From: an uncultured Halobacteriales archaeon
GTDB taxonomy: Archaea > Halobacteriota > Halobacteria > Halobacteriales > SW-7-71-33
DNA: 58,075 nucleotides
Assembly (NCBI GenBank): GCA_964402765.1
Contig: CAYODS010000001.1
Coordinates: forward strand, 1 to 58,075
Direction: 5' to 3'
How positions within the stretch are numbered: position 1 is the stretch's first letter; the number at the start of each line of letters is the position of its first letter. The position numbers and the translations under genes are program-made. Positions 1 through 58,075 of the stretch are shown piece after piece. The notes under the pieces are model-generated. The model did no database searches, was not told where the DNA came from, and saw only the letters and a program-made list of their open reading frames with translations.

Positions 1-1057
1 TCTCGCCCCCGAGCGCCAGTACGAGATGGACGACGGTCGCACCGTGCGGCCCGGTGTGGTCCAGTTCGACCCCCAGGACGAGTACGCCCAGATGCACGAC
101 GACCCCGACCTGGACGACGAAGCGCGCCGGCGCTACGACCGCGAGGGGATCGCCTACGGGGGTCACGACGACACGAAGGCGTTCGTCCCGGAGATCGACG
201 GCGCGACCTACAGCACCGACGACCACCGCGCCGAGCAGGTGCCGTTCTCGGTGCCGTTCTCGATGGTGCGGGGCAACCCCTGGCTGGTCGCCGGCGGCGG
301 CCTGAACGACAACCAGTACGACGCCCTGAACTACCTCATCCGGGAGTTCTTCAAGACACACGGCAGCGACGGCACCTACGAGGAGTTCCGCTCGTACGTC
401 GAGGACCCCGCCCTGCGGGAGGAACTCGACGAGTCCGGGCGCGTGCACGAGGCGACCTTCGACGCGGTGAAGCGCCGTGTTCTCGGCGGCTCCAGCGGCC
501 GGGTGTTCGACGGTCCCGCGCCCTCGATCGAGGAGCGGGTCACGGAGTTCGTCCGTCCCGGCGGCCTGTCGGTGGTGCCGACGTACCACATCAACGACTC
601 CCGGGCCACCGAGACGGTCGTCCTCGCGCTCGCCTCCCTGCTGGTCGACGAGAAACTGTCGAACGACCCCCACCACGAGCGGATAAAGCGCACGCCCCTG
701 GTCGTCGGCATGGACGAGGCGCACAACTTCCTCACCGACGCCGACAGCGTCCAGGCCCGGAAGGTGATCGGCAAGTTCACCGAGGCCGCCAAGCAGGGCC
801 GCAAGGAGCGACTCGGCCTCTTTCTCGTCACCCAGGACCCCCAGGACGTGGCCGACCCCGTGTTCAAGCAGGTGAACACCACCGTCGTCCTGAACCTCGG
901 GGACGAGGACGCCATCCAGAGCGTGAACATCCCGTCCGACTTGGAGGGGAAGGTGCCGTACATGGAGCAGGGCGGGATGGTCGTCCACTCGCCGGACAAC
1001 TCCGACTCCGTCGAACTGATGGGGCTGTCGAACTGTCTGGTCCGGCACGGCGACTGA
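1..1057 (+). CDS. HerA/DUF87-type P-loop ATPase, C-terminal part (5' end outside the window)
   Basis: The frame is open from nt 2 to the stop at 1055-1057, so the ATG at 26 is probably internal. Motifs LVVGMDEAHNFL (Walker-B-like) and RLGLFLVTQDPQDV are typical of HerA/DUF87 ATPases. Composition is acidic. Confidence 0.7.
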   Translation, partial: LAPERQYEMDDGRTVRPGVVQFDPQDEYAQMHDDPDLDDEARRRYDREGIAYGGHDDTKAFVPEIDGATYSTDDHRAEQVPFSVPFSMVRGNPWLVAGGGLNDNQYDALNYLIREFFKTHGSDGTYEEFRSYVEDPALREELDESGRVHEATFDAVKRRVLGGSSGRVFDGPAPSIEERVTEFVRPGGLSVVPTYHINDSRATETVVLALASLLVDEKLSNDPHHERIKRTPLVVGMDEAHNFLTDADSVQARKVIGKFTEAAKQGRKERLGLFLVTQDPQDVADPVFKQVNTTVVLNLGDEDAIQSVNIPSDLEGKVPYMEQGGMVVHSPDNSDSVELMGLSNCLVRHGD

Positions 1058-1106
1058 CTCCTGTCGGGGGCGCCCGATACAAGAGACGGGCGCCCCCAGG
1101 CGGCGT

Positions 1107-1856
1107 ATGGACCTCTCCGAGACGACCTGGACCGACGCCGCCGACGCCGAGACGGGCCTCGCGCTCGTGCCCGTCGGCAGCACCGAGCAACACGGTCCCC
1201 ACGCCCCGCTCGGGACCGACACCTACACCGCCGAGGCGGTCGCCGCTGCCGGTGCCGACCGCCACGAGCGCGAGACCGGCGAGCGACCGGTCGTCGCGCC
1301 GGCGATCCCCGTCGGCGTCGCGGAGGAGCACCGCGCCTTCGCCGGCACGCTGTGGGTGTCGCCGGACACCTTCCGGGCGTACGTCCGCGAGACCGCCGCC
1401 TCGCTCGCGAGTCACGGCTTCGACCGCGTCGTCCTCGTCAACGGCCACGGCGGCAACGTCGACGCCCTCCGCGAGGTCGCCGCCCGACTCACCCGCGACG
1501 GCGACGCCCACGCCGTCCCCTTCACCTGGTTCGAGCACGTCGAGGGAACGGGCGACGGTGAGGTCCCGCCGATGGGCCACGGCGGCGGGCGCGAGACGGC
1601 ACTGCTGCGGGCGACGAGACCCGACCTGGTCCGGGAGGACCGCGTCGAGGCGGCTCGCGAGGGGGCCAGCGACCGGTGGGGCGAGTGGGTCGCCGGCGTC
1701 AACCTGGCACACGACACCGACGAGTTCTCCGAGAACGGCGTCGTCGGCGACCCCACCGAGGGCGACGCCGAGACGGGCGAGCGCCTGCTGTCGACCGCGG
1801 CGGCGGCGCTCGCCGAGGTGTGTGCCGCCGTTGACGAGCGTGCCGCCGACGGGTGA
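1107..1856 (+). CDS. creatininase-family amidohydrolase (ArfB-like)
   Basis: 249-aa ORF with STEQHGPHAPLGTD and LVNGHGGN motifs characteristic of the creatininase/ArfB family. Confidence 0.8.
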   Translation: MDLSETTWTDAADAETGLALVPVGSTEQHGPHAPLGTDTYTAEAVAAAGADRHERETGERPVVAPAIPVGVAEEHRAFAGTLWVSPDTFRAYVRETAASLASHGFDRVVLVNGHGGNVDALREVAARLTRDGDAHAVPFTWFEHVEGTGDGEVPPMGHGGGRETALLRATRPDLVREDRVEAAREGASDRWGEWVAGVNLAHDTDEFSENGVVGDPTEGDAETGERLLSTAAAALAEVCAAVDERAADG

Positions 1857-2398
1857 TCCCTCCCACTCCCGCGCCCCCCGGTGTCCGGTACGACAGCGTT
1901 TTGCGCCCGACGGTCGACGGGCGGCTGTTCGACCGCTCGGACCGCGACATCGTCGAGATCGCCGCCGCCGCGGCCCACGCGACCGGTCTCGCCTGGATGG
2001 AGCGAGCCATCGACGGCGCGCCAGTCTCGCCGGTCGGCCCCGAAGACGGCGACGCGCTGGCCGAAGTCGAGGCCGACCTCGACCGCCGTCCCGCCCACTT
2101 CGCGCTGGCGGCCCGCGACCCGGACTACTGCCGGGAGTTGCTGAAACGGGAGCGAGTCTGCGTGCTGCAGGGCGAACTGGACCGCCGGACGGAGGAGTAC
2201 GTCGTCCTCGCGACCGCCTGGACCGTCGGCGCGCCCCGCCTCGCGCGGGACCGGAGTGCCGTTCTGGCGGCGATGGGCGAGTCCGAGGCGGCGCTGTTCG
2301 AGGGGTTCCAGGCGGTCGAGATCTTCCAGGCCAACAACGTCTGGACGGCGGGGCTCGGACTGAAGCGGGGGCTGTGGGCCGACGCTGACGAGACGTGA
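1853..2398 (+). CDS. hypothetical protein
   Basis: 181-aa ORF whose GTG start overlaps the upstream stop (GTGA). Composition is acidic and third-position GC is high. I recognise no family. An internal ATG at 1997 is an alternative start. Confidence 0.5.
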   Translation: MIPPTPAPPGVRYDSVLRPTVDGRLFDRSDRDIVEIAAAAAHATGLAWMERAIDGAPVSPVGPEDGDALAEVEADLDRRPAHFALAARDPDYCRELLKRERVCVLQGELDRRTEEYVVLATAWTVGAPRLARDRSAVLAAMGESEAALFEGFQAVEIFQANNVWTAGLGLKRGLWADADET

Positions 2399-2405
2399 GG
2401 AGCGG

Positions 2406-2792
2406 TCAGTCGTCGTCCAACTGCTCTTTCAGGCCGGGGACGGTGGCCGCGAGGTCGGTCACCTGGTCGTTCGCGTCCTCGATGTCGGTGACGAGTGCCT
2501 CGAGGTCCTCGATCTCCGCCTGGAGGTCGTCGGCGTCGTCGAAGGCGTCGGCGCGCTGGCCCATCGTGAACCACTTCTTCGCGTCCCGCAGGTGATCGAC
2601 CGCCTCGCCGGCGTCCAGTCCGGTCTTCAGGCCGTTGAGCGCGCCGACGACGTTGTCGGCGTCGACCTCCCAGAACTCCTCGGGGTCCGGCAGGGCGTCG
2701 CGTGCCTCCTCGAGGGCGTCCTCGACGTCGGTGCGCATCTCGGTCGCGGCCTCGCCGAACAGTTCCTCGTCGTCCAGAGCAGACTGGCTCAT
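2406..2792 (-). CDS. small acidic coiled-coil protein, conserved-hypothetical type
   Basis: 128-aa ORF that is very acidic and helical-looking (MSQSALDDEELFGEAATEMRTDVEDALEEARD...). A TTTAAG TATA-like element (complement of 2818-2823) lies 26-31 nt upstream of the ATG at 2792. Confidence 0.7.
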   Translation of the reverse strand: MSQSALDDEELFGEAATEMRTDVEDALEEARDALPDPEEFWEVDADNVVGALNGLKTGLDAGEAVDHLRDAKKWFTMGQRADAFDDADDLQAEIEDLEALVTDIEDANDQVTDLAATVPGLKEQLDDD

Positions 2793-2884
2793 GTGCCGTC
2801 CTTGCGCGTGGTCCCGCTTAAACCCCGCTGAATCGACCGCCCGCGCGTCGTCTGACGCCTCGCCGGCGACTCCGGCCCAGGGAA

Positions 2885-3283
2885 TCAGGTGCCGCCGTCG
2901 TTCCCGTCCCCGTCGCCGCCGGACTTGGACACCGACTCGACCTGCATCAGCGGGTACCCCTCCTCCATCGCCATCCGGGCGAGCACGTCGACGCCGTCGC
3001 GCTCTATCTCGATCTCCACCTCGGCGAACTCGCCGGTGAACTCCGTGTAGCCGTGTGCCTCGGCGGCCGCCGCGAGCGCCTCCCGGCGCGGGTCGACTCG
3101 CACGGCGCGGCAGTGGGGCTGGTTCTCGATGGCGCTCTCGGCGGCACGGGCCAGGTCGTCAACGCTTCCCGGCGCGACCGGCGTCCCCGCGAACTGGTGG
3201 TACAGCGAGCCGAACTTCACGCCCGCCTCGAAACAGGCCACCTCGCGGTCGGTCGGCTCCTCGTCGGGTCGGTCGTCGGTCAT
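2885..3283 (-). CDS. dihydroneopterin aldolase family protein (archaeal MptD-like)
   Basis: Start set at ATG 3283 (MTDDRPDEE...). The FEAGVKFGSLYHQFAGTPV motif matches my recollection of the COG2098/MptD family. The longer ORF to 3361 adds a basic, atypical N-terminus. Confidence 0.6.
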   Translation of the reverse strand: MTDDRPDEEPTDREVACFEAGVKFGSLYHQFAGTPVAPGSVDDLARAAESAIENQPHCRAVRVDPRREALAAAAEAHGYTEFTGEFAEVEIEIERDGVDVLARMAMEEGYPLMQVESVSKSGGDGDGNDGGT

Positions 3284-3348
3284 GGCCGTTCCAGCGGGAG
3301 GCCGGACAAGACCGTTTCTCTCCGCGACTCTCGTGGACCCCCGGACGA

Positions 3349-3477
3349 CCCCGAGAGCCACTGGCGGCTCGGGTCGCGCGGGTCGCCGCGGTCCTCAGAT
3401 CGCTCTCCGTGATCTCTCGTCCATCCTTGGTCGGCCCCGAGAGCCCCCGGCGGCTCGACTCGGTGCGGTCGCTGCGC
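3349..3477. repeat. about 40-nt imperfect direct repeat (2 copies, about 86 nt apart) in a long intergenic spacer
   Basis: Copy 1 starts at 3349: ccccgagagccactggcggctcgggtcgcgcgggtcgccgcg. Copy 2 starts at 3435: ccccgagagcccccggcggctcgactcggtgcggtcgctgcg. A second degenerate pair (cgctgcgc..tcggtc..tccctcg) lies at about 3469-3520 and about 3603-3650. Confidence 0.6.
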
Positions 3478-3745
3478 GCTTCGCTCGGTCGCCGTGCTCC
3501 CTCGTTGCAGTGCTTGCGTCCCGCGCCATCGTCGAGCCGCCGGCCCCTCTCCGTCCCACCCGCCGCGACCGCCGCCTCACGCCTCCCCAGCCTCCTCCCT
3601 CCCTCGCTGCGCTCGGTCAGTCGTCCCTCGCACGCGTCGAGTCACGCGCACCCCGAATCTGACCTCCGGGCCGCATCGCCTCTCGCTCCCGTCGCTGCCG
3701 GGTCCGACCGTGGCGGTTATGCCCGCGACCCGCCGATCGCCGTCG

Positions 3746-4261
3746 ATGAGCGTGTACGAGCGGTCGGTGCGGGTCGCCGCGCCGCTGTCCGAGGTGTGGG
3801 AGTTTCACTCGACGCCGGCGGGGCTGACCGCGCTCACGCCCGGCTGGATGAACCTCCGCGTCGAGGCGGTTCGCCTGCCGAGCGCCGAGGGCGACGGCGG
3901 CACCGAGACCGTCGCCGCCGACGAGGAGCCGACGCTCGTCGCCGGGTCCGAACTCGACCTCTCGGTGCGGCCGCTGGGCGTCGGCCCGCGCCAGGGGTGG
4001 ACCTCGCGGATCGTCGACCGCCGGATCGGCGACGGCGCCGCTCGCTTCGTCGACGACATGGTCGAGGGCCCGTTCGCCCACTGGGAGCACACCCACTCCT
4101 TCTACGCCGACGGCGACGAGACACTCCTGCGGGACCGCGTGGAGTACCGCCTGCCGGGCGGTCGGGCCGGCGGGGCACTGAGCCCGCTCGCGGTGGTCGG
4201 CTTCGAGCCGATGTTCCGGCACCGCCACCGCCGCACGCGGGCGCTGCTGGCACACGACTGA
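3746..4261 (+). CDS. SRPBCC-superfamily protein (polyketide cyclase/dehydrase-like)
   Basis: MSVYERSVRVAAPLSEVWEFHSTP is a typical SRPBCC N-terminus. A GGTTATG TATA-like element at 3714-3720 sits 26-32 nt upstream of ATG 3746. ORF-track starts further upstream add Pro/Arg-rich sequence. Confidence 0.7.
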   Translation: MSVYERSVRVAAPLSEVWEFHSTPAGLTALTPGWMNLRVEAVRLPSAEGDGGTETVAADEEPTLVAGSELDLSVRPLGVGPRQGWTSRIVDRRIGDGAARFVDDMVEGPFAHWEHTHSFYADGDETLLRDRVEYRLPGGRAGGALSPLAVVGFEPMFRHRHRRTRALLAHD

Positions 4262-4346
4262 CCGCCGACGGCGGGCGCCGGTCAGACCCCGACGGTCGTT
4301 GCCGCTGCGGGGGGAGTTATCCGGCTGGCCCTCGAAACAGGGTGAC

Positions 4347-4970
4347 ATGTCCGAGCACGACGTGGCGGTGGTCGGCGGCGGCCCCGCCGGCCTGAGTGCC
4401 GCCCTGTTCACCGCGAAGAACGGACTCTCGACGGTCGTCTTCGACACCGACGACACCTGGATGCACAGCGCGCACCTGTTCAACTACCTCGGGGTCGGCT
4501 CCGTCGACGGCGACGCCTTTCTGGAGACCGCCCGCCAGCAGGCCGCCGACTTCGGTGCCGAGCGCCACCACGCCGAGGTAACCGACGTCGAGGCCGACGG
4601 CGATGGGTTCACGCTCACCGTCGCGGACGAGGACGACGGCGAGGGCGACGCCGCCGGCGAGCACACGGCGTCGTACGTGGTCTTGGCGACCGGCGCCGAC
4701 CGCTCGCTGGCGGAGGCGCTTGGCTGTGACTTCACCGACGAGGACACCGTCGAGGTGGACGTGACGATGGAGACCTCAGTGGCGGACGCCTACGCGACGG
4801 GGGCGATGGTCCGCGCCGAGGAGTGGCAGGCGGTCATCTCCGCCGGTGACGGTGCTGCCGCGGCCTTGAACGTGCTCACGAAGGAGCGCGGCGAGCACTT
4901 CCACGACTTCGACACCCCCGACACCGCGGACGAGGTGTTCGGCGGGATGGTCGACGCCGCCGACGACTGA
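4347..4970 (+). CDS. FAD-dependent oxidoreductase (short thioredoxin-reductase-like)
   Basis: MSEHDVAVVGGGPAGLSAALFTAKNG is a dinucleotide-binding GxGxxG fold. The C-terminal ATGAMVRAE...GDGAAAA is a FAD motif. 207 aa. Confidence 0.75.
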   Translation: MSEHDVAVVGGGPAGLSAALFTAKNGLSTVVFDTDDTWMHSAHLFNYLGVGSVDGDAFLETARQQAADFGAERHHAEVTDVEADGDGFTLTVADEDDGEGDAAGEHTASYVVLATGADRSLAEALGCDFTDEDTVEVDVTMETSVADAYATGAMVRAEEWQAVISAGDGAAAALNVLTKERGEHFHDFDTPDTADEVFGGMVDAADD

Positions 4971-5124
4971 CCCGTCGGCACCGGCACGGGTGCCGCGGGC
5001 GGTACTGGTAAACCGGCGGCGTCCCGACCGGCGGGCGGTGGCCGACGCGACCCGAACCTCCGAGACGCCGAACGAGGCGAAGTCACCCGCCGGTGGCGTC
5101 CGACGCCGGGTCGCCCGTGCGCCG

Positions 5125-6018
5125 ATGGCGGCACTCGCCGTCGCCGTCGCCGCCGTCTCCACGTCGGCGATCCTCGTCCGGTACAGCGCCGCCCCGGACG
5201 GCGTGAAGGCGCTGTACCGCGTGCTGTTCATGACCGCCCTCGTCGCGCCGGTCGCGCTGGGACGAGGGCGGGGACGGACGGCGCTGCGGTCGCTCTCCCG
5301 GCGGGACCTGGGTGTGGCGGCCGTCGCCGGGGCGGCGCTCGCGGTCCACTTCTTCGCGTGGTTCAGAAGCGTCGAGTTGACGACCGTCGCCGCGAGCGTC
5401 ACGCTGGTCCAGACCCAGCCGGTGTTCGTCGCGATCGGTGCCTACCTCGTGTTGCGAGAGCCACCCGAGCGGGCCGCAGTCGCGGGGATCGGGGTCGCCG
5501 TGGTCGGCGCTGCGGTGATGGCCGTCGGCGAGTCGGGGTCACTCGCCGGCGACAGCGCCGTCGGCAACGCCCTCGCGGTGGTCGGCGCGGTGATGATGGC
5601 CGTCTACGTCCTCGTCGGGCGGGACCTCCGCCAGCGTGTCCCGCTGTTCCCGTACGTCACCGTGGTGTACGCGGCGGCGACCGCCGTCCTGCTCGTGCTG
5701 GTGGTCGTCCGCGGCCTGGAGTCGGGCGTCGTGGCGTACCTACTCGCGTACCCGCCCCGGGAGTACCTGCTGTTCGCGGCGATGGCGCTCGGGCCCGGTC
5801 TGCTGGGCCACACCGTCGTCAACTGGGCGCTGGAACACGTCGAGTCCGAGGTGGTGAGTGTCACGCTGCTTGGTGAACCCCTCGGGAGTGCCGTCCTCGC
5901 CGTGCTGTTGCTCTCGGAGGTGCCGCCGCCGTCGACGGTCGTCGGCGGCGCGGTGGTCCTCGCGGGGATCTACGTGACCGCCCGGACGAGGACGGAGCGC
6001 GACGACGCCGGGCGGTGA
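5125..6018 (+). CDS. EamA/DMT-family transporter
   Basis: About 10 hydrophobic helices in two similar halves, as in EamA-like proteins. Start chosen at ATG 5125. GTG 4990 is an alternative that adds a basic 45-aa tail. Confidence 0.8.
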   Translation: MAALAVAVAAVSTSAILVRYSAAPDGVKALYRVLFMTALVAPVALGRGRGRTALRSLSRRDLGVAAVAGAALAVHFFAWFRSVELTTVAASVTLVQTQPVFVAIGAYLVLREPPERAAVAGIGVAVVGAAVMAVGESGSLAGDSAVGNALAVVGAVMMAVYVLVGRDLRQRVPLFPYVTVVYAAATAVLLVLVVVRGLESGVVAYLLAYPPREYLLFAAMALGPGLLGHTVVNWALEHVESEVVSVTLLGEPLGSAVLAVLLLSEVPPPSTVVGGAVVLAGIYVTARTRTERDDAGR

Positions 6019-6032
6019 GTCCGTGCCGCCGA

Positions 6033-6608
6033 TCACTCCACCGGCGCCTCGACCGTGGTCTCGGTCCCGGTCCCGTCGGTGACGGTCATCTCGACCCGCG
6101 CGGGTCGCTCGCTCCCCACGGCCACCCTGACGAGCGCCACCGGGTACGTGGGGGCGTTGTCCCCCTTCTCGGGGTCCGCACCCCTCGCCACCGCCGCGCC
6201 CGTGATCCGCTCGTCGGTCCGGGCCAGGTCCGTCACCTCCACCCCGGACGGGTTCGACTTCGGCCACCGGGAGACGACCGACACCAGGATCTCGGTGTCG
6301 TACGCCGTCGTCTCGACGAACCCCTCCGCGGTTCCGCTCTGTCCCTCGGTGAGTGCGCCGAACCGGCGACCCTCGTCTACGTCGTCGAGCGGGACCCCTT
6401 CCCGTGCCGCACTCGCGGTCGTGAACACGTCGATCGCTGCCGTCGCCCCGTTCAGCGGATTCCGCGACGCACGGAACGCTCCCATCTGGAACGTGTCGTA
6501 CCCGACGCTGCCCGACGGCGTGTCGTCGGAGACACACCCGCCGAGGAGTGCCGAGAGTGCGGTCCCGGCACCTGCCAGGATCGTTCGCCGGTGTCGTGTC
6601 ACGAGCAC
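6033..6608 (-). CDS. Tat-signal lipoprotein, hypothetical
   Basis: The N-terminus TRHRRTILAGAGTALSALLGGC is a twin-arginine motif followed by a lipobox Cys. GTG start. Confidence 0.7.
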   Translation of the reverse strand: MLVTRHRRTILAGAGTALSALLGGCVSDDTPSGSVGYDTFQMGAFRASRNPLNGATAAIDVFTTASAAREGVPLDDVDEGRRFGALTEGQSGTAEGFVETTAYDTEILVSVVSRWPKSNPSGVEVTDLARTDERITGAAVARGADPEKGDNAPTYPVALVRVAVGSERPARVEMTVTDGTGTETTVEAPVE

Positions 6609-6713
6609 CCTTGCCCGTCGAGGGGTGTACCCTTTCCCCAGACTGAAAGGATCGTTTCAGGAACGGGCTCACGCGGACTCGTGCCCTCTCACAGGTTAGG
6701 GCCCCCGAGACGG

Positions 6714-7319
6714 TCAGTCGTCGGCGGTGGCGTCGGTGCCGAGGTCGCGGGTGGTGTGTGGGTGCTGGCCGGCGACGGCGATGAGCGCGTCGACGTCGAT
6801 CAGCCCGATCCGCTCGGTGACCTCGTCGCCGTCACGGCGACGGGCGACGCCCTCGACGAGCGGGTGGTCGCCGTTGGGGGCGTCGTCGGGGTCGGCGCGG
6901 TCGATCTGGCTGACCGGGATCGGTTCGACGCCGACGATACGGTCGATCCGGACGCCCACCGGTTGTTGCCCGTCGTCGGTCTGGAAGGCGACGACGAACT
7001 GCCTGTCCCACTCGTTCGGCGCCGCGGGGAGGTCGAGCAGGTCCCACGGGTTGATGACGACGGTGATCGACCCCCGGATGTCGATGACGCCGTCGACGGC
7101 GTCGGCGGTGCGCGGGACCCGCGTGAGGGGGGTGGTCCTGATCACCTCCTCGACTTCGAGCACGGGGGCACCGTACAGGTGCCCGCCCAGGTCGAACACC
7201 GTGATGCGCTCCGTCTCCTCCTGGGGCTCGTCGACGTCGAGCACCGACTCCTCGTCCTCCTCAAGGAGGTCGGACTCCACGTCGACGTCCATCAGTTCCT
7301 CCGGCAACTCACCGGACAT
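6714..7319 (-). CDS. cheW: chemotaxis coupling protein CheW
   Basis: CheW-like domain (VFDLGGHLYGAPVLEVEEVIR...VIDIRGSITVVINPWDLL). Start set at ATG 7319 (MSGELPEEL) with the palindromic TAACGTTA / TATA-like element at 7346-7355, 27-33 nt upstream. The ORF extension to 7523 would cover the divergent cheY promoter. Confidence 0.9.
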   Translation of the reverse strand: MSGELPEELMDVDVESDLLEEDEESVLDVDEPQEETERITVFDLGGHLYGAPVLEVEEVIRTTPLTRVPRTADAVDGVIDIRGSITVVINPWDLLDLPAAPNEWDRQFVVAFQTDDGQQPVGVRIDRIVGVEPIPVSQIDRADPDDAPNGDHPLVEGVARRRDGDEVTERIGLIDVDALIAVAGQHPHTTRDLGTDATADD

Positions 7320-7482
7320 CGTACCCGCTACTGCTCCGCCGGGACACATAACGTTACTCCCCGTTCGACCCCGCCGTGGCGCCGTCCCCTCCCGTCCCGG
7401 GCTGGGTCGTCGCGTCGTTTCCCGTGGAGCGGCAACAGCATTTATGTCGTCCCCCCCGATACTGACCATCGGTGAAACCCGG

Positions 7483-7848
7483 ATGGCGAAAGAGGTCCTC
7501 ATCGTGGACGACTCCCAGTTCATGCGCAGTCTGCTGGAGCAGATCCTCGAGGACGACGATTACGTGATCGTGGAGGAGGCGGCCAACGGGGCGGAGGCGG
7601 TGAAACACTACCGGGAGCACGAGCCCGACATCGTGATGATGGACATCGTGATGCCGAAGTGCAACGGCATCAAGGCCACGGCGGCGATCAAGAAACTCGA
7701 CCGGGACTCTCGCGTGATCATGTGCACCTCCGTCGGCCAGCGCGAGAAGATGAAACTCGCCGTCAAGGCCGGTGCCGACGGCTACGTGACGAAGCCGTTC
7801 GAGGAGCCAAGCGTCCGCAAGGCCATCCAGGACGTCGCAGCCGCCTGA
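7483..7848 (+). CDS. cheY: chemotaxis response regulator CheY
   Basis: 121-aa single receiver domain (VLIVDDSQFMR, DIVMMDIVMP, YVTKPF). A TTTATG element lies at 7441-7446 upstream. Confidence 0.95.
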   Translation: MAKEVLIVDDSQFMRSLLEQILEDDDYVIVEEAANGAEAVKHYREHEPDIVMMDIVMPKCNGIKATAAIKKLDRDSRVIMCTSVGQREKMKLAVKAGADGYVTKPFEEPSVRKAIQDVAAA

Positions 7849-7855
7849 CGTTCCG

Positions 7856-9205
7856 ATGACCGGCGTTCTCGTCGTCGACGACTCCCGGTTCGTTCGTGAC
7901 GTCGTCGGTGACGCGCTGACCGATCACGGCTTCGAGGTCGCCATCGTCAGCGACGGCCACGATGCGGTCGAGTACACCGTCGCCCACGACCCGGACGTGG
8001 TGACGATGGACGTCGAGATGCCCGGTATGGACGGTATCGAGGCCACCGAGCGGATAATGGAGGAGAACCCCACGCCGGTCGTGATGCTGGCTGCCGACGA
8101 CGACGCCGACGCCACCCTCAGCGCGATCGCCAGCGGTGCCGTCGACTTCGTCGGCAAGGGCGGCGACCGCGACGACGTCGACGTCGAGACGGTCGCGGAC
8201 GAACTCGTCCGCACCGTCGAGGCCGTCGCCGGCACCCCGACGGACACGCTCACCAGGGGCACCCCCGGCGACGGCGACACGGACACGACCACGGCGGTGG
8301 ACGCCACGGACGACACGACGGCGATCGACGACGCGACCGCGACCGTCGACGACGTGGTGACCGACCTGACGGCGACCCCCGACGGGACCGACGAGACGAC
8401 CGAGGACCCGCCCGTCGACGGGTCGCGTGATGCCGTGGACACCGGACGGTCGGACGGAGGCGACGCCGACGACGTGGACGTGACCGACGGGGACACGGTG
8501 CGCGCCCGCCCCGCCCGTGCCGACGTGGACCCGGGCGAGATGGCGACCCGTGTCGCCCGGGCGGCAAGCGCCGTCGCGGACGAGGGGACGCCGACGACGG
8601 TCGTCGTCGGTGCCTCGACGGGCGGTCCCGGGATCGTCGAGGGGCTGTTGGCCGCGCTTCCGACCGGGATCGGCGCGCGGGTGGTCGTCGTCCAGCACAT
8701 GCCCGAGGCGTTCACCGGCCGGCTGGCGCTCCGCCTGGACGGCGTCAGCGACTACGACGTGCAGGAGGTGACCGCGGAAACCCGCGTCTCGCCCGACGAG
8801 GCCGTTCTCGCGAGCGGTGACCGGCACCTGGAGGTCGTCGAGGACGACGGCACCGACCTGGTCGTGGCGCCGCTTGACGGTGACCCGGTGAACAACGTCC
8901 GGCCCTCGGTCGACGTGACGATGGTCTCCGCCGCCGCGGTCCACGACCCCCTCGACCCGCTGGTCGGCGTCGTGCTCACGGGGATGGGCAGCGACGGCGC
9001 CCGGGGGACCGAGGCCATCGCCGACGCGGGCGGGGCGACGATCGCACAGGACCGACAGAGCAGTCCCGTCTACGGGATGCCGGGGTCGGCGGTCGACACG
9101 GGTGCCGTCGACCGCGTCGCGTCGGTCGACGCCCTCCCGGCGGCGGTCCGGGACGCGGTTCGCGACCAGCAACGGGAACGGCAGCGAGAGGAGGCACACG
9201 CATGA
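7856..9205 (+). CDS. cheB: protein-glutamate methylesterase/glutaminase CheB with extended Thr/Asp-rich linker
   Basis: N-terminal receiver (VLVVDDSRF, VVTMDVEMPGMDG) plus C-terminal methylesterase (VVVGASTGGPG, QHMPEAFT, LTGMGSDGA). The stop overlaps the cheA start (ATGA). Confidence 0.93.
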   Translation: MTGVLVVDDSRFVRDVVGDALTDHGFEVAIVSDGHDAVEYTVAHDPDVVTMDVEMPGMDGIEATERIMEENPTPVVMLAADDDADATLSAIASGAVDFVGKGGDRDDVDVETVADELVRTVEAVAGTPTDTLTRGTPGDGDTDTTTAVDATDDTTAIDDATATVDDVVTDLTATPDGTDETTEDPPVDGSRDAVDTGRSDGGDADDVDVTDGDTVRARPARADVDPGEMATRVARAASAVADEGTPTTVVVGASTGGPGIVEGLLAALPTGIGARVVVVQHMPEAFTGRLALRLDGVSDYDVQEVTAETRVSPDEAVLASGDRHLEVVEDDGTDLVVAPLDGDPVNNVRPSVDVTMVSAAAVHDPLDPLVGVVLTGMGSDGARGTEAIADAGGATIAQDRQSSPVYGMPGSAVDTGAVDRVASVDALPAAVRDAVRDQQRERQREEAHA

Positions 9206-12200
9206 GTGAGTACATAGGCGAATTCGTTCAGGAGAGCGAGGAGTCGATAACGGAGTTGAACAACGCACTCCTCGAACTGGAGCGCAACCCCGACGACGAC
9301 GCCGCGATGGACGACGTGTTCCGCACCGCACACACCCTGAAGGGGAACTGTGGGGCGATGGGGTTCACCCGGGCGAGCGACCTGGCGCACGCGATCGAGG
9401 ACCTGCTCGACGCCGTTCGCGTGGGGTCGCTGTCGATCACGCCGGAGCTGATGGACGAGGTGTTCGCCGCCGTCGACGACCTGGAGCGGATGATCGGGGA
9501 GATCGACCGCCACGGCGATATAAAGAGCGACCCCTCCAGCCGGATCGAGAGCCTGCGCTCGGAGATCGAGGACTCCACCGGGCTGGTGAAGCCCTCCGAG
9601 GAGGAGACCGAGCGACTGCTGGGCGGGGCCGACCGCCTGCCACGCAGCGACCACCGGGCCTTCCACGCGCGGTTCTCCCTGACCGCGCCCGGCAGCGCCG
9701 ACGCCGCAATCACCGCGCTGTCGGACGCCTTCGACCTCCTGGCGACCGACCCTGCCTCTCCCGAGGATCTTGCCGAGGCCGAGACGGTCGACGCCGCCTT
9801 CGGCAGCGCGGTCGACGAGGCCGCCGTCGCGGCCGCGCTCGACCCCGTCGAGGCCGTCGAGGACGCCATCATCACCGAGGTCGACCCCGGGGTCGTGGAC
9901 CGGGCGGTCGGGACCACGGCCGCGGACGCGGACGAGTCCGACGCCGACGCCGAGGTCGGCGACCCCGAGGAGATGGAGGTCGACGAACTGCTCGACCAGT
10001 TCGAGGAGTACGACGACCTCGACGAGGCGGTCGAGCGCGTCGACGACGTGGCCGGCCTGGAGAACATGGGTGACGCCGGTGCGTTCGACGACATCGTCGA
10101 GGAGGAGGTCGACCCAGCCTACGACGACGCCGAGACGGGGGCCGAGACCGGCGACGCCGCCGAGACCGACGCCGGCCCCGAACCGGCCGGCGCGGACGAG
10201 GAGGTCGAGGACGCGATGAGCGAGTTCCAGGACCTCCAGGAGGAGTACGACCGCGTCGGCCTCGATCAGATGGAGGAGGAACTGGAGGGCGTCGAGTTCG
10301 GCGAGTACGACCAGGAGGACGAGGTCGGCTTCGACGAACTGCTGGGTGACGACCTCCTCGACGAGGGCCCGGCGACCGCCGACGCCGAGGCGGACCCCGC
10401 CGAACCTGAGGCGGACCCCGCCGAGGCCGAAGCCGAAGCGGAGCCTGCCGAACCCGCAGAGGCGGAAGCGGACCCCGAACCCGCCGAGGCCGAAGCCGAA
10501 GCGGAGCCCGTCGAGGCAGAAGCGGACCCCGGACCCGCAGAGGCAGAAGCGGACCCCGAACCCGCCGACGCCGAGGCGGAGCCGACGGTGTCGGAGCCGG
10601 GGGAGGCGGCCGTCGAGGCGTTGGTCGAGTCGGCGCGGCCGCCGGCGACGCTGGATCGGGGGGTCCACCACGTCCGCATGGCGGTGCCGGCAGACGATCC
10701 CGACGCCGGCGAGGCGGTCGTCGAGGCGCTGCGGGACGCCTTCGACCTGCTCGGCACCGACCCCGCCGAGACGGAGGTCGTCGTCGGCGGGCACGACGGG
10801 GAGATCGACGCCCTGTTCGGCAGTGACCTCCCCGAGGACGAGGTCCGCGCCGCACTGCACGCCGTCGACGGCGTTCGGGCGGCCCACCTCACGGACGTGA
10901 CCGACCGCGTCGCCCCCGAGGTCCAGTCCGGAACCGACGCGGCCCCCGACCCGGCCGACGCCGGGCCCGCCGAGGTCGGTGTCGACGCCGACGCCGACGC
11001 GGACGCCGCCGAGGAGGACCTCGACCCCGAGGTGATCCAGGCAGAGGGCGAGATCGAGGACGCGATGAGCGAGTTCAAGCAGATGCAGCAGGCCTACGAC
11101 ACCGTCGGCCTGGACGAGATCGAGGACGAACTCGAGGACGTCGAGTTCGGCGAGTACGACGAGGAGGACGAGGTCGGCTTCGACGAACTGCTCGGCGAGG
11201 AGGCCGAGGCTGACCCCGCGGAGACCGGCGCCGAGCCCGCTGAACCCGAGGCCGAGGCAGACCCCGCCGACGCCGAGGCAGAGCCGGAGCCTGCCGATCC
11301 CGCCGAAGCCGACGCCGACGCGGAGCCGGAGCCCGCTGCCCCCGCGGAGACAGCGCCGGAGCCGGAGTCCGCCGACCCCGCTGAAGCCGACGCCGACGCG
11401 GAGCCGGAGCCTGCCGACCTCGCTGAAGCCGACGCCGACGCGGAGCCGGAGTCCGCCGACTCCGCGGAGACAGCAGCGGACCCCGCAGAAGTCGACGCCC
11501 ACGCAGAGCCCACCGAGGCGTCCGCCGACGCCGATGCGGAGCCCACCGAGGCGTCCGCCGACACCGACGCGGTCGACCCGGCGGCGCCCCCGACCGACGA
11601 GGCGGTCGCCGCGGCGGTCGAGGACGTCGAGACGACGCTCCCGGAGAGCCGGAAGGCGTACCACCTCGCCCTAGAGGTGCACACCGAACCGGACCGGAAC
11701 AACGGCAGTCGCGTCGTCGAGGCGCTGCGTGACGCCTTCGACCTCCTCGACACCCGGCCGCCGGAGCCGACCGTCGCGGCGGAGGACCCCGCCCGCCTGG
11801 AGACGGTGATCGGCAGTCACGTTCCCGAGTCCGAGATCCGCTCCGCGCTGGACGACGTCGAGGAGGTCGGGGTCGTCCACCTCACCGACGTGACTGACCG
11901 GGTGACCGCGGCGCCCGCCGCGGAGGCCGACGCCGATGCGGAGACGACGGACGCCATGACGGAGTTCCGCTCGATGCAGGAGCGGTACGACACCGTCGAC
12001 GTCGGAGAGATCGAGACGGAACTGGAGGAGGCCGACCTCCCCGGTATCGACACCAGCGAGGAGGTGGGCTTCGAGGACCTGCTCGAACCCGCCGAGATAG
12101 AGGACGAGCCCGTCGAGCCCGTGGCCGACGACGGCGTCGAGGCCGACGCCGGGCCGGCGACGGAGGGCGAGACGGACACGCCGTCCACGACGGCCGACGC

Positions 12201-14001
12201 CGAGGGTGGTGTCGACGCAGACACCGACACCGCCGAGGCCGACACCGGTGTCACGGCCGAGGACGACGTCGAGGTCACCGAGGTCGAGGTCGGAGAGATC
12301 GGCGACGTGGAGGGGATCGAGGACGTCGAGGACCCCGAGGAGATCGACCTCGAGGACATCGAGGTCGAGGGCGACCTGGACGACGTCGCGGTCAGTTCGG
12401 AGTTCGGCGTCGACGTCGACATCGACGCCTCCTCGGTCACCGGCGAGGACGGCGATGCCGAGTCGGCGTCCGAACCGGAGCCCGAGCCCGACCCGGAGCC
12501 GACGACCCCGGCGTCCGAACCAGAGCCGGAGCCGGAACCGGAGCCGACGACCCCGGAGCCCGAGCCCGAGCCGTCGGTGCCGGACGCGGCGACGGCCGAC
12601 GTGCAGACGATAAAGGGGATCGGGTCGGCGTACGCCGAGCGCCTCGCGGAGGCGGACGTGGAGACCGTCGGCGACCTGGTCGTCGCGGACGCCAGGGCGC
12701 TGGCCGACGAGACCGACATCTCGGACAACCGCATCGAGGAGTGGGTCGAGCGCGCGCCGGTGTCACCCGACGCGGTCCAGTCGGACGAACCGGCGGACGA
12801 CGCGGAGGCGGCCGACGCCACCAGGGAGACGGACGCGATCCAGTCGATCCGGGTCGACGTCGACCAGGTGGACGAGCTGCTGAACTTGGTCGAGGGGCTG
12901 GTGACGAGTCGGGCACGGATGCGGCGTGCGCTGCGTGAGGTCGACGTCGACGTCCAGCCGCTGGCCGAGGAGCTGGACGAACTCGACGTGATCGGCACCG
13001 AGATGCAGGACGTGGTGATGGACATGCGACTGGTGCCGGTGCGGACGGTCACCCAGCGGCTCCCCCGCGTCGTGCGCGACGTGGCCCGTGACCAGGGCAA
13101 GCGCGTGGCCTTCGACATCGAGGGCGAGGACGTCGAGGTCGACCGGTCGATCCTCTCGCGGATGAGCGACCCGCTGATCCACATGGTCCGCAACGCGGTC
13201 GATCACGGTATCGAGCCGCCCGAGGAGCGAGCCGCGGCCGGCAAGGACGAGGAGGGCCAGGTGACCCTGCGTGCCTACCGCGCCCGTGACACCGTCTACG
13301 TCGAGGTCGAGGACGACGGCCGGGGGCTGGATCCCGACGAACTCCGCGAGGCGGCCGTCGAGAAGGGGATGTACACCGAGGACGAGGCCGAGCGCGTCTC
13401 CGACGACGCGGCCCGCGAGCTGGTGTTCCACCCCGGCTTCTCGACCAACGAGGAGGTGACCGACGTCTCCGGGCGTGGCGTCGGGATGGACGTCGTCGCC
13501 ACAACCGTCGAGGACCTCGACGGCGAGGTCGAGGTGGAGAGCGAGCCCGGCCAGGGGACGACGGTCCGCCTGGCGCTGCCGGTGTCGGTCGCCATCTCCG
13601 AGGTGCTGTTCATGGAGGTCGGCGACGAGGAGTACGGCGTCCCGATCCGCGTCGTCGACGAGATCGAGGGCATGGGCGCCGCCCAGCCGGTCACCGACGG
13701 CGGCGAGGTCGTCCGCACGCCAAGCGGCGACGAGCGCGAGCTGATCGACCTGGGAGAGGCGATGGACGCTCCCGGTCGCGACGGGGACCGCGACATGGGC
13801 GGCCCCCAGGAGCGCGGGATGCTCGTCACCCTGGAGGACGACGTGCGCCAGGCGGCGATCCGCTGTGACCGGGTGCGGGGCCAGCAGGAGGTCGTCGTCA
13901 AGCCGTTCGAGGGGTTCATGGCCGACATCCCCGGGCTGAGCGGCGCCGCCATCCTCGGCGAGGGCGACGTCGTCAACATCCTCGACGTCGAGACGCTGTG
14001 A
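9202..14001 (+). CDS. cheA: chemotaxis histidine kinase CheA, giant 1599-aa form (P1, three P2-like modules, HhH, P3-P4-P5)
   Basis: Hpt domain with phospho-His in FRTAHTLKGN (CAC at 9331-9333). Dimerisation region SIRVDVDQVDELLNLVEGLV. HATPase (HMVRNAVDHGIE, DDGRGLD, GRGVGMD). C-terminal CheW-like domain. About 1080 residues of repeats are inserted between P1 and P3. Confidence 0.93.
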   Translation: MSEYIGEFVQESEESITELNNALLELERNPDDDAAMDDVFRTAHTLKGNCGAMGFTRASDLAHAIEDLLDAVRVGSLSITPELMDEVFAAVDDLERMIGEIDRHGDIKSDPSSRIESLRSEIEDSTGLVKPSEEETERLLGGADRLPRSDHRAFHARFSLTAPGSADAAITALSDAFDLLATDPASPEDLAEAETVDAAFGSAVDEAAVAAALDPVEAVEDAIITEVDPGVVDRAVGTTAADADESDADAEVGDPEEMEVDELLDQFEEYDDLDEAVERVDDVAGLENMGDAGAFDDIVEEEVDPAYDDAETGAETGDAAETDAGPEPAGADEEVEDAMSEFQDLQEEYDRVGLDQMEEELEGVEFGEYDQEDEVGFDELLGDDLLDEGPATADAEADPAEPEADPAEAEAEAEPAEPAEAEADPEPAEAEAEAEPVEAEADPGPAEAEADPEPADAEAEPTVSEPGEAAVEALVESARPPATLDRGVHHVRMAVPADDPDAGEAVVEALRDAFDLLGTDPAETEVVVGGHDGEIDALFGSDLPEDEVRAALHAVDGVRAAHLTDVTDRVAPEVQSGTDAAPDPADAGPAEVGVDADADADAAEEDLDPEVIQAEGEIEDAMSEFKQMQQAYDTVGLDEIEDELEDVEFGEYDEEDEVGFDELLGEEAEADPAETGAEPAEPEAEADPADAEAEPEPADPAEADADAEPEPAAPAETAPEPESADPAEADADAEPEPADLAEADADAEPESADSAETAADPAEVDAHAEPTEASADADAEPTEASADTDAVDPAAPPTDEAVAAAVEDVETTLPESRKAYHLALEVHTEPDRNNGSRVVEALRDAFDLLDTRPPEPTVAAEDPARLETVIGSHVPESEIRSALDDVEEVGVVHLTDVTDRVTAAPAAEADADAETTDAMTEFRSMQERYDTVDVGEIETELEEADLPGIDTSEEVGFEDLLEPAEIEDEPVEPVADDGVEADAGPATEGETDTPSTTADAEGGVDADTDTAEADTGVTAEDDVEVTEVEVGEIGDVEGIEDVEDPEEIDLEDIEVEGDLDDVAVSSEFGVDVDIDASSVTGEDGDAESASEPEPEPDPEPTTPASEPEPEPEPEPTTPEPEPEPSVPDAATADVQTIKGIGSAYAERLAEADVETVGDLVVADARALADETDISDNRIEEWVERAPVSPDAVQSDEPADDAEAADATRETDAIQSIRVDVDQVDELLNLVEGLVTSRARMRRALREVDVDVQPLAEELDELDVIGTEMQDVVMDMRLVPVRTVTQRLPRVVRDVARDQGKRVAFDIEGEDVEVDRSILSRMSDPLIHMVRNAVDHGIEPPEERAAAGKDEEGQVTLRAYRARDTVYVEVEDDGRGLDPDELREAAVEKGMYTEDEAERVSDDAARELVFHPGFSTNEEVTDVSGRGVGMDVVATTVEDLDGEVEVESEPGQGTTVRLALPVSVAISEVLFMEVGDEEYGVPIRVVDEIEGMGAAQPVTDGGEVVRTPSGDERELIDLGEAMDAPGRDGDRDMGGPQERGMLVTLEDDVRQAAIRCDRVRGQQEVVVKPFEGFMADIPGLSGAAILGEGDVVNILDVETL
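9655..12087 (+). repeat. threefold repeat inside cheA of a P2-like module plus an acidic motif plus a Pro/Glu/Ala linker
   Basis: P2-like modules at 9655-9897, 10660-10911 and 11653-11904 (..VVEALRDAFDLL.T.P...HLTDVTDRV). Acidic motifs at 10207-10356, 11056-11196 and 11950-12087 (EDAMSEF...VEFGEYD.EDEVGFDELLG). Confidence 0.8.
11503..11568 (+). repeat. 2 x 33-nt in-frame tandem repeat (AEPTEASADAD) within cheA
   Basis: gcagagcccaccgaggcgtccgccgacgccgat is followed directly by gcggagcccaccgaggcgtccgccgacaccgac. Confidence 0.85.
12469..12558 (+). repeat. 2 x 45-nt in-frame tandem repeat (SEPEPEP.PEPTTP) within cheA
   Basis: tccgaaccggagcccgagcccgacccggagccgacgaccccggcg is followed by tccgaaccagagccggagccggaaccggagccgacgaccccggag. 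Confidence 0.85.
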
Positions 14002-14013
14002 GTCCGGCCGACG

Positions 14014-14020
14014 TTTATAA
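14014..14020 (+). promoter_or_regulatory. near-consensus TATA box (TTTATAA) in the cheA-cheC spacer; candidate internal che promoter
   Basis: This is the only strongly AT-rich heptamer in the 130-nt gap. It lies 13 nt after the cheA stop and about 112 nt before the cheC ATG. Confidence 0.45.
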
Positions 14021-14131
14021 GTCCCTCACCCAAGTGCTTATGACCGTCGTGAGCAAACCGGACATCGTGACAGAGGGATCGTCGCCCGCCCCTCGCACGC
14101 GGCGGTCGGGGGTTCGACACGGGAGGACACA

Positions 14132-14752
14132 ATGAGTTCGAGCACTGAGGGTCTCAAGGTCGACATCAGGAAGCTGAGTCTCATCAACGAGATGGCCAAG
14201 GTCGGTACCAACGGCGTCGCGGAGAACATGTCCAAGCTCACCGGCGAGGACGCCCGCATGCAGGTGACGAAGACCAACTTCGTCGACGTCGCCGACATCC
14301 CCAATCAGGTCGAGGGCGGCAAGCGGGTCGGCGTCCGCATCCGCCTGCAGGAGGCACCACACGGTCACCTCCTGATCCTGTTCCCGGAGGAGAGCGCCAA
14401 GAAGATCACCTACCTGATGCTGTCGGACATGGTCGACGACGTCTCCGACGTGTCGGGTGACATGGCCCGCTCGGCGGTCGAGGAACTCGGGATGATAATG
14501 GGCAACGGGTTCATCACCGGGTGGGCTGACGTGCTGGGCAAGACGATCGACACCGCCACCCCGCAGTTGGTGTACGCCCCGCTGGCGGAGGTCGTCGAGC
14601 GCACCGCCGACCTGGGGGGCCAGGACCTGGCGCTCGTGTTCGACTCCTCGCTGGACGTGCCCCGCTACGAGATCGAGGCCGAGCTGTACGCCTTCCCCGA
14701 CCTGGAGGAGTTCGTCACGATGGTGAACAACATCGAGGCGACACCCGCCTGA
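14132..14752 (+). CDS. cheC: CheC-family CheY-P phosphatase (single CheC unit)
   Basis: 206 aa with CheC-type motifs (INEMAKVGTNGVAENMS, EELGMIMGNGFITGWADVL). Confidence 0.9.
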   Translation: MSSSTEGLKVDIRKLSLINEMAKVGTNGVAENMSKLTGEDARMQVTKTNFVDVADIPNQVEGGKRVGVRIRLQEAPHGHLLILFPEESAKKITYLMLSDMVDDVSDVSGDMARSAVEELGMIMGNGFITGWADVLGKTIDTATPQLVYAPLAEVVERTADLGGQDLALVFDSSLDVPRYEIEAELYAFPDLEEFVTMVNNIEATPA

Positions 14753-14753
14753 G

Positions 14754-16076
14754 ATGAGCGATGACACGGGCCCGGCGATGGAACTCGACGTGAACGCGCT
14801 GGGCACGTTCTACCGGATGGCGAGCGAGGGCGCCGGCCTCGCGGCGGGGCGACTCACCCACATGACCGGCGTGGACACCCGCGTCGGGGTGACACGTCTG
14901 AACTTCATCCGTGGCTCGAAGGTCCGCTCGGAGTTCGACGACGGCAGCCCGAAGGTCGGGGTACGCGTCGAGACGGAGGACGGTCTCGACGGGCACTCGA
15001 TGGTCGTGTTCGACCGCGAGAACGCCCTGCGGATCGTGCGGGCACTCGTCCCCGACGAGATGAGTGCCGCCGACGAGTTCGACGAGATGAACACCTCGGC
15101 GGTGACCGAGGTCGGCCAGATAATGAACAGCGGGTTCATCGACGGCTGGGCCGACGTTCTGGAGACGAAGATTGACCTCTCGCCGCCGGAGTTCATCACC
15201 GGCGACACCGCCGAACCGTTCATCGAGGACCTCTCGACGGCACCGACGGACGACGAGTTCGTCGTCCTCTTTCGCTCGAACATCGAGGCCGTCGACACCG
15301 AGGTGGGGTTCAAGCACTACTTCTTCCCCGAGCAGGAGTCGATCTCCGCGCTCGTGAACCGCCGTCGCGACGAGGACGCGGCGACGATCGACTACGCGAA
15401 ACTGGAGGGGTTCGACCGCATGGCAGAACAGGGTGCCCGGGAGGCGGCCGACAACATCACCACGCTGTCGGGCATCGAGACCGAGATCGAGATCCGGCGG
15501 CTCAACTTCGTCTCCCTGGAGGCGATCCCGGAGGAGGTCGGCGACCGCACGCTGGTCGGCTCTGCGTTCGAGTTCGAGGGCACCCCGTCGGGCTACCTCG
15601 TCTTCATGTTCGACGAGGACTCCGCAAAGGAGGTCGCCGAGGCGATGCTGCCGACGGCCGCGCCCGAGGGCGGCGGGATGAGCCAGATGGAACAGTCCGC
15701 GATAAAGGAGTTGGGCAACATCATGGCCTCGGGCCTGCTCGACGGGTGGGCGAACGTGCTCGACACGACGATCGATCACTCCACGCCACGGTACATCCAC
15801 GACGTTGGCGCCGCCGCCGTCGACCCGATCGTCATCGAGCTGGGCCAGAACCAGGAGTACGCGTTCGTGTTCGACACCCGCATCGAGGCCGCCGACCGAG
15901 ACATCGACTGTGAGATCTTCGCGATCCCCGACGAGGACGACCTGATGCGGGCACTGGACGACCTCGACGTCGACCGCGTGGACGAGGCCCCCACCACGGC
16001 GGAGTTCCCGGTCGACGAGGACCTGGACGACGACCTCGACGCCGACCCCGACGAGATAGAGCGCAGCGCCGAGTGA
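14754..16076 (+). CDS. double-domain CheC-like protein with acidic C-terminal tail
   Basis: Two tandem CheC halves (TEVGQIMNSGFIDGWADVL and KELGNIMASGLLDGWANVL). It starts 1 nt after the stop of the previous cheC. Confidence 0.88.
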   Translation: MSDDTGPAMELDVNALGTFYRMASEGAGLAAGRLTHMTGVDTRVGVTRLNFIRGSKVRSEFDDGSPKVGVRVETEDGLDGHSMVVFDRENALRIVRALVPDEMSAADEFDEMNTSAVTEVGQIMNSGFIDGWADVLETKIDLSPPEFITGDTAEPFIEDLSTAPTDDEFVVLFRSNIEAVDTEVGFKHYFFPEQESISALVNRRRDEDAATIDYAKLEGFDRMAEQGAREAADNITTLSGIETEIEIRRLNFVSLEAIPEEVGDRTLVGSAFEFEGTPSGYLVFMFDEDSAKEVAEAMLPTAAPEGGGMSQMEQSAIKELGNIMASGLLDGWANVLDTTIDHSTPRYIHDVGAAAVDPIVIELGQNQEYAFVFDTRIEAADRDIDCEIFAIPDEDDLMRALDDLDVDRVDEAPTTAEFPVDEDLDDDLDADPDEIERSAE

Positions 16077-16139
16077 CCCGCCCTGGCCGGGGGGGTTAAG
16101 ACCCCCAGGCACGTACACGACACAGAGACTGATACCACG

Positions 16140-16661
16140 ATGAAAACGTACGGGAGCGAACCGGGCGTGCCGGAGACGGACCCCATCCGCGTCGGTATCT
16201 CGGAGTTCGCGATAAGCGACGCCGGCCAGCGGATGAAGTCCTACGGACTGGGGTCGTGCGTGGCGGTGGCACTGTGGGACCCGACGACCGAGGTGGGGGG
16301 CCTCGCACACGTCATGCTTCCACACGGCGACGACCGCGACGGTGACGACCGCAAACCCGCGAAGTTCGCCGACACGGCCGTGCGGACGATGCTGCGACAG
16401 ATGGTCGAGAAGGGGGGTGACTACACCGCCGTCGAGGCGAAGATCGCCGGCGGGTCGGACATGTTCGAGTTCGACAGCTTCGACGAGGGGGTCGGCGAGC
16501 GCAACGTCGAGGCCGCACGCACCGAACTCGACCGGCTCGGCGTGCCGATCGTCGCCGAGGACGTCGGCGGCGAGGGTGGTCGCACGGTGGAGTTCGACAC
16601 CACCGACGGCAGCCTCGCCGTCCACACGCCCGAGACCGACGACGACCCCATCGAACTGTAG
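16140..16661 (+). CDS. cheD: chemoreceptor glutamine deamidase CheD
   Basis: 173 aa, with YGLGSCVAVALWD and GGLAHVMLP motifs typical of CheD. Confidence 0.92.
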   Translation: MKTYGSEPGVPETDPIRVGISEFAISDAGQRMKSYGLGSCVAVALWDPTTEVGGLAHVMLPHGDDRDGDDRKPAKFADTAVRTMLRQMVEKGGDYTAVEAKIAGGSDMFEFDSFDEGVGERNVEAARTELDRLGVPIVAEDVGGEGGRTVEFDTTDGSLAVHTPETDDDPIEL

Positions 16662-16681
16662 CCGCTCGCGGTCCACTCACC

Positions 16682-17608
16682 GTGCCCGACAGCCCAGACG
16701 ACTACCGCGTCGCGCCCGACCGCGCACTCAACAGCGACGGCGACCCCGACGAGGAGGGGTTTCGATCGCTGACCGGCTTCGTCGAGCGGGAACTGGAGTT
16801 CGCCACCAGTCACTACAACGACGACTACCTCAAGCGACGCTTCGCCTCGCGGATGCGGCGCCGCGGTGTCTCGACCTACGGTGAGTACCTTGAGGTCGTC
16901 ACGGAGGAGCCCGACGAGCAGCGCGCGCTGCTCGACGCGCTGTCGATAAACGTCACCGGCTTCTTCCGTGACCCGGAGGTGTGGGAGGGCGTCCGGGAGA
17001 TCCTGCGTGCGCTGACCGAACAGCGACTCCAGGTGACCGCCTGGAGCGCCGGCTGTGCGGACGGGCGCGAGCCGTACTCGCTGGCGATGCTGGCCGACGC
17101 CGACCCCGAGATCGAGGCGGCCAGTCTGGTGATAACGGCCACCGACATCAGCGAGGCGGCCATCGACAGCGCCCGGGAGGGCGTCTACCAGGGCTCACAC
17201 ACGACCGACATCCGGGGCGAACTGGACTTCCTCGAGAACCCCGGGCGGTACGTCGAGTCCGTCGACGGCGACCGCTACGCCGTCGTCGACCGGATCCGGC
17301 GGGCGGTCACCTTCCAGCAACACGACCTCATCAGGGACGACCCGAAGACGGATCTCGACCTGGTGCTGTGTCGCAACCTCACCATCTACATCGACAGCGA
17401 GTACAAGGAGCCGGTGATCGACACCGTCCGGCGCTCGCTGCGGCCGGGCGGGTACCTCGTCATCGGCAAGACCGAGACCATCCCGCGGTCGCTGCGGGAC
17501 GACTTCACCGTCGTCGACGGCGAGCGCCGGATCTACCGCCGCACGGTGCCCGACGAGGACGGCGGTCGCTCGCGGATCACCGGGATCGGCACGGACCGCG
17601 ACCGCTGA
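16682..17608 (+). CDS. cheR: chemotaxis protein methyltransferase CheR
   Basis: INVTGFFRDPEVWE, AWSAGCADGREPYSLAM and LCRNLTIYID motifs. GTG start. Confidence 0.92.
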   Translation: MPDSPDDYRVAPDRALNSDGDPDEEGFRSLTGFVERELEFATSHYNDDYLKRRFASRMRRRGVSTYGEYLEVVTEEPDEQRALLDALSINVTGFFRDPEVWEGVREILRALTEQRLQVTAWSAGCADGREPYSLAMLADADPEIEAASLVITATDISEAAIDSAREGVYQGSHTTDIRGELDFLENPGRYVESVDGDRYAVVDRIRRAVTFQQHDLIRDDPKTDLDLVLCRNLTIYIDSEYKEPVIDTVRRSLRPGGYLVIGKTETIPRSLRDDFTVVDGERRIYRRTVPDEDGGRSRITGIGTDRDR

Positions 17609-20365
17609 TCAGTCGTCGTCTCCGGTCGCGTCCTCGTCGCCCTCCTCGCCCAGCGGCCCGCCGGGGATGTTGCTCTCGTCGGCCTCCTCGAGGTCCTCGT
17701 CGTCGAAGTCGATGTCCAGCTCCAGGCGCTCGGTCTCGGGTTCGACCGTCGGGTCGTCGGGGGTGTCGCCGTCGCCGTCCGCGGGGGCGGTGACGCCAGT
17801 CGCCGTGTCCTCGGTGTCGGCACCCGACGCACGGTCGTCCTCGTCGCCGGACGCGTCGGTGAACGGGTTCCCGCCCGTCGCCGGTTCGTCCTCGCCGGGG
17901 ACCGTGATGCCGTCCACGCCGCCGTCGTCGCCGCCGTCCCCGGGGTCGTCCGAGCCGACGGTGCTGACGGCGTCGGTGTCGCCTCCGTCGTCAGCGTCGT
18001 CGCCGGGCACCTCGAACAGGGTCTGGTCCACCTCGCGGGTCTGGAACCGGCCCAAGGCGTCGCTCAGGCGGCTGGCCTGCTCCGAGAGACCGGAGGCGGA
18101 GTCGGTGACCTCGGTGACGGCGGCGGTCTGCTGCTCGGCGGCGGCGGCGACGTTCTCGGCCTCCCGGGAGGTGCGGTCGGAGATGCCAGCGACCTCGTCG
18201 ATCATCCCGACGACCTCCTCGGTGGAGGCGGCCTGTTGCTGGGTGGCGGCGCTTATCTCCTGGACGCCGCCGTTGGTCTCCTCGGCGTACTCGGCGACCT
18301 CGTCCAGGGCCTCGACGGCGTTGCGGACGGAGTCGGTGTTGTCGGCGATGCGTTCACCCGTCTCTCGCACGGAGTCGACGGTCTCGTCGGTCGTGGCGTG
18401 GATGTGCTCGATGCGCTGCTCGATGTTCTTGGCGGCGCGTTTGGTCTCGCCGGCCAGTTCCTTTATCTCCTGGGCGACGACGTCGAAGCCGTCGCCCTCG
18501 CCCTCGGCCTCGTCGGCCCGGGAGGCCTCGATGTTCGCGTTCAGGGCGATCATGTTGGTCTGGTCCGCGAGTTCGGCGATCACCTCGACGAGTTCGTCGA
18601 TCTGCTCCATCTCGGCCTCCAGGCGCTCTATCTCCTCGACGGCCTCCCTGCTGTCGGCCTCGATCTGGTTCATGCCGGCGATCGCCTCCCGGGCGGCCTC
18701 GCGGCCACGGCTGCCGGCCTGTGCGGTCTGCTCGGAGAGGTCGGCCACCTCGTTCGAGAGGGCGGCGATCTCCTGGACCGTCGTCGAGAGGTCGCTCATC
18801 TCGCCGACGACGGACTGCAGGGACTCGTTTTGCTGTTCGGCGCCGTCGCTGATCTCCTGGATCGACTCGGTGACCTGCTGGCTGGCGCTGCGGACGCCCT
18901 CGGCGGACTCGGTGACCTCCTCGGAGGAGCGGGCCACCTCGTCGGCGAACGCCTTCAGCTGGGCGACGGTGCGCTCTATCTCGCCGATCATGGCGTTGAA
19001 CTCCTCGGCGATCTCCCGCATGGCCTGGCTGCGCTGTGAGGGCTCCATCCGCCGCCCCAGGTCGCCCGCGGCGACGGCCTGCATCACGTCGCGGTACTCG
19101 GTGGCCTTCGACTGGAGGTGCTGGCTGGTGCGTTCGGCCTCCTCGCGGGCGCTCTCGGCCTCCTCGCGAGCCGCGCGGGCCTCCATTATCTGGTTGCGCA
19201 GGGCGTCGCGCATGTTCGCCATGCTCTCGTACAGTTCACCGATGTCGTCGACGCGGTCGGTGCTGAAGTCCACGTCGAGGTTGCCACGGCGCATCTCCTC
19301 GCTTTTCAGCCGCAGGCGGTTGATCGCCGCCAGCGTGGTGTAGCCGATGAACACGCCGAAGAGGGCGATGACGACCACGCCGCCGATCGTCACCAGCAGT
19401 CCCATCCGCTCGACGGTCGTCACGAAGCCCATCGCCTGGGACTCGGGGGTGTGCACGAGCACCGTGTAGTCGGTGCCGGCGACGTTGGCGTACGACGGGA
19501 TGAACGTCTCCTCCTCGCCGTCGACCGCCGAGGCCGACAGCGCAAGCGTCCCGCCGTCGGGGGTGACGTACTCGCCGACGTTTGGCACGATCAGCGAGTC
19601 GTTGTTCTGGGCACGCTCCTCCTGGGCCTTGAACAGCGCGTCGGCCTGGCCCTGGCCCCGCGGGTACTGCTCGAAGATGGCCTGGCCCGTGCTGTCGTAC
19701 ACCACCTGGAACCCGCCGCCGGCCCTGTTGTCGACGACGTAGACGAACGCCGAGGCGTTCTTGCCGCTGATGGCACTGTCGTAGTCCCGCACCCTGACGC
19801 CGTGGACGAGCACCTGGCTCCCGTCGCCGACGGGCGCGGCGTACATCAGCCGCGGCGGGTCACCGCTTGCGGTGCCGACCGCGCTGCCGGCGGTCCCGAT
19901 CACCCGGGGACCGCCCTCGACCCGGTCCTCCGGGAGCGCCCCCGACCAGTCGACGTTCTCCAGGGCCGGCGGCCCGTCGGACTCGGTCGTCGCGGTCACC
20001 GTGTCACTCTCCAGGTCGACAACGTACACGTTCTCCACCCCGGAAAAGTCCCCGGCCCGGCTCCGCAGGAAGAAGCCGTTGACGGCGTTCTCCCCGTCCC
20101 CGAGACGGTCGTCGACGCTTGCCGCCAGCGACCCCGTCGCCTGCAGGTTCCGCTGGTGCCAGGTCCGGAACGTGCGTGACTCCTGGGCGGCGATGTCCGC
20201 GAGGTCGCTCTCCACCCCCGTCTCGACGGTCGCCTGGATCTGGTCGGTGGCGACGAACCCTATCATCCCGATCGTCAACCCGAGCACCAGAAGCGTCATC
20301 CCGAACTTCAGGACGTAGCTCCGGCGGACGAACTCGGGTACCAGCGACCGGAGCACCCCGCTCAT
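17609..20365 (-). CDS. methyl-accepting chemotaxis transducer (Htr) with large extracellular domain and 142-aa acidic C-terminal tail
   Basis: Two TM helices flank an extracellular domain of about 290 aa, followed by a HAMP domain and the conserved signalling hairpin [19 protein letters not shown]. Start set at ATG 20365 (MSGVLRSL) with ATTTAT (complement of 20391-20396) 26-31 nt upstream. Confidence 0.92.
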   Translation of the reverse strand: MSGVLRSLVPEFVRRSYVLKFGMTLLVLGLTIGMIGFVATDQIQATVETGVESDLADIAAQESRTFRTWHQRNLQATGSLAASVDDRLGDGENAVNGFFLRSRAGDFSGVENVYVVDLESDTVTATTESDGPPALENVDWSGALPEDRVEGGPRVIGTAGSAVGTASGDPPRLMYAAPVGDGSQVLVHGVRVRDYDSAISGKNASAFVYVVDNRAGGGFQVVYDSTGQAIFEQYPRGQGQADALFKAQEERAQNNDSLIVPNVGEYVTPDGGTLALSASAVDGEEETFIPSYANVAGTDYTVLVHTPESQAMGFVTTVERMGLLVTIGGVVVIALFGVFIGYTTLAAINRLRLKSEEMRRGNLDVDFSTDRVDDIGELYESMANMRDALRNQIMEARAAREEAESAREEAERTSQHLQSKATEYRDVMQAVAAGDLGRRMEPSQRSQAMREIAEEFNAMIGEIERTVAQLKAFADEVARSSEEVTESAEGVRSASQQVTESIQEISDGAEQQNESLQSVVGEMSDLSTTVQEIAALSNEVADLSEQTAQAGSRGREAAREAIAGMNQIEADSREAVEEIERLEAEMEQIDELVEVIAELADQTNMIALNANIEASRADEAEGEGDGFDVVAQEIKELAGETKRAAKNIEQRIEHIHATTDETVDSVRETGERIADNTDSVRNAVEALDEVAEYAEETNGGVQEISAATQQQAASTEEVVGMIDEVAGISDRTSREAENVAAAAEQQTAAVTEVTDSASGLSEQASRLSDALGRFQTREVDQTLFEVPGDDADDGGDTDAVSTVGSDDPGDGGDDGGVDGITVPGEDEPATGGNPFTDASGDEDDRASGADTEDTATGVTAPADGDGDTPDDPTVEPETERLELDIDFDDEDLEEADESNIPGGPLGEEGDEDATGDDD

Positions 20366-20455
20366 ACAACCTCCTCTGTGGGTGGGACCCATAAATCCTC
20401 ACCGCCGCGACGAGGGGTGAAAGGTACAAGCCAACCCGGGTCGTAGGGCCGGGCG

Positions 20456-21685
20456 ATGACCGACGGTGACCTGGACGCCTTCGTGCGACGGACGCGGGCC
20501 ACCCTCGACGCCGAGGGCGACCTCTCCGCCGCCAACACCGACCTCCGGGTCGTCCTTCCGCTGCTGAAGACCCTTGGCTGGGACGTCCACGGCCCCGAGG
20601 TGGTCGCTGACTACGTCGTGAGCGAGGACGACGGTGTCACCGTCGACTTCGCGCTCACGCTGGACGGACGACCGACGGCGCTCGTCGTCACCGCCGGCAC
20701 CGGCACCGACCTCGACCGGGACCACGGGCGCCGACTCGGCACCGCGATGACCGCCGCCGGCGTCGACCAGGGACTGGTCACCAACGGCCGGTCGTTCGTG
20801 TTCGTCGCCGTCGAGGACGACGAGTTACGGCAGGTGCAGTGCTCGCTCGCCGACCTGCCCGACCGGGAGTCACTGCTGTCGCTGTACACGAAGCGGGCCG
20901 CCAGGCAGCGCCGCCGCCAGCGCCGCGCACAGGACCGCCGGCGGGTCGCAGAGCGACTCCGTGACCGACGCGAGGCCACCGTCGAGCGCGTCGTCGACGC
21001 CCTCACCGACGACGTGGGCGACCCCGTCGCCGACGAACTCGCGGCCGCCGCCGCTGACTTCGTCGACGCGACGGTCGAGGCGCTTTCCGACGGTGACCAC
21101 CCGCGGGACGGTGCCGCTCCCGCCCCCTCGACCGAGGCCGGGGCGGAGACGTCCGAAGAGGACGCCCCCCCGACGCCGGACGTCGCCGGTGACGCGGACC
21201 CGGACCCCGACGCCCGCGTCTCGGCGGACGCCGAGAGCGCGAACGGCACCGGCCAGGCGGCCAGCGACGGCGGCGCCACGCCCGCGCGGGACCCACGCGA
21301 CGAGGCCGCACCGATGGCCCGCAACGACGGCGACGACGAGTACGTCGCCCGCTTTTTTGACGAGCACTCCTCGGTGGGCGCCGTCGGCACCACCTCTCCC
21401 GCCGGCGCGGTCGCACAGACCGTGCAGTACCTCGTCGAGCAACACGCACTGGACAACCGCCTAGACCTCCCGTGGACTCCAGAGGACGCCGACGCCCTCG
21501 ACCCCTCGATCGCCGTCGTCAACCGGGCGCCGGTCCACCCCGGCGGCGACCGGATGACCAACCCGCGCCAGATCGCAAACGGCTATTACGTCGAGACGGC
21601 GATGGGCACCGACGCCGCCCGCGAAGTGGTCGGGTCACTCGCCGACCTCTCGGGACTGCGAGTGATGTTCCAGGGCGAGTGGTGA
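20456..21685 (+). CDS. hypothetical protein; N-terminal restriction-endonuclease-like (HSDR_N-type) fold with degenerate catalytic motif, acidic disordered centre, conserved C-terminal domain
   Basis: The N-terminus (LRVVLPLLKTLGWDV...VTVDFALTLDGRPTALVVTAG...LVTNGRSFVF) follows the HSDR_N pattern, but the E-x-K position reads T-A-G. 409 aa, acidic. Confidence 0.65.
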   Translation: MTDGDLDAFVRRTRATLDAEGDLSAANTDLRVVLPLLKTLGWDVHGPEVVADYVVSEDDGVTVDFALTLDGRPTALVVTAGTGTDLDRDHGRRLGTAMTAAGVDQGLVTNGRSFVFVAVEDDELRQVQCSLADLPDRESLLSLYTKRAARQRRRQRRAQDRRRVAERLRDRREATVERVVDALTDDVGDPVADELAAAAADFVDATVEALSDGDHPRDGAAPAPSTEAGAETSEEDAPPTPDVAGDADPDPDARVSADAESANGTGQAASDGGATPARDPRDEAAPMARNDGDDEYVARFFDEHSSVGAVGTTSPAGAVAQTVQYLVEQHALDNRLDLPWTPEDADALDPSIAVVNRAPVHPGGDRMTNPRQIANGYYVETAMGTDAAREVVGSLADLSGLRVMFQGEW

Positions 21686-21802
21686 TCAGACCCCGAGCAT
21701 CGCGCCGGGGTTCATCCCCAGGTTGACGACGACGAACCCCAGCGCGGGGCCGAACACCAGCAGGACCCCGATGACGGTCTTCAGCGCGGCGCCCGCGTTC
21801 AT
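21686..21802 (-). CDS. 38-aa hydrophobic micro-protein (unannotated small ORF)
   Basis: MNAGAALKTVIGVLLVFGPALGFVVVNLGMNPGAMLGV. All 38 codons end in G/C. An AAATTATA TATA-like element (complement of 21829-21836) lies 27 nt upstream of the ATG. Confidence 0.5.
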   Translation of the reverse strand: MNAGAALKTVIGVLLVFGPALGFVVVNLGMNPGAMLGV

Positions 21803-21868
21803 ATCCCATAATTGCACCCGTTACGGGGTATAATTTACGGAGTCGGGCGCTCGCTCGCCGGGACGCGA

Positions 21869-21955
21869 TCAGGCCACGGTCAGCATGATCGCGACGGCCG
21901 GGACGATCAGGAGCCCGACCGCGATGAGCATCTTGGCCGCGCCGAGTGGGTTCAT
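21869..21955 (-). CDS. 28-aa hydrophobic micro-protein, paralogue of the 21686-21802 ORF
   Basis: MNPLGAAKMLIAVGLLIVPAVAIMLTVA. 27 of 28 codons end in G/C. An AATAAAG element (complement of 21979-21985) lies 24-30 nt upstream of the ATG. Confidence 0.5.
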   Translation of the reverse strand: MNPLGAAKMLIAVGLLIVPAVAIMLTVA

Positions 21956-22133
21956 ACTAACCTGTACGTGGTCTCACCCTTTATTGTTTGTGGCCATCCC
22001 GTGATATGTACTCGCCGGGTGGAAAAATAATCGTGGGTGCCGGCGGACGAGAACCGTCGCGACGGTCGTCACCGAGGCAGTCGCCGGGAGCGGTGCCCAC
22101 TTACGCCTCGCCCGTCTATCGTCCACGAGAACT

Positions 22134-23138
22134 ATGTCAGACATGCTAGTCGACGGCGAGTGGCGAACCGACGTCAGGGAGATGACCGACGAGGACGGCG
22201 CGTTCCAGCGGACGACGACCTCCTTTCGCGACGAGGTTCGGGACGACCCCGACGCCCGCTTCCGGCCCGAGGCGGGGCGGTACCACCTGTACGTCGCCCG
22301 GGCCTGTCCCTGGGCCCACGGCGCGGCGATGGTCCGCCGACTGATGGGCCTGGAGGACGCCATCATCATGGACGTCGTGGACCCGGTCCGGGAGGACGAC
22401 GGCTGGGAGTTCGCCCCCGAGAAGGACGACTGCACGCCGGACTCGATCCTCGGGTCGGAGTACCTGCGGGAGGTGTACGTCGCCGCCGACCCCGACTACA
22501 CCGGCCGCGTCACGGTCCCGGTGCTGTGGGACCGCGAGGAGGAGACCATCGTCAACAACGAGTCCATCGAGATCATGCGATTCCTCTCGCGGGCGTTCGG
22601 CGACGTGGGCAACGGCGTCGACCTCTACCCCGAGGGCCACCGTGACGAGATCGACCGCGTCGTCGAGGCGATCTACGACCCGATCAACAACGGCGTCTAC
22701 CGCGCGGGCTTTGCCGACACCCAGGCGGCCTACGAGGACGCCGTCGACGACCTCTTCGAGGCCCTGGACCGGTGGAACGACCACCTCGCCGACCGGCGGT
22801 ACCTCGTCGGCGACCGGCTCACCCTGGCGGACCTGCGGCTGTTCGCCACGCTGGTGCGTTTCGACTCGGTGTACCACACCCACTTCAAGTGCAACCGCGC
22901 CCGGATCGTGGACCACGAGCACCTCTGGGGGCACACCCGCGACGTGTACCAGACCCCCGGCGTCGCCGAGACGGTCAACCTCGACCATATAAAGACCCAC
23001 TACTACGCCAGCCACACCTCGATCAACCCGAAGCGACTGGTCGCCGTCGGTCCCGATCTTGACTTCGAGGCGCCCCACGACCGCGACCGACTGCCAGGAG
23101 AGCGACTGGAGACGCTCACTCCGCGGACGGCAGACTGA
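22134..23138 (+). CDS. Xi-class glutathione S-transferase / glutathionyl-hydroquinone reductase (YqjG/ECM4-like)
   Basis: 334 aa. The YHLYVARACPWAHG catalytic-Cys motif and overall length fit the Xi/omega-like GST family. Confidence 0.88.
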   Translation: MSDMLVDGEWRTDVREMTDEDGAFQRTTTSFRDEVRDDPDARFRPEAGRYHLYVARACPWAHGAAMVRRLMGLEDAIIMDVVDPVREDDGWEFAPEKDDCTPDSILGSEYLREVYVAADPDYTGRVTVPVLWDREEETIVNNESIEIMRFLSRAFGDVGNGVDLYPEGHRDEIDRVVEAIYDPINNGVYRAGFADTQAAYEDAVDDLFEALDRWNDHLADRRYLVGDRLTLADLRLFATLVRFDSVYHTHFKCNRARIVDHEHLWGHTRDVYQTPGVAETVNLDHIKTHYYASHTSINPKRLVAVGPDLDFEAPHDRDRLPGERLETLTPRTAD

Positions 23139-23141
23139 CTC

Positions 23142-23948
23142 TCAGCCCACGAGACTGATCTCGATCACGGTCTTGCGGACGATGACGTGACCGTCGGCGC
23201 CGACGGGGCACCCGGCCTCGTCGGGCCCTCCGAGACTGGTGTCCCAGTCGCTCGCCCCGTCGAAGTAGCTGTTCCAGGCGTCGGTGAACTCGCTGCCCGA
23301 GTAGTCGACGGTGACCTCGGTGGCGTCGGAACTGCTGTACAGCAGCCTGGAGGACTGCTCGCGGGCGACGATCTGGACGGTGCCGTCGCCACCTCTGGTG
23401 TTCGAGGAGGAGACGATCTCCACGATCGAGACGACGGCGTACTCCGAGCCGGAGGTGCTGCAGGCGAAGTTGGGTCGCCGGACGACGATCCCCTGGTCGG
23501 CGTTCTCGTCCCTGCGGATCACCGCCCCGGACTCCAGGACGATCCGCGCGTCGCTGTCCTGTGAGGTGTACTCCAGGTAGCCGACGTCGGTGGTGCCGGT
23601 GTACAGAGTGGTGCCGGTGCCGTCCTCTACCGTCACGCCGAGCGTCGAGGAGCCGCTGCCGTTTGCGACGCGGAGTCGCCCGTCGTTCAGCGTCACCTCG
23701 CCGGACCGCCCGGGGACGTGGCGCCGGTCGATGTCGTTTATGTTGTCGCCAAGCGCCTGGAACCCGCGCTGGGCGTTCAGCGACTGCTCGTCGCTCTGGA
23801 TGTCCTCCAGCACCGAAAAGCCCACCGCCGAGACGACGCCGACGGAGGTGATGATGATCGAGAACGTGAACACGAAGGCGACGACGTCGCTGACCCCGCG
23901 ATCGCGGCGGGTCGTCCCGGTCCGTCGCAGGCGTTGTCCTCGTGTCAT
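23142..23948 (-). CDS. archaeal type IV pilin-like / archaellin-N-terminal-like protein (class III signal peptide)
   Basis: Start at ATG 23948. RRDRG|[25 protein letters not shown] is a prepilin-peptidase-type site followed by a hydrophobic helix, and the rest is a Thr/Ser/Gly-rich beta-type domain. Confidence 0.75.
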
Positions 23949-24083
23949 GAGATCGACCGCGAGTCGAGTTACCCCACGACACACGGGAGTAAAAGCGCAC
24001 CGGTCACACCCCCTCCAGCCGCGGAGTCGCCGCCGCCCGACAGTTCCACACCGCTTATGAAGGGGCAGAGAGTACGCTGCCAC

Positions 24084-24458
24084 ATGGCGAGAGAGCAGAA
24101 GGAGGTCCGTGACCTCCAGGAGGGCACGTACGTGATGATGGACGACGCCCCCTGCAAGATCACCTCCTACAGCACGGCCAAACCCGGCAAACACGGCAGC
24201 GCGAAGGCCCGCATCGAGGGCGAGGGCGTCTTCGACGGCAAGAAACGCTCGCTCTCACAGCCGGTCGACGCGAAGATCTGGGTGCCGATAATCGAGCGCA
24301 AGCAGGGCCAGGTCGTCAGCGTCGACGGCGACGTCGCCCAGGTGATGGACCTGAGCACCTACGAGACCATCTCGATGCGGATCCCCGACGACGAGAGTCT
24401 CGCGCCCGACGACGAGATCGAGTACCTCGAGATGGACGACCAGCGCAAGATCGTGTAG
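24084..24458 (+). CDS. eif5a: translation initiation factor 5A (aIF5A)
   Basis: 124 aa with the hypusination loop [25 protein letters not shown] element at 24054-24060 lies 24-30 nt upstream. Confidence 0.95.
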
Positions 24459-24459
24459 C

Positions 24460-25272
24460 GTGTTCCCCGGCGCGACCGCCGACCGCGCGGACGCCGACTA
24501 CGTCCTCGTCGGCGCGCCGCTCGACGTCTCTACCTCCTTCCTACCGGGCGCGCGGTTCGGTCCAGAGCGGGTGCGCCGCTTCGCGCGCACCTTCGACGAC
24601 TACGACCGCCGCACGGACAGCCGCTTCTCCGCGCTCTCCGTCCACGACCACGGGAACGTCCGCCCCTGGGACGACGCCGCCGAGTACCTGGAGTACCTGC
24701 GTGGCGTGGTGTGGGACGCCGTCGACGAGGACAGCGTGCCCCTCCTCGTGGGCGGCGAGCACACGGTAAGTGTCGCCGGGGTCCGTGCCGTCGAGCCCCG
24801 CACCGTCGTCTGTCTCGACGCCCACCTCGACCTGCGTGAGGAGTACGACGGGAACCCGCTGAGTCACGCCTGCGCGATGCGGCGCGCCCTGGAGACCGCC
24901 GACCACCTGGTCGTCCTCGGGGCCCGCACCGGCAGTCCCGAGGAGTACGACCGCGCCGCCGAGGGCGACGTGACACACGTCCCGCCCGAGGCGGTGTCCG
25001 ACTGGACGCCCGACGACCTGGACCACGACCCCGGGGCGACGTACCTCTCGGTCGATATCGACGCAGCCGACCCCGGGTTCGCCCCCGGCACCGGCACGAT
25101 GGAGCCGTTCGGCCTCCGTCCCCGCGAGATGCGCCGCGTCGTGCGGGCGGTCGCTCCCCACGCCGTCGGCTTCGACGTGGTCGAGGTGAACGACCGCGAC
25201 CAGGGCCAGACCGCCGCCCTCGCGGGGAAACTGCTGCGAGCCTTCGTGTACGAGCACGCTAGCGACGACTGA
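24460..25272 (+). CDS. speB: agmatinase (ureohydrolase family)
   Basis: GGEHTVS, LDAHLDLRE and SVDIDAADPGFAPGTG motifs. GTG start 1 nt after the aIF5A stop. The aIF5A-agmatinase pairing is a well-known archaeal linkage. Confidence 0.92.
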   Translation: MFPGATADRADADYVLVGAPLDVSTSFLPGARFGPERVRRFARTFDDYDRRTDSRFSALSVHDHGNVRPWDDAAEYLEYLRGVVWDAVDEDSVPLLVGGEHTVSVAGVRAVEPRTVVCLDAHLDLREEYDGNPLSHACAMRRALETADHLVVLGARTGSPEEYDRAAEGDVTHVPPEAVSDWTPDDLDHDPGATYLSVDIDAADPGFAPGTGTMEPFGLRPREMRRVVRAVAPHAVGFDVVEVNDRDQGQTAALAGKLLRAFVYEHASDD

Positions 25273-25327
25273 AACGGCCGTTTGAACTTCCCGCTGGCAC
25301 TTATAGCGGCGGCGTCTACGGCCGGGT

Positions 25328-26251
25328 ATGAGACGACGCGACCTGCTCGCGGCGGTCGGCACCGCGGGCGCACTCTCGGTCGCCGGGTGTGTCGGCTACG
25401 AGACGACCGACGCTGGCGTCGACGGGCCGGACGACGGCGACGCGGACCAGCCGGACGATGAGCGCAGCGACGCCGCTGACGGTCAGGGTGACGGCGACGG
25501 CGAGCGCCTCGGGGGGTCAGCCCCCGTCGAGACCGTCGCGATCGGCGACCGCGAGGGCGTCCCGTTTCCGGACAACAACCGCCCACACGGCGTGCGCGTG
25601 GCGAACGACGCCGCCGGGGCCCGCGAACTGCGGGTCGTGGTGGCCCGCGACGGCGACCAGGTGCTCGACCGCGTCTTCGACGTGCCTGGCGGCGACACGG
25701 TGGCGCTGACGCTGAACCAGCCGGCCGGACACGAGGTCGCGGTCGGCGCCGGCGGCCGACTGCTCGACACGGTGACGGTCCCGCGGTCGCGGTTCGACTG
25801 CAACGGCTCCACCACCGAGGTGACCGTCGACGGCGACGGAGAGGTAACGTCGACGACGATCTCGACGCTCGTGGCGTGCCCGGGGCCCGAGGTCACCGAC
25901 ACCCGGTTCGAGCAGGGCGAGGGGACGTGTGGTGCCGGCGGCCGGGCCGCGGTCACGACCGCCGGCGAGCGCGTGCGGGTCTCGGGGACGGTCCGGACGC
26001 CGGTGCCGTGTTACGACCTCGCGCTGTCCGACGTCGAGCTGGTCGAGGCCGACGAGTTCGGCGGCCGGAGCGGTACTCTCGTGGTCACGGTGTCGACCGC
26101 CGGCCGCCAGGACGGCGCCTGCGTCGAGTGCGTCGGCGGCGTCTCCTACGAGGCGACGGTCGACCTCGACCGGTCGTTCCCCGAGACGGTGCGGGTGGTC
26201 CACGCCGGCCTCGGCGGCGAGCGGACCGTCACCGAGACGACGCTCGGCTGA
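25328..26251 (+). CDS. Tat-signal lipoprotein, hypothetical
   Basis: MRRRDLLAAVGTAGALSVAGC is a twin-arginine motif plus lipobox, followed by an acidic linker and a beta-rich domain. Confidence 0.7.
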   Translation: MRRRDLLAAVGTAGALSVAGCVGYETTDAGVDGPDDGDADQPDDERSDAADGQGDGDGERLGGSAPVETVAIGDREGVPFPDNNRPHGVRVANDAAGARELRVVVARDGDQVLDRVFDVPGGDTVALTLNQPAGHEVAVGAGGRLLDTVTVPRSRFDCNGSTTEVTVDGDGEVTSTTISTLVACPGPEVTDTRFEQGEGTCGAGGRAAVTTAGERVRVSGTVRTPVPCYDLALSDVELVEADEFGGRSGTLVVTVSTAGRQDGACVECVGGVSYEATVDLDRSFPETVRVVHAGLGGERTVTETTLG

Positions 26252-26257
26252 CCCGCG

Positions 26258-26281
26258 CCGGCGGGTTGTTTTCACCGCCGG
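26258..26281 (+). terminator. hairpin with a T-run in the loop, immediately after the stop of 25328-26251
   Basis: CCGGCGG (26258-26264) and CCGCCGG (26275-26281) form a 7-bp stem around the loop gttgttttca. Confidence 0.4.
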
Positions 26282-26299
26282 AGGCCGTCGACCCGAGAG

Positions 26300-26327
26300 G
26301 TGTCTTTTAGAGACACGGTGCCGTGTC
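26300..26327 (+). promoter_or_regulatory. three GTGTC/GACAC half-sites at about one-helical-turn spacing overlapping a TATA-like CTTTTAG; candidate operator/promoter of 26334-27344
   Basis: GTGTCT-tttag-AGACAC (26300-26316) overlaps GACACGG-tg-CCGTGTC (26312-26327). The ATG is at 26334. Confidence 0.45.
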
Positions 26328-26333
26328 CCGGGT

Positions 26334-27344
26334 ATGGACCGACTCTCGGCGTGTTACTTCTGCGGTGCGGCGACGGTCGGTGACCAGGGACGGATGCGCG
26401 TCGCCGGCGAGGCGTCGGCGACCGTGACGCTGTGTGGGGACTGCACGGACAAACTCGACCGCCTGGCGAGCGCCGCCGGGGTGGCGCTGTCGGTCGGCGA
26501 GGCTGACACCCGCCAGTCGGCGACGGAGACGGGTGCCGCCGGATCGACACCCCGGGCGAACGACGAGGCGGACGAGGAGCGAGCGCCGGACCCGGACGCC
26601 GGCGGGGAACCGGCGCCGGACCCGCCCACCGCCGACCCCGCCCCGGTGGCCGACGTCGAGGACGACGAGCGCGCCGGGGCGGACGACGACACACCGGGTA
26701 TCCCCGACGACGCCGAGATCTTCACCGACGACGAGGACCCGCTTGCCGGCGAGGAGGACCCCCTCGCGGACAGCCGCGAACCGGCGTCCGAGTCGGTGGA
26801 CCGCCCGGACGCCTCGGCGGACGACGTCCCGGGCGACGCGACCGATGGCGAGACCGACGATCGCCCGCTCATCCCCTCCGAGCGAGACGACGCCGGGACG
26901 GACCGGTCGTTCAAGACCAGCCAGGCCGCCGGCGGGCGCCGCGAGACGAGTCACGACCCGCGCCGACGGGCCACCGGGGAGTCGGCCTCGCCGTCCGACA
27001 CCGCCCAGTCGGGGCCGGCCGCGACGACGGACGAGCCAGCCGACGCCGCCGACACGGACGCCGCCGACGACACGGACGGCGACGGCGGCACTCGTGACGA
27101 CGGCGACGGGAAAGAGACGACCCCCCCCGACGTGAACGTGGCGACGGTGCCACGCGAGACGTACAACAAGGTGGTCCGCCTGCTGCAGAACCGAACCTTC
27201 CCGGTCGAGCGGGACACGGTCGTCTCGGTCGCGACGAGCGCGTACGGACTGAGCCGGCGCAACTGCGACGCCACGATCGACGCCCTCGTCGAGCACGGCG
27301 TCCTCGAGGAGAGCGAGGACGGCGAGCGACTGTTCCGGACCTGA
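26334..27344 (+). CDS. hypothetical protein: N-terminal CxxC...CxxC zinc ribbon, long acidic disordered region, C-terminal winged-helix-like domain
   Basis: MDRLSACYFCGA...VTLCGDCTDKL at the N-terminus. ETYNKVVRLLQNRTFPVERDTVVSVATSAYGLSRRNCDATIDALVEHGVLEE at the C-terminus. Confidence 0.7.
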   Translation: MDRLSACYFCGAATVGDQGRMRVAGEASATVTLCGDCTDKLDRLASAAGVALSVGEADTRQSATETGAAGSTPRANDEADEERAPDPDAGGEPAPDPPTADPAPVADVEDDERAGADDDTPGIPDDAEIFTDDEDPLAGEEDPLADSREPASESVDRPDASADDVPGDATDGETDDRPLIPSERDDAGTDRSFKTSQAAGGRRETSHDPRRRATGESASPSDTAQSGPAATTDEPADAADTDAADDTDGDGGTRDDGDGKETTPPDVNVATVPRETYNKVVRLLQNRTFPVERDTVVSVATSAYGLSRRNCDATIDALVEHGVLEESEDGERLFRT

Positions 27345-27392
27345 TACGTCGGAGAGCGGGACACACTTACCCCCGGCACACCGCCCCCGGGT

Positions 27393-28181
27393 ATGCACCT
27401 CTCGACGCTGTGTGACCGACTGGACGAGGAGCTACACACCGGGGCCTACGCCGGCGTCGACGCCAGCGCCAACGGCCTCCAGGTCGGGCGGCCCGGTCCG
27501 GGCGCGGCGCCCGACGCCGGCGGCGAGGTCGAACACGTCGCGCTCGCGGTCGACGCCGCCGTCGCCACCGCCGAGCGCGCCGCCGCGGTCGGTGCCGACC
27601 TGCTGGTCACCCACCACGGTCTGGTGTGGGGTGGGCTGGACCGGGTCACGGGCCGCCAGCACCGCCGGATCGCGGCGTTTCTCGACGGCGACCTCCCGCT
27701 GTACGTCTCGCACCTCCCGCTTGATGGCCACCCCGAGCTGGGCAACGCCGCCGGGGTCGCGGACCTGCTCGACGTGGTCGACCGCGAGCCGTTCGTCGAG
27801 GAGCCGACGCCGGTCGGCCTGCGGGGGCGACTCGCGGAGCCGCGGTCGGCGGCGGCACTGCGGAGTGACCTGGCCGACGACCTCGACACCGGCGACGGGC
27901 GGGTGCGGGCCCTGGAGTTCGGTCCCGGCCGCGTCACCGAGGTGGCGGTCGTCACCGGCAGCGGGGCGGACTTCCTCGACGACGCGGTCGCCGCCGGGGT
28001 GGACGCCCTCGTCACGGGCGAGGGGAAGGGGAAACTGTACCACGAGGCGCGTGAGGCCGGCGTCGACGTGGTGCTCGGGGGGCACTACGCGACGGAGACC
28101 TTCGGCGTGGCCCGTCTCGCCGACCGCCTCGCCGAGTGGGGGCTGGAGACGACGGTGATCGACCACTCGACCGGTCTCTGA
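27393..28181 (+). CDS. Nif3-family dinuclear metal centre protein
   Basis: 262 aa with ANGLQVG, LLVTHHGLVWGG and GGHYATETFG motifs of NIF3/YbgI-type proteins. Confidence 0.88.
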   Translation: MHLSTLCDRLDEELHTGAYAGVDASANGLQVGRPGPGAAPDAGGEVEHVALAVDAAVATAERAAAVGADLLVTHHGLVWGGLDRVTGRQHRRIAAFLDGDLPLYVSHLPLDGHPELGNAAGVADLLDVVDREPFVEEPTPVGLRGRLAEPRSAAALRSDLADDLDTGDGRVRALEFGPGRVTEVAVVTGSGADFLDDAVAAGVDALVTGEGKGKLYHEAREAGVDVVLGGHYATETFGVARLADRLAEWGLETTVIDHSTGL

Positions 28182-28243
28182 CCTTCTAGATTCCCGAGAC
28201 GGGGAACAGGTATTTATCTCGACCGCGCTTCTGTCAGTGACGT

Positions 28244-29689
28244 ATGCACTCCAGACGGTCGTTTCTCGAGCGGATCGCCGCGACCGCGGGCGTCCTCGGT
28301 GTCGGTGCGACGGCTGGCTGTCTCGGGTCGGTGCCCGGTCTGGGCGGTGGTGGCGGGGCGGGGAACGCCCCTAATTACGCCGGTCGGCTGTACGACCCGG
28401 ACGAGGTGGCGGACCTCCCGACGCGGCTGTTCGCCTCGTACGACCTCGCGACGCTGTACGAGCGCCGTGACCTGTACCCGGAGTCGATCAGCCAGCAACT
28501 CGAGCAGGCGGACTCGGCGAGCGACGCGGTCACCGTCTCCGAGTTGGACCGCCTGACTGGGTTCGGGATCGCGGGCGAGAACCCCCAGGGCGTCCAGACC
28601 GGTCAGGGCCGGGGCGCCGGATCGGTGATGATGAGCGGGTCGTTCGAGTCGAGCGGTCTGGTCGAGCAACTGCGGGCACAGTCCGGACAGTCGACCTCAC
28701 TGGAGTCCGCCGGCAGCGCGAACGGCCACGACCTGTACACAGCACAGGGGGCGACCGGCCAGGGCAGCAGCGCGCTGGCGGTCAGCGAGGAGTCGGTGTT
28801 CGTCGGCGGCGCCGCCGGTCTCGACGCCACCGGCGAGGACGCCGTCCGTGCGATGCTGTCCTCGTCGGACGCCGGCTACTACGCCGGCAGTGACGCCGGG
28901 AAGCGGCTGATCGACGCCCTCGGCGACCCCACGACGGTCGTCGGCGGGGAGTTCGACCCAGGGGAGTTCGCCCCCGAGGACTTCGAGGGCCAACCCGGCG
29001 GCGAGAGCCTGCAGGCGGTCGTCACCGGCCTGACGGCGGCGGGCACCGCGATGACGCTCGGCCAGGACACCGTCGAGCGCGAGGTCGTCGGCGTCTACGA
29101 GCAGGGGGAGGCTCCAACCGAGGACGACGCCCAGACGCTGCTGGACCTCGCCGCGGCCGCGGCGGCCCAGCAGTCGCCGGTCGGCACCGACGGCTCGGCG
29201 CTACAGGGACTCGTCCAGGACATGGAGCCGAGCGTCGACGGACGCACCCTCACGGTGAGCGTGAGCCGCGACACCGAGGGGCTGTTCCAGAGCGACTCGC
29301 CAGGGACGCCGGTGGCGCCCGAGGCGGCGGTGCTGGTCGCGCCCGGACTCGCGGTCGCCGGGACGTTCCTGCTGGGGTTCGGCGGCGGTGTCGGCGGCGG
29401 TGCGGGCGGTCCCGCCGGTCGCACCCCGCAGATCCAGTTCGACTTCTCGTACGACGCCGGCGCGGGCCAGGTGGAGATCCTCCACGCCGGCGGTGACGTC
29501 CTGAACCAGGAGAACACGACCCAGGCGCAGGTCACCGTCAACGGCCAGCCCCGGGCGAGGTTCCAACTGCCAGTCAGCGCCGGCGACACCGTCACGGTCG
29601 AGGCCGACAGCGGCGCCACGGTCGCCGTCGTCTGGGTCGCCCCGGACGGCACCACCAGACAGACGCTCGCGCTGTTCGAGGTGCCCTGA
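28244..29689 (+). CDS. Tat-lipoprotein domain fused to a C-terminal hydrophobic helix plus archaeal pilin-like (DUF1628-type) beta domain
   Basis: [26 protein letters not shown] is a Tat signal plus lipobox. Near the C-terminus, [20 protein letters not shown] is followed by [27 protein letters not shown]...VTVNG. TATTTAT at 28211-28217 lies 27-33 nt upstream. Confidence 0.7.
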
Positions 29690-29835
29690 CCGCCGCAGTC
29701 CCGGTGAACGCCGGGCGCGCCGACGGGGCGGCCTGGGCGGTCCACCACCTCTCAGACGTGAGAACCGCCCGCCGCCCGTTCTCACCGGTGATAATCGCCG
29801 GTACTCCCTTGAACAGTCAAGCTATCCCGTCGAGT

Positions 29836-31833
29836 ATGGCGTCGTCCCCGGCGGCTGTCAGTGGCCGTGACCAGCGCACCGACGACCCGTCCGGCGGGAT
29901 GCTCGAGTACCTGCCGGACGGGTCGACGATCCCAGAGGAGACGTGGCGGACCCGTCACAGGTGGTTCGTCCTCGTCGTGCTCGCGCACGTGCCGATACTG
30001 CTCGTTCTGGGACTGCTGGAGGGGACAGAGTCGACGGTCACCGGGATCACGCTGCCCCAGACGCCGCTGTGGCGACTGGGGCTGAACCTCGGGTTGACGA
30101 CGGCCTTCGCCGGCGCGGCGGCCGTCGGGCGGTTCCCCCGGCGGCTCCGGACGGTGTTCGCCGTGACCGCGCTGGCGTTCACCTCGGGGTCGCTGGTGAT
30201 GGTCACCGGCGGGTACATCGAGGCACACTTCCACTTCTTCGTCGCCACCGGGATGTTCGCGCTGTACGAGGACTGGCTCCCGTTCGGGATCGGCATCGTG
30301 TACGTGGTCCTCACCCACGGCGTGTTCGGGATGATGCGTCCCTCGCTCGTGTACAACCACACCGCGGCCCAGGTCCACCCGTGGGTGTGGGGACTGATCC
30401 ACGGCGCCTTCGTCGCGATGCTCGCGACGGCGCTCACCGCTCACCTCATCGGCATCGAGAAGTCCCGGCGAGCGGCACAGAGACGCCTCGCGGAGGCCGA
30501 AAAGCGAGCGAACCGCATCGACGACCTCGAACAGCGCCAGGCCGAGATCGAGGAAGAAAAGGCCGAGGCAGAGCGGGCTCGCGAGGAGGCCGAGCGGCGA
30601 CGGACCGAGGCACAGCGGCTGAAGGAGGAGGCCGAACAGAAGCGAGCCGACATCGAGGACCTCAACGCCCACCTCCGCGAGAAGGCCACCGCCTACGGCG
30701 ACACGATGCACCGGGCGGCCGACGGCGACCTCACCGCCCGGGTCGACCCCGACAGCGAGAGCCAGCCGATGACCGACGTGGGCGAGGCGTTCAACGAGAT
30801 GCTGGACCAGATCGAGGCCCTGGTCGCTGAGATCGCCGCCTTCAGCGAGGACGTCGACAGTCGCACTCGCCAGGTCGACGACGGTATGCAGGAGGTGGCG
30901 ACCGCCAGCGAGGAGGCAAGCGAGGCCGTCCAGGAGATCGTCGACGGGACCGACGAGCAGCAGGCGATGCTCGAGGACGTGGCCCGGGAGATGTCCACCC
31001 TCTCGGCGGCCGTCGAGGAGGTGGCCGCCTCCGCACAGACCGTCGCCGCCACCTCCGACGAGACCGCCGCCATCGCCGCCGACGGCCAGGACCTCGCCGA
31101 CGAGATGCGGGCCGACGCCGAACAGGTCCAGCGGGCGATCGAGGAGACCACCGACACCGTCGGCGACCTGGAGACACAGATGGCCGAGATCGGCGAGATC
31201 GTCGACCTGATCGGCGACGTCGCCGAGCAGACGAACATGCTGGCGCTGAACGCAAACATCGAGGCCGCCCGCGCCGGCGAGGGTGACGGAGACAGCGAGG
31301 GCTTCGCGGTCGTCGCCGACGAGGTGAAGAGCCTCGCCGAGGAGACCCAGGCCTCCGCCGCCGACATTCAGGACCGGATCGAGCGGGCCCAGCGACAGAC
31401 CGCCGAGACCGTCTCCCAGGTCGAGCGGGCGCGTGACCTGATCGAGCGGGAGATCGAGGCCGTCGACGAGGTCGTCGAGGCGTTCGCCGACGTCGCCGAG
31501 AACGCGAAGGAGACCGACGACGGCATCCAGGAGATAAGCACCACCACCGACGACCAGGCCACCACGGGCGAGGAGGTCGTGACGATGCTCGACGACGTCG
31601 CGGCCATAAGCGAGCAGTCGGCCGCCAGGGCGCGAGCGGCCGCCGACGCGGCCGACCGACAGACCGAGCGGGTGGCGGAGGTGGACGAGGCCACCGCCGC
31701 CACCGCCGACCAGGTGGCCCGGCTCACCGACCGACTGGCGGCGTTCACCGTCGACGCCGCCGACGACCGCCCGACCGGGTCCTCGTCGGCGCCCGCGCTC
31801 GGCGACGGCGGGACCCCCGGCTGGGACGACTGA
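29836..31833 (+). CDS. methyl-accepting chemotaxis transducer with six-TM His-containing N-terminal domain (Htr8-like, putative aerotaxis/redox sensor)
   Basis: Six predicted helices carry conserved His (LAHVP, EAHFHFF, LTHG, IHGAF), followed by a Glu/Arg coiled coil, a HAMP remnant and the signalling hairpin [20 protein letters not shown]. Start chosen at ATG 29836. Confidence 0.88.
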
Positions 31834-31888
31834 CCCCGTCGGCCATCCGGGCGGAAGAACTATTCCGTGGGGGCGAGAGGAGTCCCGA

Positions 31889-32983
31889 ATGGCGTTCGAG
31901 TGGCTGTTCTCGGAGACGTACCTGGGGAGCACGATCGCCCAGTACCTGCTCTTTTTCGCGGTCGTGGCGGTGGGGGCGGTCGCGGGGCGGTCGCTCGGGT
32001 TCCTGTACAAGAAGCGTATCGAGCGGAAGGTGGAGGCGACGAAGACCGAGGTCGACGACATCATCGCCCGCTCGCTCGGCGGCCCGGTCGCGCTGCTCGG
32101 CGTGGTGCTGGCCGCCCTGGCCGGCAAGCGGGTGCTCACGCCGACGGAGCCGCTGGCCTCAGTGTTGAACGCCTCGATCGAACTCCCCGTCATCGTCGCG
32201 GTCGCCTGGATGGCGGTGCGGCTGACCGACGGTCTCGTCAGCGCCTACGTGATGGAGTACGCCGAGACGACCGAGTCCAAACTCGACGACGAACTGGTGC
32301 CGATCGTCAGTCGCGTCACCAACATCGCCATCGTCTCGATCGCGGGGGTCGTGATCCTGGACTCCTTCGGCTACGACGTGACCGCCGTGATAGCGTCGCT
32401 GGGCATCGGCGGGATCGCGATCGCCTTCGCCTCCCGGAAGACGATGGCCGACATCTTCGGCGGGGCGCACATCCTCGCCACGAAACCGTTCGTCGTCGAC
32501 GACGTGGTGGAGGTCGGCGACACCGCCGGCACCGTCGAGGAGATCGGCCTCCGCACCACCCGGATCAGGAACTTCGACGGCCGACTGGTGACGCTGCCGA
32601 ACTCGGCGATCGCCGGCGAACGGGTGACAAACGTCACCAGCGAACCGAGCAGACGGATCAAGACCCGGATCGGGTTGAGCTACGACACCTCGGCGGACGA
32701 GATCGAGGCGGCGCTGGACCTGGCCGCGGAGACGACTGCCTCCGTCGACGGCGTCGACCCCGAGGAGACGGAGGCGCTGTTCTGGGACTACACCGACCAC
32801 GGGATCGAGATCCGCCTGGACTACCACGTCACCGACCGGGGGCGGTGGCCCGCGGTCAAAGACGAGGTCAACCGCGCCGTCAGAGCCGCCTTCGAGGAGG
32901 CTGGCTTCGAGATGGCCGTGCCACAGAGCCAGGTCCGCGTGTCGGGTGACGACCTCAGGCCGGTCGGCGACCTCGGCGAGTAA
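31889..32983 (+). CDS. mechanosensitive ion channel (MscS family)
   Basis: N-terminal TM helices plus the MscS beta-domain signature (GTVEEIGLRTTRIRNFDGRLVTLPNSAI). Confidence 0.88.
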   Translation: MAFEWLFSETYLGSTIAQYLLFFAVVAVGAVAGRSLGFLYKKRIERKVEATKTEVDDIIARSLGGPVALLGVVLAALAGKRVLTPTEPLASVLNASIELPVIVAVAWMAVRLTDGLVSAYVMEYAETTESKLDDELVPIVSRVTNIAIVSIAGVVILDSFGYDVTAVIASLGIGGIAIAFASRKTMADIFGGAHILATKPFVVDDVVEVGDTAGTVEEIGLRTTRIRNFDGRLVTLPNSAIAGERVTNVTSEPSRRIKTRIGLSYDTSADEIEAALDLAAETTASVDGVDPEETEALFWDYTDHGIEIRLDYHVTDRGRWPAVKDEVNRAVRAAFEEAGFEMAVPQSQVRVSGDDLRPVGDLGE

Positions 32984-33243
32984 CGGTCTCAGCCGCCCCG
33001 GGGGGTCCACCCCGACGACAGTGCGTCAGCGGTAAGCCCACGGCCAGCGTATCGCCCCGTGGCCGATGACGAGGGCACTCCCCCGACCCGGGGTCGGCAC
33101 CCGGGGACGACGACCCCTATGAGTGCCGAGGCCCGTCTTCTGTCCCTGGAGTTTCGCGTGAACTGATCGGAAGGCAACGACAGGTCGCTTCTCCCGTCGT
33201 CGGATCACCGGCGTCGCCCCCGACGACCACTCACTCACCCCGA

Positions 33244-33876
33244 TCAGACGTCGAAGGTCACGGCCGCGTCCACGCCGGCAGTATACGACTCGGTGCTTCC
33301 CGGATCGCTTCCCGACAGGACGGCGATCTCCTCAAGACCATCGGTTTCGACGAACTCGAGGGTCGGGTCCGAGAGCGGGTCCAGTGCGATGACCGCGCCG
33401 TCGGTGTAGTTCTCCGCCCAGGTGTGTGAGAACCGATCCGACTCGTAGGCGTCGCCCGTCCTGCCGCTGTTGCCGACGGGACCGTCGGCCACGACGAGGT
33501 CCTCCTCGACCGAGATCGGTTCGTCGAGTGTGAGCACGGCTTCCCCACCTGAGTCGTCGGGCGTGTCGTAGGTGAGCACCAGTGCGTCGTCGGAGTCGCC
33601 GTCGCCCGTGACGTCGCGGTGGAGGAACAGCGTCGCAACGTTGGACTCGTCCAGGCCGTGCCGTGCGGTTTCACACTCGTCGTCGTCTCCCCCGCAGTAC
33701 GCCGCTCGGTGGGTGGAGCCAGTCTCCACGGGGGTCAGCGACTGCCAGTCGGCGTCCGCCCCCATCCGGACCCGGTATCCCCCCGACCCGCCGGACAGAC
33801 ACCCGGTGACGCTGCCGAGAGTCGCCATCCCAGCGGTCGCCGTGAGGAGCCGGCGGCGTCCGATCCCGTCACTCAT
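33244..33876 (-). CDS. Tat-signal lipoprotein, hypothetical
   Basis: Start at ATG 33876. MSDGIGRRRLLTATAGMATLGSVTGC is a twin-arginine motif plus lipobox. Confidence 0.7.
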   Translation of the reverse strand: MSDGIGRRRLLTATAGMATLGSVTGCLSGGSGGYRVRMGADADWQSLTPVETGSTHRAAYCGGDDDECETARHGLDESNVATLFLHRDVTGDGDSDDALVLTYDTPDDSGGEAVLTLDEPISVEEDLVVADGPVGNSGRTGDAYESDRFSHTWAENYTDGAVIALDPLSDPTLEFVETDGLEEIAVLSGSDPGSTESYTAGVDAAVTFDV

Positions 33877-34071
33877 CGCGGCTCGACCCCCGACTGGCCG
33901 TCGCGACCTGCGGTGGTTCAAGAGAGCCTCGAGGCGTCTCAATCGTCTCGACCATGTCCGGGCTCATCGAGATGTACAGCCAAGAAAAATATTCTGGGCG
34001 AACGAGGGGTCGCTGCGGCAGAGAACGCCGGCGTGACGGCTCGACTGTGAGTCGTGAGTGCGCAGTCCCAC

Positions 34072-35055
34072 TCACTCGGAGTCGGTCGACCGCGGCCCGG
34101 CGTCGGGGACCGGAGCCGACCCGCCGCCGGGCAGTTTGCGCTCCTCCAGTGAGGCCACGTCGTCAAGCAGCGTCGGTCGGGGCACCTCCCGCATCGACGG
34201 CGGCTCCTCGCCCCGTCGCTCGGCGGCGGCGACGGCCTGTTCCCACTCCGTGTGCCACAGGAACAGGTCGGCGACGAACATCTGCTCCAGGTAGATGCTG
34301 AGACTCCAGGCGGCCCCGCTGTAGCCGATGACGAGGTACCACTGCGTCGCCGTCAGCGACACCAGTCCCTCGTTGGCCAACTCCAGGAGGATCCCCACCG
34401 GGAGAAACAACACGCCGGCGATCAGGTAAGTGAGCGAGAACCCCGTCGCCACCGCGGCGACGTTGTTCCGGAACACCTCGTACCCGCGCCGCACCGCGCC
34501 GACGAACCCGCGGTCCTCCCAGGCGATCGCCGGCAGGACAAGAAACACCAGCATCCGGACGCCCTTCTTCAGCGCGTCGATACCCGCCCCGAGCAGCGAC
34601 CCGTTCCCGCCGGCCAGCGCCCGCGCGGCGTTCTCCGCGGAGTACTCCTCTGACCCCTCCTCGTCCTCCGCGAGCGCGCCGATCACCGACAGCACGAACC
34701 AGACGACCGACCACACCAGGACGATCGGCAGCATCGACACCAGGTTCTCGGAGGCGGTGTCCAGCAGCGCCCCCGCGAGCGAGGGCTCGCCGCCGCGCTC
34801 GACCTGCTCGACCATCTCCAGCAGCACCGAACACGACAGCGCGAGCAACAGCGCCTGCAGGAACACCGCGCCGAAGGCAAGCACCACCAGCGCCCCGAGA
34901 TCGAGGTCCGGCCTGAAGAACCGCAGCCACACCGTCAGCAGGGCGATACAGACCCACGTCACCAGCAGTGGCACCACGAGCCGCGGGTACCGCCTGAACA
35001 CCCGCCCGGCGTCGACGACGAGCTCGACCCCCGTCTTCACGCCTCCGAGCACCAT
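34072..35055 (-). CDS. multi-pass membrane protein, hypothetical
   Basis: About 6 hydrophobic helices and an acidic C-terminal tail. Start chosen at ATG 35055 (MVLGGVKTG) because the T-rich CTTTTCT (complement of 35081-35087) lies 26-32 nt upstream. ATG 35094 is the alternative. Confidence 0.7.
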   Translation of the reverse strand: MVLGGVKTGVELVVDAGRVFRRYPRLVVPLLVTWVCIALLTVWLRFFRPDLDLGALVVLAFGAVFLQALLLALSCSVLLEMVEQVERGGEPSLAGALLDTASENLVSMLPIVLVWSVVWFVLSVIGALAEDEEGSEEYSAENAARALAGGNGSLLGAGIDALKKGVRMLVFLVLPAIAWEDRGFVGAVRRGYEVFRNNVAAVATGFSLTYLIAGVLFLPVGILLELANEGLVSLTATQWYLVIGYSGAAWSLSIYLEQMFVADLFLWHTEWEQAVAAAERRGEEPPSMREVPRPTLLDDVASLEERKLPGGGSAPVPDAGPRSTDSE

Positions 35056-35124
35056 ACATCCTTTCTGCCGTCGTCCACCGAGAAAAGAGTTCATCCCGTT
35101 CCCGGCGACCGTCGTCGGCCCCGG

Positions 35125-35322
35125 TCAGAACGAAGGTGGCCGCTCGCCGGTGATCTCCTCGACTGCCTCCCGGAACTTCCGGATGTTCTCCTCGGAGTCC
35201 GGCGCCGTCGACGCCTTCGTGCCGGGGAGCTGGGTCTCCTTCGCGAGTTCGACCTTGCCGTCGAGCCCGGCCTGTTCCTTTAGGTAGCCGTAGTACTGCA
35301 TCAGTTTCTCGCCGATGGTCAC
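35125..35322 (-). CDS. small conserved-looking protein (65 aa), translationally coupled to the V4R gene
   Basis: The GTG start overlaps the V4R stop (GTGA). The sequence (M)TIGEKLMQYYGYLKEQAGLDGKVELAKETQLPGTKA...ENIRKFREAVEEITGE is possibly helix-turn-helix-like. An internal ATG at 35301 is an alternative start. Confidence 0.55.
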   Translation of the reverse strand: MTIGEKLMQYYGYLKEQAGLDGKVELAKETQLPGTKASTAPDSEENIRKFREAVEEITGERPPSF

Positions 35323-35957
35323 ACCTCCGCGAAGAACTCCTCCAGTGCGTCCAGGTACGGCGCTGCCTCCTCGCCCCACTCGTCGATCGGCTTGATGACC
35401 CACTCGCAGACGTCGTCGCCCCTGGCGACACAGCGGGACTCCAGTTCGAGCACCGGCTCGCCCATGAAGCCGCTGCATCACGCCGAGCCGTACCCCATCA
35501 GGCTCCAGCAGACGGGGTGGTCGCTCGGACCGTTGTGGATGATGTGCCGTTCGGCCTCGTAGGAGTTGTGCCACAGTCCCTGAAAGTGGAACTCGCCGGC
35601 CCCGCGGTCGTACTCCATCTCCAGTGGCTCGACGGCGACGATGCCCTCCTGGGTGTGCATCGCCGGCCCGACCTCTAAGAGGTCACCGTCGGTGTCGAAG
35701 TCGTAGCTCGTCTTCATCTGCAGGAAGTCCGCGTACCCGGACTGGAACCCGAACTGCAACAGCAGTTCCCGGGCGTCCTCGACGCCGACGGCGTCGATGA
35801 GTTGCTGTCGCAACTGCCCGATCGCGTCGGCGTTGAACGTGACCATCCGGTTGTTCTTGAACGCGTTGACGCCACGCTGTCGTCCGGACTCGAGGTCGGC
35901 CCCGAGTCTGAAATCCGGTGCCTGTATCCCGTCACCGGGTCGACAACCGCGTGACAC
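35319..35957 (-). pseudogene. V4R-domain (4-vinyl reductase-like) protein interrupted by an in-frame TGA at 35478-35480
   Basis: The same frame reads ...HPVCWSLMGYGSA-TGA-CSGFMGEPVLELESRCVARGDDVCEWVIKP..., so the conserved V4R C-terminal Cys motif lies after the stop. Confidence 0.7.
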
Positions 35958-36158
35958 AAACCGTCGTGATGGGTATCAGTTCTCGATCCGTGACGCCGCC
36001 GACCGCCCCACTCCCCCAACACGACCAGATAAGTCAGGACCGCCAGCCAGCCCGTTCCGACGGCGAGGTTCCACGGCGTGTGACCGGCCGGTCGCCCCCT
36101 GTTCCGCCTGCACGACCTCGCCCGGGGAAACGTTCTATTTCGTTGGTACCTTCGGGCT

Positions 36159-36368
36159 ATGGGACGCAGCGAGGACGACACGGAGACGTGCGGTCGGTGT
36201 GCGATGAGTTCCGTCTCCGGCGTCATGGGGGCGGAACACGACCCTTTCAAGAGCGAGCGTATCAAGATCGAGGCCGAGGACCTCCGGCGGGTATCACCCG
36301 GTGTCGTCCTCGGTCGCGTCAAACACCGCATCGACAGTCTCGTCGCGCGGCTCACGTACGATCGCTGA
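36159..36368 (+). CDS. possible small protein (69 aa), hypothetical
   Basis: ATG-initiated ORF in a gap that is otherwise non-coding. Third-position GC is about 80 percent by my count. A weak AT-rich element TTCTATTT lies at 36133-36140. I recognise no family. Confidence 0.35.
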   Translation: MGRSEDDTETCGRCAMSSVSGVMGAEHDPFKSERIKIEAEDLRRVSPGVVLGRVKHRIDSLVARLTYDR

Positions 36369-36427
36369 CCGCACCCCGGGTCGCCGGGTGGCCGGCGTCG
36401 ACCGCTCGACGCCCTGGCCCCGGCGAG

Positions 36428-37261
36428 TCACAGCGGGAACGACCGCATCAGCGCCGGCAGTTTGTTCCGCAGGCGGACCGACAGCCCACCGGAGCGGTCG
36501 TGGACCGTCTGCATCTCCGCCTCGGTCAACTCGAAGTCGAACACGGCGGCGTTCTGTTCGACGTGGTCCGGCGACGAGGAGCGGGGGATCGCCGCGACGT
36601 TTGGCTGTTGGACGAGCCAGCGCAGCGCCACCTGGGCGGGTGTCTTGTCGTACCGCGCGCCGATCCGGGCGAGGGTGTCGTCGTCCAGCACCGACCCCCG
36701 GGCGAGCGGACTGTACGCTGTCAGGACCGTGTCGGTCTCGACGCAGTACTCAAGCAGGTCGCGCTGGTCGACGTACGGGTGGTACAGCACCTGGTCGGTG
36801 ACGACCCGGCTGTCTGCGACCGACCGTGCCGTCGACAGCTGCGAGCGGGTGAAGTTGCTGACGCCGACGTGGCGTGTCAGTCCGCGCTCGACGAGGTCGT
36901 CCATCGCGGACATCGTCTCCTCGATCGGCACCCGCGGGTGGGGCCAGTGCACGAGCAACAGGTCGACGTAGTCGACGCCCAGGCGGTCCCGGCTGGCCTC
37001 GGCGGCGGCGATCAGCTCCTCGCGCTGGAGGTTCGACCGCCACACCTTCGTCGTCAGAAACACCGCTTCGCGGTCGACGGGCGACTCCCGTATCGCCTGT
37101 CCCACCGCCGTCTCGTTGTCGTACTGCTCGGCGGTGTCGACGTGGCGGTACCCGCAGTCGAGTGCTGCCTCGACGGCCTGCCGGCAGGTGTCGCCCGACA
37201 GCTGCCAGGTGCCCAGCCCAATAGCCGGCATCTCGATGCCGTCGACATCGACCTGCTCCAT
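36428..37261 (-). CDS. aldo/keto reductase
   Basis: Start at ATG 37261 (MEQVDVDGIEMP). AIGLGTWQ, HVDTAEQYDNE and LLLVHWP motifs. Confidence 0.9.
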   Translation of the reverse strand: MEQVDVDGIEMPAIGLGTWQLSGDTCRQAVEAALDCGYRHVDTAEQYDNETAVGQAIRESPVDREAVFLTTKVWRSNLQREELIAAAEASRDRLGVDYVDLLLVHWPHPRVPIEETMSAMDDLVERGLTRHVGVSNFTRSQLSTARSVADSRVVTDQVLYHPYVDQRDLLEYCVETDTVLTAYSPLARGSVLDDDTLARIGARYDKTPAQVALRWLVQQPNVAAIPRSSSPDHVEQNAAVFDFELTEAEMQTVHDRSGGLSVRLRNKLPALMRSFPL

Positions 37262-37375
37262 ACGTACCGTGTGCGACCCACGTGAAAAAAGCGCGTGGCC
37301 CCGTCCGCTCGACCCGTTCTCCACTGCCGTCCAGAGTGCCGGTCGCGGACGTCGAATGGGGTCGCCCTGGGCGCT

Positions 37376-38332
37376 TCAGGTGTCCGTCGCGAGTCGTTCG
37401 AGGCCGGCGACGACGGCCCCGACGAGGACGACGAGAACGACGACCGCCACCAGAAGCGTCGAGACGACGCTGACGACGGGGTCCAGACTTCCCCGCAGCG
37501 AGTTCCAGGCCAGCACCGGCACCGTGCGGGTGTCCGGCCCGGAGACGAACAACGTCATCACGAACTCCTGGAGGCTGACGATGAAGGCGATCAGCCCGGC
37601 GGCGAACAGCCCCGAGCGTACGTTCGGGGCGATGACCTCGACGAAGGCCCGGGACGGCGTGGCCCCGAGGTCCAGCGCCGCCTCGCGGAGCCGTGGGTCG
37701 AACCGCGACAGCGAGGCTCGCATCACCGAGAACGCGAGTGGCATCGCCCACAGCGAGTGTGCGGCGATCACGGCGAGGTAGGTCTGCTGTAGGTCGAACT
37801 CCCCGAGAAAGACCAGCAGCGAGACGCCGAGCACCACGCCCGGCACCAGAAGCGGCACCACGGCCAGTCCGAGGACGGCCGCCTCACGGCGCCCACGTAG
37901 GTCGCTCACGCCGAGTGCCGCCGTCGTCCCGGCGACCGTCGCCAGAAGCGTCGTGCCGCCGGCCACGAGCAGGCTGTTCATCGCCGCCCGCCGCCACCGG
38001 AGACTGCCCACGAACGCCTCGTACCACCGCGTCGACAGCCCCGGCGGCGGGAACGACAGCGACCCCGTACTGGAGAAGGAAGTCACCACGACGACCGCGA
38101 TCGGCGCCAGGAGAAAAGCGAACACCACGCCGACGCTCGCCCGGAACAGCCACCGTCCGGCGGCCACGCGGTCGATCCGCGGCCGTGTGGCACCACTCGA
38201 CTGGCCACCGCCGACGGCTCCGACTCCCGCTCGCGTCCCGGGGTCGCCGCCGTCGGTCCGTCGGGCCGGGCGGTCACCCTCGTTCCCGCCGTCGGTGTCT
38301 CGTGCCGGGAGGTCGGGGCCCGGGTCAGACAT
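37376..38332 (-). CDS. ABC transporter permease (PotC-like)
   Basis: Six-helix binding-protein-dependent transport permease with an acidic N-terminal extension. It overlaps the upstream permease gene by 8 nt. Confidence 0.85.
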   Translation of the reverse strand: MSDPGPDLPARDTDGGNEGDRPARRTDGGDPGTRAGVGAVGGGQSSGATRPRIDRVAAGRWLFRASVGVVFAFLLAPIAVVVVTSFSSTGSLSFPPPGLSTRWYEAFVGSLRWRRAAMNSLLVAGGTTLLATVAGTTAALGVSDLRGRREAAVLGLAVVPLLVPGVVLGVSLLVFLGEFDLQQTYLAVIAAHSLWAMPLAFSVMRASLSRFDPRLREAALDLGATPSRAFVEVIAPNVRSGLFAAGLIAFIVSLQEFVMTLFVSGPDTRTVPVLAWNSLRGSLDPVVSVVSTLLVAVVVLVVLVGAVVAGLERLATDT

Positions 38333-39251
38333 CGTTCCGGCCTCCCTGGCGGCGCAGTCCGTACGCCCCGAGCGCGAGCACGACGAACACGACCGCCGTG
38401 AGCACGACTGCCAGCGCGGCGGCCGAGGGGTAGTCGAACTGTCGGAGCAGGCTGTCGACCTCGACGGCGACGGTACGTTCCCCGCTGGAGCCCAGCAGCA
38501 GTGGTGCCGCGTACGCCCCGGCGCTCCAGGCGAAGGCTATCACGCCGCCGACGGCCATTCCGGGGACAGCGTGTGGCAGCACGACCTCCCGGACCGCCCG
38601 CAGCGGGGTCGCGCCCAGGTCGCTGGCGGCCTCGACGAGGTGTTCGTCGAGCCCGGTCAGCACGGAGTACACCGACAGCACCACGTACGGTACGACGACG
38701 TACAACTGTCCCAGCACCACGCCGACCTCGTTGTTCACCAGCACCAGCGGCCCGTCCAGCAGTCCCGACGCGAGCACCACGTCGTTGACCACGCCCGCGG
38801 GCGAGAACACGACCAGCGCGGCGAACAGCTTCACGACGAGCGTCGTGAACATCGACACCACGACACCGGCGAGCAACAGCGTCCGGACGACCGACGACCC
38901 ACGCCAGGCGGCGTAGGCGTACAGCGTCCCGACGGCGACCGCGAGAACCGTCGCGACCACCGCGAACCCCATCGTGAACCCGAACACACGGGCGGCGACC
39001 GAGGAGTCGAACAGGAACTCGTACCCCTCGACCGACCACGTGCCACGGACCAGCGCCTGCCCAGTCGACCGCTCCGCGAGACTCACCCGCAGCAGGTACC
39101 CCATCGGGACGACGAACACGAGCAGGTCGAACAGCACGAGCGGCGCCAACAACAGCCGTCGCCGGGTGACCGACCCGAGTCGCCCTGGGTCGAGCGCGCT
39201 CACCGCGGCTCCCAGTCCGGTTTCGCGACCGGACGCCCCGGCATCGCTCAT
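38325..39251 (-). CDS. ABC transporter permease (PotB-like)
   Basis: Start set at ATG 39251 (MSDAGASG), which overlaps the ATPase stop as ATGA. The EAASDLGATPLRAVREVVLP permease signature is present. Confidence 0.85.
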   Translation of the reverse strand: MSDAGASGRETGLGAAVSALDPGRLGSVTRRRLLLAPLVLFDLLVFVVPMGYLLRVSLAERSTGQALVRGTWSVEGYEFLFDSSVAARVFGFTMGFAVVATVLAVAVGTLYAYAAWRGSSVVRTLLLAGVVVSMFTTLVVKLFAALVVFSPAGVVNDVVLASGLLDGPLVLVNNEVGVVLGQLYVVVPYVVLSVYSVLTGLDEHLVEAASDLGATPLRAVREVVLPHAVPGMAVGGVIAFAWSAGAYAAPLLLGSSGERTVAVEVDSLLRQFDYPSAAALAVVLTAVVFVVLALGAYGLRRQGGRNDV

Positions 39252-40423
39252 GTCCGGACCCGGAGCCGGCTGTCGTCCGGCCCGAAGTAGTAGGCGTCGG
39301 TCACGTCCCATGACAGCCGCGCTCGGTCACCCGTCGATAGCGCCGGCGCACGTGTCGTCGGTCGCTCGACGAACACGTCGACGCCGTCGCCGACGGTGAC
39401 GTACTGCCGCACCGTCGACCCGCGGTGGACCACCTCCGAAACCGTCCCCGGGAGCGTCACACGGCCCGTGACAGTCGCGTCGTCGGTCTCCGGGGCGGTC
39501 GACTCCGACGCCGTCCCGCCGTCCGGGCTGGCGGCTGCCGGCGTCAGCTCGACCGTCTCCGGGCGCAGCGAGACGGCCACGCTGTCGCCGCCCGAGGGTG
39601 TCGTCTCGAACGGCACCGTCACGTCGACGCCGAGCGACGGGAGCCCCACGTCGACGAGTGAGCGGTCCCCGTCGCGCTCGCTCCCGACGACCCGACCGTC
39701 GAGGAAGTTCGTACTCCCCAGAAACGACTCGACGAACCGATCGACAGGGTCGTTGTACACCGTCTCCGGGGCGCCGACCTGGACCAGTTCGCCGTCGTTC
39801 ATGATACCGATCCGGTCCGCGAGGGTGAACGCCTCGTCCTGGTCGTGGGTGACGTACAGCATCGGTGTCGCCAGCCGTTCCTGGATCCGCTTGAGCTCCA
39901 ACTGCATCGTCTCCCGGAGCCGCTTGTCGAGGTTCGACAGCGGCTCGTCCAGCAACAGCACGTCGGGGTCGACCGCCAGTCCTCGGGCCAGCGCGACACG
40001 CTGTTTCTGTCCGCCGGACAGTTCGGCGGGCCTGTCGTCGGCGTGCTCGGCCATCTCCACCGTCGCCAGGTGCTCGCGGGCCCGCTCCCGGCGCTTGTCG
40101 GCCGGCACGCCGGCCATCTTCGGCCCGAAGGCGACGTTCTCGAGGACGGTCTTGTTCGGGAACAGTGCCCAGTTCTGGAACACCGTCGCGCAGTCGCGGT
40201 CGTACGGTGCCACACCGGTCACGTCGTCCCCGTCGAGCGCGACGTCGCCGGCGTCCGGCGTCTCGAAGCCCGCGATCGTCCGCAGGGTCGTCGTCTTGCC
40301 ACAGCCCGAGGGACCCAGCAGGCAGAACAGTTCGCCCGCCTGGACCGACAGTGACAGGTCCTCGATGGCCACGACACTGTCGTACGCGACGCGGACGCCG
40401 TCGAGGACGACGACACCGGTCAC
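39248..40423 (-). CDS. ABC transporter ATP-binding protein (PotA/CysA-like, with C-terminal TOBE-like domain)
   Basis: GPSGCGKTTTL (Walker A), LSGGQKQRVALAR (signature) and LLLDEPLSNLD (Walker B). Confidence 0.92.
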   Translation of the reverse strand: MTGVVVLDGVRVAYDSVVAIEDLSLSVQAGELFCLLGPSGCGKTTTLRTIAGFETPDAGDVALDGDDVTGVAPYDRDCATVFQNWALFPNKTVLENVAFGPKMAGVPADKRRERAREHLATVEMAEHADDRPAELSGGQKQRVALARGLAVDPDVLLLDEPLSNLDKRLRETMQLELKRIQERLATPMLYVTHDQDEAFTLADRIGIMNDGELVQVGAPETVYNDPVDRFVESFLGSTNFLDGRVVGSERDGDRSLVDVGLPSLGVDVTVPFETTPSGGDSVAVSLRPETVELTPAAASPDGGTASESTAPETDDATVTGRVTLPGTVSEVVHRGSTVRQYVTVGDGVDVFVERPTTRAPALSTGDRARLSWDVTDAYYFGPDDSRLRVRT

Positions 40424-40544
40424 GACGGACCCCCCTGCGGTGTTCGCAGTGGACTCGTGGCGTCACCCGGTGTGTCCGGCCGTCGGCCCGTCGCCAGCGT
40501 GTGTCCTCGTGTCATGTCGTGTGGTGTCGGGTCCGTGTCCGGGG

Positions 40545-41699
40545 TCAGAACTGGCTCTGGAACTGCTTGTACCGCTGGTTGAGCTGGGGTGCGGCCTCGG
40601 CGATCCGGGCGTACTTCTTGAACACGACGTTCTCGTCGAGTTCGTCGTTCCCGAGTGGCACCTGCTCGCGGGTCGCCTCGGGGTAACTGGCGTTCTCGTT
40701 CGCCATCCCGAGGTTGAACGCGTTGGCGTACTCCGTCTGGACGTCCTCGCGCAGCAGGAAGTCGATGAACTCCTCGGCGCGCGTGCGGTTGCTCGTCCCG
40801 CGGGCGATCTGGTAGTGGTCGATGTACCCGACGGTCCGCTCGGGGACGTGGACGCCGACGTTCATCTCCGAGGTCTGGCGCTGCTTCGCGAGGCTGTAGG
40901 CGTAGAAGTACTGGCCCATCTCCGCCACGCCCTGGGAGATCGCCGTCCACATGTCCTGTGCGCCGCTGTAGAACTTCGAGACCGGCATCTCCCCGAGCGT
41001 CTCGAAGATGGCGTCGCGCTGGCGCTCGTCGTACAGTTCCTCTGCCATCGGCGCCTCGTCGGCGACGATGGCACCCATCAGGACCGCGTTGAGGAAGTAA
41101 CTCCCTGGCAACGCGAGGTTCTCGGCCTCTTTCCTCGTCACGAGGTCGCTCCACGCCTCCGGCTGGAAGTCGACGGCGTCCTCGTCGTAGGCGTACCCCA
41201 TGATGCCGTACGCCACCGGCACACCGTCGTCGCTCACGATGTTCTCCTCGAGGGCCGGCTTCACCGTCTCGGCGTTCGGGACGTTCTCGTACCGGATCGG
41301 CTCCCAGAGGCCGTCCTGGTTGCCGAGGTAGTGGTCGCGCGTGCTCCCGACTGTCAGGTCGAACGGCGGGTCGTCCGACGGCGACTGGCGTATCTTGCCG
41401 AGAATGTTCGACCAGTTGCCGACGACCCGGAGACTGTTGCCGGTCTCCTCCTCGTACATCGGCTTGATCGTCTCCTCGAAGACGGCCTGGTTCGTGCCGC
41501 TCCACGTCGACACCGTCAGCGGCCCGCCGCCGCCGCCCCCGGCACACCCGGCGACGGCGAGCGCGGCCGCCGTTCCGCCCGCGGCCAGTAAGGACCGGCG
41601 ACTCGTCGTCCGCCCGGCCGTCCTGGGACCCGACGACGTCGCTCCGTCGCCACGGCTCGTCTCGGCGTCGCTCCGACTCGTCCCCGAATCGTCGCCCAT
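40545..41699 (-). CDS. ABC transporter substrate-binding lipoprotein (family 1, PotD-like) with Tat signal
   Basis: SRRSLLAAGGTAAALAVAGC is a Tat signal plus lipobox. Start chosen at ATG 41699 (MGDDSG) with GTTAAGT (complement of 41724-41730) 25-31 nt upstream. GTG 41723 is the alternative. Confidence 0.85.
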   Translation of the reverse strand: MGDDSGTSRSDAETSRGDGATSSGPRTAGRTTSRRSLLAAGGTAAALAVAGCAGGGGGGPLTVSTWSGTNQAVFEETIKPMYEEETGNSLRVVGNWSNILGKIRQSPSDDPPFDLTVGSTRDHYLGNQDGLWEPIRYENVPNAETVKPALEENIVSDDGVPVAYGIMGYAYDEDAVDFQPEAWSDLVTRKEAENLALPGSYFLNAVLMGAIVADEAPMAEELYDERQRDAIFETLGEMPVSKFYSGAQDMWTAISQGVAEMGQYFYAYSLAKQRQTSEMNVGVHVPERTVGYIDHYQIARGTSNRTRAEEFIDFLLREDVQTEYANAFNLGMANENASYPEATREQVPLGNDELDENVVFKKYARIAEAAPQLNQRYKQFQSQF

Positions 41700-41723
41700 A
41701 CACGTGTGCGCACGCGCGCGCAC
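41697..41723. repeat. 27-nt perfectly alternating pyrimidine-purine tract (Z-DNA-prone) containing CACGTG and GTGCGCAC palindromes
   Basis: catacacgtgtgcgcacgcgcgcgcac, located between the TATA-like element and the start codon of the ABC importer operon. Confidence 0.6.
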
Positions 41724-41821
41724 TTAACCGACACGGTGACGGTGGAGAGACAACGGGGGTCGTGAGTGAGCGACGCGAGGCACACCGGCCTGCTCGTGGT
41801 GTCGGCCCCAACCTCCCTCGA

Positions 41822-43333
41822 CTACCGTCGCGCCCGCAACTCGGGGAAGTACCGGCCGTGGAAGTCGAAGGGAGCGGCGTGGGGCAGGGTCACCCGGGCG
41901 CGCTCGTCCAGCGTCCGCCCGTCGAGGACGAGCAGCCGCGAGCGGTCGGCTTCATCGTCCAGCGTGACCGTCAACAGGACACCGTCGTCGCCGGACGGCG
42001 TCCGGCTGCCAGCGGCGCGTGGCGTCTCGCTGTTTTCCGACTCGCGCTCCTCTGTGGGCGCCGGGACGAAGATCGGCTCGCCGAAGTAGTCCCCGCCCGC
42101 CGTGTGCTCGGTCACCTCGCCCGTCCGGGTGTCGTACTTCATGACGCCGGTGGCCCACTCGGTGACCGGCTGGTCCATGCTCATCGCGTACACGTACCGG
42201 TGCTCGCGACACCACCGCGCCGGCGAGGCCGTCGGGAGGGCGGTACCCCCGTCGTACAGCCGCTCGCGCTCGACGGTCGCCCCGTCGGCGCCGTACCGGT
42301 CCCCCGCCAGATCGACGGTGAACCGGTCCAGGCGCCCGGCGATCGCGTCCAACTCGCCGGCCCGCAGCGAGTCCAGGTACAGCGAGTCGATCGACTCGGC
42401 GTCGGGCACCGTCTCCAGGTCGAACACCAGCCGCCGCCCGCCGTCACGCTCGAAGGCGTTGACGTGGTGGAAGCCGAACACGGCGTCCGTGACGGGGTCG
42501 GCGACCACCTCGCCGCTGGTGCGGTCAAGCACGACGACCCGCGTGCCCCGCTCCGGTTCCCACTCGAACTGCTCGATAAAGGGCGGCTGGCGACCGGGCC
42601 GGAACAGCCGCAGCGGGTTCAGCCGCAACGGGAACTCCGTGAGCACGACGTACCGCGGCGTGAGCGCGAAACTGTGCATGTACGCCGGCGCGTCGGTGTC
42701 GACGCTGCCGACGTGGCGGCGCTCGCCCGGCCCGGTGACGGCGTGGACGTGGTACCGGCTCGTGCGGCCGAACTCCGTCTCGACGTTCACCAGCGCGCCC
42801 GTCGTGGGGTCTCGCTTCATGTGTGCCATCGCCAACTGTCCGGCGGGCTGGTCGCCGTCGTAGGTCACGTCACCCCGCGCCCGGAGCGTGTTCGGGTCGA
42901 CGGCGACCTGCCGGGGGGACTCCGTGAGCGCGTGGTACTGGTCGCCGACGCGCTCGACGACGATGTTGGCGTTGTCGTAGGCGTCGGTGAGGAACCCGGC
43001 GAGTCGCGCTCGCAGCGTGGTCTCGCCGGTCGCGAACCCACCCTCGAACTCGCCGGCACGGGCCGCCGCCAGGGTGTCGGTGTCGAGAAACCGGTTGCGG
43101 TAGTGGACGGCGTCGTCGTCGCCGCGGGCCCGCCCGCCGGGGTCGAAGGTGAACCGGTACAGCATCGCGAGCCCGTCGAACCAGTGGTCCACCGACCCGC
43201 CGTCGGGAAAGGCGAACGCGCCCGGGCCGTTGCGGACGAGACTCCCGGTCAGCCACGCAGGCAGGTCACCCTCGACCGGCAGGGTCTCCGCGCACTCCTC
43301 GTGCAGCGAGTGAAAGCCAGGGTGTGTCGCCAC
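41822..43333 (-). CDS. carotenoid cleavage oxygenase (RPE65/CCO family)
   Basis: LPAWLTGSLVRNGPGAF, DHWFDGLAMLYRF and FGFHHVNAFE are family motifs. Start chosen at GTG 43333, because the ORF maximum (43495) would overlap the divergent capA-like gene and CTTAGT (complement of 43356-43361) lies 23-28 nt upstream. Confidence 0.85.
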   Translation of the reverse strand: MATHPGFHSLHEECAETLPVEGDLPAWLTGSLVRNGPGAFAFPDGGSVDHWFDGLAMLYRFTFDPGGRARGDDDAVHYRNRFLDTDTLAAARAGEFEGGFATGETTLRARLAGFLTDAYDNANIVVERVGDQYHALTESPRQVAVDPNTLRARGDVTYDGDQPAGQLAMAHMKRDPTTGALVNVETEFGRTSRYHVHAVTGPGERRHVGSVDTDAPAYMHSFALTPRYVVLTEFPLRLNPLRLFRPGRQPPFIEQFEWEPERGTRVVVLDRTSGEVVADPVTDAVFGFHHVNAFERDGGRRLVFDLETVPDAESIDSLYLDSLRAGELDAIAGRLDRFTVDLAGDRYGADGATVERERLYDGGTALPTASPARWCREHRYVYAMSMDQPVTEWATGVMKYDTRTGEVTEHTAGGDYFGEPIFVPAPTEERESENSETPRAAGSRTPSGDDGVLLTVTLDDEADRSRLLVLDGRTLDERARVTLPHAAPFDFHGRYFPELRARR

Positions 43334-43442
43334 GTGCCCGCTCCGTCCGCGACGGACTAAGCCCTGCCGGACTCCACACGTCCCGCCGCCGTTCGGAGAC
43401 ACCCCGCAGCGTTCAAGCCCGTCGCTCCCGTGGGGCGAGGCG

Positions 43443-44552
43443 ATGCGGACCCGGCGTGACCTGCTGGCGGCGGTCGCGGGCGTCGGCGTCGGCACGGGGA
43501 CCGCCGGGTGTCTCGGCTACGGTCCCGACTCGCGCCCGGAGCGCGGCCCGCTCGGGGCCACCGGCGACGCCCGCCTCGGGTTCGTCGGCGACGCGATGCT
43601 CGGCCGCAGCGTCACCGACCACTGGACCGACGCCGACGACCCGACCGGTGTCTGGGGGACCACGACGCCCCGACTCGAGGCGCTCGACGGACTCGTCCTC
43701 AACCTGGAGTGCTGCGTGTCGGCCCGTGGCGAGGCGCGGGACAAGACCTACCGCTTCCGTGCCGACCCGTCGTTCGCCGTGCCGGCGCTGTCCGCGCTCC
43801 CCACGCCGGTGGCCGCCCTCGCCAACAACCACGTCCTCGACTTCGGTCGGGTCGCGCTGCGGGACACCCTCGACCACCTCGACCGCGCGGGCGTGGCCCA
43901 CGCCGGCGCCGGCCGCTCCCGATCGGCGGCGCTCGCGCCCGCCGTCGCCACGGTCGGCGACCTGACCGTCGCGACGCTGTCGCTGACCGACCGCTACCTC
44001 CCCTACGCCGCCGCCGGCGACCGCCCCGGCACCGCCTACGTCCCGACCGACCGCCGGCACCCGGAGACGCGGGCGACGGTCCGCGAGGCGCTCTCCCGGG
44101 TCCCCGACCGGGCCGATCTCGTGGTCGCCTCGCTGCACTGGGGACCGAACTGGGAGACCGCGCCCGACGACCGCCAGCGGGCGTTCGCCCGGTGGCTCGT
44201 CGACGAGGGCGTCGACGCCGTCCACGGCCACAGCGCCCACGTCCTCCAGGGCGTCGAGGTGTACCGGGGTCGACCGATCCTGTACGACTGCGGTGACTTT
44301 GTCGACGACTACCTCCACCGCGAGGACGTGGTGAACAAGCGCTCGGCGCTGTTCGAGCTCGTCGTCGCCGACGGTGACCTGCGGGCACTGTGCGCCCACC
44401 CGACGGTCATCGCGAACGAGACGGCCGAACTCGCGGTCGGCCCGACGGCGGCGTGGATCCGGGAGACGCTGCGGGAGCGCTCCGCGCCGTTCGGGACGAC
44501 CGTCCAGCGGGCCGCGGACGGGCGCGGGGTCGTGGTCCCGCTCGGCGCGTAG
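43443..44552 (+). CDS. CapA-family protein (poly-gamma-glutamate synthesis/metallophosphatase-like) with Tat-lipobox signal
   Basis: MRTRRDLLAAVAGVGVGTGTAGC signal, plus LANNHVLDFG and AVHGHSAHVLQG motifs. Confidence 0.85.
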   Translation: MRTRRDLLAAVAGVGVGTGTAGCLGYGPDSRPERGPLGATGDARLGFVGDAMLGRSVTDHWTDADDPTGVWGTTTPRLEALDGLVLNLECCVSARGEARDKTYRFRADPSFAVPALSALPTPVAALANNHVLDFGRVALRDTLDHLDRAGVAHAGAGRSRSAALAPAVATVGDLTVATLSLTDRYLPYAAAGDRPGTAYVPTDRRHPETRATVREALSRVPDRADLVVASLHWGPNWETAPDDRQRAFARWLVDEGVDAVHGHSAHVLQGVEVYRGRPILYDCGDFVDDYLHREDVVNKRSALFELVVADGDLRALCAHPTVIANETAELAVGPTAAWIRETLRERSAPFGTTVQRAADGRGVVVPLGA

Positions 44553-44637
44553 CCCGCGTCTCGCCGCCCGACTGCGCGGGGTTTTTGCTCCCCGGAGCCG
44601 TCCTCGGTGTCGTGACCCGCTCCGAGGAGGTCCCGTG

Positions 44638-45093
44638 ATGGACCTCGACCGCTTCGCCGAGGACACGCCCGACGACGACGCTCCCGGGGACGCCCGCGTC
44701 TGTCTCGTCGCCGCCCAGCCGGACACCTTCGAGCGGTGCCGGGCGGGACTGTACCCCGCGCCCCGGTCGTACGACCGCACCCGCGAGTCCTTCGAGTACA
44801 TGGCCTTCTACCGCACGGCGCCGGTCTCGGCGGTCACGCACTACGCCCGGGTCACCGACCGGGTCGAGCAGGAGCGGGGCGCCCCCGGGCCGATGGACGA
44901 GGCGGACTGGCGGACGACGATCGACCCGTTCACCGACGAGCGCGTCGTCGTGGTGTTCTCGCTCGACGAACTGGTGCCGCTGGCGACCCCGGTCGAGAAC
45001 GACGTCACGGGCGTCAGGGGGGCGTGGTACTGCACGGTCGCGGACCTGCGGGCGGCGACGACGCTTTCAGACCTCGCCGACCGCCGGGAGTGA
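44638..45093 (+). CDS. hypothetical protein (151 aa)
   Basis: ATG-initiated acidic ORF (MDLDRFAEDTPDDD...) with high third-position GC. I recognise no family. A TTGTTTTT run at 45158-45165 downstream may be its terminator. Confidence 0.6.
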   Translation: MDLDRFAEDTPDDDAPGDARVCLVAAQPDTFERCRAGLYPAPRSYDRTRESFEYMAFYRTAPVSAVTHYARVTDRVEQERGAPGPMDEADWRTTIDPFTDERVVVVFSLDELVPLATPVENDVTGVRGAWYCTVADLRAATTLSDLADRRE

Positions 45094-45269
45094 CGCCGGA
45101 CTGCCGTCAGAGCCGTCGAGCGACACCCGGCGAAGCTCGCCCGTCACAGACCGTTACTTGTTTTTCACGCGAGGTCACAACCCCACGATTGTGCGCCGCT
45201 CACCCGGCTCGACGACCCGGGGCGGGCGCCGACGCGGCGTACTCACACGACACACCTGCTCACCGACAC

Positions 45270-46088
45270 ATGATCGAACACGCACTCGCAGACCCGGCGC
45301 TGGTACAGCTCGCTCAACCGCTCCAGGAGTCGGCCTACGACATCGTCCAGAACGACACGCTGCTCGCGTCCTCGCTGTGGGCCAACGTCGCCCTCGCGGG
45401 CCTGGCGATCCTGGCGTTCATCTACATGGGGCGTGACATCACCGGCCGCGCCCGGCTCATCTGGGTCGCGGTGCTGCTCGTGCCGTTGGTCTCGATCTCC
45501 TCGTACTCCTCGCTTCTGTCGGGGCTCACCGTCGACACCATCGTGATGCCCGAGGGCCACGCGCTGGCCGGCCAGGAGGTGTTCTCCTCCTGGGGCCGGT
45601 ACCTCACGTGGACGCTGTCGACACCGGCGATCCTGGTCGGGCTGGGCCTGCTCGCCGGCACCGACTTCACGAAGCTGTTCACCGCGGTGACGATGGACAT
45701 CGGCATGTGTGTCACCGGTCTCGCCGCCGCGCTGATAGTCGAGTCGCACCTGCTGCGGTGGGTGTTCTACGCGATCAGCTGTGCGTTCTTCCTCGCCGTC
45801 GTCTACGTCCTGCTCGCCGAGTGGCCCGCGGACGCCGCCGCCGCCGGCACCAGCGAGATATTCGGCACGCTGAAGCTCCTCACCGTCGTGCTGTGGTTCG
45901 GCTACCCGATCGTCTGGTTCGTCGGCGTCGAGGGCGTCGCCCTGGTCGAGGACCCGGCGATCGTCTCGTGGGCGTACTCCGCGCTCGACATCTTCGCGAA
46001 GTACGTGTTCGCGTTCCTGCTGTTGAACTGGGTGCGCAACAACCTCGACGTGGTCAACAGCAACCCCTCGCTGCTTGGCTCGTCCTGA
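45270..46088 (+). CDS. hop: halorhodopsin (light-driven chloride pump)
   Basis: Seven-TM opsin. WGRYLTWTLSTPAILVGLGLLAG has Thr and Ser at the BR D85/T89 positions. The Schiff-base Lys is in ALDIFAKYVF. From memory, it is close throughout to Natronomonas pharaonis HR (LNDPLLASSL, MCVTGLAAAL, LKLLTVV.W.GYPIVW). Confidence 0.93.
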   Translation: MIEHALADPALVQLAQPLQESAYDIVQNDTLLASSLWANVALAGLAILAFIYMGRDITGRARLIWVAVLLVPLVSISSYSSLLSGLTVDTIVMPEGHALAGQEVFSSWGRYLTWTLSTPAILVGLGLLAGTDFTKLFTAVTMDIGMCVTGLAAALIVESHLLRWVFYAISCAFFLAVVYVLLAEWPADAAAAGTSEIFGTLKLLTVVLWFGYPIVWFVGVEGVALVEDPAIVSWAYSALDIFAKYVFAFLLLNWVRNNLDVVNSNPSLLGSS

Positions 46089-46114
46089 CGGACACGCGCT
46101 CCCCTCGCCACACC

Positions 46115-46864
46115 TCACCCCTCGGGCGTCGCCACCAGCACCGTCACCGGCCAGACGCCCGCCCGCCGGACCTGCCGCGTGGACTCGACGGCGAAGCCGG
46201 CCGCCCGCACGCACTCGACCGCCGGCACGGGCCGACACCCCACCAGCGGTGCCCACGGCAGGTGCCCGTAGGCCCACTCGTACGCCCGGAGGACCCGGGA
46301 GTCCGGCACCGCCGCCCGGTCCATCGTCACGACACAGAGCCGCCCCGCCGGGCGGAGCACCCGGCGACACTCCGCGAGGACCCGCCGCAGGTCCGCCCGG
46401 TCGAACAGGTCGAGCACGTCGAACGCACAGACGGCGTCGACCGCCGCCGCGGCGAACGGGAGCCGGCGGGCGTCGCCCAGCGCGACGGTCGCCCGCGTCG
46501 CCAGCCCCCGGCGCCGCAGGTGGGCCCGTGCCCGCCGGACCATCGCCGGCGCGGCGTCCAGCCCGATTGCCCGCCCGTCGGGGCCGACCCGTCCGGCCAG
46601 CGCCGCGAGCGCCCGCCCCGGCCCACACCCGACCTCCAGGGCGGTCGCCCCCGCGAGATCCACCGCCGCGAGCGCCCGTCGCTGCGAGGGCGCCTCCAGA
46701 CGGGGCAGCGTCCGGGCGTACACCCCCGCCGCCCGGTCGTACGCCGCTCGCACCCGCTCGTTGGAGACGGGCACGGCAAGGGTGCCGTCGTCGTCGCGCA
46801 CGCCCGAGCGTCCGGCGTGGGGCTGATAGCGGTTTCGCTCCCGCGGTTCCCTGCACCGGCGCAC
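46115..46864 (-). CDS. class I SAM-dependent methyltransferase
   Basis: ALEVGCGPGRALAALA (motif I) and AVDAVCAFDVL. The start is uncertain: in-frame GTGs at 46801 and 46774 are alternatives to ATG 46864. Confidence 0.8.
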   Translation of the reverse strand: MRRCREPRERNRYQPHAGRSGVRDDDGTLAVPVSNERVRAAYDRAAGVYARTLPRLEAPSQRRALAAVDLAGATALEVGCGPGRALAALAGRVGPDGRAIGLDAAPAMVRRARAHLRRRGLATRATVALGDARRLPFAAAAVDAVCAFDVLDLFDRADLRRVLAECRRVLRPAGRLCVVTMDRAAVPDSRVLRAYEWAYGHLPWAPLVGCRPVPAVECVRAAGFAVESTRQVRRAGVWPVTVLVATPEG

Positions 46865-46908
46865 GACCGGGGAACGACTATATCGCGGTCGGTCGAACGC
46901 TCCCGGTC

Positions 46909-48813
46909 GTGTCAGGATCCGTCTCCACGACGGCGAGGTGGCCCCCCGACCGCCCGCCCGCCCCGGCGGGGTCGGACGCGGTCGCGTTCACCGTCTCGCC
47001 ACACGTCTCGCACTTCCTGGACGACGGCGGCCCGGCGGCGCTGCGCTCGCTCGCGGCCGCCCTCTCCCCGGCGGACGCCCGGGTGCTGAAACTGACCGCC
47101 AGTCTCTGTCCCGACTGCCTCGCCGCCGGCGACCACGACCGCATGACCGCCCCGATGGTCGTCGTCGAGACCGACGGCGAGGTCCGCACGCGGACCCGCT
47201 GTGACCGCCACGGCACGCAGACCGACGTGCGCTGGCGCGACGCCGAGCTGTACCACCGCGCCCGCGAACTGGACGCCGCCAGCCGGACGCCCGCCCTCGA
47301 CACGGACGAGGGAGACGGGGACGCCGGGGACGGCGGCGGGCCCGGCACCGCGACCGGCATCGGCAACGTCGTCGTCACGAACCGGTGTGATCGGTCGTGT
47401 CACTACTGCTTCTACTACGCGCAGTCCGGCGAGCCGCTGTACGAGCCCTCGAAGGCGGCGATCGAGTCCATGGTCGCCCGGCTCGGCGCCCGCGAGGGGA
47501 TCGGCGCGGTCCAGTTGACCGGCGGCGAGCCGACCGTCCGCGAGGACATCGCCGAGATCGTCGGTATCGCCGCCGAGTACGCCGACGAGGTGTTGCTGAA
47601 CAGCCACGGCGGGCGGTTCCTCCGCGAGCCCGACCTCGCCAGGCGGGTGAGCGAGGCGGGCGCCCGTGGGCTGTACACCAGTTTCGACGGCGTCGACCCC
47701 TCCTGTAACGCGAAGAACTACTGGGAGTTTCCCCACGCGCTGACGGCGTGTCACGACACGGGCATGTGCGCGATGCTGGTGCCGACCGTCGTCCGTGGGT
47801 GGAACGACCACCAACTCGGGGACGTGGTGCGCTTTGGCGCCGCCAACGCCGACACCGTCTGCGGGGTGAACTTCCAGCCCGTCTCCTTTGTCGGCCGGAT
47901 GGACGGCGACGACCGCCGGCGCCGGCGCGTGACCGTCTCGGAGGTCATCGAGCGGATCGAGACCCAGACCGACGGCGCGGTGCCACGGGAGGCGTGGCTG
48001 CCCCTGCCCGTCTACCGGACGATCTCGGAGTTCAAGCGCCAGTGGACCGGCGAGCACCTGTACGGCGTCACCGGCAGTTTCTCCTCGTGGATGGTGACCG
48101 CGGTCGCCGTCGACGGTGACGAGATCTACCCGCTGACCGACCTGGTCGACGTCGAGCACCTGCTGCACGAGCTGGTCGCCCTCGCCGAGGAGGTCGGCGC
48201 CAGCCCCGGTCGCCTGGGGAAACTACGGGTGGCCCGGCGGCTGCTGGGGAACTTCGACGCCCTCCTCGGTGACGACCCCCGCGGACTGGCCGGCCGCCTG
48301 CGGAAGATCGCCGTCGAGTCAGCCCGGACCCGCAGTTTCGACGGCATCGACGACCTGTACGACAACCTCCTGCCCGTCGGGGTGCGCCACTTCCAGGACC
48401 CGTACACGTACGATCTGGACGCCGTCAGCGAGTGCGACGTCCAGTACGCCACCCTGGAGGGCGAGGTGGTGCCGTTCAACGTGTACAACGTCGTGCCGGA
48501 CCTGTACCGCGACCGCCTGAAGGAGGCGTACGCGATCGACGTCGAGGAGTGGCTGGACCGCGATTACGCCACGACCGAGTCGGCCGACGCCCCGGCCCGC
48601 ACGGAGCGCACCGCCGACGTGATCGACGCCGACGGCGACGCCGAGGGGGTGTTCGGCGCCGACCTCACCTACGCCCGCGAGTACGACGACGACCACCGCG
48701 AGACCGTCGAGGCGGCGTACCACGCCTCGATCGCCGACCTCGACCCGGTGTGGTCGGTGACCGGCGAGGTGGTCGACGCGCCGACCGGCGGCTGTGGGTC
48801 GGACTGCTGCTAG
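46909..48813 (+). CDS. radical SAM protein, MJ0619/Tes-like, with N-terminal CPxC...C..H metal site and Cys-rich C-terminus
   Basis: VVVTNRCDRSCHYCF (CxxxCxxC), LTGGEPT, an N-terminal SLCPDCL...RCDRHG and a terminal GGCGSDCC. Start chosen at GTG 46909 because CTATAT at 46878-46883 lies 26-31 nt upstream. GTG 47083 (MLKLTASLCPDCL) is a good alternative. Confidence 0.8.
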   Translation: MSGSVSTTARWPPDRPPAPAGSDAVAFTVSPHVSHFLDDGGPAALRSLAAALSPADARVLKLTASLCPDCLAAGDHDRMTAPMVVVETDGEVRTRTRCDRHGTQTDVRWRDAELYHRARELDAASRTPALDTDEGDGDAGDGGGPGTATGIGNVVVTNRCDRSCHYCFYYAQSGEPLYEPSKAAIESMVARLGAREGIGAVQLTGGEPTVREDIAEIVGIAAEYADEVLLNSHGGRFLREPDLARRVSEAGARGLYTSFDGVDPSCNAKNYWEFPHALTACHDTGMCAMLVPTVVRGWNDHQLGDVVRFGAANADTVCGVNFQPVSFVGRMDGDDRRRRRVTVSEVIERIETQTDGAVPREAWLPLPVYRTISEFKRQWTGEHLYGVTGSFSSWMVTAVAVDGDEIYPLTDLVDVEHLLHELVALAEEVGASPGRLGKLRVARRLLGNFDALLGDDPRGLAGRLRKIAVESARTRSFDGIDDLYDNLLPVGVRHFQDPYTYDLDAVSECDVQYATLEGEVVPFNVYNVVPDLYRDRLKEAYAIDVEEWLDRDYATTESADAPARTERTADVIDADGDAEGVFGADLTYAREYDDDHRETVEAAYHASIADLDPVWSVTGEVVDAPTGGCGSDCC

Positions 48814-48838
48814 ACCCGCCTCACGCTGTCGACCCGGG

Positions 48839-49570
48839 TCAGGGCGCCCGGGGGATGTCGCCCCGTTCGGCGAGCCACGCCTCCGCCGCGAGGCCGAGGT
48901 TGAACGCGACCGTGTCGACGTACGCCGCGCGGGTGTCGTAGGTCTCGCCCTCGGCCGCCCCGTCGTCGGCCGTCTCCGGGTCCCCGTCGGCGCTCCCGAG
49001 CGCCTGGATGACGGTGCCGACCCGTGGGGGAGCGGCCCCGGGCGGCCAGCCCTCGACGCCCGCCTCGTCCAGTGCCTCCTCCGTGACGGTCCGTGCGCCG
49101 ACGGCGACCGCCCGCACACGGCGTCGCTCCCGGTCGTGTGTCGTGGTGGCCGCCTCGACGGCGACGGTCTCCCGGCCCCTGGCCTCGGCGACCTCCGCGA
49201 GGTCGTGTGGCGGTCCGGGGGAGTCCAGAAACGTCCGCGTCCGGGGGGCCAGTCGCGTCGGGTCCGGCGAGCCCTCGGCGGCCCGCAGGTCGGCGACCGC
49301 CTCGTCGAACGCGGCGACCGCCTCGACGACCGGGTCGCGTCGCTCCCGGACCGCCGTCGCGAACTCGTCGTCGCCGGCGTCCGCGGCGGCCCGTGCGACG
49401 TACCGCGCCGTCGTCAGCGCCGGGACCGCCTCGGGGTCGGGGTGGGGGAACTCGCAGGCGGCCGCCCGCCGATCGAGCGTCGCGAGGTAGGTCTCGGAGC
49501 CGACGTGGTCACTGGGTCGTATGGGCGTCGCTCCGTGCTGGGCGCCCAAGAGCCTTCTCCGCGAGGGCAA
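48839..49570 (-). CDS. hypothetical protein
   Basis: 243-aa ORF with acidic composition. I recognise no family and the start is uncertain. Confidence 0.55.
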   Translation of the reverse strand: MPSRRRLLGAQHGATPIRPSDHVGSETYLATLDRRAAACEFPHPDPEAVPALTTARYVARAAADAGDDEFATAVRERRDPVVEAVAAFDEAVADLRAAEGSPDPTRLAPRTRTFLDSPGPPHDLAEVAEARGRETVAVEAATTTHDRERRRVRAVAVGARTVTEEALDEAGVEGWPPGAAPPRVGTVIQALGSADGDPETADDGAAEGETYDTRAAYVDTVAFNLGLAAEAWLAERGDIPRAP

Positions 49571-49602
49571 GACGTTTAGCCGACCGCGGCGGCCCTCGGT
49601 GT

Positions 49603-50652
49603 ATGGAGGTCCCCGTCGACGGCCGGGTGGTGGTCGCGGCGGTGGTGGTCGTGGCCGCCGGTGCCGCCGGCGCGGTCGTCCTGTTCGACGACGAGAGCGC
49701 CCCGGGCCCGACGGACGCGGTGCCCGAGGTCGACGCCGTCGTCGTCGTCGACGGCGAGTTCGTCACCCACCCGACGACCGGTCGGATAGCCAACGAGACG
49801 CTGCGGCGTGCGGGGGCGCGGTACCGCTACGAGCAACTGCTCGACGCCGCCGAGACGCGGATCGGCCTGCAGCCCGAGCGGGTCCGGTGGGTCACCGTCT
49901 TCGCCCGCTACCCGGACCGGGCGCGGTTCGACCCCGACGTGGCCGACGGCTACGCCGGCGTCGTCGTCAGGGCGAACTGGCGCGAGAGCACTCTCGTCGA
50001 CTCCGCGCGGGACAGCGACCTGGACCTGGAGGAGCGCACCTACGCCGGCCGGCCGGTGTACCGTCTGCGCCAGCCGCCGCCGGCGCCGGACGTGTACGTC
50101 GCCGTGCTGGCGCCGAACACCTACGCGCTGTCGACCGGCGAGCGGGTCGTCCGTGACGCGATCGACGCGAGCGAGGGCGGTCCCCGCGTCTCCGAGGGGT
50201 TGCGGGCCGCGCTGGAGGACCGCCGCGAGGAGTCGGTCGTCCGCGTCGCCGCCCGGGTGCCGGCCGACACGCTCGCCGGCGCCGACGACCGCCTCGCCCG
50301 GGCGCCGCCCGTCGAGCGGGTCGCGGTGGGGTACAACCTCTACAACGACACTCACCTGGGTGTCAGGGCCAGCGTGTACACCGAGAGCGGCGGGGGCGCC
50401 TCGGACCTCCGGGCGCTCCTGAGCGCCGCCATCACCTTCGCCAGTCCACAGGTCGAGGACCCGACGATAGCCGGGGCACTCGACAGGGTGCGGGTCAGCC
50501 GCAGCGAGGCACGGGTCGACATCGCCTACCGCGACGACGTCGACACGGTGGTCGCACTCGGGGAGGTGGTGGCCGACCGGCTTCGGGGCCTGATCGAGGA
50601 GCGGACGCCGGTCGACCCTCGCCTGCCGGCCGCCGACCGTCGCCACGGTTAA
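49603..50652 (+). CDS. membrane-anchored hypothetical protein (N-terminal TM helix, extracytoplasmic domain), first gene of an ABC-2 operon
   Basis: MEVPVDGRVVVAAVVVVAAGAAGAVVLF is an anchor helix. The gene is followed on the same strand by an ABC-2 permease and an ATPase. Confidence 0.65.
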   Translation: MEVPVDGRVVVAAVVVVAAGAAGAVVLFDDESAPGPTDAVPEVDAVVVVDGEFVTHPTTGRIANETLRRAGARYRYEQLLDAAETRIGLQPERVRWVTVFARYPDRARFDPDVADGYAGVVVRANWRESTLVDSARDSDLDLEERTYAGRPVYRLRQPPPAPDVYVAVLAPNTYALSTGERVVRDAIDASEGGPRVSEGLRAALEDRREESVVRVAARVPADTLAGADDRLARAPPVERVAVGYNLYNDTHLGVRASVYTESGGGASDLRALLSAAITFASPQVEDPTIAGALDRVRVSRSEARVDIAYRDDVDTVVALGEVVADRLRGLIEERTPVDPRLPAADRRHG

Positions 50653-50676
50653 CACCGGCGCCCGCGAGGGACCGAC

Positions 50677-51750
50677 GTGCGCGACCTGCTGACGCACCTC
50701 CGCACGGAGGTGTACTGGGCGCGGCGCCGACTGCCGGCGCTGTTCCTGCTGGTGGTGGTGTTGCCGGCCACCTTCGCCGTCGGCACCGTCGCCTTCCAGG
50801 ACGTGGTCCCGGAGGACACCCCCGTCGCGGTCGTGCCCGCCTCCGAGAGCGTCTCCGAGGAGGAGCTCCAGGCGGTGACCGACGTGCTGTCGGTGGCGAC
50901 CGACCCCCGGCGCGTCGAGTCACGCGACCGCGCGGGGGCGCTGTTGCACCGCGAGCGGGTGTACGCAGTCGTGACCGTCCCGGCCAACGTCAGCGCCGAC
51001 GCCACCGAGCCGGTCCGCATCGAGTACCGCGTGGCCGGCACCGTCGTCCCCTACCGCAAACCCAGCACCGCGATCGCGGCCGAACTCGAGGACGGCTTCA
51101 ACGAGTTCGCCACCCGACCGATCGAGGTCGACCACGTCGAGCAGGCGCCGTCGATCGAGCTCCGCGAGTACCTCGCGCCCGGCGCCCTGCTGTTGCTGGC
51201 GCTGCTGGTCGGCCTGGGCTTCGTCCCCCGGCTCGTCTCCGAGGAGCGAGAGGCGCTGCCCCGGCTCCGCATGGAGTCGTCGCTGTCCTCTGTCCTCGCC
51301 GCGAAGCTGATCGCTGGCGTCGTGTTGATGCTGCTGCCGCTGCTGGTGGTGTCGCTGGCCGTCGCCGTGCTGTCGTACCGCGTGTCCCCCCTGAACCCGA
51401 CCGCCGTCGTCGCCTACCTGCTGCTGGTGGTCCACGTCACCGCCCTCGGGATGACGCTCGCGCTCGTGTTCGACCGCCGGACGGCGACGGTACTGAACCT
51501 CGGGCTCGTCGTCGGCCTGTTGCTCGCCGGCAACCCGGTGTACCCCCGGGGCTTCTTCTCGGTGCTGCGGGGCCAGGTCGCCGACCTGGTGCCGCTGCAC
51601 CACGCCGCCGTCGCCGTCCGGGCCGGCGCGCTGCGGAACTCCGGTATCGCCGCGATGTCCGCCGAACTCGGCGTCGTCGCGCTCGCGGCACTGGGCACCG
51701 TCCTCGCGCTGTTCGGTACCGCTCGTCTCCTCAGGGAGGTGTCCCGATGA
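50677..51750 (+). CDS. ABC-2 type transporter permease
   Basis: One N-terminal helix, a large loop and a C-terminal bundle of five helices, which is the typical ABC-2 topology. GTG start. Confidence 0.8.
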   Translation: MRDLLTHLRTEVYWARRRLPALFLLVVVLPATFAVGTVAFQDVVPEDTPVAVVPASESVSEEELQAVTDVLSVATDPRRVESRDRAGALLHRERVYAVVTVPANVSADATEPVRIEYRVAGTVVPYRKPSTAIAAELEDGFNEFATRPIEVDHVEQAPSIELREYLAPGALLLLALLVGLGFVPRLVSEEREALPRLRMESSLSSVLAAKLIAGVVLMLLPLLVVSLAVAVLSYRVSPLNPTAVVAYLLLVVHVTALGMTLALVFDRRTATVLNLGLVVGLLLAGNPVYPRGFFSVLRGQVADLVPLHHAAVAVRAGALRNSGIAAMSAELGVVALAALGTVLALFGTARLLREVSR

Positions 51751-52517
51751 GCGAGGACCCGCCCGACGACCGACCGCGGGCCGACCCCCGGGCCTCCGGT
51801 GCCGGTGACGTCCCCGACCCCGGGGACGGCGATAGAGTGGCCGAGGACGCCCCCTGGCCGGCCGTGTCGGCGGCGGGCCTGGCCGCCGACGGCGTCTGGA
51901 AGCGCTACGAGGGCGAGGGGTGGGCGCTGCGGGACGTGACGCTGTCGGTGCCCGACCGCGGCCTGCACGTGCTGGCGGGGCCAAACGGCAGCGGCAAGTC
52001 AACCCTGCTGTCGGTGCTGGCCGGCGTCACCCCGCCGGACCGCGGCCGGGTCGTCCGCGCGGGCAGCGTCGGGCTGGCATTCCAGCGACCCAGCGTCCAC
52101 CCGACGCTGTCGGTCGCCGAGAACCTCTCCACGTTCGGCGCGCTCACGGACGGCGACCCCGAGACCGTCGCCGAGCACCTGCGGCTGGACCCGGTGATGG
52201 ACCGCCGGGCGAACCGCCTCTCGGGTGGCTACCAGCGCCTGCTCGACCTCGCGCTCGCCGTGGGCAAACGCCCCGACTACCTCCTGCTCGACGAACCCCT
52301 CGCCAGCCTGGACGACGACTCCCGCCGGCGGGTCGTCTCGCTCGTGAGCGAGGCGGCCACCGAGCGGGCCGTGGTGCTGGTCGTCCACCAGTTGCGGGCG
52401 TTCACCGAGGTCGTGGACACCGTCGCCGTCCTCGTCGACGGCGAGGTCGTGACGCGGCGGGCGGCGGCGGCGATCGACGACCTGCAGTCGTGGTACGTCG
52501 AGCAGGCCGGGCTGTGA
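51747..52517 (+). CDS. ABC transporter ATP-binding protein
   Basis: GPNGSGKSTLL (Walker A), LSGGYQRLLDLA (signature) and LLLDEPLASLD (Walker B). The start overlaps the permease stop as ATGA. Confidence 0.9.
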   Translation: MSEDPPDDRPRADPRASGAGDVPDPGDGDRVAEDAPWPAVSAAGLAADGVWKRYEGEGWALRDVTLSVPDRGLHVLAGPNGSGKSTLLSVLAGVTPPDRGRVVRAGSVGLAFQRPSVHPTLSVAENLSTFGALTDGDPETVAEHLRLDPVMDRRANRLSGGYQRLLDLALAVGKRPDYLLLDEPLASLDDDSRRRVVSLVSEAATERAVVLVVHQLRAFTEVVDTVAVLVDGEVVTRRAAAAIDDLQSWYVEQAGL

Positions 52518-52551
52518 GGCGGGCGCCGTCGGCACCCGCGTGACGCGACGG

Positions 52552-53451
52552 CTACTGCACGTCGGCGCTGGTGGCCCGCGAGAGCAGGTAGACGGCGACC
52601 CCTCCGAGGACGGCCCCCAGGCCGGCCAGCACGGCCACCCCGGGGACGACGCCGTCCAGCGTGCCGCCGAACTGGTCCACCTCGATCACGGTCATCACGT
52701 CGCGGTCGAGCATCAGCGAGCGGGCGGCGTCGACGCCGTAGGTGACGGGGTTCAGTCGGGCGAACGTCTGTATCCAGTCCGGCAGCGCGGCGAGTGGCAG
52801 GAACGCCGAGGAGAGAAACAGCAGCGGGAACTGCAGCAGGTTGCCGCCGATGATCGTCGACTCCTGGTCGCGGGTGAGCACCGCAAGCGAGTTCGAGAAC
52901 GCGACGAACCACAGCGAGAACAGCACTCCGACGGCGACGATACCGACGGCGCCGACGACCCCGGTCGCGATCTCGGCACCGAGCACGACGCCGAGGCCGA
53001 GGATGATGGCGATCTGGACGGCGATCCGGAACAGTTCGGCGGCGGTCTTGCCCAGGAAGACCGCCGTGCGGTTCATCGGCGAGACCAGCACCTTCTCGAA
53101 CATCCCACTCTCGATGTCGTTCACCAGGCCCACCCCCGAGGTGACGGCGGCCGCCAGCGACACCTGCACCGCGATGGCGGGCACGAGGTAGGACTCGTAG
53201 CTGACGCCGGGCCCGAGGGACCCACGGACCGCGCCGCCGGCGACGTTGCCGAACACCTCCGTAAAGAGCACCAGGAAGATGATCGGCTGCACCAGCGACA
53301 CCACCAGCACGAACGGGTTGCGCACCGCCTTCAGGTTCCACCGCTTGAAGTTCACCCACACGTCACCCGCGAAGCTGTTGCTCGACCGCCCGACGGCGCC
53401 CTCCGCCGGGGTCGCCCTGGTCTCGGACTCCTCGACGCCGGGCGTGCTCAC
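52552..53451 (-). CDS. ABC-2 type transporter permease (DrrB-like exporter component)
   Basis: Six-helix ABC-2 membrane protein. It overlaps the upstream ATPase gene by 4 nt. Confidence 0.88.
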   Translation of the reverse strand: MSTPGVEESETRATPAEGAVGRSSNSFAGDVWVNFKRWNLKAVRNPFVLVVSLVQPIIFLVLFTEVFGNVAGGAVRGSLGPGVSYESYLVPAIAVQVSLAAAVTSGVGLVNDIESGMFEKVLVSPMNRTAVFLGKTAAELFRIAVQIAIILGLGVVLGAEIATGVVGAVGIVAVGVLFSLWFVAFSNSLAVLTRDQESTIIGGNLLQFPLLFLSSAFLPLAALPDWIQTFARLNPVTYGVDAARSLMLDRDVMTVIEVDQFGGTLDGVVPGVAVLAGLGAVLGGVAVYLLSRATSADVQ

Positions 53452-54449
53452 GCCGCCACCTCCTCGCCGTCGTCCAGTCCCTCGCCGGTGATCGCAAGGA
53501 ACACGTCGTCGAGCGTGGGCGCCCGCACGTCGAAGCCGGTGACGGTCAGTCCCGCGTCCCGCAGCGCCACCAGCAGGTCGGTGCCGTGCTCGCGGGCCGT
53601 CTTGGCGGTGACGCTCACCCCCGTGTCGGTCGTCGACACGGTGGCGTCGTCGAACGCCGAGAACTCGCGGGCGACCGTCGCCGCCCGCTCGCGCTGCGTC
53701 GTGTCGCCGTCGATCTCCACGTCGAGCACCTCGCCGCCGACCCGCCGTTTCAGTTCGGCCGGCGAGCCGTCGGCGACGATCGCCCCGTCGAGGATGACCG
53801 ACAGGCGGTCACACAGCTGGTCGGCCTCCTCCAGGTACTGCGTCGTGAGGAAGATGGTCGTCCCGCGGTCGTTGATCCGCTCGAAGTACTCCCAGAGGCG
53901 GTTGCGGGCTTTCGGGTCGAGTCCGGTCGTCGGCTCGTCAAGGAACACGAGCGGCGGCCGGTGCACGAGGGCGGTCGCCGCGTCCAGGCGCTTTTTCATG
54001 CCGCCGGAGAACTCCTCGGAGCGCTTGTCCGCCACCCCCGCCAGGTCCACGAGTTCGAGCAACTCCGCGATGCGCTCGTCGCGCTCGCCGCGAGGGACGC
54101 CGTAGGACTCACACGCGAAGCGGACGTTCTCCCGGGCGGTCAGTTCCTCGTCGACGCTGGTCTCCTGGGGCATGTAGCCGATCGACGAGCGCACCTCCCG
54201 GGGCTCCGTGCGGACGTCGAACCCGTTGACCCGCACCTCGCCCGCCGTCGGTGACAGAAGCGTCGCGAGCACCTTGATCGTCGTCGTCTTGCCCGCGCCG
54301 TTGGGCCCGAGGAAGCCGAAGAACTCCCCGCCCGGCACTCGCATGTCCACCCCGTCAACCGCCCGGGTGCCGTCGCCGTACACCAACTCCAGCCCCGTCG
54401 CCTCGATCGCCGCCTCTCCCCCACCCTCGGGAGTGCTCGCTGCGTTCAC
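53448..54449 (-). CDS. ABC transporter ATP-binding protein (DrrA-like)
   Basis: GPNGAGKTTTIK, FSGGMKKRLDAA and VFLDEPTTGLD. Start set at GTG 54449 with TTTATG (complement of 54473-54478) 24-29 nt upstream. The ORF-track extension to 54860 overlaps the HxlR gene in another frame. Confidence 0.9.
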   Translation of the reverse strand: MNAASTPEGGGEAAIEATGLELVYGDGTRAVDGVDMRVPGGEFFGFLGPNGAGKTTTIKVLATLLSPTAGEVRVNGFDVRTEPREVRSSIGYMPQETSVDEELTARENVRFACESYGVPRGERDERIAELLELVDLAGVADKRSEEFSGGMKKRLDAATALVHRPPLVFLDEPTTGLDPKARNRLWEYFERINDRGTTIFLTTQYLEEADQLCDRLSVILDGAIVADGSPAELKRRVGGEVLDVEIDGDTTQRERAATVAREFSAFDDATVSTTDTGVSVTAKTAREHGTDLLVALRDAGLTVTGFDVRAPTLDDVFLAITGEGLDDGEEVAA

Positions 54450-54484
54450 GCTCTGACTTCGGTTTCGGTAGTCATAAACTCCTG

Positions 54485-54520
54485 ACTTCGAAGCGGCGCC
54501 GTTACTACGGATATCGAAGT
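54485..54520. promoter_or_regulatory. ACTTCGA ... TCGAAGT inverted repeat (22-nt spacer) between the HxlR-type gene and the ABC ATPase gene; a further CTGACTTCG direct copy at 54453-54461
   Basis: ACTTCGA at 54485-54491 and TCGAAGT at 54514-54520. CTGACTTCG occurs at 54453-54461 and 54482-54490, flanking the TATA-like element. Confidence 0.4.
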
Positions 54521-54927
54521 TACCCGCTGGAGAGGTCGTGCTCCATCGCCCAGTGGTGGAGGTGGGCGAACGCGGGGAACAGCGCCCGGGCGCGGTCGGT
54601 GGGGGTGTACTCAACCCGGGGCGGTATCTCGTCGTAGGCGGTCCGGTCGAGGAGGCCCGCCGCGGTGAGCTCGGAGAGCCGCGCCGAGAGGGTGTTCGGC
54701 GCGATCGCGAGTTCGGACTCCAGGTCGGAGAACCGCAGCGGTCCCTCGGCGAAGGCGAAGGCGCTGAGGATCTCCATCGCGTGCGCCCGTCCCAGCAGGT
54801 CCAGCAGGTCCGCGACCGTCGCCTCGACGCGCTCGCGCTCCGACGGGTCCAGCGAGTCACGCAGCGCGGCGGCCTCCTCGCGGGACAGTCCGGCGCTCAG
54901 CTCCGGCACCTCCGGTGGCTCGTCCAT
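54520..54927 (-). CDS. HxlR-family winged-helix transcriptional regulator
   Basis: LLGRAHAMEILSAF...PLRFSDLESELAIAPNTLSARLSELTAAGLLDRTAYDEIPPRVEYTPT matches the HxlR-type wHTH pattern. Confidence 0.88.
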   Translation of the reverse strand: MDEPPEVPELSAGLSREEAAALRDSLDPSERERVEATVADLLDLLGRAHAMEILSAFAFAEGPLRFSDLESELAIAPNTLSARLSELTAAGLLDRTAYDEIPPRVEYTPTDRARALFPAFAHLHHWAMEHDLSSG

Positions 54928-55002
54928 GCTGTCCCCTCGGTGTCGAGCGTGCTTACGCTTTCGTTTCCGTAGCGCCTGTTCGCGTCCGGCGAGGCGGCCA
55001 AT

Positions 55003-55020
55003 ACTTCGATGGTTCGAAGT
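55003..55020. promoter_or_regulatory. 18-nt palindrome ACTTCGA-tggt-TCGAAGT in the divergent HxlR / oxidoreductase promoter region; candidate HxlR operator
   Basis: Perfect 7-bp arms at 55003-55009 and 55014-55020, positioned between the starts at 54927 (-) and 55056 (+). Confidence 0.5.
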
Positions 55021-55055
55021 CGCAAGTATATGACTACGAGGAGCGTAGTAGACGC

Positions 55056-55682
55056 ATGCGGATAACGGTATTCGGCGCGACGGGACGGACCGGACGACCG
55101 CTGGTCGCCCAGGCTGTCGAGCGCGGCCACGAGGTGGTGGCGTTCGCGCGGTCGGCGGACGATGTCGAGCGGCGCGACGACGTGCGAGTCGTCGAGGGCG
55201 ACGCCTACACCGGCGAGGGGCTGAGCGAGGCGGTCGCCGGCAGCGACGCGGTGGTCTCGGTGCTGGGCCAGTCCGGCGACGGCCCGGACGACCTGCTCAC
55301 CGTCGCGGGCGACCACGTCACGGCGGCGATGGCGGAGCACGGCGTCGACCGGTTCGTCACGCTGGTCGGCGCCGGCGTCCGCGAGGCGGGCGAGTCCGTC
55401 TCGCTGTCCGGGCGGGTGATGGGGGCGCTGCTGAAGGTGCTCGCCCGCTCGGTCCTGGAGGACGCCGCCGAACACGTCGACCGCGTCCGGGCGACCGACC
55501 TCGACTGGACGGTCGTCCGCGCCCCCCGGCTGACCGACGGCGAGGGCACCGGCGACTACCGCGCCGGCGACATCTCGCTGGGCTTCGAGTCGATCGCCCG
55601 CGCCGACGTGGCGCGGTTCGTGCTCGACTGCGTCGAGGACGACTCCCACGTCCACGAGATGCCGAAGGTGGGGTCGGCGTGA
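55056..55682 (+). CDS. NAD(P)H-binding protein (NmrA/atypical SDR-like)
   Basis: MRITVFGATGRTGRPLV is a Rossmann motif. 208 aa. It is divergent from an HxlR regulator, which is a common pairing. Confidence 0.85.
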   Translation: MRITVFGATGRTGRPLVAQAVERGHEVVAFARSADDVERRDDVRVVEGDAYTGEGLSEAVAGSDAVVSVLGQSGDGPDDLLTVAGDHVTAAMAEHGVDRFVTLVGAGVREAGESVSLSGRVMGALLKVLARSVLEDAAEHVDRVRATDLDWTVVRAPRLTDGEGTGDYRAGDISLGFESIARADVARFVLDCVEDDSHVHEMPKVGSA

Positions 55683-56347
55683 CCGGGACCTCCACCGCGC
55701 CCGAGGACGAGGGGCCCCGCCTGACGGTGTACGCCGACTACGTCTGTCCGTTCTGTCGGCTCGGGAACGCGACGCTGGGACGCTACCTCGACCGGCGGGT
55801 CGAGCGAGGACTCCCGCCCGCCACGGTGACGTGGCGCCCGTTCGACCTCCGGTCGGACGAGCGGGGACCTGACGGCACGGTACCGCCCGGCGCCGGCGAG
55901 CAGAAGCGGGCGTACGTGCAGTCGCGCTGGTCCGAGGTCCAGACGCTCGCAGACCGGTACGACGTGGCGATGCGGATAGACGTCGACCGCTACCTGCAGG
56001 TGGACTCGCGCAACGCCCAACTCGTCGCCCTGGGACTGCAGCGCGACGGCGGGCGGTTCCGCCCGTTCCACGACGCCGTCTTCGAGGCGCTGTGGACCGA
56101 GACCCGCGACGTCGGCGACCCCGAGGTGCTCCGTTCGCTCGCCGCCGACGTGGGGGTCGACCCCGACCGCGTCGACGACTACCTCGCCGACGCCGACCTC
56201 GCCGAGCGGTTCGAGCGCGCCCCGCAGCGAGCCGCGGCGGAGGGCGTCCGGGGCGTGCCGACGCTCGTCCACGACGGCGAGACCGTCTACGGCTCCCGCT
56301 CGGTCGAGGAGTACCGCGCGCTGATCGAGGGCGACGGCACCGGGTGA
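55679..56347 (+). CDS. DsbA-family thiol oxidoreductase
   Basis: LTVYADYVCPFCRLG is a CxxC thioredoxin-fold motif, and the C-terminal GVRGVPTLV is typical of DsbA/FrnE-like proteins. The GTG start overlaps the upstream stop (GTGA). Confidence 0.85.
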   Translation: MTGTSTAPEDEGPRLTVYADYVCPFCRLGNATLGRYLDRRVERGLPPATVTWRPFDLRSDERGPDGTVPPGAGEQKRAYVQSRWSEVQTLADRYDVAMRIDVDRYLQVDSRNAQLVALGLQRDGGRFRPFHDAVFEALWTETRDVGDPEVLRSLAADVGVDPDRVDDYLADADLAERFERAPQRAAAEGVRGVPTLVHDGETVYGSRSVEEYRALIEGDGTG

Positions 56348-56519
56348 GTCACGTCTCGGTCGAGAGCGTGCACGCAGGGGGTCCCGCCCGGGGACCAGAC
56401 CGGAACGGCGCCGTCTCTCGGGTGGGGTCCGAACGCCCGGCGATCCACTTCGAGGTCGGGAAGTGACTTCGATCCCCCGAACGTGAACGCACTTGTCGGG
56501 CGCGACCGACGCGTCGGTC

Positions 56520-56987
56520 ATGGAGCACGTCTCCATCGACGAGGTCGAGCCGACGGCGATGGGCGCGGAGATCGACCGCCGTGGCCTGTCCGACCCGCTG
56601 GACACCGACGAATTGGCGCTGAACCACTACCGTCTGGAGCCCGGCGAGCGGCTCTCGGGCGCGGTCCACACGCACATGGACCAGGAGGAGGTGTTCGTCG
56701 TCGTCGAGGGCGAGGCCACCTTCGAGCGACCGGCGGCGGACGACCTCACGGTCGGGGCGGGTGAGGCGGTCCGGTTCGCCCCCGGCGAGTACCAGTCCGG
56801 CGTGAACGACGGCGACGGGGAACTGCGCGTGTTCGGACTCGGGGCGCCCCGCGACAGCGAGGATGTCCGCGTGCCGGGGGAGTGCCCGGAGTGTGGCCAC
56901 GGGAACCTCCGGATCGTCCCCCGCGAGAGCGGCGAGGGGTTCGACAACGTCTGCCCGGAGTGTGGCACGGAGGTCGCCGGGGAGTGA
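56520..56987 (+). CDS. cupin-domain protein with C-terminal zinc ribbon
   Basis: LSGAVHTHMDQEEVFVVVEGEATFE is a cupin motif. CPECGHG...CPECG is a zinc ribbon. Start at ATG 56520 (MEHVSIDEVE). Confidence 0.8.
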   Translation: MEHVSIDEVEPTAMGAEIDRRGLSDPLDTDELALNHYRLEPGERLSGAVHTHMDQEEVFVVVEGEATFERPAADDLTVGAGEAVRFAPGEYQSGVNDGDGELRVFGLGAPRDSEDVRVPGECPECGHGNLRIVPRESGEGFDNVCPECGTEVAGE

Positions 56988-57122
56988 GCGCCGCCACGCC
57001 GCCGGCGTGAGTCCGGAGTCCTGGTCGTCTGCGACGCCAGCAACGACCCACGCCGCCGACGGCCGGGGCGGCCCGTCACGCTGGCCGAACCTTTCTTGCA
57101 CCGCCCGGTCCGAGCGACCGCC

Positions 57123-57632
57123 GTGAGTTCTGGTGACGGTGCCGACGGCGTCCGGCGGCGGGACCCGCTGGAGACGCTCGTGTCCGTCGGGCAGACGGTG
57201 GTGAGCAGGGTCGTCAACCCGGTGATGGTCCGACTGCTGCGCTCGCGCCTTCACGGCCTGGTCAGCGACGGGACGCTGCTTCTGACCGTGACGGGCCGCC
57301 GGAGCGGCCGGGAGTACACGTTCCCGGTGAACTACGAGCAGGAGGACGACCGCCTGTCCGTCACGAGCACGAACACGAACTGGTGGAAGAACCTCCGTGA
57401 CGGGGGTCAGACGGTCGAGGTGGTGCTCCGCGGCGAGCGCCGCACGGGCCACGCCGAGGTCCACGAGGACGCCGAGTCCGTCGCGGCGTACGTCCACGAC
57501 CGCCTGCGACGCGACGGCGTCGACGCCGACGGGGACTTCATGCTGCGGGTCGACGGCGACACCGTCCCCGAGGAGGCGACGCTGCGTGCACACGTGGACC
57601 ACCTCGTGCTCGTGACGATCGACCTGGACTGA
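57123..57632 (+). CDS. nitroreductase/deazaflavin-dependent-oxidoreductase-like (DUF385-type) protein
   Basis: LLLTVTGRRSGREYTFPVNY...WWKNLRDGG matches the DUF385/PNPOx-like pattern. The start is uncertain (GTG 57123 chosen, TTG 57096 in the ORF track). Confidence 0.6.
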   Translation: MSSGDGADGVRRRDPLETLVSVGQTVVSRVVNPVMVRLLRSRLHGLVSDGTLLLTVTGRRSGREYTFPVNYEQEDDRLSVTSTNTNWWKNLRDGGQTVEVVLRGERRTGHAEVHEDAESVAAYVHDRLRRDGVDADGDFMLRVDGDTVPEEATLRAHVDHLVLVTIDLD

Positions 57633-57640
57633 CACCCGAC

Positions 57641-57991
57641 TCACAGCGTCGCCTGACCGGCGTACACCCGCCAGTCACCGCCGTCGGCCAGGTCGCGGTC
57701 GTACCCGTACCGCTCCGGTGGCTCGACGCCCCACGCCCGCAGTCGGCGCTCGACGCCGTCGACGACCGTCGCGACGAACGAGCCGTGCGCCCGGAGGTGG
57801 TCGTGGACCCGGGTGTGCTGGAGGTGGAACTCCACGGGCGTCTCGCCCGCCCGGAGCGCGTCGTCGTCGACCGGTACCGACAGTCGCAGGTCCGACCGCA
57901 GCGACGCCTCGACCGGCCGGGGGTCGCCGACGAGCAGCCCCTCGCCGAGGTCGTCGATCGCCGACAGCACCTCGTCGGGGACGTGGTTCAT
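57641..57991 (-). CDS. hypothetical protein (116 aa)
   Basis: ATG-initiated acidic ORF. Its ATG overlaps the stop of the upstream gene (ATGA), which implies an operon. Confidence 0.6.
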   Translation of the reverse strand: MNHVPDEVLSAIDDLGEGLLVGDPRPVEASLRSDLRLSVPVDDDALRAGETPVEFHLQHTRVHDHLRAHGSFVATVVDGVERRLRAWGVEPPERYGYDRDLADGGDWRVYAGQATL

Positions 57992-58075
57992 CGGTCCCAG
58001 TCGCGGTCGCGATCGCCGCCGGCGTGGTTGTCCCCGCCGTGGTGGTCGCCGTCCTCGCCGGCGTGGTCACCGTCG
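57988..58075 (-). CDS. 3' end of a gene with a His/Asp/Gly-rich C-terminus (5' part outside the window)
   Basis: The frame ending at TGA 57988-57990 reads ...DGDHAGEDGDHHGGDNHAGGDRDRDWDR. Only 29 codons are visible. Confidence 0.35.
   Translation of the reverse strand, partial: DGDHAGEDGDHHGGDNHAGGDRDRDWDR

Follow-up and report, generated by a model that had tools for sequence, protein, structure and literature searches.

The window analysed here, 58,075 nucleotides of DNA from an uncultured Halobacteriales archaeon, contains a cheA gene of 1599 codons plus stop (positions 9202..14001, + strand; all coordinates within cheA below refer to this strand). The locus raises the question of what fills the long region between the P1 and P3 domains of the encoded kinase, and of what that region may do.

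The kinase core and the che operon

The ORF is uninterrupted, and its ATG overlaps the stop codon of cheB as ATGA. P1 (Hpt; aa 3–95, 9208..9486; Pfam 67.9 bits, cut-off 24.6) carries the phospho-accepting His44 in the motif TAHTLKG (9331–9333). The P3 dimerisation domain (aa 1214–1275, 12841..13026; H-kinase_dim, 40.8 bits), the P4 kinase domain (aa 1323–1461, 13168..13584; HATPase_c, 72.4 bits) and the P5 CheW-like domain (aa 1467–1599, 13600..13998; CheW, 52.8 bits) form a contiguous core in canonical order, with every Pfam score above its cut-off. ORF and domains thus agree with an earlier note on this sequence, which had described an uninterrupted 1599-codon CheA running from Hpt to a CheW-like P5. 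That note had counted about 1080 residues from P1 to the dimerisation domain; the Pfam limits give ~1080–1110.

The NCBIfam equivalog model NF041336 (CheA_Halo, 666 positions) scores 705.3 bits, below its curated cut-off of 950 bits. The score is lowered because the best stretch, the core at aa 1164–1599, spans only model positions 242–666, the region between P1 and P3 having been rebuilt. The protein is an orthologue by core similarity and synteny, and not an equivalog by the NCBI threshold.

The gene order, cheW/cheY-cheB-cheA-cheC-cheC-cheD-cheR-MCP, is that of a standard haloarchaeal che operon, and the cluster is syntenic at a second locus, L008. The cheW ORF is listed at 6714..7523 (− strand), with a true start that is probably internal, at MSGELPEEL; the L008 orthologue has 201 residues. 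The cheY gene (7486..7848, +; Response_reg, 108 bits) encodes ~120 residues starting MAKEVLIVDD, as against 120 in the L008 orthologue, and cheB (7856..9205, +) encodes 449 residues, with an acidic linker of ~140 residues between receiver and methylesterase. Their products are presumed to be the two docking partners of the CheA P2 domain. Downstream of cheA lie two cheC genes (14132–14752 and 14754–16076, both +), cheD (16140–16661, +), cheR (16682–17608, +) and a gene for a methyl-accepting chemotaxis protein with HAMP and MCPsignal domains (17609..20392, −).

Three P2 modules between P1 and P3

The region between P1 and P3 contains a unit of an ~85-residue domain and an ~50-residue acidic motif, present three times as the earlier note had read it. 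BLASTP aligns unit 1 with unit 2 (E = 5e-23 and 3e-12), unit 1 with unit 3 (E = 4e-9 and 8e-9) and unit 2 with unit 3 (E = 3.5e-25). HMM matches locate module 1, the positional orthologue of the sole P2 in other haloarchaeal CheAs, at aa 150–232 (9649..9897), module 2 at aa 485–571 (taken here as 485–572, 10654..10917) and module 3, which is 43% identical to module 2, at aa 816–902 (11647..11907). The acidic motifs, located by HMM and unit-level BLASTP, are ACm1 (aa 334–383, 10201..10350), for which AF2 predicts helices with a pLDDT of ~72–77, ACm2 (aa 617–666, 11050..11199) and ACm3 (aa 914–962, 11941..12087).

The repeated domain is a P2 domain. In the full protein, module 2 scores 26.6 bits against the Pfam P2 family (PF07194, gathering score 23). 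Scanned alone, module 2 scores 17.6 bits and module 3 14.7 bits, below the cut-off, and module 1 gives no match to PF07194; many single-P2 orthologues have a precomputed PF07194 match at the module-1 position. A profile of the modules searched against PDB sequences finds 1u0s_A as its best match (E = 5e-4), in register. Foldseek likewise places the AF2 models of modules 1 and 2 closest to chain A of 1U0S, the Thermotoga maritima CheA P2 in complex with CheY. Module 1 (pLDDT ~90, beta-alpha-beta-alpha-beta-alpha-beta topology) matches it with a TMt of 0.74 and an rmsd of 2.1 Å, and also matches E. coli P2 (1FFG_B, TMt 0.78); module 2 (pLDDT 89.7) matches it with a TM of 0.75/0.80 and an rmsd of 2.0 Å. 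Both predicted structures thus have the P2 fold, and the proposed resemblance to the Thermotoga/Bacillus type is borne out. The alignments to 1U0S_A cover 85–86 columns at only 12–24% identity, too little for the sequence to show whether the CheY interface is conserved. All three modules lie between P1 and P3 with flexible linkers on either side, and they retain 16–19 of the 21 positions that are at least 90% conserved in the single-P2 alignment rows. They share the core motif ALxDAFDLLxTxP; unlike T. maritima P2, the haloarchaeal modules have their own invariant motif, ALxDAFDLLGTxP.

The Pro/Glu/Ala/Asp linkers that had been described are evident from composition and tandem repeats: linker 1 (Pro/Glu/Ala; aa 384–484, 10351..10653), linker 2 (Pro/Glu/Ala/Asp; aa 667–815, 11200..11646) and linker 3 (acidic, Pro-Glu; aa 963–1130, 12088..12591). 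In the first two, Ala makes up 31–33% of the residues, Pro 15–17% and Asp plus Glu 36%; Lys is absent and Arg nearly so. The linkers are imperfect in-frame tandem repeats with periods of 21, 27, 42 or 45 nt. Linker 1 is weakly conserved, with 42–54% gaps among relatives.

Two elements had been overlooked in the earlier reading. The first is a single-copy acidic segment, motif A (aa 256–300, 9967..10101; MEVDELLDQFEEYDDLDEAVERVDDVAGLENMGDAGAFDDI), predicted by AF2 at low confidence to be helical and kept in 101 of the 120 best-scoring homologues. The second is a helix-hairpin-helix (HhH) domain directly before P3 (HHH_5, PF14520; aa 1133–1184, 12598..12753), which exceeds the cut-off of 27 bits both within the full protein (30.1 bits) and when scanned by itself (37.5 bits). 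Among the 120 best-scoring homologues it occurs only in the six triple-P2 relatives, and it is 57–93% identical among relatives, without gaps. Its best matches among PDB sequences, all weak, come from Haloarcula L32e (the N-terminal HhH extension) and from Rad51 (the N-terminal domain).

Relation to other CheA proteins

The earlier note had considered the length exceptional and the architecture undescribed; neither view holds. The 120 best-scoring homologues are all haloarchaeal CheAs of 1007–1599 residues; almost every one has a single P2 and a hyper-acidic linker, and CheAs with a single P2 reach 1506–1578 residues. Duplication of P2 has been described for CheA2 of the Borreliales (PMC10703414) and in a census of CheA proteins (Berry, Andrianova & Zhulin 2023, PMC10782961). 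Entries in Table S3 of the census include dozens of archaeal CheAs with the order Hpt,P2,P2, from Thermococcales, Methanomicrobiales and Methanosarcinales, and one with Hpt,P2,P2,P2, from Methanococcoides methylutens (1134 aa). An unrelated CheA, P0156, also carries three Pfam P2 domains. Since CheAs with two or three P2 domains are already catalogued, the triple-P2 CheA is an extension of a known theme. What is new is the triple P2 within Halobacteria, limited to one small uncultured clade, the duplication of the acidic motif jointly with P2, and the HhH domain inserted before P3.

The canonical haloarchaeal CheA (Halobacterium salinarum type, ~666 aa) follows the same P1-P2-P3-P4-P5 logic in a comparable che operon, but has a single P2 and a short linker, whereas the window CheA has about 1000 extra residues. 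A short CheA from the MAG A07HR67 (locus L003), 61% identical to the window CheA in the best-matching segment, lacks motif A and ACm, and no HhH is seen in its sequence. The nearest proteins outside the triple-P2 clade, with 53–63% identity in the best local alignment, are the long single-P2 CheAs (1000–1578 aa) of Natrialbaceae, Haloarchaeobius, Halostella and others, such as that of Haloterrigena turkmenica (1286 aa). These share P1, a P2 at ~150–238, motif A, an ACm at ~335–420 and P3–P5, and have a disordered, hyper-acidic tether with a median length of 440 aa, in which Asp+Glu account for 38% and Lys+Arg for 1%. Unlike the window CheA, they lack the HhH domain and have the P2+ACm cassette only once.

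The catalogued multi-P2 CheAs, including Borrelia burgdorferi CheA2 with its P2-alpha and P2-beta, resemble the window CheA in having at least two P2 domains between P1 and P3. They are much shorter (730–1134 aa), and a co-duplicated acidic motif, a hyper-acidic Pro/Glu/Ala tether or an HhH insertion is unreported there. No CheA of the class Halobacteria with more than one P2 is found among the entries of census Table S3 that were compared (PMC10782961). As the catalogued cases belong to other lineages, their duplications are probably independent of that in the window CheA. An independent event is also suggested by the nearest relatives outside the clade, which have one P2, and by the halo-type P2 profile, which finds three strong copies in only one 50%-identity cluster.

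Proposed multivalent docking and its alternatives

We propose, with a probability of about 70%, that this class-F1-type CheA, the sole one of its uncultured Halobacteriales host, carries a triplicated P2+ACm cassette for multivalent docking of CheY and CheB. The ancestral layout would have been that seen in most related haloarchaeal CheAs, with one Thermotoga-type P2, motif A, ACm and a hyper-acidic disordered tether of several hundred residues. In the ancestor of the small uncultured clade, the cassette would have been copied twice more into the tether, and the HhH domain inserted before P3. The region between P1 and P3 has been rebuilt next to an ordinary catalytic machinery (His44 of P1, P3, P4 and P5).

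P2 docks CheY and CheB and thereby speeds phosphotransfer (PMC10782961). Each copy would dock CheY and/or the CheB receiver domain, keeping the receiver near phospho-P1, and with three P2 per chain a CheA dimer would offer six putative docking sites, carried on stiff, strongly negative Pro/Glu/Ala spacers. We infer CheY/CheB binding, a function for the acidic motifs and the kinetic consequences; if correct, response regulators at the receptor array would be locally more concentrated and captured over a larger radius, and a changed CheY/CheB stoichiometry there is plausible. The paired P2 domains of Borrelia CheA2 have likewise been proposed to raise local concentration (PMC10703414). Judged from sequence, the modules look functional, given their conserved positions, their own signatures and their nearly gapless alignment next to diverged linkers. 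Counting against this reading, modules 2 and 3 sit 350–700 residues from P1 along the chain, and modules 1 and 3, taken as isolated sequences, do not reach the Pfam P2 cut-off. As P2 is dispensable in many CheAs, over half according to the census (PMC10782961), additional copies may change the kinetics little. VirB4/TraG-like ATPases encoded in a conjugation-like cluster also carry a halo-type P2, so the domain may have partners besides CheY.

A possible but doubtful alternative is that each P2 has specialised for a different partner (CheY, the CheB receiver, or another receiver or Che protein), in which case the kinase would sort outputs and not simply raise avidity. The single P2 of E. coli CheA is contested by CheY and CheB. 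Paralogous modules of the window CheA are 31–43% identical, against 58–83% for positional orthologues in P0002–P0004. Each type also keeps its own invariant signature across P0001–P0004 (FGSAV..AVAAAL in module 1, RGVHH/DALFGSDL in module 2, DRN/GSHV.E..IR in module 3). However, the shared core motif is common to all three copies, modules 2 and 3 of P0005 are nearly identical to each other, so that specialisation is not clade-wide, and no second cheY or cheB is present in the operon or the annotated part of the window (ORFs up to ~38.3 kb).

It is improbable that the extra P2+ACm copies are mostly inert, having arisen by repeat expansion in a linker prone to recombination and been tolerated there as folded beads that adjust its length and dock nothing. 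The in-frame repeats of the linker, its greatly varying length among relatives, hints of gene conversion between copies and the dispensability of P2 would fit such an origin. Yet across five relatives the modules, motifs and HhH domain are 39–94% identical with at most 2% gaps, while the linkers are 10–67% identical and most of them contain many gaps (up to 73%). No indels occur in modules 2 and 3 or in their acidic motifs, even among relatives whose linkers retain just 10–40% identity. The family-conserved residues that both modules retain, and the confidently predicted fold of module 2, likewise argue against inert spacers.

The threefold repeat is genuine, and it is both old and conserved; each module is most similar to the module at the same position in the relatives. 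The triple-P2 relatives P0002–P0006 represent five 90%-identity clusters with 11 sequences from JGI, ENA and NCBI. A misassembled or miscalled repeat is very unlikely, even though the region is repetitive (72–74% G+C) and lies on an apparent metagenome contig, with MAGs of uncultured Halobacteriales as the nearest genome records: the copies, 62–80% identical in DNA, are too divergent for assembler collapse or expansion, GC3 is 0.92 over the entire ORF, and the modules follow one another in the same order in at least five diverged relatives (47–76% identity) from separate JGI, ENA and NCBI assemblies. A syntenic 77-kb contig is among them, the syntenic orthologous locus lying in an independent JGI assembly; together with the divergence of the copies, this points to an old duplication.

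Three P2-type domains between P1 and P3

The cheA ORF (9202..14001, + strand) runs without interruption for 1599 aa. Its ATG shares the sequence ATGA with the cheB stop codon, and its GC3 is 0.92 over the whole length, in a window with a G+C content of 66–75%. Pfam places the four core domains in canonical order, with Hpt (P1) at aa 3–95, H-kinase_dim (P3) at aa 1214–1275, HATPase_c (P4) at aa 1323–1461, and CheW (P5) at aa 1467–1599. The CheA core is intact, and His44 lies within the motif TAHTLKG. The spacing between P1 and P3 amounts to ~1080–1110 residues, which confirms the gap of about 1080 residues described in the earlier note.

Within this gap lies a unit present three times, as also proposed there. 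Excised units match each other by BLASTP with E = 8e-9 to 3.5e-25, a three-fold repeat far beyond chance; a self-BLAST of the full protein returned the diagonal only. HMMs built from the copies locate P2 modules 1, 2, and 3 (~85 aa) at aa 150–232, 485–571, and 816–902, and three copies of an acidic motif of ~50 aa (ACm1, ACm2, and ACm3) at aa 334–383, 617–666, and 914–962. The stretches between units are rich in Pro/Glu/Ala/Asp (Ala 31–33%, Pro 15–17%, Asp+Glu 36%, no Lys, and almost no Arg) and consist of imperfect tandem repeats, 21–45 nt long and in frame. These spacers are disordered and polyanionic, and the net charge of aa 136–1204 is −323.

When the full protein is scanned, module 2 scores 26.6 bits against PF07194, the Pfam P2 family of Thermotoga/Bacillus-type response-regulator-binding domains, above the cut-off of 23. 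Scanned singly against the same cut-off, module 2 scores 17.6 bits, module 3 14.7 bits, and module 1 gives no match. The best match of a profile of 54 P2-type modules among all PDB sequences is the P2 domain of T. maritima CheA (1u0s_A), in register and with E = 5e-4. The AlphaFold2 model of module 2 (mean pLDDT 89.7) has a beta-alpha-beta-alpha-beta-alpha-beta topology, and its top Foldseek match in the PDB is 1U0S chain A (TM 0.75/0.80, rmsd 2.0 Å), a P2 domain from a crystal structure with CheY. For module 1, modelled as part of unit 1, the predicted topology (pLDDT ~90) and the top match (1U0S_A, TMt 0.74, rmsd 2.1 Å) are the same; E. coli P2 (1FFG_B) matches too. The CheA described here has three P2-type domains; the models give the fold for modules 1 and 2, and module 3 is 43% identical to module 2. 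The earlier suggestion that the modules resemble the Thermotoga/Bacillus-type P2 was correct, as the Pfam, profile, and AlphaFold2/Foldseek results indicate.

The gene lies in a standard haloarchaeal che cluster. A divergent cheW (6714–7523, − strand) is found beside cheY (~7486–7848), which is followed by cheB (7856–9205) and cheA. After cheA come a pair of cheC genes, cheD, cheR, and, on the opposite strand, an MCP gene. The flanking genes scanned (to ~38.3 kb) are housekeeping genes and a second MCP. The listed cheW ORF, of 269 aa with the CheW domain at aa 107–248, probably begins too early; the syntenic orthologue has 201 aa, and MSGELPEEL is a plausible internal start. In CheB, an Asp/Thr/Gly-rich linker of ~140 aa (aa ~107–249) joins the receiver to the methylesterase, and the orthologue on a syntenic 77-kb JGI contig is also long (417 aa). 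Two high-GC3 ORFs beside the cluster, at 20456–21685 (+, 409 aa) and 6033–6608 (−, 190 aa), have no Pfam match, nor does a 447-aa gene at the corresponding position after cheR on the JGI contig.

Age and conservation of the triplication

Five relatives (P0002–P0006) share the module order of the window protein, to which they are 47–76% identical. They represent five 90%-identity clusters, comprising 11 sequences from JGI, ENA, and NCBI. The order is also found in MAG contigs of uncultured Halobacteriales and is kept on the 77-kb JGI contig, which is syntenic with the window from creatininase to GST. Each module of the window protein is closest to the module of the same number in P0002–P0004, and the triplication is therefore older than the divergence of these relatives. 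Of the 21 positions with at least 90% conservation among the single-P2 rows in the 54-module alignment, each of the three modules retains 16–19. Judged from the sequences, the repeats of P2 and ACm appear to be under selection.

P2 sets the speed at which CheA transfers phosphate to CheY and CheB, and thus the number of copies and the length of the tether offer natural ways to tune signal gain and adaptation. Given what is established about P2, each module would be expected to dock a CheY and/or CheB receiver domain close to phospho-P1, which would provide six docking sites per CheA dimer. The three copies might instead differ in binding partner. Each module type (1, 2, and 3) has an invariant signature of its own, and this type-specific conservation hints weakly at such specialisation; however, a single cheY and a single cheB were found among the ORFs scanned up to ~38.3 kb of the window, and the copies in P0005 are homogenised. 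The view that the extra P2 copies are inert spacers with no docking role is disfavoured by an alignment of five proteins, in which the P2 modules, ACm1–3, a single-copy acidic motif (motif A), and a helix-hairpin-helix (HhH) domain are 39–94% identical with at most 2% gaps, whereas the linkers are 10–67% identical and for the most part heavily gapped (up to 73%). An assembly artefact, raised in the earlier note as a possible objection, is rejected, since the copies have diverged to 62–80% identity in DNA and the module order recurs in the relatives from three databases and on the syntenic contig.

The repeats show signs of concerted evolution, suggestive of gene conversion between copies. Within the window protein, the closest pairs are ACm1 and ACm2 among the ACm copies, and modules 2 and 3 among the P2 domains. 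Units 2 and 3 of P0005 are almost identical in both P2 and ACm, and in P0004 the C-terminal halves of ACm1 and ACm2 are identical.

Length and distribution of multi-P2 CheAs

Every one of the 120 best-scoring homologues is a haloarchaeal CheA; they measure 1007–1599 aa, with a median of 1184.5, and come from Natrialbaceae, Haloarchaeobius, Halostella, Haloterrigena, and others. With our own HMM, one P2 or none was detected in 114 of the 120, and exactly one in 108. The domain lies at positions ~150–240 and is usually followed by motif A (101/120), common to most long haloarchaeal CheAs, and by one ACm (75/120). A hyper-acidic tether comes after these elements (median 440 aa, Asp+Glu 38%, Lys+Arg 1%). 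The short H. salinarum-type CheA of MAG A07HR67 has a P2 and lacks both acidic motifs. Close relatives with one or three P2–ACm pairs and acidic tethers of ~140 to 900 residues make up a natural test series, which operates at molar salt, with electrostatics and diffusion unlike those of E. coli.

When 1.84 billion cluster representatives were scanned exhaustively by HMMER with a profile of the halo-type P2, 62 proteins reached E ≤ 1e-3. P0004 is the only representative with three strong copies. The triplication is rare, and this triple-P2 type thus amounts in essence to a single 50%-identity cluster from uncultured Halobacteriales.

Multiple P2 domains have been described elsewhere. A survey of 13,673 CheAs found one P2 in most and duplicated P2 domains in some, with a duplication in the Borreliales ancestor and other cases suggesting independent events (Berry, Andrianova & Zhulin 2023, PMC10782961). 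Entries in Table S3 of that survey include Hpt,P2,P2 throughout Thermococcales (including Pyrococcus horikoshii), Methanomicrobiales, and Methanosarcinales, one Hpt,P2,P2,P2 CheA of 1134 aa from Methanococcoides methylutens, and, without comment, haloarchaeal CheAs of 1014–1231 aa; among the sorted multi-P2 entries consulted, none is from class Halobacteria. Two P2 domains were modelled in B. burgdorferi CheA2 and proposed to increase the local concentration of CheY-P (PMC10703414). An unrelated AT-rich CheA of 981 aa (P0156) carries three P2 domains according to Pfam (3 stretches, 155 bits) and is an independent triple-P2 case. In another protein (P0136, 872 aa), six P2 repeats, almost identical to each other, precede a CheW domain and nothing else; this protein may be fragmentary or mis-assembled.

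The observation and the P2 assignment of the earlier note stand, whereas its description of the protein as giant and of its architecture as undescribed was overstated. The 120 best-scoring homologues all exceed 1000 aa, mostly with one P2, and single-P2 CheAs reach 1506 and 1578 aa; the claim of novelty fails because multi-P2 CheAs are already catalogued. What is new is the triple P2 in Halobacteria and its particular form. The practical consequence is modest. The architecture builds on a pattern already documented and overturns none.

Acidic motifs, a possible docking cassette, and the HhH insertion

The acidic motif of ~48 aa noted earlier corresponds to the three ACm copies (consensus xDEVxDAxAxFxELKxEVDxVGFDELQDELxELEFDExDxEDEVGFDELLG), while motif A had been overlooked. 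Motif A (window 9967–10101, CheA aa 256–300; consensus VDELLDEFDEFDDLDEMVExVDDVxGFEDMGDAGSFDD) is conserved, lies between P2 module 1 and ACm1, and matched no Pfam family. ACm is predicted to be helical with moderate confidence in the AlphaFold2 model of unit 1 (pLDDT ~72–77). In that model (pTM 0.40, motif pLDDT 55–77) neither motif A nor ACm packs confidently on P2, a result that does not support them as part of the P2 fold. Both look like helical segments inside a disordered linker.

A database search with a 40-sequence ACm profile gave no match at E ≤ 1e-3, probably a compositional or word-index problem; scored locally, the profile reaches 56–77 bits on most of the fetched CheAs. Run over all six reading frames of the window, the P2 and ACm HMMs had no match outside cheA, and neither motif occurs in the acidic CheB linker or the N-terminal extension of CheW. 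We found nothing specific in the literature on haloarchaeal CheA linkers or acidic motifs. These conserved motifs may be new interaction sites of haloarchaeal CheA, and current domain databases have no models for them.

ACm was duplicated jointly with P2 and closely follows P2 in distant proteins (P0138, P0146, and P0163), a co-inheritance which suggests that the two work as a pair. Unexpectedly, a halo-type CheA P2 (Pfam P2 29–31 bits) is also found outside CheA, at the C-terminus of two VirB4/TraG-like P-loop ATPases of ~1015 aa (P0139 and P0141). In P0139, P2 is followed by an ACm-like tail. The gene for P0141 (1805–4861 of its locus, L009) lies in a haloarchaeal conjugation/T4SS-like cluster with PrgI_like/TraC-like, DUF8128, and TraG-D_C coupling protein genes.

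Since the pair was copied as one unit in the triple-P2 clade, stays adjacent in more distant P2-bearing proteins, and recurs at the C-terminus of ATPases in a conjugation-like cluster, P2 and the acidic helical motif could form a portable two-part receiver-docking cassette rather than a CheA domain with a linker behind it, and this cassette together with polyelectrolyte tethers and the HhH domain would make CheA a multivalent scaffold. We hold this reading to be unlikely, with a probability of roughly 0.15. If true, three cassettes would concentrate CheY/CheB around the array, or partition them, as no single-P2 kinase could. Useful leads are the P2–ACm cassette, the insertion of HhH, and the conjugation-type ATPases that carry a P2.

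The HhH domain (PF14520; window 12598–12753, CheA aa 1133–1184), overlooked by the earlier note, is inserted directly before P3. A protein search with this segment gave a single match, a partial Haloferacaceae protein, and a PDB sequence search gave weak matches (E = 0.07–1), including the HhH N-terminal extension of Haloarcula L32e and the Rad51 N-terminal domain. Among the 120 best-scoring homologues, the domain occurs only in the six triple-P2 relatives; in the alignment of five proteins it is conserved at 57–93% identity.
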